43,622 nucleotides of DNA, from the NCBI GenBank assembly GCA_043797665.1, contig JAZDPL010000045.1, positions 1 through 43,622 on the forward strand, in the 5' to 3' direction. Positions 1 through 43,622 of the stretch are shown piece after piece. Both the position numbers and the translations under genes were made by a program. Position 1 is the first letter of the stretch, and each line of letters begins with the position of its first letter. This DNA comes from Candidatus Omnitrophota bacterium (GTDB lineage: Bacteria; Ratteibacteria; UBA8468; MWAK01). The notes under the pieces are model-generated. The model did no database searches, had not been told where the DNA came from, and was given only the letters and a program-made list of their open reading frames with translations.

Positions 1-45
1 GGCTTGATTCATCAAGCCCGCGGGTCGGATAAATCCGACCCCTAC
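1..45 (-). repeat. GTAG-type REP-like double hairpin (family A), truncated by the window edge
   Basis: Reverse complement of GTAGGGGTCGGATTTATCCGACCCGCGGGCTTGATGAATCAAGCC; nine copies in the window. Confidence 0.9.
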
Positions 46-61
46 AATTCACTGTATCATT

Positions 62-907
62 ATGGTCTGGTGGCAAAGGAAGAAACAAACGGCTGTCCCG
101 CCCAGGAAGAAGGTTGAGGTCAAGGGCGAGAATTGGGTCAAGTGCCAGGGGTGCGGCACTAACCTGTACCAGAAGAGACTCCAGGAAAATTTGTGGGTCT
201 GTCCCCGGTGTCAGCACCACCACCGCCTGACCGCCCGACAGCGTATTGCTCTCACCCTGGACGAGGGCTCTTTTGTTGAATTAGACGCCCACCTTAAACC
301 CGGCGACCCGCTGTCCTTTTCAGGAGTGAAGCCGTATGCGGAGAAACTCAAGGAAGAGCAGAGCAAAACCGGTTTGAACGATGCTGCGGTTGCCGGCAAA
401 GGAACAATCGGCTGTTATCCGGTAGAGTTGGTGGTAACCGACAGCAATTTTATGATGGGAAGTATGGGCTCGGTGGTGGGTGAGAAAGTCTTGAGGTCAG
501 CCGAAAGAGCCAGGCTTTCCCACACGCCCCTTTTAATCGCTTCAGCCAGCGGTGGCGGTGCCAGGATGTACGAAGGGATGTACTCGCTCCTCCAGATGGC
601 TAAGACCTCTGCCGCCCTCGGACGGTTAGCCGAAGAAGGGGTTCTTTACGTCTCCCTTCTGACCGACCCGACGATGGCTGGCGTAGCCGCCAGTTTTGCT
701 TTCCTTGGAGATATCATTATCGCCGAACCCGGCGCGCTCATCGGTTTCACCGGACCCCGGGTAATTGAACAGACGATAAGAACGAAACTGCCCCCGGGGT
801 TTCAGCGAAGCGAATTCCTGCTGAAGAAAGGCGCGCTTGATGCGGTTTTACCCCGCCGGGAAATTCAGACCTTCCTGGTCCGGCTTCTCTCGCTCTTTCA
901 GCCCTGA
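62..907 (+). CDS. accD: Acetyl-CoA carboxylase carboxyltransferase beta subunit
   Basis: C4 zinc finger (WVKCQGC...VCPRC), FMMGSMGSVVGEK, SGGGARMYEG, AEPGALIGFTGPRVIEQT. Confidence 0.95.
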   Translation: MVWWQRKKQTAVPPRKKVEVKGENWVKCQGCGTNLYQKRLQENLWVCPRCQHHHRLTARQRIALTLDEGSFVELDAHLKPGDPLSFSGVKPYAEKLKEEQSKTGLNDAAVAGKGTIGCYPVELVVTDSNFMMGSMGSVVGEKVLRSAERARLSHTPLLIASASGGGARMYEGMYSLLQMAKTSAALGRLAEEGVLYVSLLTDPTMAGVAASFAFLGDIIIAEPGALIGFTGPRVIEQTIRTKLPPGFQRSEFLLKKGALDAVLPRREIQTFLVRLLSLFQP

Positions 908-909
908 AT

Positions 910-959
910 GTAGGGGTCGGATTTATCCGACCCGCGGGCTTGATGAATCAAGCCCCGAC
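910..959 (+). repeat. REP-like family A copy
   Basis: GTAGGGGTCGGATTTATCCGACCCGCGGGCTTGATGAATCAAGCCCCGAC just after the accD stop. Confidence 0.9.
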
Positions 960-964
960 TAACG

Positions 965-1825
965 GTGTTCATGGATAAACCTGCCTGGATAAAAAAAAGG
1001 TTTTTAGTTAACGCCGATGTTTTAGAAACAGAAGGGGTGGTCGAGCAGTTAGGACTCCACACCGTATGTTCTTCGGCTCGTTGTCCCAACCGGAACGAAT
1101 GTTTCAGCCGGAAGACCGCCGCCTTTATGATTCTGGGAAATATCTGCACCCGGAGATGCGGGTTCTGCGGCGTTGCCAAAGGGAAACCCCGGCCGCCGGA
1201 CCCGGACGAACCTGACCGGGTTGCCCGGGCAGCGGTCCAGATGGGGTTAAAGTACGTCGTGATTACCTCGGTCAGCCGGGACGACTTACCCGACCAGGGT
1301 GCAAACACCTTTGCCGAAACGATAACCGCTGTCCGCAGGCTTCTACCGGAAGCCAGAACAGAGGTTTTGACGCCGGACTTCGGCGGCAGGAAAGACCTTT
1401 TGTCCCTGGTATTAAACGCAAAGCCGCTGGTCTTCAACCACAACCTGGAAACCGTCCCATCCCTTTATCCGAAAGTAAGGCCTCAGGCGGATTACCGGAG
1501 GAGTTTAAACCTCCTGGCGATGGCTAAAGAATCAGGCGCGGATTTCACCAAGAGCGGTTTGATGTTGGGTCTAGGCGAGGAGAAGGCAGAGGTTTTAGAG
1601 GTTATGGCGGACTTGCGCCGGGCTGGTTGTGACATCCTGACCCTGGGTCAGTATCTGCGGCCCGGCAGGGATAACCTCCCAGTCCAGAGATACGTCCCGC
1701 CGGAAGAGTTTGCGGAGTACCGGCAAACCGCCGAACAGCTGGGATTTAAAGCGGTCGCCGCCGGTCCTTTTGTCCGCAGTTCCTACTTTGCCGCCGAACT
1801 CTTCCAGCACATCTATACTATTTAG
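965..1825 (+). CDS. lipA: Lipoyl synthase (start may be ATG at 971)
   Basis: CX4CX5C (CSSARCPNRNEC), radical SAM CTRRCGFC, NHNLETV, C-terminal VRSSY. Confidence 0.95.
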   Translation: MFMDKPAWIKKRFLVNADVLETEGVVEQLGLHTVCSSARCPNRNECFSRKTAAFMILGNICTRRCGFCGVAKGKPRPPDPDEPDRVARAAVQMGLKYVVITSVSRDDLPDQGANTFAETITAVRRLLPEARTEVLTPDFGGRKDLLSLVLNAKPLVFNHNLETVPSLYPKVRPQADYRRSLNLLAMAKESGADFTKSGLMLGLGEEKAEVLEVMADLRRAGCDILTLGQYLRPGRDNLPVQRYVPPEEFAEYRQTAEQLGFKAVAAGPFVRSSYFAAELFQHIYTI

Positions 1826-1971
1826 GCTTACCGCAACCCCTTTCAAGTTCATATTTTCTGTGCTATAATTTCCCTGTTCCGACCACCTAAATAATAATGA
1901 AAAAATTAAAGGAACAAACAATTACCTGGGACCATCCTGGCGGCAAACTCAAAACGGGGGGGGGACCCCAT

Positions 1972-3024
1972 ATGAAAAATCCCGAACCACAAATTGTTAT
2001 CTATAAAACCGAGGATGGACAGACAAAGCTTCGGGTAAAAATTGAAGATGAAACAGTCTGGCTCACTCAAGACCAGATGGCCGAGCTCTTCGACAAAGGC
2101 CGGACCACTATTATCGAGCATATCCATAATGCTTTTAAAGAAGGTGAACTTGATGAAAAAGCAGTATGTCGGGAATTCCGACGAACTGGATCTGACAGCA
2201 AAGAGTACGCCGTAAAACATTACAACCTCGATGTAATCATTTCGGTCGGGTACCGGGTGAAGTCGTTGCGGGGGACGCAATTTCGCATTTGGGCGACGCA
2301 AAGACTGCGGGAGTATATTATCAAAGGATTTACGCTGGACGATGAACGGCTCAAACAGGGCGGAGGCAGGGCGCGGTACTTTGAAGAGCTCCTGCAGCGA
2401 ATCCGGGATATCCGAAGCAGTGAGCGCAATTTTTATCAAAAAGTCACCGATATTTATGCCACCAGCATCGATTATCGAACGGACGACAAACTCACCAAAG
2501 AATTTTTCGCGACGGTGCAAAACAAGATACACTACGCTGTGCACGGCCACACCGCGGCCGAGATCGTAGATAAGAGCGCGGACAGCCGAAAGCCTTTGAT
2601 GGGGCTGACCAATCTCAAAGGCAATTACATTACCGCGCAGGACGTAACTATAGCCAAAAACTACCTGTCGGAATCTGAATTAAAACAACTGAATCTTATT
2701 GTTTCTTTGTATCTGGATTTTGCCGAACTGCAGGCCACCAACGGCAGACTGATGGAAATGAAGGATTGGATAGAAAAGCTCGATCAATTTTTAAAAATCA
2801 GCGAAAAAGAACTACTTACTCATGCGGGCAAAATTAGCGCCGAACAGGCCGAAGAAAAAGCACATCACGAATTTGATAAATACAGAAAAGATCAGGACAA
2901 GAAGCATGTCTCCGATTTTGACCGCGAGGTAAAAAAGTATTTAGCGGACGCAAAAAAAGCCGCAAAACTCTCTCCAAAAAAGACTAAAGAATTTTTCCAA
3001 AAGAACGGAGAAGTAAAACCATGA
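1972..3024 (+). CDS. Virulence RhuM-family protein (ORF is open from 1897; likely start 1972)
   Basis: ETVWLTQDQMAELF, YNLDVIISVGYRVKS, QFRIWAT, IRDIRSSERNFYQKVTDIYATS, IAKNYL. Confidence 0.88.
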   Translation: MKNPEPQIVIYKTEDGQTKLRVKIEDETVWLTQDQMAELFDKGRTTIIEHIHNAFKEGELDEKAVCREFRRTGSDSKEYAVKHYNLDVIISVGYRVKSLRGTQFRIWATQRLREYIIKGFTLDDERLKQGGGRARYFEELLQRIRDIRSSERNFYQKVTDIYATSIDYRTDDKLTKEFFATVQNKIHYAVHGHTAAEIVDKSADSRKPLMGLTNLKGNYITAQDVTIAKNYLSESELKQLNLIVSLYLDFAELQATNGRLMEMKDWIEKLDQFLKISEKELLTHAGKISAEQAEEKAHHEFDKYRKDQDKKHVSDFDREVKKYLADAKKAAKLSPKKTKEFFQKNGEVKP

Positions 3025-3266
3025 TAATAAACCTACAGGATGATCAGGAAATTTATGCTGTTGCCGTTAATGATTTGCAAAATGAAGCCATTAACAGAAT
3101 AGGCAGAAAATTAAGTGAAGACGAAATGTACACGGCTAAGAAATGTGTTGAATGTGGATTATCGTCGTGCATAGATATAACATTGAGAGCCGCAATTGAC
3201 GAAGCCGTGAGGTTAAACTATCAGAAAAGTCTGCCAAAAAGGAAAAATACGGGAAGTAAAACTTAA
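3021..3266 (+). CDS. Small hypothetical protein coupled to the RhuM-like gene
   Basis: 81-aa ORF overlapping the upstream stop (ATGA); no recognised motif. Confidence 0.6.
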   Translation: MIINLQDDQEIYAVAVNDLQNEAINRIGRKLSEDEMYTAKKCVECGLSSCIDITLRAAIDEAVRLNYQKSLPKRKNTGSKT

Positions 3267-3312
3267 TATTAAAACAGCGGAAATCATCCCCAGTGGGGTT
3301 AACTCACTGGCC

Positions 3313-3342
3313 ACCTCCGGGTTACGACCCGGAGGTTTTTTT
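3313..3342 (+). terminator. Intrinsic terminator-like hairpin
   Basis: ACCTCCGGG-ttacga-CCCGGAGGT followed by a T run. Confidence 0.7.
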
Positions 3343-3459
3343 ATGCATAGAAATAGTTGTTTGATTGACGGCTTTAATGTCTACAATAAAAACAGAAATA
3401 TCTCCAGTCAAAGAACAGAGGGTACATTGACAGAAGGATGGGATGGGAATATAATATAA
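3343..3459 (+). pseudogene. Possible 5' remnant of a NYN/LabA-DUF88 nuclease gene
   Basis: 38-codon ORF starting MHRNSCLIDGFNVYN; IDGFNxY is the typical first motif of NYN domains; the rest is absent. Confidence 0.4.
3427..3455 (+). promoter_or_regulatory. Consensus sigma70 promoter for the MNT-HEPN pair
   Basis: TTGACA (3427-3432), 17 bp spacer, TATAAT (3450-3455). Confidence 0.8.
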
Positions 3460-3505
3460 GGCGATGTTAGGATAACTTTACAGATGTTAAGTTGATATTA
3501 CAAAG

Positions 3506-4138
3506 ATGGCCATAGAAAAGAGACTGGATAATATAGTCAATTCAAGATCTAAAATTGCGATTATTCGGTTATTTGTCTCTAAGACCGCTGATTTCAGGGC
3601 TTCGGGTAGAGAAATAGCAAAGTTGGTGCATCTATCCGCACCGGCGGCGCATGCCGCCTTAAAGGAACTTTATAATCAAAGCGTTCTTAAGTTGGATATC
3701 ATTGGAAAACAACACATCTATAGCCTGGATAGCAAAAATATAATTGTCAAAAAAATATTAAGACCTATGTTTAAAGAAGAGGCTTCAATTAAAGACGAAG
3801 TCAGGGATTATTTAATTAAACAAATCAAGCATGCAGATATAAAGAATAAAATCGCATCTTGTATATTATATGGAAGTTTTCAAAAGGACCTAACCAGAGA
3901 CAGAAGCGATGTGGATATCGCGGTTATAGTCAAAGATAAAAAAAGCAAAAATGAAGTTGAAGATAAATTTCTAAATAATATATCAGTTAAATTTAATGAA
4001 TATTTCAGGATCCACTTGGATGCTTATATCAAGACGAGAGATGAATTTCGCCTTAGACTTAAGAAGAATCGTCCTCCGGTTTCAACCCTTATGAAATCTT
4101 ATTCTGTAATTTGGGGAAGAGAACCTTTGGATATTTAA
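3506..4138 (+). CDS. HTH-fused minimal nucleotidyltransferase (MNT antitoxin-like)
   Basis: N-terminal HTH (SGREIAKLVHLSAPAAHAALKEL) plus the Pol-beta motif LYGS...SDVDIAVI. Confidence 0.8.
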   Translation: MAIEKRLDNIVNSRSKIAIIRLFVSKTADFRASGREIAKLVHLSAPAAHAALKELYNQSVLKLDIIGKQHIYSLDSKNIIVKKILRPMFKEEASIKDEVRDYLIKQIKHADIKNKIASCILYGSFQKDLTRDRSDVDIAVIVKDKKSKNEVEDKFLNNISVKFNEYFRIHLDAYIKTRDEFRLRLKKNRPPVSTLMKSYSVIWGREPLDI

Positions 4139-4144
4139 TATTGT

Positions 4145-4591
4145 ATGACGCCACGGATAATTAAAACAAAGCAAGAAGACCGTTTTGTTGCCAAAGACTA
4201 CCTGAAGAAAGCAACTGACAACTACGAACAGATGCTTTTGGCTATCCGGGTAAATAATTTTAATGCCGCAGCTACCCTGGCTCTCCAGTGTGCCATTTCT
4301 TCAGCCGACGCCATTTGCGTTTTTGAAAAAGGAATGCGTTCTATTTCGCAAGATCACTTTGATGCTTGCGACTTAGTTGATTCTTTACCTGTGCAGGAGG
4401 CTAAAGATAAAAGTAAATTACTCAGAAAAATCATTGCCAAAAAGAACCTGATTCAATATGAAAGGCGCAATATCTATCAAAAGGAAGCATTGGAAATAGT
4501 AAAAACAGCCACAAGATTCTATCAATGGGTAAAGGGGTGTTTAGAAGAAGAGCAAGAACTGATTGACCGCAGAATATCAGGTGTGTTTTAA
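4145..4591 (+). CDS. HEPN-domain protein (toxin-like partner)
   Basis: Helical 148-aa protein with AISSADA, SQDH and KKNLIQYE; directly downstream of the MNT gene. Confidence 0.7.
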   Translation: MTPRIIKTKQEDRFVAKDYLKKATDNYEQMLLAIRVNNFNAAATLALQCAISSADAICVFEKGMRSISQDHFDACDLVDSLPVQEAKDKSKLLRKIIAKKNLIQYERRNIYQKEALEIVKTATRFYQWVKGCLEEEQELIDRRISGVF

Positions 4592-4612
4592 TATAAGGTA
4601 ATAAGGAGGAGG

Positions 4613-4840
4613 ATGGAGGTAAAGTTACCGAATTTAGGGGAAGGGATTGAAGGAGCCAGCGTTTCGTTCTGGTACAAGAAGGTCGGTGAGTCGGTGAAGG
4701 AAGGCGAAGACCTGGTGGAGATGACTACGGAAAAAGCCAGTTTTAATCTGCCGGCGCCGGGCTCCGGTAAGGTGACCAGGGTAAACTTCGGCGAGGGAGA
4801 TGCGGTAAAGGTGGATGAAGTCCTGGCAATCATTGAATAA
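4613..4840 (+). CDS. Stand-alone lipoyl/biotinyl attachment domain protein
   Basis: VKLPNLGEG, WYKKVGESVKEGEDLVEMTTEKA; strong AGGAGG RBS. Confidence 0.88.
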   Translation: MEVKLPNLGEGIEGASVSFWYKKVGESVKEGEDLVEMTTEKASFNLPAPGSGKVTRVNFGEGDAVKVDEVLAIIE

Positions 4841-4866
4841 AGCGCCGGGAGCGCAAGGCATAAGAG

Positions 4867-6039
4867 ATGAAGGAATGGGAATCAAGCCGTATCGCTAATT
4901 TGCCGCCGTACCTTTTTGAGCGTATCAATCGCCAGAAAATTCAGGCGCGCAGCGAGGGCCGGGATGTGATTGATTTGGGTATGGGGAATCCGGACCTCCC
5001 TACGCCGGCGCACATCATTGCCAAGCTGAAAGAAGTTGCGGATGACCCGAAGGCGCATCGCTACTCTGCCTCCAAAGGCATCAAGGGATTGCGGAAGGCA
5101 ATCGTAGATTGGTACCGGAAACGGTTTAACGTTGACCTTGATGCAGATAAAGAAGTCGTTGCGGTCATCGGCAGCAAAGAAGGTTTGTGCCATTTTGCCC
5201 TGGCTGCGTTCAATCCGGGTGATGCGGTTCTGGTGCCAAATCCTTCCTATCCCGCCCATTACTTCCCTTTTGCCATTGTAGGCATTAAGACGGTAGAGAT
5301 ACCACTGCTGCCGGAGAATGATTTCCTGCCTGATTTCCGGAAGATTAAGGTCGGCATTCACCACCGGCCCAAGGCGCTCCTCCTTTCTTATCCTCACAAC
5401 CCCACCACAGGGGTGGCTAACCTTGACATAATGGAGGAGGCGGTTGACTTCTGTCGGCAAAAAGGGCTCTTTCTGATTCACGACCTTGCCTACGGAGAGC
5501 TGGTTTTTGACGGACATTCCGCACCCAGTATTCTTCAGGTCCCGGGCGCCAAGGAGATAGCGATAGAGTTCTATTCCCTCTCCAAGACTTACAGCATGGC
5601 TGGCTGGCGGGTCGGCTTTGCGGTTGGTAACGAGAAATTAGTCGGCGCGTTGATAAAACTGAAGAGTTACTATGACTACGGGATTTTTACGCCAATTCAG
5701 GTGGCGGCGGTTTCTGCGCTCAACGGACCGCAGGACTGCGTTGTCCTCCACCGGGAGACCTACCGGAAGCGCCGGGACGTAATGGTGTCCGGACTCCAAC
5801 GCATCGGATGGGACGTGCCGATACCTCCGGCCACGATGTATATCTGGGCACCCTTGCCCCATAAGTACGCCTCTATGGGTTCCCTGGATTTCGCCTCTTT
5901 TCTTTTAGAGAAAGCCAACGTTGCGGTTTCTCCGGGTGTCGGGTTTGGTTCTTACGGCGAGGGTTATGTTCGAATCGCTCTGGTAGAAAACGAGCAGAGA
6001 CTGCGGCAGGCGGTACGTAATATCGGTCGGGTTTTGTAA
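4867..6039 (+). CDS. PLP class I/II aminotransferase, AlaC/LL-DAP-AT-like
   Basis: DLGMGNPD, SYPHNPT, SLSKTYSMAGWRVG, KSYYDYGIFTPIQVAA. Confidence 0.88.
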   Translation: MKEWESSRIANLPPYLFERINRQKIQARSEGRDVIDLGMGNPDLPTPAHIIAKLKEVADDPKAHRYSASKGIKGLRKAIVDWYRKRFNVDLDADKEVVAVIGSKEGLCHFALAAFNPGDAVLVPNPSYPAHYFPFAIVGIKTVEIPLLPENDFLPDFRKIKVGIHHRPKALLLSYPHNPTTGVANLDIMEEAVDFCRQKGLFLIHDLAYGELVFDGHSAPSILQVPGAKEIAIEFYSLSKTYSMAGWRVGFAVGNEKLVGALIKLKSYYDYGIFTPIQVAAVSALNGPQDCVVLHRETYRKRRDVMVSGLQRIGWDVPIPPATMYIWAPLPHKYASMGSLDFASFLLEKANVAVSPGVGFGSYGEGYVRIALVENEQRLRQAVRNIGRVL

Positions 6040-6059
6040 GTGGGGGGTAAAGGAAAAAA

Positions 6060-7214
6060 TTGGGAATAGAACTCTCGGAGCGGGTAAATAAATTAGCGCC
6101 TTCAGCCACTCTGGCGGTTGGCCGGAAGGCAAAGGAATTGCAGGCGAAAGGTATAAAAGTGCTCAACCTTTCGGTGGGTGAGCCGGACCTTCCGCCGCCG
6201 CAGGAGGCAAAGGATGCGGTTATCTCCGCGGTCAACGCCAACCTTTCCCGGTATACTGACAGCCGCGGCACCATAGACCTGCGTGAGGCTATCTGTCGGA
6301 GGACAAAGGAGGATTTAAATCTCACCTATTCACCCAACCAGGTCGTGGTCTCCTGCGGTTCCAAGCACAGCCTATACAACCTCTTCCAGGCGCTCTTAGA
6401 CTCCGGCGATGAGGTCTTGATTCCAATACCGTACTGGACCAGTTATCCGGAGATGGTCCGTCTAGCCGGAGGTATCCCGGTCTTTGTGCCGGCAAAATCC
6501 GGATACCGGGTAACCCCGGAAGATTTAGAACCGTTCATCACGCCAAAGACAAAAGCCTTAATCTTGAACAGTCCCAATAACCCTTCCGGCGCGGTCTACG
6601 AGAAAGAAGAGGTATCCGCAATCTATGATTGTCTGCTCAAACATAAAGAAGTCCTGGTCATCTCTGACGACGCCTACCAGCATTTCCTTTACGACGATAA
6701 AATCTTCTGCAGTATCGCCACTTTTCCCGGAATGGGGGAGCGGACGATAATAGTAGGTGCTGCTTCCAAGACCTACGCGATGACCGGCTGGCGGATAGGC
6801 TGGTTTTTGGGTCCGCAGGAACTCGCGGACGCGGTCGCCAAACTTCAGGACCAGTCAACTTCAAATCCGGCGTCTTTAAGCCAGGAGGCAGCCCGCTCTG
6901 CTCTTTCCGGCAACCAGGAGAGCGTCAGAAAAATGCGGGAAGAGTTTGAACGCCGACGCAGACTTCTCCTGGAACGGATGGCTCCGGTAAACGGTCTGAC
7001 TTACTGTTATCCTGCCGGCGCCTTTTACTTCTTCTTCACCCACCCGACCATCGGAAATTCCCTGGAATTCTCCGGCAGACTTTTAGAAGAGGCAAAGGTA
7101 GCGCTGGTTCCGGGAATCGCCTTCGGTATGGAAGGATATTTACGGCTTTCTTATGCGGTCTCAGAAGAAGTTCTTTCGGAAGCAATCAGCCGAATAATTA
7201 AGGTACTTGTTTAA
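6060..7214 (+). CDS. aspC: Aspartate aminotransferase-like PLP enzyme
   Basis: LSVGEPD, LNSPNNPSG, SKTYAMTGWRIG. Confidence 0.85.
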   Translation: MGIELSERVNKLAPSATLAVGRKAKELQAKGIKVLNLSVGEPDLPPPQEAKDAVISAVNANLSRYTDSRGTIDLREAICRRTKEDLNLTYSPNQVVVSCGSKHSLYNLFQALLDSGDEVLIPIPYWTSYPEMVRLAGGIPVFVPAKSGYRVTPEDLEPFITPKTKALILNSPNNPSGAVYEKEEVSAIYDCLLKHKEVLVISDDAYQHFLYDDKIFCSIATFPGMGERTIIVGAASKTYAMTGWRIGWFLGPQELADAVAKLQDQSTSNPASLSQEAARSALSGNQESVRKMREEFERRRRLLLERMAPVNGLTYCYPAGAFYFFFTHPTIGNSLEFSGRLLEEAKVALVPGIAFGMEGYLRLSYAVSEEVLSEAISRIIKVLV

Positions 7215-7240
7215 GATGGAAGGGAGGAAAAGACACGGAG

Positions 7241-7302
7241 TGTCATTCTGAGTGAAACGAAGAATCCGTTTTTGAGATCCTTCGCTGGCGCTCAGGATGA
7301 CA
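7241..7302. repeat. Palindromic repeat family B (TGTCATTCTGAG...GAAGAATC...GATCCTTCG...CTCAGGATGACA)
   Basis: Near-identical copies at 8129, 9257, 16709; partial copies at 11819 and 39894. Confidence 0.85.
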
Positions 7303-7335
7303 GAAGACGGCATTTTGAATTTTAAGGAGGAGGGT

Positions 7336-8100
7336 ATGATGGGGACAAAGATTGGAGCGCAGTTATATACTTTACGGGACTATCTGAAGACACCGGCAGA
7401 TATCGCCAGGACGCTTTCAAAGGTGAGAAAGATTGGGTACCAGGCAGTTCAGGTTTCTGCTTTGGGTCCGATTGCACCCAAAGAGTTGCGCAAAATTTTG
7501 GATAACGAAGGGCTTTATGCCTGTGCCACTCATATCGGTATAGACGTTCTGACCAAAGAGACCCGGAAGGTCATTGAAGAACACAAAATTCTGGGCGCAA
7601 AGTACGTGGTCTGTCCCGGCTTACCGGCGGAACTGCATAATGCCAAGGGTTATAAGAAGGTAGCCAAAGAACTTTCCCGGGTCGGCAGGGTATTGGCTAA
7701 AAGCGGCCTGGTTCTGGCTTACCACAACCACGCAACCGAGTTTGAGAAGTACGGAGACCGGTTAGGTTTAGAGATACTATTTGAAGAGAGCGACCCGAAA
7801 TACCTGCAGGCGGAAATAGACACCTACTGGGTTGCCTATGGCGGCGGGGACCCGGCAGAATGGTGTTTAAGGTGTTCCGGCCGCTTGCCGGTGGTCCACC
7901 TTAAAGATATGGGAATCCGGAAGAGCCAGCCGATTATGATGGAGATAGGCGAAGGGAACCTGAACTGGAAGGCGATTCTCTCTGCCTGTAAGAAGGCAGG
8001 TACCCTCTGGTATCTGGTGGAGCAGGATACCTGTCAGCGCCATCCGCTGGAGAGCCTGAAGATAAGTCTGGATAATTTGCATAAGATGGGGCTAAAATAA
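7336..8100 (+). CDS. Sugar phosphate isomerase/epimerase (xylose isomerase-like TIM barrel)
   Basis: QLYTLRD, YHNHATEF, EIDTYWV, HLKD, VEQD; AGGAGG RBS before ATG 7336. Confidence 0.88.
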   Translation: MMGTKIGAQLYTLRDYLKTPADIARTLSKVRKIGYQAVQVSALGPIAPKELRKILDNEGLYACATHIGIDVLTKETRKVIEEHKILGAKYVVCPGLPAELHNAKGYKKVAKELSRVGRVLAKSGLVLAYHNHATEFEKYGDRLGLEILFEESDPKYLQAEIDTYWVAYGGGDPAEWCLRCSGRLPVVHLKDMGIRKSQPIMMEIGEGNLNWKAILSACKKAGTLWYLVEQDTCQRHPLESLKISLDNLHKMGLK

Positions 8101-8128
8101 AAAATCAAAAGTCAAAAATGCCACAAAG

Positions 8129-8219
8129 TGTCATTCTGAGCGAAGCGAAGAATCTCGCTCAGGGCAAGGCGAGGTATCCGTTTTTGAGATTCTTCGGCAA
8201 AATATGCCTCAGAATGACA
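8129..8219. repeat. Family B repeat with internal extra segment
   Basis: TGTCATTCTGAGCGAAGCGAAGAATCT...GAGATTCTTCGG...CTCAGAATGACA. Confidence 0.85.
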
Positions 8220-8235
8220 TCAAAAAGAGTCTTTT

Positions 8236-9246
8236 ATGAAATATAAAGAATCTGGGGTAGATATTGATGCCAGCCAGAGCCTGGTTGAGGGAATAAAAAG
8301 GTTGGCAAAAAAAACAAAAACCCCCCGGGTTTTGGGAGAGGTGGGCCTCTTTGCCGGGTGCCTCTCTTTTCCGGTTAAAGAATACCAGGAGCCGGTTCTG
8401 GTCTCCGGAACCGACGGTGTGGGCACCAAGATTCTCCTGGCGGAGTTGTTAGGCAGATATGACACCATCGGCATTGATTTGGTGGCAATGTCGGTCAACG
8501 ACATTCTGACTTGCGGGGCAAGACCCCTGTTCTTTTTGGATTATTTGGCGGTCGGTCGGATAAAGAGAGAACGGGAAATGGCGATTATAAGGGGTGTTGT
8601 ACAGGGCTGTCGCCAGGCAGGCTGTGCCCTTTTAGGCGGTGAGACTGCGCAGATGGCTGACGTCTACGGCCGGAAAGGTTTTGACCTGGCCGGCTTTGCG
8701 GTCGGCGCGGTGGAAAGGTCAAAGATTATCGACGGCAAAAAAATTAAGAAGGGCGACATCGTCCTGGGTCTGCCTGGCAGCGGGCTGCACAGCAACGGAT
8801 TCTCTCTGGTGCGGAAGATCTTTACCAAAAAAGAAATTCTATCTGATAGGAAAGGTTTGGGTGCGGAACTACTCAAACCGACCCGGATTTATGTTAAAAT
8901 AATTCTGGAGACAATAGCGCGGTTTGAAGTGAAAGGCTTAGCGCACATTACCGGCGGCGGTCTGGTAGAAAATATCCCCAGGATATTGCCGAAAGGGACA
9001 AAGATAGTCCTGGACCGGAAGAAATGGAAGATGCCGGGTATCTTTCAGATGGTTCAGGAAAAGGGCAAGGTGAGTGATGCGGAGATGTCCCGGACGTTTA
9101 ACCTGGGTATCGGTATGGTAATGGTGGCATCTCCTTTTGAAGCGGAAAAGATTAGCCGGTTTTTAGAGAAAAAGGAAGAGAGATTCTATCAGATAGGCCG
9201 GGTGGAGAAGAGTGCAACCGCTCCCGGCTGTGACATTAAACCATAA
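8236..9246 (+). CDS. purM: Phosphoribosylformylglycinamidine cyclo-ligase (AIR synthetase)
   Basis: YKESGVDI, GTDGVGTK, GGETAQM, SGLHSNGFSL, HITGGG, RTFNLGIG. Confidence 0.96.
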   Translation: MKYKESGVDIDASQSLVEGIKRLAKKTKTPRVLGEVGLFAGCLSFPVKEYQEPVLVSGTDGVGTKILLAELLGRYDTIGIDLVAMSVNDILTCGARPLFFLDYLAVGRIKREREMAIIRGVVQGCRQAGCALLGGETAQMADVYGRKGFDLAGFAVGAVERSKIIDGKKIKKGDIVLGLPGSGLHSNGFSLVRKIFTKKEILSDRKGLGAELLKPTRIYVKIILETIARFEVKGLAHITGGGLVENIPRILPKGTKIVLDRKKWKMPGIFQMVQEKGKVSDAEMSRTFNLGIGMVMVASPFEAEKISRFLEKKEERFYQIGRVEKSATAPGCDIKP

Positions 9247-9256
9247 TTCACAAAAA

Positions 9257-9340
9257 TGTCATTCTGAGTTCTTCACTTCATGTCATTCTGAACAGAGTGA
9301 AGAATCCAAGATAGATCCTTCGCTGACGCTCAGGATGACA
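9257..9340. repeat. Family B repeat with duplicated left end
   Basis: TGTCATTCTG at both 9257 and 9281; right end CTCAGGATGACA. Confidence 0.8.
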
Positions 9341-9353
9341 AATAAACTTATCC

Positions 9354-11828
9354 ATGAAGACCTGTTTGGATTCTGACTGGAAGTTTCATTTAGGCGACAT
9401 TCCGGTTGTTCTGCCGGTGATTAAAACCTACGGGTTTGTCAAAGCGGGTGCGGCGTTAGGCGCGTCTGACCCGAAGTTTGACGACCAGAACTGGCGCCGG
9501 TTAGATTTGCCTCACGACTGGGTCGTGGAAGGACAGATTACCCCGGAGGGCAACCGGGACCAGGGGTTTTTGCCCCGGGGTATTGCCTGGTACCGGAAAG
9601 TCTTTACCTTGAACCTACGGGAATTTATACCCCCCACCTCTCCTCCCCCGAAAGGCGGGGACCCCAATGTCAAATTGGGGGGGAGGATGAAGGAGGGGGT
9701 GAACTTGGTTCCTGAGGCTGAAGGCAAGAAAGTTTACCTTGAGTTTGAAGGCGTAAGCCGGAACGCTACGGTTTGGCTGAACGGTTTTCGCCTGGGCAAC
9801 CACCCCAGCGGATACACCGGTTTCTTCTATGACGTCAGTGACGTTGTCTCTCCGGAAGGAGGGGAAAACACTTTAGTGGTCAAGGTAGACGGTACGGAGA
9901 TGGAGGGCTGGTGGTACGAAGGCTGTGGTATCTACCGCCACGTCTGGCTCATTGTCAAAGAGAGGGTTCATCTTGAGCACTGGGGAGTTTTTGTAAGCAC
10001 GCCAAAGGTCTCGCGAAAAAAGGCGCAGGTTCTAATTCAAACCGAGGTGCGGAACGAGGAGGACACCGAGCAGGAGGTTGAACTAAAACAAACGATTAAA
10101 TATTTTGACGTAGGGGTCGGATCCCTGTTTACTACACACAGGGACAGGTTTATCCGACCCGCGGGCTTGATAAATCAAGCCCCTACTGGGGGCGCAAAAG
10201 TTGCCGAAGAGACTATGTCTCTAAAACTGAAAGCGGGTGAGTCTAAAAAGGTTAAACAGAAGATAGTTTTAGAAAACCCAAAACTCTGGTCTCCGGATAG
10301 CCCGCACCTTTACCGGGTCCAAACCCAATTAAGTCAGGGTGTCAGGGTATTGGACAGCGAAGACTCGCCTCTGGGTATCCGCCGGTTTAAGTTTACTCCG
10401 AACCGCGGGTTCCTGCTCAACGGTAAACCCGTGAAAATAAAAGGTACCTGCAACCACCAGGATTTTGCCGGAGTTGGTGTTGCCTTACCGGACTGCCTGC
10501 ATTACAAGAAGATAGAACATTTAAAAGAGATGGGTAGCAACGGTTACCGGTGCAGTCATAACCCACCGGCTCCAGCCTTGCTGGATGCCTGCGACCGGTT
10601 AGGTATGCTGGTGATGGATGAGAACCGCAAATTGGACAGTTCCGAGGAAGGCATCAGAGACTTACGGAGTCTGGTGCGCCGGGACCGCAACCACCCCTCT
10701 ATCATCCTGTGGAGTTTGGAGAACGAGGAGACCCTGGAAGGTACCGGGGTGGGAACTAAAATCCTGAGAAGCCTTTACAACGTTGTTAAAGAAGAAGACC
10801 CGACCCGTCCGATAACCGCAGCCGTCTCCCACGACTGGAACGAAGCCGGTTACGCCGACGTTCTGGACGTAGTCGGCTACAACTACTCACCCCAGAGGTA
10901 TCTTGAAGACCACCAGAAGTACCCGGAGCGCAAGATGGTCGGCAGCGAGACTACCTCTGCGGTGGAGACCCGGGGTGTCTACGAAACCAATGACGGCTAC
11001 TGCACCTGTTACGATAAGGAAACCCCTGCCTGGGGGAGTACCCATCAGGCAGCCTGGAAGGCGGTGGCGGAAAACAAGTTTATGGCCGGCGGTTTTGTCT
11101 GGACCGGTTTTGATTACCGGGGCGAGCCATCACCCTACGACTGGCCGGATATCTCCTCCCATTTCGGGATAATGGACACCTGCGGTTTTCCCAAAGACGC
11201 CTATTACTATTACCTTTCGGTCTGGACCGATAAACCGATGGTCCACATCCTCCCGCACTGGAACTGGCCGGGCAAAGAAGGGCAGGCTATTCCGGTCTGG
11301 TGCTACAGTAACTGCGACTACGTGGAACTCTTCCTTAACGATAAAAGTTTAGGCAAAAAGAAGTCTGTACCCGGAGGATACGTAGAATGGCCGGTATCTT
11401 ACCAGCCGGGTGAACTACGAGTTCTTGGCTATAAAGAGGGGAAGGAAGCCTGTTCTAAATCCGTCAAGACCGCCGGGACACCGTCCCGGATAAGCCTTGA
11501 ACCAAACCGGCAGATGCTGGACGCAGACGGATGTGACGTTGCCCTGATTAAATCTGCGGTCCTGGACAAAGACGGAATTCTGGTGCCGACCGCAGGCAAC
11601 AAGATTACCTTTAAGGTTGAAGGCAGCGGGAGATTGCTTGGTTTAGGCAACGGTGACCCGAAAGACCACCAAGGCGACAAAGAGGACAACCGCCGGGTCT
11701 TCAACGGATTGTGCCTGGCTCTGGTGCAGGCGGGAAAAGAGCCCGGGGCTCTGACCCTTACCGCAGAGGCTGAGGGACTTCAGTCCGCCAAGATTAAATT
11801 GGAGGTGATAACATCGTCGTCATCCTGA
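9354..11828 (+). CDS. Glycoside hydrolase family 2 (beta-galactosidase-like) with two in-frame palindromic insertions
   Basis: LPHDW, HPSGYTGF, GIYRHVWL, RCSHNPP, RDRNHPSIILWSLENE, GFVWTGFDYRGEP. Confidence 0.92.
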   Translation: MKTCLDSDWKFHLGDIPVVLPVIKTYGFVKAGAALGASDPKFDDQNWRRLDLPHDWVVEGQITPEGNRDQGFLPRGIAWYRKVFTLNLREFIPPTSPPPKGGDPNVKLGGRMKEGVNLVPEAEGKKVYLEFEGVSRNATVWLNGFRLGNHPSGYTGFFYDVSDVVSPEGGENTLVVKVDGTEMEGWWYEGCGIYRHVWLIVKERVHLEHWGVFVSTPKVSRKKAQVLIQTEVRNEEDTEQEVELKQTIKYFDVGVGSLFTTHRDRFIRPAGLINQAPTGGAKVAEETMSLKLKAGESKKVKQKIVLENPKLWSPDSPHLYRVQTQLSQGVRVLDSEDSPLGIRRFKFTPNRGFLLNGKPVKIKGTCNHQDFAGVGVALPDCLHYKKIEHLKEMGSNGYRCSHNPPAPALLDACDRLGMLVMDENRKLDSSEEGIRDLRSLVRRDRNHPSIILWSLENEETLEGTGVGTKILRSLYNVVKEEDPTRPITAAVSHDWNEAGYADVLDVVGYNYSPQRYLEDHQKYPERKMVGSETTSAVETRGVYETNDGYCTCYDKETPAWGSTHQAAWKAVAENKFMAGGFVWTGFDYRGEPSPYDWPDISSHFGIMDTCGFPKDAYYYYLSVWTDKPMVHILPHWNWPGKEGQAIPVWCYSNCDYVELFLNDKSLGKKKSVPGGYVEWPVSYQPGELRVLGYKEGKEACSKSVKTAGTPSRISLEPNRQMLDADGCDVALIKSAVLDKDGILVPTAGNKITFKVEGSGRLLGLGNGDPKDHQGDKEDNRRVFNGLCLALVQAGKEPGALTLTAEAEGLQSAKIKLEVITSSSS
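9629..9700. repeat. C-rich/G-rich palindromic element (family C) inserted in frame in the GH2 gene
   Basis: ACCCCCCACCTCTCCTCCCCC...GGGGGGAGGATGAAGGAGGGGGT; encodes PPTSPPPKGGDPNVKLGGRMKEGV. Confidence 0.7.
10110..10186 (+). repeat. Family A REP inserted in frame in the GH2 gene, carrying a nested 27-bp insert
   Basis: GTAGGGGTCGGAT[CCCTGTTTACTACACACAGGGACAGGT]TTATCCGACCCGCGGGCTTGATAAATCAAGCCCCTAC. Confidence 0.9.
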
Positions 11829-11830
11829 GT

Positions 11831-11880
11831 GTAGGGGTCGGATTTATCCGACCCGCGGGTTTGATAAATCAAACCCCTAC
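11831..11880 (+). repeat. REP-like family A copy with a compensatory stem change
   Basis: Second hairpin is GGGTTTGATAAATCAAACCC instead of GGGCTTGATAAATCAAGCCC. Confidence 0.9.
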
Positions 11881-11903
11881 GAACCCTAAAAAGGCAAGGA
11901 ACT

Positions 11904-13304
11904 ATGGCAAAGGATAATAGAATGTGGGGCGGCCGGTTCAGCCGGAAGCCAACGGAAAAAGTCGAAAAGTTTTCAACTTCCCTGTCCGTTGATTACCGCC
12001 TGGCTTTGTACGATATTGCCGGCAGTATTGCTCACGCTAAGATGCTGGCAAAGGTTGGCATTATCAAAGAAGCAGAGGCGGAGAAGATTATCGCCGGCCT
12101 TTCCGAAATCAAGGCAGAGATAGAGGGCAGCCGGTTTTCAACCGAGCCGTCCGATGAGGATGTCCACACCGCCATAGAGCGAAGGCTCTACGAAAAAATA
12201 GGCGAACAAGCAGGAAAACTCCACACCGGACGCAGCCGCAACGACCAGATTGCCCTGGACGAAAGGCTCTACGTAAAAGACTTAACCGGGCATCTGGACC
12301 GGAGACTGAAGAGTCTTCAGCAGGCTTTCCTTCTTTGGCTGCAAAAGTATCCCAAGGTCATTATGCCCGCTTTCACCCACCTTCAGCACAGCCAGGTAAT
12401 TCTCTTCAGCCATTGGGTTCTGGCTTACGTAGAGATGTTCCAGCGGGACCGGGAGCGTCTGAGAGACGCCCTGAACAGGGTTGATGTCTCGCCTTTGGGC
12501 GCCGGCGCGGGTGGAGGCTCCTCCTTACCGCTGGACCCGGAATATTCCGCCAAACTACTTGGGTTTGGAAAGGTCTTTACCAACAGTTTAGATGCGGTCA
12601 GCGACCGGGACTTTCTGGTTGAGGTTCTGGCAGATTTAAGTTTGATTGCGGTCCACCTCTCCCGGCTTTGCGAAGAATTAGTACTCTGGAGTACCATAGA
12701 GTTTAACTATATTGAGATAGACCAGCGCTACTGTACCGGAAGCAGCGCTTTGCCCCAGAAGAAGAACCCGGACATCCCGGAATTAGTCAGGGGTAAGGCC
12801 GGCCTGGTCTTCGGAAGCCTGATGAGCCTTTTGACCACTCTTAAAGGTTTGCCTTTATCCTACAACCGGGACCTTCAGGAGGACAAGGCGGGGTTCTTTT
12901 CGGCCGCGGATACAGTTTTAGATTCCCTGACAATCATCTCTGAAATGATTCCTAAAATCAAGGTGAATACCGGAGCGATGGAAAAGGCGGCCGAGAAAGG
13001 GTACACCACCGCGATAGACTTAGCCGAGTATCTGGTAAAAAAAGGGGTATCCTTTCGGGAAGCGCACCGGATTGTCGGTGCGGTAATCAAGTACTGCGAT
13101 GAGAAAAATAAAGGGTTTTCAACCGGCAAAGGGCTCTCAGTCCTCTCTCTTCCGGAGATGAAGAAGTTCAGCCGGCTCTTCAGCCGGGACGTAAGAAAAG
13201 TTCTTTCGACGAAAGACTCAATCGGTAACCGGTGTACCTTAGGGTCCACCAACCCAAAACTGGTTACCGCCCGGATTCAAAACTGGACCGAGGTCCTTAA
13301 ATAA
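11904..13304 (+). CDS. argH: Argininosuccinate lyase
   Basis: MWGGRF, KLHTGRSRNDQ, TGSSALPQKKNPD, GLPLSYNRDLQEDK. Confidence 0.96.
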   Translation: MAKDNRMWGGRFSRKPTEKVEKFSTSLSVDYRLALYDIAGSIAHAKMLAKVGIIKEAEAEKIIAGLSEIKAEIEGSRFSTEPSDEDVHTAIERRLYEKIGEQAGKLHTGRSRNDQIALDERLYVKDLTGHLDRRLKSLQQAFLLWLQKYPKVIMPAFTHLQHSQVILFSHWVLAYVEMFQRDRERLRDALNRVDVSPLGAGAGGGSSLPLDPEYSAKLLGFGKVFTNSLDAVSDRDFLVEVLADLSLIAVHLSRLCEELVLWSTIEFNYIEIDQRYCTGSSALPQKKNPDIPELVRGKAGLVFGSLMSLLTTLKGLPLSYNRDLQEDKAGFFSAADTVLDSLTIISEMIPKIKVNTGAMEKAAEKGYTTAIDLAEYLVKKGVSFREAHRIVGAVIKYCDEKNKGFSTGKGLSVLSLPEMKKFSRLFSRDVRKVLSTKDSIGNRCTLGSTNPKLVTARIQNWTEVLK

Positions 13305-13310
13305 AATTCT

Positions 13311-13411
13311 CCTCAATCCCCCTTTCCGATTCAACGGAAAGGGAACCCGCCTTTTGCAAAGGCGGGTGCACTTGCCATAGGATTGGCAAGGGGGAAGAAA
13401 GGGGGATTAGG
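13311..13411. repeat. Composite C-rich/G-rich palindrome (family C-like) with nested hairpins
   Basis: CCTCAATCCCCCTTTC...GAAAGGGGGATTAGG enclosing three smaller hairpins. Confidence 0.7.
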
Positions 13412-13425
13412 GAGCTAAAGAAAAT

Positions 13426-13450
13426 GTAGGGGCGCGATTTATCGCGCCCG
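13426..13450 (+). repeat. GTAG REP variant (single hairpin)
   Basis: GTAGGGGCGCGATTTATCGCGCCCG. Confidence 0.75.
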
Positions 13451-13456
13451 AGAAAA

Positions 13457-14740
13457 ATGGCAAACGAATATTTTACTTACCAGGAGAGCGAAGGGTTTAT
13501 TGAGGGGTGCCGGATAAGGGACTTAGCCGAGAGGTTTGGGACACCCCTTTACCTTTACAGCGAAAATGCCATCCGGGAAAGAGTAGCCTGTTTTCAAAAA
13601 GCCTTTGCGGAAATCTCGCCGATAATCCGGTACAGTTGCAAAGCAAACTCCAATCCCCACCTGCTAAAAATATTGAAAGAATCCGGGTGTGGTGCGGACG
13701 TTATCTCACCCGGAGAACTGAGTCTTGCCCTCTACGCCGGGTTTACCCCCGGAGAGATTATTATGGGCGGGGTGGGCAAGCGGGGCGATGAAATTACCTT
13801 TGCCCTGAAACAAGGGGTTACCTTATTTAGCGTGGAATCTCTTTCCGAACTGCAGGTTTTGAGTCAGAAGGCGAGCGAACAGGGTAGAGTGGCGACCGCT
13901 CTCCTCCGGCTCAATCCGGATATTCCCGCGGGCGGGCACCACTACATCTCAACCGGCAGGAAAGAGAACAAGTTTGGTTTGACCGAAGAAGAAGTCATTA
14001 GCGTATTCAAAGACCTGAAGAATTATCCGAGGGTCAGAATTGGCGGCCTTCATCTCCACCTGGGTTCCCAGATCGCCAATCCGGAACCGTACCTGCAGGC
14101 GATTTCCGAAGCCAATCGTCTCCACAAAATCTACTCCTTTGAATGTCTTGACCTGGGCGGAGGGTTCCCGGTAACGTACGAAAGCGACGTTGCGGACATT
14201 GAGGTCTTCAGTGAAGCGATGTGTAAGGTAATAATGGAGTGGAAATTAGCTTCACCGCCAGGCTTGCCTTTCCCGGAAACAGAAGCCGGGTGTAGCGGGC
14301 TGAAAGTAATCTTTGAACCGGGCAGGTTCTTTGTTGCCGGGGCGGGTTTTCTCCTTACCCGGGTAACCTACCGGAAGGACCGGCCCCACAAGAAGTTTTT
14401 AATAGTTGATGCGGGTATGAACGATTTAATCCGGCCGGCGCTCTACGAGGCTTACCACCACATCTGGCCGGTCCGGCAGACCGAAGGTAAGGAAGTCCAT
14501 TTTGAGGTGGTGGGTCCGGTCTGTGAATCCGGGGATTTTTTGGCTAAGGACCGGCCTTTACCGGAAGGCATCAAAGAAAACGACTTACTTCTGGTCGGAG
14601 AGGCCGGCGCTTACGGTTTTGCGATGTCTTCCAATTACAACGGACGGCTCCGGCCAGCGGAGGTAATGCTCTCCGGAGAAAAAGCCCGGCTCATCCGTGC
14701 CAGGGAAACCCTGGAAGACCTGTATCTGAAAAAACCATAA
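13457..14740 (+). CDS. lysA: Diaminopimelate decarboxylase
   Basis: YSCKANSN, NKFG, HLGSQI, EPGRFFVA, DAGMNDLIRPALY, GPVCESGD, GAYGFAMSSNYN. Confidence 0.95.
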   Translation: MANEYFTYQESEGFIEGCRIRDLAERFGTPLYLYSENAIRERVACFQKAFAEISPIIRYSCKANSNPHLLKILKESGCGADVISPGELSLALYAGFTPGEIIMGGVGKRGDEITFALKQGVTLFSVESLSELQVLSQKASEQGRVATALLRLNPDIPAGGHHYISTGRKENKFGLTEEEVISVFKDLKNYPRVRIGGLHLHLGSQIANPEPYLQAISEANRLHKIYSFECLDLGGGFPVTYESDVADIEVFSEAMCKVIMEWKLASPPGLPFPETEAGCSGLKVIFEPGRFFVAGAGFLLTRVTYRKDRPHKKFLIVDAGMNDLIRPALYEAYHHIWPVRQTEGKEVHFEVVGPVCESGDFLAKDRPLPEGIKENDLLLVGEAGAYGFAMSSNYNGRLRPAEVMLSGEKARLIRARETLEDLYLKKP

Positions 14741-14778
14741 ATAAAAATCAATTTGGTAGCAGCGGAGAGCCTTCCAGT

Positions 14779-14871
14779 TGTCATTCCGGTATGCTTGTAG
14801 CCGGAATCTAATGGATTCCCGCTTACTACCCCTGTTTACTACACACAGGGGCAGGCCACGCGGGAATGACA
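14779..14871. repeat. Palindromic repeat family D (TGTCATTCC...GGAATC...GGATTCC...GGAATGACA) with nested micro-element at 14830-14855
   Basis: Same ends as the copies at 18517, 38764 and 41891. Confidence 0.85.
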
Positions 14872-14904
14872 TTAATTGGTAGCCTGCGGGTGAGAGGAGA
14901 AGAA

Positions 14905-15729
14905 ATGGGTACAAATAAATTAAAGTTGGGGGTAATAACCTCGTTAGCAGAAGGGGTAAAGGGGTTGGAGAAGGTCAAAAACTTAGGGCTGGAGACCTGC
15001 CAGTTAGCCGGCTGGGACCCGGGGTTATATACGGAAGAGAACGCCCGCTTAGTGAAAGAGACTACAAAAAAGTTAGGGGTGGAAATTACCTTACTTTGGG
15101 CTGGCTGGCCTGGTCCCGCAATCTGGAACTTTGTGGAAGGTCCGATTACCCTGGGTTTGGTTCCGCCGGAGTACCGGGCAATGCGGATTGACGCGTTAAA
15201 GAAAGGCTCTGACTTTGCCAAAATGATTGGGGTGGTTAACGTTGCCACCCACGCCGGATTCATTCCGGAGAGTCCTAATGACCCGCTTTATCCGGGTCTG
15301 GTAGTTGCCTTGCGCGACGTAGCCAGCCACTGCGAAAATAACGGGCAGAACTTCTGTTTTGAGACCGGTCAGGAGACCCCGGTTACGTTATTGCGGGTAT
15401 TTACCGACATCGGTCTGTCCAACCTGGGAATTAACCTTGACCCGGCAAACCTGTTGCTTTACGGTAAGGCAAACCCGGTTGATGCTCTGGACGTCATCGG
15501 AAAGTTTGTCCGGGGTGTCCACGCCAAGGACGGCGAGTATCCTACGGACGGTTACAATTTAGGCAAAGAAAAGCCTTTGGGTGAAGGCCGGGTAGACTTT
15601 CCCCGGCTGGTTCCGAAGTTGAAGGGTTTCGGGTACCGCGGTGCCCTGACCATAGAACGGGAAATCTCCGGCGAGCAGCAGATAAAGGATATCCTGAAAG
15701 CCCGGGATTTTTTAACCCCGTTATTGTAG
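14905..15729 (+). CDS. Sugar phosphate isomerase/epimerase (TIM barrel)
   Basis: THAGFIPE, FETGQETP, NLDPANLLLYG, HAKDG, TIEREISG; ATG 14905 has an RBS (the upstream ATG lies in the repeat). Confidence 0.88.
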   Translation: MGTNKLKLGVITSLAEGVKGLEKVKNLGLETCQLAGWDPGLYTEENARLVKETTKKLGVEITLLWAGWPGPAIWNFVEGPITLGLVPPEYRAMRIDALKKGSDFAKMIGVVNVATHAGFIPESPNDPLYPGLVVALRDVASHCENNGQNFCFETGQETPVTLLRVFTDIGLSNLGINLDPANLLLYGKANPVDALDVIGKFVRGVHAKDGEYPTDGYNLGKEKPLGEGRVDFPRLVPKLKGFGYRGALTIEREISGEQQIKDILKARDFLTPLL

Positions 15730-15736
15730 TTCAAAA

Positions 15737-16744
15737 ATGATTAAAGTGGCGGTAATCGGCGGCGGCTATATGGGTACCGGCCACGTCCGCGCCTATACCA
15801 GGAAGAAGGGAGTGGAGCTGATTGCGGTCTGCGACCCGAACGAAGTTCGGGGCAGGGTTCTGGCAAAAGAATATAATGTCAGGTGGCTCCCGGATTACCA
15901 GGCCGTTCTGGAAGAAGGAGTTGATGCGGTAAGCGTTGCGGTGCCGACCGACCTGCACTGCCGGGTGGCGGCGGACTTTCTGGCTGATGGTATTCCGGTT
16001 CTCTTAGAGAAACCGATCGCGGCTACCGTAGAAGAAGGGGAGGCATTGGTCCGGTTAAGCCGTAAGAAGGCAGTGCCTTTGCAGATTGGTCACATTGAGC
16101 GGTTTAACCCGGCGGTCCGGAAATTATCTTCGGAATTGAGAACCCCGAAATATCTGGAGATTCATCGTTTAGGACCATTTAAAGGCAGGGGGATTGAAGT
16201 AAGCGTTGTGGCCGACCTGATGATTCACGACATTGACCTGGTCCTGGACCTGGTTAACTCAGAGATGCCGGGCACCATAGAGATAGAAGAGATAACCGCG
16301 CTGGGTCTTTCCGCATTTACCGAGACTGCGGATATCGCTACCGCCAGGATTACCTTTGACAACGGGGTGGTGGCTAACCTTACCGCCAGCCGGATCAGCG
16401 ACAAGAGCATGCGCAAGGTAAGGGTCTTTGAGACAGACCGGTACTGGTCCCTGGACTGCGAACACCAGGAACTAATTTCCTATCATAAGAATCCGGAGGA
16501 TTCCTGGCGGAAGAAGGAGAGGCCTAATTTAGAGGACCTGCTTGTGCGTCAGGCAATACCAATAGAGAAGGCAGAGCCGTTGAGTTTAGAAATCGACTCC
16601 TTTCTCAGCGCAATCAAGAGCGGAGAAGAACCTGAGGTTTCCGGAGAGGATGGGGTGCGCGCCTTAAAGGTCGCCTTTCAGATAGAAGAGCGGATAAAAC
16701 AATCACCGTGTCATTCTGAGCAAAGCGAAGAATCTATCCTTTAG
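15737..16744 (+). CDS. Gfo/Idh/MocA family oxidoreductase (GnnA-like)
   Basis: VIGGGYMG, EKPIA, GHIERFNPA, DLMIHDID, LTASRIS. Confidence 0.9.
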   Translation: MIKVAVIGGGYMGTGHVRAYTRKKGVELIAVCDPNEVRGRVLAKEYNVRWLPDYQAVLEEGVDAVSVAVPTDLHCRVAADFLADGIPVLLEKPIAATVEEGEALVRLSRKKAVPLQIGHIERFNPAVRKLSSELRTPKYLEIHRLGPFKGRGIEVSVVADLMIHDIDLVLDLVNSEMPGTIEIEEITALGLSAFTETADIATARITFDNGVVANLTASRISDKSMRKVRVFETDRYWSLDCEHQELISYHKNPEDSWRKKERPNLEDLLVRQAIPIEKAEPLSLEIDSFLSAIKSGEEPEVSGEDGVRALKVAFQIEERIKQSPCHSEQSEESIL

Positions 16745-16770
16745 ACCCTTCGTATTTACTCAGGGTGACA
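16709..16770. repeat. Family B repeat overlapping the 3' end of the oxidoreductase gene
   Basis: TGTCATTCTGAGCAAAGCGAAGAATCT...CTCAGGGTGACA; encodes CHSEQSEESIL-stop. Confidence 0.85.
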
Positions 16771-16793
16771 ACCAAAAGGAGGAGGGAGAAGAG

Positions 16794-17393
16794 ATGATAT
16801 ACCAGGCCCGGTTGGAGATGTTGGCAGAAGGCAGATCTTTGAAAGATTGTTTCACCGCCCGGAGAATCTTTTTGACCCGCGGAGTAGGCAAGGACCGAGA
16901 GAAATTGACCAGTTTAGAGCGTGCGTTTCGTGATGCGGGCATCGCACCGTTTAACTTAGTCCACATCAGCAGTATCTTTCCGCCCCACGCCAAGTTAGTC
17001 AGCCGGGAAAAGGGCCTCCAACTTCTTACGCCCGGCCAAATCGTCTTTTGCGTATTGAGCCAGAACTCCACCAACGAACCCCACCGGCTCATAACCTCCT
17101 CAATCGGCCTGGCTTTACCCAAAAACCCGGAACACCACGGGTACCTTTCCGAATACGACGGGTTTGGTTTAACCGACGAAAAAGCCGGTGACTACGCCGA
17201 GGATTTAGCCGCCACGATGTTAGCCACCATTTTAGGCGTCCCTTTTGACCCGGACAGCAGTTATGACGAAAAAAAACAGGTCTGGCGGCTGAGTAAGGAG
17301 ATTGTCAAGACGACCAACATCACCCAGTCAGCCATCGGCGACAAAAACGGCCAGTGGACGACCGTGGTTGCGGCGGCGGTCTTTATCCTGTAA
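16794..17393 (+). CDS. pdaD: Pyruvoyl-dependent arginine decarboxylase
   Basis: DAGIAPFNLVHISSIFPP self-cleavage Ser-Ser motif, GYLSEY, WTTVVAAAV. Confidence 0.88.
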   Translation: MIYQARLEMLAEGRSLKDCFTARRIFLTRGVGKDREKLTSLERAFRDAGIAPFNLVHISSIFPPHAKLVSREKGLQLLTPGQIVFCVLSQNSTNEPHRLITSSIGLALPKNPEHHGYLSEYDGFGLTDEKAGDYAEDLAATMLATILGVPFDPDSSYDEKKQVWRLSKEIVKTTNITQSAIGDKNGQWTTVVAAAVFIL

Positions 17394-17399
17394 CCCTCC

Positions 17400-18422
17400 A
17401 TGGAAATTCCCTATACTTTTGCCGGCGTTCCTCCGATAGGGTTAGAGCAGGCAAAGGTTGCCATCCTTCCGGTAGCCTACGACAGTACCATCTCCTACCA
17501 TCCCGGCACCCGTTTCGGTCCCCAGGAGATAATTTTAGCCTCCCGTTTTTTGGAACTATACGACGAAGCCTTAGGCTTTGAGCCGTCAGACCTGGGAATC
17601 GCCACCTTGCCGGAACTCTGGCCAGACTTATCTTCTCCCGAGGCAGCGCTGCGGGAAGTGGAAAGTTACGTATCCGGGATAATCAAAAAAGGGGTTTTTC
17701 CGGTAGTCTTAGGCGGGGAACATTCCATTACCTTTGGTGCAGTAAAAGCCTGCCAGGCAAAAAGACCGCATTTTGCAGAGAGGTCTCACCTTACAGAGAG
17801 GTCGCACCTCACAGAGAGGTCTCACCTCTCCGTGCTGGTTTTAGATGCGCACGCAGACCTGCGGGAAAGTTACCAGGGCACCCGATACAACCACGCCTGC
17901 GTCAGCCGAAGGATATTAGAATTAGGTCTTCCGGTAAACATCATCGGCGTCCGCAGTCTTCCTTCGGAAGACCTGCCCCTTATCTTACCTCCAGTCACTA
18001 CCCGCCAGTCACAAACTGTAGGGGTCGGATTTATCCGACCCGCCTCGGGCTTGATAAATCAAGCCCCTACAGGTAAGAAAGGGGTAAAGAATCTTAAAGT
18101 TATCTTTGCGGACCAACTGAAGAGAAAGAAAGACTGGCTTTCCCTGGTGGCGGAGAACCTGACCGAAAAGGTTTACCTTTCCATTGACCTGGACTTCTTT
18201 GACCCGGCGTTTGTGCCGGCGGTGGGTACTCCGGAGCCGGGCGGTTTCGGGTGGGATGAAGCCAACCGGTTCTTTCAGCAATTAGCGAAGAAGCACCAGA
18301 TTATCGGATTTGACGTAGTGGAACTCAACGGAAGTCTGCACCACACCCCTTCCGCCTACTTTGCCGGCCGTCTTGCCTACCGCCTCCTCGGCCTCTTCCT
18401 TAAACCAGCACAAATGAATTAA
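17400..18422 (+). CDS. speB: Agmatinase with two in-frame repeat insertions
   Basis: GGEHSIT, DAHADLR, SIDLDFFDP, GTPEPGG; directly downstream of pdaD. Confidence 0.92.
   Translation: MEIPYTFAGVPPIGLEQAKVAILPVAYDSTISYHPGTRFGPQEIILASRFLELYDEALGFEPSDLGIATLPELWPDLSSPEAALREVESYVSGIIKKGVFPVVLGGEHSITFGAVKACQAKRPHFAERSHLTERSHLTERSHLSVLVLDAHADLRESYQGTRYNHACVSRRILELGLPVNIIGVRSLPSEDLPLILPPVTTRQSQTVGVGFIRPASGLINQAPTGKKGVKNLKVIFADQLKRKKDWLSLVAENLTEKVYLSIDLDFFDPAFVPAVGTPEPGGFGWDEANRFFQQLAKKHQIIGFDVVELNGSLHHTPSAYFAGRLAYRLLGLFLKPAQMN
17776..17829 (+). repeat. 18-bp tandem repeat x3 inside speB
   Basis: CAGAGAGGTCTCACCTTA / CAGAGAGGTCGCACCTCA / CAGAGAGGTCTCACCTCT, encoding ERSHL(T/S) x3. Confidence 0.9.
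18018..18070 (+). repeat. Family A REP inserted in frame in speB
   Basis: Encodes VGVGFIRPASGLINQAPT. Confidence 0.9.
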
Positions 18423-18425
18423 ATA

Positions 18426-18651
18426 ATGGGGGTATCCATTTGACTCAACCTGCATCCATGGGAATGGGCCTCGTGAACTTCCGTAACCATAATTAATACA
18501 CACGCATGAACTTCTTTGTCATTCCCGCATGTTTTAAGCGGGAATCTAATGAATTAGACAATGGATTCCGGCTTACTATCCGCCGGAATGACAACTCGTT
18601 TAAGATGTTTGTATTAGTCTGTGGTTAGTTGAGTCAAATGGATACCCCCAT
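18426..18651. mobile_element. 226-bp MITE with 24-bp perfect terminal inverted repeats and 8-bp target-site duplication
   Basis: ATGGGGGTATCCATTTGACTCAAC (18426-18449) and its exact reverse complement (18628-18651); ATTAAATA at both 18418-18425 and 18652-18659. Confidence 0.85.
18517..18593. repeat. Family D repeat inside the MITE
   Basis: TGTCATTCCCGC...GCGGGAATC...GGATTCCGGC...GCCGGAATGACA. Confidence 0.85.
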
Positions 18652-18666
18652 ATTAAATAATTTGAC

Positions 18667-18725
18667 GTAGGGGTCGGATTTATCCGACCCGCATATCTTT
18701 CGGGCTCAATAAATTGAGCCCCTAC
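18667..18725 (+). repeat. Family A REP variant
   Basis: Longer spacer; second hairpin GGGCTCAATAAATTGAGCCC with compensatory changes. Confidence 0.85.
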
Positions 18726-18786
18726 ATTTTTGTGCCTGAGATAACGTACTTCACTGAGTATTTACCAGTTTCCGAAGGGCTACTTA

Positions 18787-19974
18787 TTATAAGTAAAGCC
18801 GCGGGAAGTCTTGGATGGTTTTTCGCAGGACTTCGGCCTGTCTTTCCGCTTCGCCGGGCTCCCAGTAGTTGGTCTTAAACTGGAGCATCCTTTTCTGGAG
18901 GTATTCGGCGGTGGGGCATAGCTTGCCGTGGTACTTCTGCCGGATGCCGGGGTAGTTCCGGACTTCGTTTAAGAAAAGGGGTTCCTGATAGGTCATCTTC
19001 CAGGCAGCGTAGATGCCGTCGCCTTTGTTTTTGACAAACAGGTCACGGAACCGGTACCACTTCGTTTCCGGATTTTTTACTTCAAGGACAACACTGTAAG
19101 CCCAATAGGAATTCCGGTAGCCGTTTGGTTCGGCCTGGGGAACAAGCCAGTCAACTTCCCGGACGATTTTATCAAAGGTTTTGGCGGCATTTATCCTTAC
19201 GGCGACAAGTTCTTCTGCCCTTTCAATCTGACCCAGGGCGCAGGCGGACTGGAGTTCCGAAATCCGGTAGTTATAACCCAATATTGCGTGGCGGTCAAAA
19301 TTCGGGTCCTGGATATCCTGCCTGGACACCCTTCCTTTTTTGGCGGATATATTTGCGTAACCCAGACTGGCAAAGCGCCTGGCCCGGTCCGCGAATTCTT
19401 CTATGTCGGTAACCAGCATCCCTCCTTCTCCGGAGGTGATGTGTTTTGATGCCTGGAAACTGAAACTGGCAAAATCTCCGAATTCTCCGACCAATTTCCC
19501 TTTGTATTTGCTTAAGAATGCCTGGGCGTTGTCTTCAATAAGAAAGAGATTCCTTTCCTTACAGATTTTAAGGATTTTATCGTAATCAGGAGCAAGACCG
19601 TAGAGGGCGACGGTGATTACTGCCCGGGTTTTTTTGGTGATATTGGCAAATATTGACTCCGGAGAGATGTTAAAGGTCTTCCGGTCTACGTCGGCAAAGA
19701 CGGGAATGGAGCGGTTATGAAGGACGGCAATGGCCGGGCTGGACATCGTAAGCGGCGGGACAATTACTTCATCGCCGGGTTTAACACCCAACGCCGCCAG
19801 GGCCGTATGCATGGTGGCGGTGCCGTTGCAGAAAGAGAGGGCAAATTTCCGGTTGAACATCCGGGCAAACCCTTCCTCCAGCCGTCCGGTAAAGACATTA
19901 TTCCTGGAAGAACGGAATCCGTTCTCAAGTACTTCTAAAACGTACTTTTTCTCTAAGTCTGAAAATCTTTCCAT
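18787..19974 (-). CDS. DegT/DnrJ/EryC1/StrS family sugar aminotransferase
   Basis: NGTATMHTAL, IEDNAQA, FSFQASKHITSGEGG, GYNYRISELQSA. Confidence 0.92.
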   Translation of the reverse strand: MERFSDLEKKYVLEVLENGFRSSRNNVFTGRLEEGFARMFNRKFALSFCNGTATMHTALAALGVKPGDEVIVPPLTMSSPAIAVLHNRSIPVFADVDRKTFNISPESIFANITKKTRAVITVALYGLAPDYDKILKICKERNLFLIEDNAQAFLSKYKGKLVGEFGDFASFSFQASKHITSGEGGMLVTDIEEFADRARRFASLGYANISAKKGRVSRQDIQDPNFDRHAILGYNYRISELQSACALGQIERAEELVAVRINAAKTFDKIVREVDWLVPQAEPNGYRNSYWAYSVVLEVKNPETKWYRFRDLFVKNKGDGIYAAWKMTYQEPLFLNEVRNYPGIRQKYHGKLCPTAEYLQKRMLQFKTNYWEPGEAERQAEVLRKTIQDFPRLYL

Positions 19975-20029
19975 TTTAAAAGTATACTACTTCCTTCCTT
20001 TGTTAATCAAAATAAAGGAATTCGTTTTC

Positions 20030-20058
20030 TTGACGCAGGACAACGGGAAGTTTATAAT
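20030..20058 (+). promoter_or_regulatory. Sigma70-like promoter for the orphan ABC ATPase gene
   Basis: TTGACG, 17 bp spacer, TATAAT. Confidence 0.65.
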
Positions 20059-20068
20059 TAAAAAAGAT

Positions 20069-20722
20069 ATGGCACTTCTTACGGTACGGAACCTGAGCAA
20101 AAAGTTCGGGGAAGAAGCGGTTCTGGATAAGGTAGAGTTTCAATTGGAAGAGAGAAAGTTCGTCTCGATTGTTGGACCCAGTCGGGGTGGAAAAACCGTC
20201 TTGTTGAAGATTATTGCCGGTTTGGAAAAACCGGATGAGGGAGAGGTTCTTCTGGAGGGCAGACCCGTGGCAGAGGTTGTTGCCCGGGAACCAAAGACCG
20301 TCGCCATCTTTCAGGATTACCCGCCGTATCGGAGAGAGGTTGCCGGTAAGAAATTGCCTTACTTTATTATGTTTCGGAGATGGCGCCGGCAGGTGATGGA
20401 AGAACGGGTAGAGGTCATCTCTGATTTGATGGAGATTGCCCGGAAGACTCTCCTGGGAATGCGGTCCCACCCTCAATCCCGGGGACAGGAACAGAGGCTG
20501 GATCTGGCGCGATATCTTTTGGCAATAAAGAGAGTTGCCCTCCTGGACAACCCGTTGCTTAATTTGGATATTGTCTGGAAAAAAAAGATTCTGGATAACC
20601 TGAAGGTAACTTTAGAAAGGCTGAACCTTGCAGCCATCTATGCCACTCACGATAAGACGGAAGCCCAGATTTTTACGCAGAAGGTTTTCGTTCTTGAAAA
20701 GGGCAAAGTTATTCCTGGTTAA
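20069..20722 (+). CDS. Degenerate ABC-type ATP-binding protein
   Basis: Walker A GPSRGGKT, signature-like SRGQEQR, Walker B LLDNP, H-loop ATHD; likely start ATG 20069. Confidence 0.75.
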   Translation: MALLTVRNLSKKFGEEAVLDKVEFQLEERKFVSIVGPSRGGKTVLLKIIAGLEKPDEGEVLLEGRPVAEVVAREPKTVAIFQDYPPYRREVAGKKLPYFIMFRRWRRQVMEERVEVISDLMEIARKTLLGMRSHPQSRGQEQRLDLARYLLAIKRVALLDNPLLNLDIVWKKKILDNLKVTLERLNLAAIYATHDKTEAQIFTQKVFVLEKGKVIPG

Positions 20723-20728
20723 TACCAT

Positions 20729-20764
20729 AAAAAAGGGATATAACCCGTCGGTTATATCCCTTTT
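20729..20764. terminator. Bidirectional intrinsic terminator between convergent genes
   Basis: AAAAGGGATATAACC-cgtc-GGTTATATCCCTTTT. Confidence 0.75.
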
Positions 20765-20774
20765 CCCAACACTT

Positions 20775-21488
20775 TTACTCGCTGATCTTCTTCAGGGCAG
20801 CCTTTGCCTGGGCAACCAGGTCCTTGTCTTTGGAACTGGAGATAAGCTGACTGCACAGTTTAAGAAGATGCCGGCGCGCAAGTCCTTTTTCGGTTGGCGT
20901 CTTGGCTGACTCGTAGACGGCGTCCCACAGAATGAGCGCATCTTCGTAAGAACCGACCTCGGATGAGACTTTGGCTAAAAGGCGCTTAATAAACTCAGGA
21001 CATTCCGGAGCCGAGAGAGCCGCTTTCAGGTAACGAATCGTCTCCGGGCGATCCTTCAGGTGGAAGTAAGAGATTATTCCGGCGTAAAACGGAATTTCCC
21101 ATGACTGTCCTAAATTGTTCTCCAGCCCTTTGTTAAGAAATTTTACCGCTAAGTCAGGTCTGGCGTCGCTCAGGGTCAGACCGCCGACGCGGTACGCCAT
21201 CACGAAATTAGGGTCAAGGTCGGTTATTCGTTCCATCCTGGCGTACAGGACATCGGCAACTTCAGGGGTGATTTTTCGTGCCTCACCCATAAAGACATCG
21301 CCCAAGTACTGAATCGTCTCTATCCAGAGGATGTCCGCCGTCACGTTGTTAAAACCTATCCCGGTCTGCTCAGAAAAATTCGCCTTCACCCTGGCTTTCT
21401 CGGTTCCCACCGATACCAGCACCAGCACGATGAAAAGGCAGATGAGGATGAGCAGAGAGGTCTTTTTTCCTTTTATTATCTTTTCCAT
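20775..21488 (-). CDS. Membrane-anchored TPR-like protein, PilG/XapA-B-like
   Basis: N-terminal TM helix; ADILWIETIQYLG and ITDLDPNFVMAY resemble pilin-associated ABC accessory proteins. Confidence 0.6.
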   Translation of the reverse strand: MEKIIKGKKTSLLILICLFIVLVLVSVGTEKARVKANFSEQTGIGFNNVTADILWIETIQYLGDVFMGEARKITPEVADVLYARMERITDLDPNFVMAYRVGGLTLSDARPDLAVKFLNKGLENNLGQSWEIPFYAGIISYFHLKDRPETIRYLKAALSAPECPEFIKRLLAKVSSEVGSYEDALILWDAVYESAKTPTEKGLARRHLLKLCSQLISSSKDKDLVAQAKAALKKISE

Positions 21489-21510
21489 TTCTCTCCTCCC
21501 TTTTCTACGT

Positions 21511-22272
21511 TTACGAAAAATCCTTGCTCTTGAAAACCAGGTTTGAGGCGATTACCATAATCGCCGCATAAAGAAGACCGTAGACAATCGCGCCAAAGAT
21601 TACCGAGCCGGGAACGTTCAGATTGTAGGCTACCGGTCCCCTGATGTTGAAATACTGTAGGTTTGGCAAGGCAAAGTAGAGGAGATTGCCGAAAAATTTA
21701 ACGATGAAATTCCCGGCTTTTGCCACCAGGAATGGTAACTGGTAGGTCAGATGTCCAAAGATGAAGACCATGATGGTAAGGATGGAAGCCGCCATCCCCG
21801 ACGTAAAAGTTGAGAAGAAGACCGCGACCGAAGCCAGTACCAGTGCTTCAAAGAAGGTCAGAAGCACTCCGTTGACCAGCGACGCGGAAGCGATCCCTCT
21901 GGCGGCAACGATGATGAGAAACCCTATTCCCATAATCGCCACCAGCACCAGAACCGTCAGAGCCGCAGCCAGTAATTCCCCCAACAAAAACTCGTGTTTC
22001 TTAACCGGTTTTGCCAGAAGAATCTGGATGGTCTTAGATTCCACTTCCTTAGCCACTACGGTGGAACCAACCATAATCGCAATCAACACCGCGAAGATGG
22101 CGATTCCGGCCAGCCCGACGTCCCGCATTAACTTTCCCTCCTGGCCGATGGTCAGTGTCCCGTACAGCGCGGCGTAGCCTATCGAGACAAGACAGAAGAC
22201 CACCATCACCGGCAGGAGTTTACCACGCATAAGCCGCTTAAAACTATTCACTCCGATCTTCCAGATGATCAT
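21511..22272 (-). CDS. ABC-2 type permease (PilI/XapC-like)
   Basis: Multiple TM helices; KEVESKTIQILLAKPV, LPNL, FKSKDF C-terminus. Confidence 0.85.
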   Translation of the reverse strand: MIIWKIGVNSFKRLMRGKLLPVMVVFCLVSIGYAALYGTLTIGQEGKLMRDVGLAGIAIFAVLIAIMVGSTVVAKEVESKTIQILLAKPVKKHEFLLGELLAAALTVLVLVAIMGIGFLIIVAARGIASASLVNGVLLTFFEALVLASVAVFFSTFTSGMAASILTIMVFIFGHLTYQLPFLVAKAGNFIVKFFGNLLYFALPNLQYFNIRGPVAYNLNVPGSVIFGAIVYGLLYAAIMVIASNLVFKSKDFS

Positions 22273-23204
22273 TTTCCCCCCTTATACTCTTTTTTGCCGA
22301 TAGTCTTAAGGAAGAACTCCTCAAGAGACTCTTGTTTGGGTACTATCGAGAGATGTTTACCACCGGATTGTTCAATGATATGTACCACCTCATCCGCTAA
22401 AGATTCATTCGTTACGTTAAATATTGTCCGTCCGCCCTCCTTTCGGAAGTCTTTAACCTTCCCTTCCAATTTTGCGAAGATTTCTCCGCTTAGTCCCTCA
22501 GCGGAAATTTCTGTTTCCGTGGTAGCCAGCAATTCATCCAGACGACCGGTTGTGATTAACTTCCCTTCGCAAAGAATACCGATGTGGTCACAGATTAGTT
22601 CCACGTCAGAGAGGTCATGGGAGGAGAAGAAGATAGTCTTTCCCTCCTCGCGTACCCGCAGAATAATATCGCGGATTTCTTTTTGACCCACCGGGTCAAG
22701 TCCGGTAATCGGCTCGTCGAGGAAGAGCAGTTGCGGGTCATTAATCAGCGCCTGGGCGATACCGATACGCTGGAGCATGCCCCGGGAGAACTGGCGCAGG
22801 CGCTGCTTGCGATTCTTGGTTAAGCCGACCAGCTCAAGGAGAAGTTCAATCTTTTTTACTCTTTCCCGGCCCGGAATATTAAATATTCCGCCGAAGAAAT
22901 CAAGAAATTCAAAGGCAGAGAGGTCTTCATAAAAATAAGGGCTTTCCGGCAGAAATCCCACGTCTTTCCTCCCGGACGTGTCACTGATATCTTTTCCTAA
23001 AACCCAGGCTCTTCCCGAAGTAGGAGCAATCAGATTGAGAAGAAGTTTAATCGTGGTGGTTTTCCCGGCAGCGTTGGGTCCCAGAAATCCGAAGATCTGG
23101 TTGACCGGAACTTCCAGGTTGAGGGTATCAAGGGCTTTAACCTCTTTGCCGTCAGAGCTATTATATATCTTGGTCAGACCCTCAATTTTAATGGCTAAAT
23201 CCAT
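22269..23204 (-). CDS. ABC transporter ATP-binding protein (PilH/XapD-like)
   Basis: GPNAAGKTT, FSRGMLQRIG, LDEPITGLDP, SSH; likely start ATG 23204. Confidence 0.9.
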   Translation of the reverse strand: MDLAIKIEGLTKIYNSSDGKEVKALDTLNLEVPVNQIFGFLGPNAAGKTTTIKLLLNLIAPTSGRAWVLGKDISDTSGRKDVGFLPESPYFYEDLSAFEFLDFFGGIFNIPGRERVKKIELLLELVGLTKNRKQRLRQFSRGMLQRIGIAQALINDPQLLFLDEPITGLDPVGQKEIRDIILRVREEGKTIFFSSHDLSDVELICDHIGILCEGKLITTGRLDELLATTETEISAEGLSGEIFAKLEGKVKDFRKEGGRTIFNVTNESLADEVVHIIEQSGGKHLSIVPKQESLEEFFLKTIGKKEYKGGK

Positions 23205-23219
23205 ACGGGGTTGCTTTCC

Positions 23220-23249
23220 ATCGTAGCACAGAAAAGGTACTCCTGTCAA
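23220..23249 (-). promoter_or_regulatory. Possible sigma70 promoter of the ABC operon
   Basis: TTGACA, 18 bp spacer, TACGAT with an extended TG on the minus strand. Confidence 0.45.
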
Positions 23250-23265
23250 GTGTTTGTTTCTTTGG

Positions 23266-26200
23266 CTACTTGAGAATGGTCGCCCCCATGATACCGAAAA
23301 CCAGGTCGTTGGCAATGGCTTCTAATTCAACCGATGCCAATTTCACATCCGGCCTCAATTCAACCGGAACCAGGTGTGCTTCGGTATCCACAGGAAACCA
23401 TTTCATCCGGTCCGGCACCTGGGCCGAACCGGCCGGACCATACCGGCCGCCAATATTCTCAAATCCATAGGAGGGAACCGGTTTCCGTGGGTGATACTTG
23501 TGGTTTGGAAAACACCAGGAATTCTTTCCGTCCGGTTCGAAAAAACGGAAATAACGGACCCAGCAATCGCTCATATCAAACGGATTAACCAGGTCTCTCC
23601 GGTCGCATTTGCCATCGGCATACTGGAGCGTTACCCGGAGATTGACCACATGGCTTTGCATTTGCCAGGTTATTCCGCTAAGCATCAGGTAGAGCGCCTT
23701 ACCCTGAACATTAACCGGAAACTTGACCGCTGACGGAAAGCCGCCTGTCAGGGTCACCACGGCGATATTGGGTCCCTCTTTGGACGACTTAAAAGGAATG
23801 CCGTCGGTCGTCCAGGCAATTTGGTTGGAACCGACCTTTTTTCGCCAGGCAGCATCCGAAGGGCGTTCACTCTTGAGAAGAGACCAGTATTCGGTCAGGT
23901 GTATTTTCCAATAGCGAAAACCGATTGTGCTGGCCGGCGGTTTTGGTTCCTGAGCATCGGCAACGGCACCGACGCGGTCAATCACCTCCGTAAACGCGGC
24001 ATTGTACACCTGGTTCAGGTCAAGCAAAGTCCAGTATTGCAGGTCATTGGCTGGGTGATCGGGTGCTTTCCAAACTTTGGGTTGGACCGGCGTTTTTGGT
24101 TCAATCTTAATTCGCAGGGGAAGCCAGGCCGGACAGTTTCGGGAACCTGATGACAAAAATAATAATGCCGGACCCGGTTCTCCCTTGATGACCGCCTTCA
24201 AAATACCGTCCTCTACGTAAGCATTGTCCAGAATGTTCTGCGGATTGAGAAAATCGGTTGCCGAAGACTGAGCCAGGTCCAGGCGCAGGAAATCGCCTTG
24301 CTTAACGACCATCTCCGCGGGTGGCGCAGGACGGGCCGGAACAAATGAAACATCAAAAATTCCGCTTGTTCCTGTCGGCAAAGAAGCCGTCAGCCAGGTA
24401 AGTCCAATTCCCGCTTCCACGTTATATTCAAGTGGTTTGCCGTCAACAGCAACTGAACGAATTTCCGTTGCCCGGAGCGGAAGTCGTATCTTTACATTTA
24501 TTTCTTCCGGCGCCTTCCATTTAATTGTGACGCTATTTTCTTCCTTCTTCCAGTCATAGGAAAAATAGGTGGATTGAATAGAAGCCTGTTTCCAGCCGTC
24601 GGGAAACTGGGGGGTCACTTCAACGAGGTGTTGGGGTTTGTTAATTTTGATTCCAAACAGGCCCTCAAAAACAGCCCGGCCCCACATGCTGTTGGCGTCG
24701 GCGTATTCATCATTATGTTGAGCCGGACCCGAAGGCAGTCCGCCCGGAGTCGGGCCGCGGTAAATGCCCTGCAGGACTCCGCGGAGAAAAGCATAGGCGT
24801 CATCCGCCCTACCGCCCAGGTAGTTAGTCGAAGCATAATTGATATTTTCATGGTAAAAAGGTTCCCAAACACTGTGAACAGGAAGCCAATTTACGTTCCA
24901 GACCAGCCTTCCCCCACCCACAGTATTTATGTGTTCCAGGTTATTATCAACCCAATGGAGCATCTGATAAATCTGTATCTCATCGGCGGCTCCGAACTCA
25001 GCCGAGTGATAAATTGCCGGAAGCGACGGGAACGGATGCAAAAGCCGATGCCCGCGTGTATCAAGATATTCGGCAAACACCCCTTGCCGCGGTATCCAAA
25101 GTTTACGCTGCATGGCGGCGCGGATAAGGCGCGCTTGTGCCCGAAAAGGCACGGCGTTTTCACCCAGGGAATCAGCTAAATCCGCCAGAAATCTGTGTGC
25201 CTGGAGCATATAGGCCGAGGCAATCGTACACTGCCCCCGTATGTACCAGTGGGAATCGCTGGGGTCCACGTCTAAACTGCTTTCGTAGAGATACTCGTTT
25301 TCGGGCTGGAGCCGGCGGTTTTCCCATTCCACGATGCCCTGAATGACGGGAAAGATTTCCCGCATCAGTTCCAGGTCGTTGGTATACTCCACATAATGCC
25401 GGACCTGGTCAATAAAAACCTCGTTCATATTGTAAAGAAATCCAAAACCCTCACCGAAGATCTCCAGGTCGAACAATGAACCGAGCGCACCCTTGTCGGG
25501 GCCTTCCTTTCGGACCCCAAATCGAACATGGCTCTGAATGGATTTGCGAATCCGGTCCGTCCAGCCGTAACAGGTCGGACCATACCAAATGCGCCAACCC
25601 GGATGCGGTATCCGCCAGGACCATCCGCCGTGGACAATCGCCACGTCGCCCCAGGTACCCTCGGTAGTGAATGCCACCGTAGTCATCGCGGAATCAAGGT
25701 ATGGGTCGGGAGTGTGGGTGGCTATCCGGTTGGCAATGGACCGGTTTCGTTCTAAAGCGGCTTTATAGGCGGCGTCTTGATCGGTCAGAACCTGTTCAAT
25801 GTTGCCCCCGATGCCAAAGACGATGCTGCCTGCGTCTTCACCCGGACCAAGCGGGACCCTTTGAACTACCACTCCGTTTGATTTTTCCGGCACGGTCCAT
25901 TCGGTTGCATCAAGCAATCCGGCGGGTGATTCCAATACCCGGTTAGGGTCGCCGATTCCCATCACGCCTTGTTTCGGACCGCCGCCTCGAATTGTAATCT
26001 GCCAGTCCGGCAGGGCATCCGCCATTGGAAAGAGCATCTTTTGTTGAACAAAACTGTCGGACTGGTCAAAAGCCCGAGCGAGGCGGAATGTACCGTTTTC
26101 AATTAAAATGCGGTCCTTGGCACATTGTTCCGGCGCAAAGAAAAACTCTTTGGCTTTGAAATCATAATTCGTGACAAAGGCCGATGCGCCGCCATAACTC

Positions 26201-26718
26201 CAAACCAAAAAGGCCGGTTTGGATAATCCCCGCACCGCATACTTGACTATCATGCCAATCGAATCGGCCAGTACAGTCGCTGTCAGGAAAATTGTCACAC
26301 TCGGAAAGTCAGGGTCAGCCAAGGTGTATTCCATCCGGCCGTCAATGTAGCCAACCTCCAGATCCGACCATTGATGGAACCATTTGCTTTTTCCTCCTTC
26401 CAGTGCCAGTCCGATAAAAAGATGTCCCGCGAGACCGCCGGCGCTATACAGGTCCAGAAGAAAGCGGGGAGTGTTGTAAGCAAGTACGATGGGACGAAAC
26501 GGACAACGTTCAATTTTTTTGAGTTGGTCTTTGTTCCAGAGCATGGACTTTTCAGCAGGAGGATAGAGCGGTCTGCGGTGGAAGCGGGGATTACCTTCGG
26601 CTGTTCCAATCTGTGATTCCGGAGTAGGGCGTATCGTTCCCTTGTCACCGGTTATCCTGATGCGCCAACCGCCTTTGACGGGTTCATAACAATTTACAAG
26701 ACGTGATATATTTGCCAT
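23266..26718 (-). CDS. DUF4450-like protein, probable (alpha/alpha)6 glycoside hydrolase-like enzyme
   Basis: 1150 aa; GWRIWYGP, YNMNEVFIDQ, VEWENRRL, FEGLFGI resemble six-hairpin glycosidase/DUF4450 proteins. Confidence 0.6.
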   Translation of the reverse strand: MANISRLVNCYEPVKGGWRIRITGDKGTIRPTPESQIGTAEGNPRFHRRPLYPPAEKSMLWNKDQLKKIERCPFRPIVLAYNTPRFLLDLYSAGGLAGHLFIGLALEGGKSKWFHQWSDLEVGYIDGRMEYTLADPDFPSVTIFLTATVLADSIGMIVKYAVRGLSKPAFLVWSYGGASAFVTNYDFKAKEFFFAPEQCAKDRILIENGTFRLARAFDQSDSFVQQKMLFPMADALPDWQITIRGGGPKQGVMGIGDPNRVLESPAGLLDATEWTVPEKSNGVVVQRVPLGPGEDAGSIVFGIGGNIEQVLTDQDAAYKAALERNRSIANRIATHTPDPYLDSAMTTVAFTTEGTWGDVAIVHGGWSWRIPHPGWRIWYGPTCYGWTDRIRKSIQSHVRFGVRKEGPDKGALGSLFDLEIFGEGFGFLYNMNEVFIDQVRHYVEYTNDLELMREIFPVIQGIVEWENRRLQPENEYLYESSLDVDPSDSHWYIRGQCTIASAYMLQAHRFLADLADSLGENAVPFRAQARLIRAAMQRKLWIPRQGVFAEYLDTRGHRLLHPFPSLPAIYHSAEFGAADEIQIYQMLHWVDNNLEHINTVGGGRLVWNVNWLPVHSVWEPFYHENINYASTNYLGGRADDAYAFLRGVLQGIYRGPTPGGLPSGPAQHNDEYADANSMWGRAVFEGLFGIKINKPQHLVEVTPQFPDGWKQASIQSTYFSYDWKKEENSVTIKWKAPEEINVKIRLPLRATEIRSVAVDGKPLEYNVEAGIGLTWLTASLPTGTSGIFDVSFVPARPAPPAEMVVKQGDFLRLDLAQSSATDFLNPQNILDNAYVEDGILKAVIKGEPGPALLFLSSGSRNCPAWLPLRIKIEPKTPVQPKVWKAPDHPANDLQYWTLLDLNQVYNAAFTEVIDRVGAVADAQEPKPPASTIGFRYWKIHLTEYWSLLKSERPSDAAWRKKVGSNQIAWTTDGIPFKSSKEGPNIAVVTLTGGFPSAVKFPVNVQGKALYLMLSGITWQMQSHVVNLRVTLQYADGKCDRRDLVNPFDMSDCWVRYFRFFEPDGKNSWCFPNHKYHPRKPVPSYGFENIGGRYGPAGSAQVPDRMKWFPVDTEAHLVPVELRPDVKLASVELEAIANDLVFGIMGATILK

Positions 26719-26725
26719 TTCATTG

Positions 26726-29700
26726 TTATTTTACCTTGAATATCCTTTCGGTCTTTATTCCCGTCGCCACATCCGTAACTATAATCCTCCATTCGCCGGC
26801 GGGGTCGTTCAAGGCAAGGGAGAAAGAACCCTCTCCTTTTCCGCTCGGCAGAGAAAGGTTCCGGCCATACTCTTTGTAGGGCCGTCCGCCCGGAGCGGTT
26901 ACCTCAACATGGGCCACCTGCGGGATAAGGACGGCCGGTAACGTTGCCGCGCGGATAGAGTATTTCACTTCCATCCCGGGCGTATATTCCTTCTCAATGT
27001 TTTCTAAGGTGAGCCCGTTCACCTTGCACGGCAGCAGCGCATACAGCTTCGCCACGGCCGGCAAGATGACAGTATCAATCTTATTGACAAACCCCAGATA
27101 GTGGTTGTCGCGGACAGAATAGACGTGATATGTTCCGGGAAGTTGGACGGTGACTGCTTGCGGTGTGTGGTCTTCGTTTGCCTTCTTCAGGTACTCCCGC
27201 CCCTGAAGGATTCCCAGGTAGATAGCCGGGCCGTTCTTGAACTCAACGATTTCACAGCCGGTAAGTTCTTTGTTATTTTTCGGTGTGATGGTAACCTTTG
27301 GTTTTACTCCGGACTTACCCAGGAGCGTACTTATCTCCCCGCGATACCGACTGCCTGTTTCTCCATTTTTGACCTCACGGTACTTCCAGATAGGGTTGGC
27401 GATTTTGATAACATTTACACCGGCAAGCATATTTGTCTTGACATATTTGCAATGTTCGTCCATGACCCCGGCTTCCCCGTCGGCCAGGATAAGACCGCCT
27501 TTGGCGGCGAACGCTTTCATGGCGGCGGCTTCTTCCTGCCTGATGGCGCGGGAGTAGGGCAGGATAAGGACGCGGTAATCGGCCAGTTTTCCCTGCTGCA
27601 TCTGCTCTTTGGAAATGAAATCATACTGAAGACCAAGGTCCTCAAGGAGATTGCAGAAAGCCCGGGGAGATTCCACCCGTTCCCGGCCGCCCAGAATCGT
27701 TTCGGCGTGGAAACTGGCCGGGGAGTAATGGATGGCGATGCCGTTATTTTCGCGCCGGCACTCCAGAAGCAACTTACCGGCACCGCATTTTATTTCTCCG
27801 ATTGTCTCTACAATATTTTTTGCCCAGGGCGTAAACCTCAAATCGCAGGAGTAAAACCCGTACCATTGCGTATCCATCGCGTCCCAGTAATGAACTGAAT
27901 TCATCCCGTGAAAAAGGTCATACCAGGGTATAAACCGGTCGGTCTGGTCGCTCCGCCAGGTATCTTCGTAGTAGCCCTTAGGGTAGTCTTCAAATGGATT
28001 GGTGAAGGTTTGAAGAACCGTATTGGGTAATGCAAAAGAACGTAAGAATTCCATTTGAGGGGGATTGTACTGAAAGTAAACACCCCAATAATTTCCCTGA
28101 GGAATAACCTTGCCGAAATCATATCCGTAAAAACTATCCTCGCCGTTATTCTTGTACATCGTGGTTGAGGTGGGACTCGTAGTACCCACCCTGGCACCTG
28201 GGTCTTCTTTGCGAATGATGTCCCGGCTTTCTCTAATCAGGTTTGCGAACATATCCTCCATCGCCGTGCGAAGGTCAGTCCAGGGAGCGAAATTCCCGTG
28301 CGCCTTCGCTTCCGCCAGCGTCATACACTTTACCTGGTCCCAGAAATCAAAATTCGTGCCCCACGCTTCGTTCAATTTTCCGAGGTCTCCGTAAATGGAT
28401 TTCAAATAATTCCTGGTGTATTCCAGGCAGGTCGGCGAAAAACAGAAATCCTGCTGAGCCAGGCCAATTCCTACTTCATCTCCCAAACTATAAGCAATAA
28501 TGGGGTAATCCCGTGCCACTGATGCCTGGTCCTGCAGTACATGAAAGAAGTAGTCCCGGAATTGCTTGCTGGTAAGGCACCGGGGACGGACGGTGTCAGC
28601 CACATCATACCCCCCGCCCGAACAAGCCAACTCTCCGGAGATGACTAGAGCCGGTACAAGATTAGGTTTGACCTCGTTAGAGAGAATGCCGGCGACCTGT
28701 TCATGAGATATGAACTGGGGTTTCTGTGCATATGCGACGTCAAATCCCCGGTTATATAAATCCGTGAGCATATATCTGCTCAGAAAATCATTGTTATTGA
28801 CCAACATATTTGCCCAGAACCAGAACTGGAAATCATCCAATTTCTGGGGTATTTTATATATAACATCCGCGGTCTTTTCAGAGATAATGCCATTGCCTTC
28901 AATCAGGTCGGCTTTCACTGTGTGATAGATGGCAACCGGATTCCGGAAGGGAAGTTGGAATGTAACTTCTTTCTTGCCGGAGGCGGTAATCACCTTTTCT
29001 TCCATGATGCGGCCAAAACCGTCGCTGAATTGAATCTTTACCTTGATTGAATCAGATAATTCTTTGTTAAAACTTACTTTTCCGGTTACTGCCTCTCCCG
29101 GATTGTAGGAAAACTTATCGGTTGTGACTGCGGTGATTTCATGGTCAGATACGGTCTGGAAATAGGTACTGCCCCAGACCAGGGTCTTTCCGTCTTTCTT
29201 CAGCCAGAAGTCTGCAAAGTGAGGTCCGGATTTGAGTCGGCCGATTTGCTGGCCGAGGTCTGCGGTTTCTGCGGGAAGGCTGACCTTCTTTTCATACTTT
29301 GCTTCAACGTTTCCATCGGGATCGCGTACCACGATTTCTGCAATCGCTTCTTGAGTGATGCCACTGTTTGTTATCCTTACCTTAAGATTATTATTGAGGT
29401 CCCAGTTAATGCCGGTAATCTGGAAATCGCCTTCTTTCCGGGCTGCCCAGAGGACCAGTTTTGCCAGCAGGGATTGATAGTAGTCATAGTAAAGAGGTTT
29501 TGCGCGGTAGTCATGCGTAACGTCCGGAGTAAACGGAGAACTTTTGCCTCTAAACCACGTTTTCTCTGATTCAAAAGTACCGAATTTCTCATTCTGGTAA
29601 TCAACGATGACAACTCTTCCTTTGCCGCAGGCATAACACTTAAGCCATTGCTGACCTTTCACATCAAGGTCAAGAACGGTGAGACCTGGAAATGGTATCC

Positions 29701-31696
29701 CAATGGAAATAAATAATGGCTGTTCAAGCGGTTTTTCGGTAAACTGGTCAAGTTTGGTCTCTTTGGAAGGTCTGATGAAAACTAAACCTGTACCCTGTTT
29801 TACTTTTTCCAGCATGTTGTCCTTCAACGACTGCGGCAGCGCCTGCCAGTTGCAAGTGCCGATGAGGATGACTTCCGGGTTCCTATCAAGCAACCCCTTT
29901 AATTCAATCAGGGATGCCGTCTGTCCTCGTCCGCGGGGAGCGTAGTAGAGGGTATCCATAACCGAATAGCCGGGTGTTTCGTCTTCACTGGTGTACCGGC
30001 TCCAGGCGGTGTAGTCAATGCTTAACCTCTGGGCAAGTTCCACCACTTCCCTGTGTCTGGGTATGGCCAGGATTCTAATTGGCTGGATTGCATAAGGAAT
30101 TGCCCAGGTGATGTGGGGAGTTACGACCTCTCCGGTAAGCCGGGTGTATGGCGTTTCATCAATATTGGCGGTAAGCTGTGCGGTTGAAAGATTTATCTCC
30201 CGGAGGCTGAAATCATCCCACCACGCCTGGCCGGAAGAACGCCAGATTTCTCCCTTTATCTGGGCTTCTTCCGTATCATCCTTTGAGGTAAATTCTATTG
30301 CGTATTCCTTCCAGTCCTCTGATGTTATGGAAATCATGTGGAGGGCGGTGCGGACTCCGCCTGCCTTGTATTCATTGAGAACCAGTAACGCTGTGTCGGT
30401 TCCTTTGCTTTTCGCCCAACAGGTGAGTTTATATAATGATTTGGGTTTCATCGTAATCCGCTCTGCCCAGCCGCCGATTTCATCCTTCCCGGCAGGGATA
30501 TTAACCTGGATTGAGTGAGAACCGCTGTGGGCGTCATCGGAAACCAGGCAGGCGGCGGTATCTCCGAACCGCTGGTACTCAGAAACATCAAGCGGCAGGG
30601 GTGCCTCCGGGCTCCTCTTCCAGGGAGGCGGGATGCCGTTGTTGTCAATCTTCTCAAATCCGCCGTTGGCAATCAGTTCGGAATCGCCGGAGGTTTTTAC
30701 ATCCGCTTTCGGCGTTCCTTTAAGGTCAGGAATACGAAAATAGTCAATCTCAATGGTCCGTTGCTCTTCCGGGATGGGCCATTTGCAGTAAATCGGGTGG
30801 AAACGCATCCGGAGGACATTGCCTTTCCAGAAGGGGTTTTTGGACATGTCAATCTCATAGACGTGGAATTCGCCATCTGAGGAAGGTTGGAATGTCACTA
30901 CCATGTTGTCGTTAAAATTCGGATTCTGGTCAGTTACAAACAGAATTTGAGCACCGGAAACAAGACCCTTGCCTATCCGCATGCGGAAGACAACAATGGG
31001 CTGGTTTGCCGCATCCACTTCCATGGTGGGGGTAAACATCCAGGGCGTGCCGTTCTTGGCTACCAACTTCCAAACACCGTCAACGATTCCCTTGCTTTCA
31101 GAGCCATCCTGCCACATTTCCCAACCGTCCAGGGATTCTGCGGTGTTAAACTCCCACTGGGAAATTGTCTTTGGTAATTCGCTCTGGCTGACTATATGCA
31201 TATAAGCAATTTCTATGGCGCGCTGGTCTTCCGGGATGGGCCAGTTGACATAGAACGGATGGAAACGCAATTTTAAAACCGTACCTTTCCATAGGGGATT
31301 TTTTCCCATATCAACCTTGTAGGTGTGAAATTCACCGTCAGGTATCGGCTGGAAGGAAACGACGGTAGGGACATCCATCGCCGCCGTGTCGGTGGCAAAG
31401 ATGAAGTTGCCGCCGGGGGTAATGTCTTTGGCAATCTTCATCTGGAAAACAATGTATTGACAGGCGGCGGCATCTACCTTCAGGTCCGGGGTGTAAATCT
31501 GGGGAGCGTTACCGGTTGCAGCCAGTTTCCACACCCCATTCGAGACGCCGATGCTTTCAAGGTTAACCGGGACCCAGCCCTTGACGGCTTCCGCATTATT
31601 GAAGTCCCAACTGTTTTCCCCGGCCAACGCCTTGCAATTAAAGAATACGGATAACCATATTCCGAACACCAGCACTGACAAAACCAAACTCTTCAT
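26726..31696 (-). CDS. Large secreted multi-domain carbohydrate-active protein (duplicated N-terminal beta-sandwiches, CBM-like domain, GH42-like core)
   Basis: Signal peptide; IANGGFE CBM-like start; YSLGDE, YGDLGKLNEAWGTNF, DLGLQYDFIS/YRVLILP trimerisation-like domain; LALNDPAGEW C-terminus. Confidence 0.7.
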   Translation of the reverse strand: MKSLVLSVLVFGIWLSVFFNCKALAGENSWDFNNAEAVKGWVPVNLESIGVSNGVWKLAATGNAPQIYTPDLKVDAAACQYIVFQMKIAKDITPGGNFIFATDTAAMDVPTVVSFQPIPDGEFHTYKVDMGKNPLWKGTVLKLRFHPFYVNWPIPEDQRAIEIAYMHIVSQSELPKTISQWEFNTAESLDGWEMWQDGSESKGIVDGVWKLVAKNGTPWMFTPTMEVDAANQPIVVFRMRIGKGLVSGAQILFVTDQNPNFNDNMVVTFQPSSDGEFHVYEIDMSKNPFWKGNVLRMRFHPIYCKWPIPEEQRTIEIDYFRIPDLKGTPKADVKTSGDSELIANGGFEKIDNNGIPPPWKRSPEAPLPLDVSEYQRFGDTAACLVSDDAHSGSHSIQVNIPAGKDEIGGWAERITMKPKSLYKLTCWAKSKGTDTALLVLNEYKAGGVRTALHMISITSEDWKEYAIEFTSKDDTEEAQIKGEIWRSSGQAWWDDFSLREINLSTAQLTANIDETPYTRLTGEVVTPHITWAIPYAIQPIRILAIPRHREVVELAQRLSIDYTAWSRYTSEDETPGYSVMDTLYYAPRGRGQTASLIELKGLLDRNPEVILIGTCNWQALPQSLKDNMLEKVKQGTGLVFIRPSKETKLDQFTEKPLEQPLFISIGIPFPGLTVLDLDVKGQQWLKCYACGKGRVVIVDYQNEKFGTFESEKTWFRGKSSPFTPDVTHDYRAKPLYYDYYQSLLAKLVLWAARKEGDFQITGINWDLNNNLKVRITNSGITQEAIAEIVVRDPDGNVEAKYEKKVSLPAETADLGQQIGRLKSGPHFADFWLKKDGKTLVWGSTYFQTVSDHEITAVTTDKFSYNPGEAVTGKVSFNKELSDSIKVKIQFSDGFGRIMEEKVITASGKKEVTFQLPFRNPVAIYHTVKADLIEGNGIISEKTADVIYKIPQKLDDFQFWFWANMLVNNNDFLSRYMLTDLYNRGFDVAYAQKPQFISHEQVAGILSNEVKPNLVPALVISGELACSGGGYDVADTVRPRCLTSKQFRDYFFHVLQDQASVARDYPIIAYSLGDEVGIGLAQQDFCFSPTCLEYTRNYLKSIYGDLGKLNEAWGTNFDFWDQVKCMTLAEAKAHGNFAPWTDLRTAMEDMFANLIRESRDIIRKEDPGARVGTTSPTSTTMYKNNGEDSFYGYDFGKVIPQGNYWGVYFQYNPPQMEFLRSFALPNTVLQTFTNPFEDYPKGYYEDTWRSDQTDRFIPWYDLFHGMNSVHYWDAMDTQWYGFYSCDLRFTPWAKNIVETIGEIKCGAGKLLLECRRENNGIAIHYSPASFHAETILGGRERVESPRAFCNLLEDLGLQYDFISKEQMQQGKLADYRVLILPYSRAIRQEEAAAMKAFAAKGGLILADGEAGVMDEHCKYVKTNMLAGVNVIKIANPIWKYREVKNGETGSRYRGEISTLLGKSGVKPKVTITPKNNKELTGCEIVEFKNGPAIYLGILQGREYLKKANEDHTPQAVTVQLPGTYHVYSVRDNHYLGFVNKIDTVILPAVAKLYALLPCKVNGLTLENIEKEYTPGMEVKYSIRAATLPAVLIPQVAHVEVTAPGGRPYKEYGRNLSLPSGKGEGSFSLALNDPAGEWRIIVTDVATGIKTERIFKVK

Positions 31697-31839
31697 AACA
31701 TCCTCCGCAAGAAACCATATCCTCTATTCCCAAAGTGGAGTAGGGTAGGTGAGTAAAACCTGAAAGGTACCAAAAACCTGGTCCGTTGATTCGGAAAGTT
31801 TCGTAAAATGACAAATGCCTGCTGTTTTTTCATCTTACA

Positions 31840-33723
31840 TCACCACGGCCACCAGAACGGGTCGCTTTGCGACGTTGGAATGGATGATGCGGCGCGCCAT
31901 TCAACATGGCCGTCACAGAAAAGACAGTTTGCGCCGCCGCTGTGTCTATTATCTATTATTCCGTAACCTCCGCCATCAACATGATAGATGCGATGACTAG
32001 CTGCTCCATAAAGGTCCGCTGGCTGATCAGGGTCTATCGAATCGGCCACCAGAACTGTCTGGGTGGGGTGGCTGAACCTGGAAGTCTTTATTGTCCCACC
32101 GTAGACCAAAGCTTCAAATTCATAACTCATACCGTAAAAATAACCCCCCGGAGATTTATTTTCTACCGTGGGACACTTCCATACAGTACCTCCGGTAGTG
32201 GTATAACCTTTCTGCATATACGGGGCCAGCAAATTTATCCAGATGTAATCCGGAGCAGGCGGACTGGTTATGGGAAAAAGGTCCTCATTATCCTGGGCAT
32301 ACATATAGAAAGCGAGTCCGATCTGTTTCAGATTACTGATACATTTCGTCTGCCTGGCTTTCTCCCTTGCCTGATTTAAAGCCGGCAACAACATCGCCGC
32401 CAGAAGTGCGATGATGGCAATGACGACCAGAAGTTCTATGAGGGTAAAGCTTCGCAAAGCCTTGACTGGCATTTGTCTCCCCAATCTGACATTGGGGTCC
32501 CCGCGCTTTATCCCATAGACCACACCGGACGTTGAGTTTTCCCCAATCCGGCTTTCCCCCTGAAGTTCTTCAGTCTGCATTCGGTTACCCCCGATATATG
32601 AGTGACGGAACATAGTACAGTTCCCTTTCTGTTTAAAACCACACGATTCACGAATAATTAATTTTGGTTTAATGGAAATTCTTGTCATTGAATTATCCTT
32701 TCCTCTGATTTTATTCAAGAGAATTTTGATTGCTTGTTTACCCATTCCCTCTCCAAATAGCTCCACCGTGGTCAAAGGTGGCTGAAAGTATTCTGTAAGT
32801 TTAAAGTTTCCGGTACCTACCACCGCCATCTCCTGAGGTACCTGGCACCCTTTTTCTTTTAGGTGATTTATTACTTCAAACGCCATCAAATCACTGGCGC
32901 AGTATATGGCGGTCGGAAAGGCGGATTTCCACCCCTTTTTTTTAAGATTATACAATGATTGGCAAACCATTTTCCAATCTGAGTAAGGCCAATTAATCTG
33001 TAAGCGAGGATTAAATTCCAGTCCTGTTTCCTGAAGTGCTTTTTGGTAACCAGCCAATCTTTCTTTCTCAATAGGATATTTTTCTCCGTAACCTCCGAGA
33101 TAAAGAATATTCTGATGTCCCAACCCAATAAGGTGTTTAGTGGCGAGATAAGAAACCTGGAAGAAATCAGGGCAGATGAAACTGAAATTTTGTTCGGGCC
33201 AGAAACAATTAGCCAAAACAAAGGGGATTTTGTAGTTCTGGAGGTTAATGAGTTCGTGCTCGTTGACTTGCGAGGCGGTGATAAAAAATCCAACAAGATG
33301 TTTCTTTTTTGCCAGAGAAAGAAGATAATGGTTTTTTTGTTTTCTTCGGTTCTCGTCAAAGAATATCAGTAAAATATGGTAATTGGTATTCTTTAGGGAT
33401 AAATTTATTCCCTGAATGATACCGCTGAAGAAGGAGAACGCAAAGTTTTCTGAAGAGTGCAGTACTATGCCGATGTTGTAAGAATTGCCAAATTGTAAAG
33501 GGTTGGCAATAAAAGTTCCGCTTCCTTGAATGCGTGTAAGCAACCCTTCTTGTACTAAGGCAAATATCGATTCTCGAGCTGTTGAAGGTGAAATATCATA
33601 ATATTTAGCCAGTTCATTCTGCGAATAAAACCGTGCCCCCTGAAGGTATTTACCAGAAAGCAATTCTTTTTCAAGGAGGTTTCGTAGCTGCTCGCACTTT
33701 GTTTTTGTGATTAATGCCGGCAT
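31840..33723 (-). CDS. GntR-HTH/LacI-type regulator fused in frame to a prepilin-type N-terminal cleavage / H-X9-DG (DUF1559-like) protein
   Basis: RIQGSGTF winged HTH; PPLTTV...LIIRESCG LacI C-terminus; then [32 protein letters not shown]...C.SNLKQIG and [16 protein letters not shown]. Confidence 0.85.
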
Positions 33724-33737
33724 AAGAAGGAGGTTAC

Positions 33738-33799
33738 AAAAGTTATTTGCTTACCCAATAACTTTTAATAGATTATCACAACCCCACCGACTCTGTCAA
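33738..33799 (-). promoter_or_regulatory. Promoter with a downstream inverted repeat (candidate operator) for the fusion regulator
   Basis: Minus strand TTGACA-16bp-GATAAT (33799-33772); AAAAGTTATT-N9-AATAACTTTT at 33738-33766. Confidence 0.5.
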
Positions 33800-33865
33800 T
33801 AAAAAAAGGGCCACACCGTTTTACCGATGATGCCCCCGTTTTAAAAATTGGGAATTTTCTAGATA

Positions 33866-33917
33866 CGCAGGCTAAAGCCTGCACGGGTTCCCTTGCCCTA
33901 GGATGGGCAAGGGCTAC
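33866..33917 (-). repeat. GTAG REP family E copy with a nested 29-bp insert
   Basis: CGCAGGCTAAAGCCTGC[29 bp]GGCTAC versus the empty copy at 36471. Confidence 0.8.
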
Positions 33918-33929
33918 CAAATCTTTATT

Positions 33930-34700
33930 CTATTCAGATATGATGAACCGGACGAACCTTACCTTTCTGGAGCGCCAGTAGGAACCGGTTTCCGCTGCCA
34001 GTTCTCCGCAGGATTTTATCGTCAGCCTGTCCGCGCTGATGCCTTCTTTGCTAATGAGATAGTCTTTAACCGAGGTTGCCCTCTTTTCCGATAGACGCAG
34101 GTTATATGCTGAAGGACCTTCCGGCGAGGCATAACCTTCCAGGGTAACTTTCAGCGCCGGATTTGCTTTTAATATCCCGACGTTTTTCCGAACAGCCTCT
34201 TTAGCTTTCCGGGTCAACATAGCGCTGTCAAATTTAAAGAAAACCTCCTGAAGTTCAGACTCTTCCCGGCTCTGAATTAGAGCGGAAGCGCTTTCTTTAG
34301 AAGTTTCCGCCGCGGATATGGATTCAGATTTTTCAACTTCTTTACCCGCTGATCTGACTTCCTTTTTGATTGCGCCGATTTTACCGCGGGGTTTTTCCGA
34401 TTCGGTTCCCTTTTTGATTGCGCCGATTTTACCGGAAGGCTTTTCCGGTGACATCTTCAGATAGACATAACCCCGGTTTCCCCAGGCAGTATTTTCCTTC
34501 CCTTTGGAAGGTTTGTCAGGCCACCACCATTCTCCTCCGCGGGAGGCATCTTTTACCGGTGAAGGCTGTGCGCCTGACTTTCCCCACCAGGAGAAGTCTT
34601 TTGGTGAGGTTTTTGACTGGCACAAAGATGTTCTGGCGCATCCATTAAGTAAAAAGGAAACAATCAGAACTGTCAATATCCCGGCGCCAGTGTTTTTCAT
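33930..34700 (-). CDS. OmpA/Pal-like peptidoglycan-binding lipoprotein
   Basis: Lipobox LLNG-C; VFFKFDSA, LEGYASPEG, YNLRLSEKRATSVKDYL. Confidence 0.85.
   Translation of the reverse strand: MKNTGAGILTVLIVSFLLNGCARTSLCQSKTSPKDFSWWGKSGAQPSPVKDASRGGEWWWPDKPSKGKENTAWGNRGYVYLKMSPEKPSGKIGAIKKGTESEKPRGKIGAIKKEVRSAGKEVEKSESISAAETSKESASALIQSREESELQEVFFKFDSAMLTRKAKEAVRKNVGILKANPALKVTLEGYASPEGPSAYNLRLSEKRATSVKDYLISKEGISADRLTIKSCGELAAETGSYWRSRKVRFVRFIISE
34361..34447. repeat. 48-bp period direct duplication in the OmpA linker
   Basis: CCTTTTTGATTGCGCCGATTTTACCG at 34361 and 34409; EKPxGKIGAIKK twice. Confidence 0.85.
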
Positions 34701-34863
34701 TTCAGTTTTTCACCTCTTTCCAAATGAACGCTGTCAGACTTTAGCATATCTATGCTGTTAGTGTCAATAATAATAGGCAAAAGAGAATTCGGCAAGTTGA
34801 CAGGGAGGGAAGGTAAGGAGTAGGATATTCGTTTGTAGAGAATTAAGGATTTTTTAGGAAAGA

Positions 34864-35754
34864 ATGGCGGGGCAGGACAAGAAGATACCGGTAATTCTGG
34901 ATACGGATATCGGAGGCGATATCGACGATACCTGGGCGCTTGCTCTGTTGCTTAAGTCTCCGGAACTGGACCTGAAATTGGTGGTGACCGAAACCGGAAA
35001 TACGACCTACCGGGCAAAGATTGTTGCCAAAATGCTCCAGCTCGCAAACCGTACCGATGTACCGGTTGGTATCGGTATCCATTTAAAGAAAGAAACCGGC
35101 CCCCAGGCTCCCTGGGTGGAAGGGTACGGTCTTTCGGCCTATCCGGGAACGGTCTATCCGGATGGCGTTACCGCTTTGATTGACACGATTATGAGTTCTC
35201 CGGAGCCGATTACCTTAATCGCCATCGGGCCGGTTCCCAACCTGCGTGTAGCTTTAGAACAGGAGCCACGGATTGCGGAGAAAGTTCGGTTCGTAGGCAT
35301 GCACGGAAGTCTCCGTAAGGGACATAACGGAAGCGAGGGGGTCTCCGCTGAATATAATGTTAAAGCATATCCTGAAGATTGCCGGAAGGTTTTTACCGCT
35401 GCCTGGGATATGACCATAACACCTCTTGATACCTGCGGGCTGGTAAAACTCAGGGGTGACAAGTATGTTAAAGTCAGAGACTCTCAGGACATAATTACCC
35501 GGGCGGTAATGGAGAATTACCGAATCTGGGCAGAAGATAAAACGGTAACCGGAAGGGAAAGTTCCATCCTTTTCGACACAGTTGCGGTCTACCTTGCTTT
35601 TTCCGAAGAATTACTGGTGATGGAAAAGTTAGGTGTACGGATTACCGATGATGGGTATACCCTTATTGACGATAAGGCAAAGATAATCAACTGCGCTGCC
35701 GGATGGAAAAACATTTCTGCTTTTGAAAATCTTCTCGTGGAACGGTTGGGGTAG
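34864..35754 (+). CDS. Inosine/uridine-preferring nucleoside hydrolase family protein
   Basis: DTDIGGDIDD, IGPVPNL, AEYNV, PLDT, LFDTVAV. Confidence 0.88.
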   Translation: MAGQDKKIPVILDTDIGGDIDDTWALALLLKSPELDLKLVVTETGNTTYRAKIVAKMLQLANRTDVPVGIGIHLKKETGPQAPWVEGYGLSAYPGTVYPDGVTALIDTIMSSPEPITLIAIGPVPNLRVALEQEPRIAEKVRFVGMHGSLRKGHNGSEGVSAEYNVKAYPEDCRKVFTAAWDMTITPLDTCGLVKLRGDKYVKVRDSQDIITRAVMENYRIWAEDKTVTGRESSILFDTVAVYLAFSEELLVMEKLGVRITDDGYTLIDDKAKIINCAAGWKNISAFENLLVERLG

Positions 35755-36183
35755 TTCTATTCCAGATAAATAGAATAAAATATAAAGATGCTGAGCGAAA
35801 TCAAGGATATTCGCTCCCTGAGAAAAGGACTCCGTTTTTTACGCCGGGAGTGGCAAGACGAACTCAAAAATTTCCGGGGTACAAGCAGTGATTTAGCCCT
35901 GGCTTTTTCAGCCGGGCTTTCCATAAAAGTTTTTTAGCCGCCTTTATCGGTAGTTCCACGGTTACCGGAATTCCCTGGCTCATCCCTACCGGTTCTTTTT
36001 CTTCCTGCATGTGGTCATTCTTCTTTCCTTTCTTTTTTTCGGCACTATGGAAGTATTCTATTTCTCCGGTGGGAACCTCGCCCTCAAATAGCATAATTAA
36101 TTATCATAAACAACTTATGTTATAATAAGGCGTATGATAGATAGGAAAAGGAAGGTTCTTCCAATACTCCTCCTCTCCCTCCT

Positions 36184-36232
36184 GTAGGGGTCGGATTTAT
36201 CCGACCCGCGGGCTTGATGAATCAAGCCCTAC
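36184..36232 (+). repeat. REP-like family A copy
   Basis: GTAGGGGTCGGATTTATCCGACCCGCGGGCTTGATGAATCAAGCCCTAC. Confidence 0.9.
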
Positions 36233-36238
36233 ACTTTA

Positions 36239-36345
36239 GCCCGGCGTAAGCAGGGCCTGTCCGCCGTAGCCCGCCTGCGCTAAAGTTTACTCGCCGAAAC
36301 TTCAGTGTAGGCGAACTCCGACGGGTAAACCTTGGGCGTAGGCGG
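36239..36345. repeat. Cluster of nested GC-rich micro-hairpins
   Basis: CCTGTCCGCCGTAGC...CTTGGGCGTAGGCGG enclosing CCGCCTGCGCTAAAG... and TCGCCGAAACTTCAGTGTAGGCGA. Confidence 0.55.
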
Positions 36346-36409
36346 GCCGCGCTAATTTTTTAATAAGGGGCGAATTTTTTAGGAGAGTTCCAGATAGTTT
36401 TGTTTATAA

Positions 36410-36438
36410 TTGACAGGGGTACAAATTTGGGCTAAAAT
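36410..36438 (+). promoter_or_regulatory. Sigma70-like promoter upstream of the corrinoid-plsY-gpsA genes
   Basis: TTGACA, 17 bp spacer, TAAAAT. Confidence 0.65.
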
Positions 36439-36470
36439 ATCATATCAAGTTTTTTTATCTCTAATCTATA

Positions 36471-36493
36471 CGCAGGCTAAAGCCTGCGGCTAC
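36471..36493 (-). repeat. GTAG REP family E copy (empty form)
   Basis: Reverse complement is GTAGCCGCAGGCTTTAGCCTGCG. Confidence 0.8.
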
Positions 36494-36518
36494 CAAAGTG
36501 TGAAAAGGAGGAGGAGGG

Positions 36519-37154
36519 ATGGCGGATTTACAGAAAATTGCGGACAGCGTGATTAATGGCAAGGCGGCTGACGTAAAAAGTCTGGTCGACGCCGCGATAA
36601 AAGAAGGTGCACCGGTGGCAGACATCCTCAATAAGGGGCTGATTGCCGGGATGGACGTGGTCGGTGCCAAGTTCCGGGCGAATGAGTTCTATGTGCCGGA
36701 GGTACTGATTGCGGCCCGGGCGATGAACGTGGGGATGGAGATACTGAAGCCGTTGCTTGCCGAAAGCGGTGTTAAACCGCTGGCAAAGGTAGCGGTTGGT
36801 ACGGTGAAGGGTGACCTCCACGACATCGGCAAGAACTTAGTGGTAATGATGTTGAAGGGCGGTGGGTTTGAGGTAATGGATTTAGGGATTGACGTATCGG
36901 ACGATAAGTTCGTTCAGGCGGTAAAGGACGGCGCGCAGGTTGTGGGTCTTTCCGCTCTGCTTACCACCACGATGCCGGGGATGAAGACGGTCATCGAAGC
37001 CCTGAAGACCGCCGGTATCCGCAATAAGACCAAGGTTATGATTGGCGGTGCACCCATCACCCAGTCGTATGCGGACGAGATCGGTGCGGATGCCTATGGT
37101 GAAGATGCAGCCACTGCGGTCATTATAGCCAAGGAACTTGTTGGCATAGCATAA
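36519..37154 (+). CDS. Corrinoid (cobalamin-binding) methyltransferase partner protein
   Basis: GDLHDIGKNLV B12-binding motif, SALLTTTM, MIGGAP; N-terminal cap EFYVPEVLIAARAM. Confidence 0.93.
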   Translation: MADLQKIADSVINGKAADVKSLVDAAIKEGAPVADILNKGLIAGMDVVGAKFRANEFYVPEVLIAARAMNVGMEILKPLLAESGVKPLAKVAVGTVKGDLHDIGKNLVVMMLKGGGFEVMDLGIDVSDDKFVQAVKDGAQVVGLSALLTTTMPGMKTVIEALKTAGIRNKTKVMIGGAPITQSYADEIGADAYGEDAATAVIIAKELVGIA

Positions 37155-37167
37155 CCGGCAAACAAAA

Positions 37168-37767
37168 TTGGACCTGGGAGCGGTCTGGTTATTGGCGGGC
37201 GGTTATCTCTTGGGCTCCATTCCCGTTGGCTATCTGGTTGGCCGGCTGTTTGGAGTCGACATTCGCCGGCAAGGAAGCGGTAACATCGGCGCCACCAATG
37301 TCCTGCGCACCATAGGGAAAGGCCCGGCAGTCGCCACCCTGATACTTGATATCGGAAAAGGTTTTCTGCCGGTAATCTTAGCGCGCAGGTTTTTTCCCCT
37401 AACACCAGGCTGGACCATTGCGGTTGGGTTGACCGCGGTTATCGGGCATACGTTTTCCATCTTTTTGCGGTTTAAGGGCGGTAAAGGGGTAGCGACCGGT
37501 TTTGGTGTTTTGACCGGTTTTTCTCCCTTGACCGCCCTTTACATTTTTGGTATCTGGTTAGTGGTCTTTGCCGTTAGCCGTATCGTATCCCTTGCTTCGC
37601 TGAGCGCTGCGGTCGCTCTACCCATTCTCATCTGGCATCTGACCGGGCAGGAAGTTGCCTATTTGGGGTTCGGCTGCCTGGTTACTTTTCTGGTTTTTGT
37701 TACTCATCGGACAAATATCCGGCGGCTTCTTTCCGGGAAAGAGCCAAAGATTCAATGGAAGAGATAG
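37168..37767 (+). CDS. plsY: Glycerol-3-phosphate acyltransferase
   Basis: YLLGSIP, GSGNIGATN, FKGGKGVAT, HRTNIRRL. Confidence 0.95.
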   Translation: MDLGAVWLLAGGYLLGSIPVGYLVGRLFGVDIRRQGSGNIGATNVLRTIGKGPAVATLILDIGKGFLPVILARRFFPLTPGWTIAVGLTAVIGHTFSIFLRFKGGKGVATGFGVLTGFSPLTALYIFGIWLVVFAVSRIVSLASLSAAVALPILIWHLTGQEVAYLGFGCLVTFLVFVTHRTNIRRLLSGKEPKIQWKR

Positions 37768-38741
37768 CGGTGATTGGAGCCGGTGCCTGGGGAACAACTT
37801 TAGCGATACTCCTCTTTCAGAAAGGGAAGAGGGTTATCCTCTACGAAAAGTTCCCGGACTATGGAAGAATTTTAGAGGAGAAGCGAGAGAATCCAAAATT
37901 CCTGCCCGGGTTTTATATCCCGGAAGGGCTCAAGATCACCTCTTCTTTAGAAGAGACGAAATCAGCCGGCGCATTTATTCTGGTAACGCCTTCCTTCGTC
38001 TTCCGGGAGACCGGGGCCAGCCTTAAGGAGGCAGGGATTAGGGGACCCTTCTTAATTGCCACCAAAGGGCTGGAGGAAGGGACCGGCTGCCGGATGAGTG
38101 AGATTTTACTTTCTGAAGCGGGTGAGGAAGTTCCTTTTGCCGTTCTTTCCGGGCCCACGATTGCCCGGGAAATTGCCAGCGGCTTACCGGCAAGTGCGGT
38201 ATGCGCCGGAAAAGACATAGCCCTGGTGCAGATGTTTCAGGAGATGGTAAGTTCGGAAAAATTCCGCATCTACACCACTTCCGACCCGCCTGGGGTGGAA
38301 TTGGGGGGTGCGCTTAAAAACCCTTTGGCGATTGCAGCCGGTATTGCCGAGGGTTTGGGTTTTGGCGAAAACACCAGGGCAGCGCTTTTGTGCCGGGGTC
38401 TGACAGAGATGGCACGGTTAGCAAAGGCATTAGGTGCCCGGGAGCGAACCATCTTTGGTCTTTCCGGTTTGGGTGATCTCATCGTCACCGCCAGCAGTCC
38501 CTTTTCCCGGAACCACCGGTTTGGATTAGCGGTTGGACAGGGTGAGGACCCGTCTGTCCTGATCGCCCGGAGCGAATCGGTGGTGGAAGGTTACTACACA
38601 GTACGGCCGGCACTGATGCTGGCAGAGAAAAATTCCCTGGAAATGCCGATAATGGCAGAAGTTTCGGAAATTCTCTTTGACGGTAAGAACCCGGAGCAGG
38701 CGGTCCAGGACTTAATGTCCCGGCCCTTAAAAAGCGAATAA
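37755..38741 (+). CDS. gpsA: NAD(P)H-dependent glycerol-3-phosphate dehydrogenase
   Basis: GAGAWGT, LSGPTIAREI, GGALKN, GLGDLIVT, SRN. Confidence 0.95.
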   Translation: MEEIAVIGAGAWGTTLAILLFQKGKRVILYEKFPDYGRILEEKRENPKFLPGFYIPEGLKITSSLEETKSAGAFILVTPSFVFRETGASLKEAGIRGPFLIATKGLEEGTGCRMSEILLSEAGEEVPFAVLSGPTIAREIASGLPASAVCAGKDIALVQMFQEMVSSEKFRIYTTSDPPGVELGGALKNPLAIAAGIAEGLGFGENTRAALLCRGLTEMARLAKALGARERTIFGLSGLGDLIVTASSPFSRNHRFGLAVGQGEDPSVLIARSESVVEGYYTVRPALMLAEKNSLEMPIMAEVSEILFDGKNPEQAVQDLMSRPLKSE

Positions 38742-38763
38742 GTGAAAGGTGGTACTTTCTTCA

Positions 38764-38826
38764 GTCATTCCCGCGGATAATAAGCGGGAATCCGCTGGAT
38801 TCCTGCCTAAAACATGCAGGAATGAC
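38764..38826. repeat. Family D repeat
   Basis: GTCATTCCCGC...GCGGGAATCC...GGATTCCTGC...GCAGGAATGAC. Confidence 0.85.
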
Positions 38827-38842
38827 AGAGGGCTATAAAAAG

Positions 38843-39202
38843 ATGGAATCCTCAAAGATTTATTACAAAATTGGCGAAGTCAGCCATAAACTCGGCGTTG
38901 CCAGCCACACCCTTCGGTACTGGGAGGAGGAGTTTTCCTCTTTTTTGAAACCCAAACGGAACGGCCGTGGTCAGCGTCTCTATACCGATAAAGAGGTGGA
39001 GATAATCAGCCGGATAAGGGAACTACTCTATCAACAGGGCTACCGGGTCTCTGCAGCCAAAAGGTTTTTGAGGGGCACCGCCTCTTCTCTAAGAGGCATT
39101 GCCTCTTTGACTAAAAGAAAAGAGACGGTCTCCTTTCCGCGGACGCTTCTGTCAGAACTGAACCGTCTTGACCGGCTCCTGGCCCGCATCTCCAGAATCT
39201 AA
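38843..39202 (+). CDS. MerR family transcriptional regulator
   Basis: YYKIGEVS, TLRYWEEEF, GQRLYT; start 38843 preferred because ATG 38822 lies in the repeat. Confidence 0.88.
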   Translation: MESSKIYYKIGEVSHKLGVASHTLRYWEEEFSSFLKPKRNGRGQRLYTDKEVEIISRIRELLYQQGYRVSAAKRFLRGTASSLRGIASLTKRKETVSFPRTLLSELNRLDRLLARISRI

Positions 39203-39203
39203 A

Positions 39204-39253
39204 GTAGGGGTCGGATTTATCCGACCCGCGGGCTTGATAAATCAAGCCCCTAC
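39204..39253 (+). repeat. REP-like family A copy
   Basis: GTAGGGGTCGGATTTATCCGACCCGCGGGCTTGATAAATCAAGCCCCTAC. Confidence 0.9.
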
Positions 39254-39273
39254 AGTAATTTACTAAGAAGGCA

Positions 39274-39945
39274 ATGATGAAAATCGGGGTGTTACTTTCC
39301 GGGAGCGGTTCTAACCTGCAGGCGATTATTGATGCGGTGAAGGATGGCTCTTTGCCGGTAAAGATTGGGCTGGTTCTTTCGGACAGACCGGATGCCTTCG
39401 GCTTGAAACGGGCAGAAAAGGCCGGTGTTAAGGCGCGGTATATCCCGCCCGGTCCTTACCGGACCATTCTTTCCAGAGAAGCCGAGAAAGAATACGTAAA
39501 GGCTTTAAAGGAAGCGGGTGTGGAACTGGTCTGTCTGGCAGGTTTTATGCGGGTGATTAAGGAAGGATTACTTTCTGCCTTTCCGGGGCGCATCCTTAAT
39601 CTGCATCCTTCCCTTTTACCCTCGTTTCCCGGGTTAGAAGCCTGGAAGCAGGCTTTTGACTACGGCGTCCGGTTTACCGGTTGTACGGTGCATTTTGTAG
39701 AAAAAGGTGTGGACGCCGGACCGATTATCAGCCAGGCGGTGGTACCAATACTTCCTGACGATACACCGGAGGCGCTTCTGAACCGGATCCACCAGAAGGA
39801 GCACCTCATCTATCCTCTGGCAATCAAACTCGTTGCGGAAGGCCGGGTAAAAATTGTCGGCCGGAAAGTTTTTATTGAAGAAGAAAGAACCGGTGTCATT
39901 CTGAGGGAGCGCCAGCGACCGAAGAATCTGGACAAGAGGGCCTAA
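39274..39945 (+). CDS. purN: Phosphoribosylglycinamide formyltransferase
   Basis: SGSGSNLQA, LAGFMR, NLHPSLLPSFPG, GCTVHFV, DAGPII. Confidence 0.96.
   Translation: MMKIGVLLSGSGSNLQAIIDAVKDGSLPVKIGLVLSDRPDAFGLKRAEKAGVKARYIPPGPYRTILSREAEKEYVKALKEAGVELVCLAGFMRVIKEGLLSAFPGRILNLHPSLLPSFPGLEAWKQAFDYGVRFTGCTVHFVEKGVDAGPIISQAVVPILPDDTPEALLNRIHQKEHLIYPLAIKLVAEGRVKIVGRKVFIEEERTGVILRERQRPKNLDKRA
39894..39929. repeat. Half family B repeat within the purN 3' end
   Basis: TGTCATTCTGAGGGAGCGCCAGCGACCGAAGAATCT. Confidence 0.75.
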
Positions 39946-41888
39946 TGAAATATTTTATTGATTTAGAGCGGGTCAGTCGGGAATTGCGGGCCGGGATGAA
40001 GGAATTGGAAGCAGAGTATCCTTTGACTTTTAAAAAGCAAGCTGGCACAGCAGGGATTTCGTTTTTGCCGGTTGACAAAGGTGAAGAGGCTGGTAAGTTC
40101 CAGATATTGAACACATCTGAGGGGGTCAGGGTAAATTATGTCCGGGCCGTTGACGCCTTCCGGGCCTTAGGCCATATCTTCGGAGGAAGCACGGCCGGTA
40201 AAAGAGGACAAGGTTATACCGAATCAACCGGATTTAAAATGTTAGGTGTGATGCTGGAATCTTCCCGTAATGGTGTCTTGACCGTAGTTAATGTTAAGTC
40301 TTTGTTGCGCAAGTTCAGCCTGATGGGAATCAACGCGGTGATGATGTACACCGAAGACACCTACGAGGTACCGGGACAGCCCTTCTTTGGTTATCTGCGC
40401 GGTGGTTATACCCAGGATGAACTGAAGGAACTGGACAGTTACGCGGCAAAGTTTGGTATTGAGATGTTCCCCTGTATCCAGACCTTAGCCCACCTGAAAC
40501 AGATTTTGCAGTGGCCGATAGCCTATCATGACGTTACCGATACCGAAGAGATTCTTTTAGTTGGCGAGGACAAGACTTACCAACTTCTGGAAAAGATGAT
40601 TACCTCTGCCAGCAAGCCCTACCAATCAAAACGGCTCCACATCGGTATGGATGAAGCCCACGGTTTGGGAACCGGGGAGTACAGGCGCAGGCATGGAGAA
40701 CGCCGGACATTTGACATTATGAATGAGCACCTTGCCAGGGTCTGCGAAATCTGCACTCGTTTAGGATTACGACCGATGATCTGGAGCGATATGTATTTTC
40801 GCATCGGCTCTAAAAAGAACGACTACTATGACTTAGATACCCGGATTCCGGAAGATGTGGTTAAAAATATCCCGAAAAATGTAGACCTGGTCTACTGGGA
40901 CTATTACCATTTGGATTATGACTTCTATACCCGGTTCATAGATTTACACCGGAGTTTAGGCAAGGAGCCGGTTATGGCGCCTGGTGCCTGGAACTGGGGC
41001 CGGTTCTGGGCAGACCTGCCGTATGCTTATCTGGCTGTTGAATCCTGCATGCGTGCCTGCCGTGACAAAAGCGTGAAAGAGGCCTTCATCACCACCTGGG
41101 GCGACGACGGAATGGAGAACGATATCTATTCCGCCCTGCCGGCGGTTCAGTTCTTTACCGAGATGGCTTACGCCGGTAAGGTTGAACTAAAAGTACTGAA
41201 AGTAAACTTTCAGGGAACCTGTGGAACAGATATAGATGCCTATACCTTAGCCAGCCGGATTGACACCATACCCTGCCGGAAAGATTACCGGAAGAGTCTT
41301 ATCAACGCGGCCAAATGGCTGTTATGGGACGACCCGCTGATTGGATTGTGTGAGCCTCTTCAGGAAGGGAGGTCTTTTCGGAAAGAGTATGCTAAATTAG
41401 CGCAACAACTGGAAAAGGCGATTACGAAAGATGCTTTATCAAAGAGCCCGAGGCTCACAAAGAGCCCCCGGCTCTCAGAGAGGTTATGCCTGCCAGCGCA
41501 GATAGCAAAAGTAATAGCGATTAAGTGTGATTGCCGGAAGAACCTGGTCTCCGCGTACCGGGCGAAGGACAAAAAGAGGATGAGGTGTATTTTGAACCAG
41601 GAAGTGGTACCTTTGACCAGAGAGGTCCGTACCCTCTGGAAAATACACCGCGGAATGTGGTTAAATACATATAAACCTTTTGGTCTGGAGGTTTTAGAGA
41701 TACGGTACGGGGGCCTGATTGCCCGGTTGGAGAGTTTGCAAGAGCGCCTGAAAGAATACCTGGACGGTAAAGTTACCAGTATTCCGGAATTTGAGACCAA
41801 ACTACTCAAGTTTCAGGAAGGTTCGGCGGAAGAATCGTACGGAGTAGGGAGTTACCGCCGCATCGCCACACCCAGCGCCATCTTTTAA
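39945..41888 (+). CDS. Glycoside hydrolase family 20 (beta-N-acetylhexosaminidase-like)
   Basis: MYTEDTYE, PCIQTLAHL, HIGMDEA, MIWSDMYF, VYWDYYH, TWGDDG. Confidence 0.88.
   Translation: MKYFIDLERVSRELRAGMKELEAEYPLTFKKQAGTAGISFLPVDKGEEAGKFQILNTSEGVRVNYVRAVDAFRALGHIFGGSTAGKRGQGYTESTGFKMLGVMLESSRNGVLTVVNVKSLLRKFSLMGINAVMMYTEDTYEVPGQPFFGYLRGGYTQDELKELDSYAAKFGIEMFPCIQTLAHLKQILQWPIAYHDVTDTEEILLVGEDKTYQLLEKMITSASKPYQSKRLHIGMDEAHGLGTGEYRRRHGERRTFDIMNEHLARVCEICTRLGLRPMIWSDMYFRIGSKKNDYYDLDTRIPEDVVKNIPKNVDLVYWDYYHLDYDFYTRFIDLHRSLGKEPVMAPGAWNWGRFWADLPYAYLAVESCMRACRDKSVKEAFITTWGDDGMENDIYSALPAVQFFTEMAYAGKVELKVLKVNFQGTCGTDIDAYTLASRIDTIPCRKDYRKSLINAAKWLLWDDPLIGLCEPLQEGRSFRKEYAKLAQQLEKAITKDALSKSPRLTKSPRLSERLCLPAQIAKVIAIKCDCRKNLVSAYRAKDKKRMRCILNQEVVPLTREVRTLWKIHRGMWLNTYKPFGLEVLEIRYGGLIARLESLQERLKEYLDGKVTSIPEFETKLLKFQEGSAEESYGVGSYRRIATPSAIF
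41440..41475 (+). repeat. 18-bp tandem repeat x2 inside the GH20 gene
   Basis: CAAAGAGCCCGAGGCTCA / CAAAGAGCCCCCGGCTCT, encoding KSPRL(T/S) x2. Confidence 0.8.
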
Positions 41889-41890
41889 TC

Positions 41891-41921
41891 TGTCATTCCT
41901 GTGTGTATCTGGCAGGAATCC
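41891..41921. repeat. Half family D repeat
   Basis: TGTCATTCCTG...CAGGAATCC. Confidence 0.65.
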
Positions 41922-41928
41922 ATAAATT

Positions 41929-42384
41929 ATGAAGATACGAAGAGCAAAGTTGGCTGATGCCGACAAGATTCACTGCCTGATTAACCGGAGCGCGGAGAAG
42001 GGAGATATCATTCCCCGGTCCTTATCCGAGATTTACGAGTCCCTGAGGGACTTTACCGTGGCGGAAGAGGGAGGCAGGATGGTTGGCTGTTGCGCCCTCC
42101 ACATATCCTGGGAGAACTTGGCCGAGGTTCGTTCCCTGGTGGTTATTCCGGAAAGGCAGGGGAAAGGATTGGGAGGCACACTGTTGAGGACCGTTTTGCG
42201 GGAAGCAAAGCGATTGACCGTTCCCAGGGTCTTTGCGCTTACCAATAAGCCCCTTTTTTTCCGGAAATACGGTTTTGAACCGGTAAATAAAGAACGTCTT
42301 CCCCACAAAATCTGGGGCGACTGTCTGAAATGCCCGAAATTCCCCAAATGCGATGAGGTGGCTCTATGGAAAAAGTTGTCTTAG
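41929..42384 (+). CDS. GNAT N-acetyltransferase, short ArgA-like (amino-acid N-acetyltransferase)
   Basis: LAEVRSL, QGKGLG, LPHKIWGDCLKCPKFPKCDEVA; adjacent to argG. Confidence 0.85.
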   Translation: MKIRRAKLADADKIHCLINRSAEKGDIIPRSLSEIYESLRDFTVAEEGGRMVGCCALHISWENLAEVRSLVVIPERQGKGLGGTLLRTVLREAKRLTVPRVFALTNKPLFFRKYGFEPVNKERLPHKIWGDCLKCPKFPKCDEVALWKKLS

Positions 42385-43559
42385 CCTATTCCGGCGGTCT
42401 GGATACCTCGGTCATCATTCCCTACCTTAAAGAAAAGTACGGATTAGCGGTCATCGCCTACACCGCAAACCTGGGCCAGAAGATTGACCCGGATTTCTTG
42501 CGCAAAAAGGCGCTCAAGAGCGGGGCAATAAAGTTCTACTTTGACGACCTGCGGGTTATGTTTGTAGAAGATTATATCTTTCCCGCCCTGGCAGCCAATG
42601 CGCTCTATCAGGGGAAATATCCTTTAGCCACCAGCCTCTCCCGGCCTATCATCGCCCGGAAAGTGGCGGAATTAGCCAAAAAAGAAGGGGCGAAATTTGT
42701 CAGCCACGGCTGCACCGGAAAGGGTAACGACCAGGTTCGTTTTGAACTGACCTGGAAGGCTTTGGCGCCGGACTTAAAGATAATTGCGCCTTTGCGGGAA
42801 TGGAAGTTTAAGACCCGGGAAGAAGAGATTGAGTTTGCAAAAAAGAAGGGGATTCCGGTTCCGGTCACCAAAAAAAATCCCTATTCGGTTGACGCCAACC
42901 TCTGGGGTATCTCCATTGAGTGCGGTGTTTTAGAGGACCCTGCAGTTGAGCCGCCGGAAGACGCTTACCAGATTACCGTTGCGCCGGAAAAGGCTCCCGG
43001 GGAGCCTAAGTATCTGAAGATTGGGTTTGAAAAAGGTAAGCCGATCAGCCTTGACAAAAAGAGGTTGGGCGGGGTTGAATTGATTGACCGGTTGAACCAA
43101 ATCGGCGCCGCGTATGGGGTGGGCAGGATAGATATGGTTGAGGACCGGACCGTAGGTTTAAAGAGTCGGGAAATCTACGAGGCACCCGCGGCGACCATCC
43201 TTATTACCGGCCATCAGGAATTAGAGAAAATGGTCCTTTCCCGAAACCTCTGGGAACTGAAAGAATCCTTGAGTACCCGTTACGCCAACCTCATCTACCA
43301 GGGCACCTGGTTCTCGGAAGAGAAAGAGGCGTTGGACGTCTTCTTCCAGTCTACCCAGCGCTACGTCTCCGGACTGGTCCGGGTAAAACTGTACAAAGGG
43401 AAAGCCACCGTGGTAGGGCGTTCTTCCCCTTATTCCCTCTACTCGGAAGAATTGGCAACCTACGGCGCCAAGGATATCTTTGACCGCTTTTCCGCAGAAG
43501 GGTTTATCAACCTTACCGGCCTCCCGCTCCTTTTAGAAGGCCTCCGCCGAAAAAAGTAG
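42366..43559 (+). CDS. argG: Argininosuccinate synthase
   Basis: LAYSGGLDTS, HGCTGKGNDQVRFE, KSREIYEAP. Confidence 0.97.
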   Translation: MEKVVLAYSGGLDTSVIIPYLKEKYGLAVIAYTANLGQKIDPDFLRKKALKSGAIKFYFDDLRVMFVEDYIFPALAANALYQGKYPLATSLSRPIIARKVAELAKKEGAKFVSHGCTGKGNDQVRFELTWKALAPDLKIIAPLREWKFKTREEEIEFAKKKGIPVPVTKKNPYSVDANLWGISIECGVLEDPAVEPPEDAYQITVAPEKAPGEPKYLKIGFEKGKPISLDKKRLGGVELIDRLNQIGAAYGVGRIDMVEDRTVGLKSREIYEAPAATILITGHQELEKMVLSRNLWELKESLSTRYANLIYQGTWFSEEKEALDVFFQSTQRYVSGLVRVKLYKGKATVVGRSSPYSLYSEELATYGAKDIFDRFSAEGFINLTGLPLLLEGLRRKK

Positions 43560-43577
43560 CGGTGCGATTCATCGCAC
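43556..43577 (+). repeat. GTAG REP variant overlapping the argG stop
   Basis: GTAGCGGTGCGATTCATCGCAC. Confidence 0.65.
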
Positions 43578-43584
43578 ATAAGGG

Positions 43585-43622
43585 GTAGGGGTCGGATTCA
43601 TCCGACCCGCGGGCTTGATAAA
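43585..43622 (+). repeat. REP-like family A copy, truncated by the window edge
   Basis: GTAGGGGTCGGATTCATCCGACCCGCGGGCTTGATAAA. Confidence 0.9.

Follow-up and report, generated by a model that had tools for sequence, protein, structure and literature searches.

A regulator gene joined in frame to a DUF1559/H-X9-DG prepilin gene in a Candidatus Omnitrophota bacterium, probably a young and tolerated merger

The window analyzed here, a stretch of 43,622 nucleotides that makes up contig C8 of a 2.7 Mb Candidatus Omnitrophota genome, contains a gene (31840-33723, minus strand) in which an AraR-type regulator continues in frame into a type IV prepilin-like protein, and this raises the question of whether a whole transcription factor serves as the leader of a prepilin or whether two adjoining genes have run together. 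A preliminary description of the locus had proposed a membrane-tethered regulator that prepilin peptidase could release, and had added the caveat of a recent stop-codon loss with the pilin's own start retained. We find the caveat to be the better reading. With the open frame, the domains, the kept internal ribosome site and the split relatives all observed directly, we lean towards the gene being a young, tolerated in-frame merger of an AraR-type regulator gene and a DUF1559/H-X9-DG prepilin gene, the pair usually found at the front of glycan-use operons in this lineage, the fusion probably being undone by prepilin peptidase rather than used in regulated signalling.

In the assembly sequence the ORF encodes 627 aa with no internal stop codon, and profile searches bore out the union of a GntR plus LacI-type regulator with an N_methyl/H-X9-DG pilin that had been read from its translation (Table 1). 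The winged helix-turn-helix matched PF00392 at 42.5 bits against a cut-off of 27, and the effector domain is of the LacI/GalR type (PF13377, 109 bits; PF00532, 76 bits), with Peripla_BP_1 spanning residues 83-357 and Peripla_BP_3 residues 196-361. Foldseek matched the regulator half to CelR, RbsR, PurR, CcpA and the AraR effector domain 3tb6. Past the linker, N_methyl (residues 424-446), DUF1559/SBP_bac_10 (residues 451-485) and the C-terminal H-X9-DG motif (TIGR04294, residues 593-609, 31.7 bits against a curated cut-off of 19) each exceeded their cut-offs, and the prepilin features of Phe at +1, Glu at +5 and a hydrophobic helix are all present. Phe+1 is residue 426 at position 32448, with Ser before it, as had been described.

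Table 1. Coordinates in the window of the fused gene, its parts and its surroundings
Feature	Position	Strand	Basis
Fused ORF, start codon without Shine-Dalgarno signal	31840..33723	-	sequence
GntR winged helix-turn-helix, residues 11-72	33508..33693	-	PF00392 above cut-off
LacI/GalR-type sugar-binding domain, residues 83-361, C-terminal end LIIRESC	32641..33477	-	Pfam, model, Foldseek
Linker of 64 aa: end of the regulator, then what was the pilin's 5' region and leader	32449..32640	-	sequence, model
Internal ribosome site GGGGGT plus ATG (MQTEE)	32578..32592	-	duplex energy -9.9
30-nt palindromic repeat, read in frame as RGDPNVRLG	32476-32505	-	13 genome copies
Class III signal, S/FTLIE plus hydrophobic helix	32377..32448	-	Pfam, model, sequence match
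DUF1559/H-X9-DG pilin-like head, motif at 31897-31947	31843..32376	-	profiles, structure comparison
Sigma-70-like promoter TTGACA-16-GATAAT with TG	33772..33799	-	consensus scan, 11/12 matches
Perfect 10-bp inverted repeat, 9-nt spacer, between -10 box and start codon	33738..33766		sequence
Downstream 1656-aa protein, CBM4/9-like plus GH42-like domains, the pilin's cassette partner	26726..31696	-	Pfam, synteny
Downstream 1150-aa DUF4450/MGH1-like glycoside hydrolase	23266..26718	-	Pfam

The AlphaFold model of the fusion (mean pLDDT 68) has a folded regulator and a long helix at residues 428-478, and the mature pilin part modelled alone reached a pLDDT of 77. Its first 60 residues match type IV pilins in sequence, and the best fold match of the head is a modest one to the type IV pilin 6xxd (Z 6.0, rmsd 3.5, 118 aligned); the top nine rows of the VIA comparison are all pilins, at Z 6.0 or lower, and a Foldseek search with the pilin model returned zero matches at E < 0.001. 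The regulator half is more AT-rich than its partner, as noted before, with a GC content of 0.39 compared to 0.49 in the pilin half, 0.50 in the downstream gene and 0.48 in the genome.

The linker from RESC to Phe+1 measures 64 aa, close to the approximately 65 first estimated, and AlphaFold predicts it to be disordered, with pLDDT under 50 across the 58 residues from 366 to 423. Three in-frame ATGs lie inside it, at 32613, 32580 and 32472. The second stands behind the ribosome site that the preliminary description had picked out (GGGGGT-N6-ATG) and would yield a separate prepilin whose leader is 44 aa long; in this genome the best-site leader is at least 33 aa in 13 of 58 prepilins. Scored by a simple duplex energy (kcal/mol), this site reaches -9.9, while the regulator's own start scores +0.9. 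The same division runs through the host genome, whose regulator genes have no Shine-Dalgarno signal (median -0.7, n = 29) and whose prepilins behind them have strong sites (median -10.5, quartiles -11.2 to -8.9, n = 58). From the sequence, the internal start at 32580 looks intact and much stronger than that of the regulator. Since the site is of normal strength and the regulator start has no ribosome site, we expect much more stand-alone pilin than full-length protein. The MPVK start at 32472 was rejected as the main internal start, having a weaker site (-6.6) and lying within a repeat hairpin.

That hairpin belongs to a 30-nt palindromic repeat with 13 copies genome-wide, 12 of them within long ORFs, and the copies encode in-frame peptides. 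A second copy in the window (9651-9680) lies inside an 824-aa glycosidase-like ORF (9354-11828), and further repeat-derived inserts, e.g., VGVGFIRPAGLINQAPT, are present both in prepilin leaders and in two ORFs of the window (9354 and 17400). These in-ORF repeats and inserts are reminiscent of coding-region palindromic elements. An origin of the linker as a remnant of another gene was likewise rejected, its matches being chance ones in other frames or to unrelated genes.

Upstream of the fused gene, a promoter scan by consensus only gave 6 sites in the region compared to 3.8 expected, and the inverted repeat between the -10 box of the promoter in Table 1 and the start codon is a candidate operator for autoregulation. 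The host genome holds about 36 regulators with a LacI-type sugar domain and 67 prepilin motifs, the pilin half of the fusion being one of about 60 DUF1559/H-X9-DG paralogs. Its pilus genes include one A24 prepilin peptidase (C79:32818), four secretins and several assembly ATPases, with 12 PF00437 matches over the cut-off.

Searches for the fused gene's relatives found the two halves apart. The two best database matches, P0002 and P0003, are 61% identical over the regulator but only 381 and 366 aa long, and they end 12 and 3 residues past RESCG, respectively, although these ends are those of the gene calls, and the contigs may simply stop there. A stop after RESCG in close homologs was one of the observations that the preliminary description had named as counting against its proposal. 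Metagenome scans for DNA around close regulator homologs found none. A search of 65 genomes of the phylum gave a single clear ortholog for the pilin head (G028:C59, 54% identical), a separate, stand-alone prepilin located ahead of an ortholog (47%) of the GH42-like gene. The regulator preceding it is a different one (26%) and stops in another frame. This shared gene order under an unrelated regulator indicates that the pilin belongs to the CAZyme cassette and that the regulator in front is exchangeable. Among the matches listed, which comprise 150 of 258 regulator matches in the phylum, only two lie in open frames of more than 500 aa, namely the gene studied here and one in the same genus (G001:C19). 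The nearest fused relative of our gene is only 32% identical to it.

To place the fusion within its family of gene pairs, we inspected what follows 152 regulator ends (36 in the host genome and 116 in relatives, taking best-scoring rows first across the matched loci and 86 fetched regions), seven of which had less than 300 nt downstream. A prepilin begins within 400 nt behind 82 of the 152, with frame offsets of 28/23/31, so that regulator followed by prepilin is the standard gene order in the phylum. Only three of the 82 pairs are fused, compared to about 13 expected from random frames (p 0.0004). In the host genome alone, where 19 of the 36 regulators have a prepilin within 400 nt, two pairs are fused (the gene studied here and one on contig C65) against 4.75 expected, a shortfall that does not reach significance (p 0.11). 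Traced upstream, the pilin frame stays open as far as the regulator end in 26 of 54 out-of-frame pairs, compared to 3 of 28 among the in-frame ones (Fisher p 0.0007); these p-values overstate the case because kin are not independent. As the frame is already open, one small indel would fuse those 26 pairs. Fusions are not in excess among the tandem pairs of the phylum, and a single small indel would suffice to fuse half of those that are split, as the G001:C19 fusion with its split twin (described below) illustrates. Programmed stop read-through as a general mechanism was rejected, since the pairs show no in-frame excess, although 14 of the loci came from a full-length query, which favors in-frame pairs. 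Taken by itself, the gene in the window probably arose by accident from a gene pair that is very common.

The available text of PMC4471445 calls Gly at -1 "absolutely critical" and describes bacterial leaders as invariably Gly-ended and 6-26 aa long, while the PilFind motif, as given in the available part of PMC3244431, accepts G, A or S; the Ser of the fused gene therefore lies within the motif and outside the Gly rule. The site is also far from a short leader, in which the motif lies within about 35 aa of the N-terminus: 425 aa precede it in the fused form, and 44 aa from the internal start. In 58 host prepilins of the DUF1559/H-X9-DG type, the -1 residue is Gly in 25, Ala in 18 and Ser in 15, and the frequency of the latter two suggests a relaxed peptidase; either the host enzyme may be relaxed in specificity or many host prepilins may go uncut. 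The tandem prepilins of relatives carry Gly at -1 in 58 of 63 cases. Judged from sequence, cleavage after Ser in the fused gene is uncertain.

The disordered linker with its genome-wide repeat, the low identity of the nearest fused relative and the presence of prepilin peptidase, secretins and assembly ATPases also speak for the merger that we favor. Under it, most pilin would still be translated from the ATG at 32580, and rare full-length molecules would be anchored in the membrane through the prepilin helix, their regulator part remaining in the cytoplasm. This topology, with the pilin head outside, is the one first proposed, and it follows from the rules for class III signal peptides: as stated in the available text of PMC4471445, the leader is cytoplasmic, the hydrophobic helix inserts via SRP/Sec and the peptidase cuts on the cytoplasmic side. 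Prepilin peptidase would then probably cut between Ser and Phe as a housekeeping step, freeing a normal pilin and a regulator carrying a floppy tail of 64 residues. Because such a cut separates the halves, the cell would get about the same two proteins as the split relatives do, and the gene would in effect encode a precursor of two proteins. The regulator would sense a cytoplasmic sugar and act on the CAZyme genes downstream as well as on the promoter of its own gene, and in other lineages the process would have gone one step further, with the pilin start deleted and the regulator left as the only leader. A fusion that changes little could recur, seldom spread and later lose the pilin start.

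An alternative is that no cut is made, or only a slow one, the Ser at -1 blocking or slowing the peptidase so that the anchored regulator binds DNA from the membrane; in the strong form, put forward in the preliminary description as a second option, the protein would be a one-component sensor with an outside head. The departure of Ser from the Gly-ended leaders of PMC4471445 (available text) speaks for a tether, and the long flexible linker would allow a tethered dimer to reach DNA. The many Ser and Ala residues at -1 in the host's own prepilins nevertheless suggest a relaxed peptidase, and a sensor would have to pass its signal through 58 low-confidence residues that are ill-suited to the task, to a regulator that already has its own cytoplasmic ligand domain. 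The pilin head, moreover, is conserved with the CAZyme cassette and not with the regulator. We consider a lasting tether unlikely, its sensor form in particular.

Membrane-tethered transcription factors freed by proteolysis and sensors of the ToxR/CadC type combine a cytoplasmic DNA-binding part, one membrane helix and an outside domain, and the fused gene shares this plan. It differs in that its protease would be a housekeeping one, its ligand domain is its own and cytoplasmic, its linker is disordered and its fusion is not conserved in relatives. In a ToxR/CadC-type sensor the outside domain and the DNA-binding domain are coupled and are conserved together; here the G028 head lies under a different regulator.

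The other functional reading is regulated release, in which the regulator is held as a giant prepilin leader and freed alongside pilin maturation, so that filaments are coupled to the CAZyme genes. Recurrence speaks for it, and the check for independent recurrence that accompanied the original proposal came out in its favor. Database searches returned 76 fused regulator-prepilin proteins, of which 73 were clustered (two of other regulator types and one partial were dropped, and two more were missed by the motif pattern), giving 58 clusters at 70% regulator identity, mostly singletons, with some fused pairs sharing 45-61% identity. The architecture has arisen independently with varied DNA-binding modules (GntR-LacI, LacI and HutC-type), and some clusters have no internal start. 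Gly or Ala stands at -1 in 25 of 26 clusters with no Met in the linker compared to 14 of 32 others, although Gly or Ala may simply be inherited and the comparison is confounded by lineage (the stand-alone relative P0127 has Asn at -1). A Met in the linker proved a weak marker of an internal start on its own (32 of 58 seen compared to 26 expected by chance), and internal starts were instead judged on DNA.

In seven of the fusion clusters the linker lacks M, V and L altogether, and four loci lack a start on DNA. In these Planctomycetota loci (L133, L135, L136 and L137, two of which are members of the query), a LacI regulator is fused to a prepilin by a linker of 5-13 codons in which ATG, GTG and TTG are all absent, leaving the regulator as the pilin's only apparent leader. 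Two of the four are sister sequences on the tree, and fusions can thus persist. We regard the four as the best candidates for an obligate regulator-as-leader. In their near relatives L134 and L143, another long gene separates regulator and pilin.

Even in this clade, however, fusion is the minority state, with three of 20 tandem pairs fused, one of them the search center, in a survey of 401 genomes of the class that scored only the four best candidates per genome. The fused or split state changed at least two times on the tree, and four by parsimony. The gene in the window retains its internal start and has no fused ortholog in the database searches and the 65 phylum genomes. Prepilin processing requires no other part of the machinery, according to the available text of PMC4471445, so release would have no obvious control point. 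The proposal of release by peptidase thus keeps its topology, a genome equipped with prepilin peptidase and filament machinery, and recurrence of the architecture, and it is set back by the split homologs, the rarity of fusions and the intact internal start; for this gene we hold regulated release to be improbable. A wider conjecture would have whole transcription factors serving as prepilin leaders across several glycan-degrader phyla, released by prepilin peptidase, with our gene, its internal start still in place, at an early stage and the Planctomycetota forms, start-less and keeping Gly or Ala at -1, at the end stage, and in its boldest form with the release rate setting repression of the CAZyme operon and so linking filament biogenesis to sugar gene control. 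We offer this as a rather doubtful extension.

Finally, a small indel or substitution at the junction may have removed a stop in this assembly alone. The fused protein was found on one contig only, and the contigs of one public DNA run (0.07 share) do not span the junction. The G001:C19 fusion (L049, G001:C19:6000-11140) gives reason for caution as well, since across data sets a single base decides whether it is fused or split: its 90% cluster holds fused forms of 577 and 581 aa and a split pair of 381 + 198 aa with halves identical to the fused form, the fused DNA read in the shifted frame gives the tail and stop of the split twin, and what separates the two forms is a shift of one base where the junction has a G-run. 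This difference may be a strain polymorphism, slippage or a sequencing error. With the fused form present in several sources (NCBI, ENA and JGI), it may be real polymorphism.

The host genome moreover contains a second, independent fusion, of LacI type (G000:C65:29412-31388, minus strand; P0007), with a close homolog from another source (P0005) that is likewise fused although its linker and pilin head differ, which hints, from the sequences, at maintenance of that fusion. The operon neighbors of the gene in the window are long, intact ORFs without other signs of frameshift. An error confined to this assembly is in our judgment a poor explanation. On contig C65 there is also a frameshifted partial copy of the 3' end of the C65 regulator (C65:10198-10510), terminated by a stop.

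Both halves of the gene belong to known families. The AraR subfamily of GntR regulators, typified by Bacillus subtilis AraR, has the same layout of GntR winged helix-turn-helix and LacI/GalR domain; the fold match to 3tb6 is at 24% identity, and similar to AraR the fused gene stands first in a glycosidase operon and has a candidate operator next to the promoter. Unlike AraR, it continues in frame into a prepilin and scores below every equivalog cut-off shown. With the DUF1559/H-X9-DG prepilin-like proteins (PF07596, TIGR04294) it shares the Class III signal, the DUF1559 start and the H-X9-DG end, differing in a leader extended by a whole regulator and in the Ser at -1. This family is expanded in PVC-type glycan degraders, and the available text of PMC13274419 reports 67 PulG-like homologs of this kind in a Verrucomicrobiota isolate, one of them in an alginate cluster.

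Compared to the type IV prepilins processed by PilD, the fused gene has Phe+1, Glu+5, the long N-terminal helix and a pilin-like head in common, and departs from their Gly-ended leaders of 6-26 aa (PMC4471445, available text) with one of 425 aa, or 44 from the internal start. The Sulfolobus bindosome, as described in the same part of that source, also places a type IV filament signal in a sugar-uptake context, its sugar-binding proteins having class III signal peptides; these proteins are archaeal ABC binding proteins, whereas here a regulator is fused and sugar binding by DUF1559 is putative.

A literature search of main texts, with most subscription papers outside it, returned neither a description of a regulator-prepilin fusion nor one of PilD processing of a folded N-terminal domain, and the fusion pattern is recurring and apparently undescribed. 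The start-less fusions imply either that the peptidase is able to cut off a folded domain of 350 residues, against the textbook leader of 6-26 residues, or that a pilin helix can anchor LacI/GntR regulators without stopping them from working. The tandem arrangement also gives a handle on the unexplained DUF1559/H-X9-DG family, whose position behind sugar regulators heading CAZyme operons (82 of the 152 examined) argues for a function in capturing glycans or exporting enzymes.

Elsewhere in the window, positions 1897-4591 form an AT-rich island (GC 0.33-0.43) with a 375-aa ORF that, judged from its translation, we take to resemble RhuM-type proteins, and with what is presumably a nucleotidyltransferase-HEPN-like gene pair, also judged from translation.
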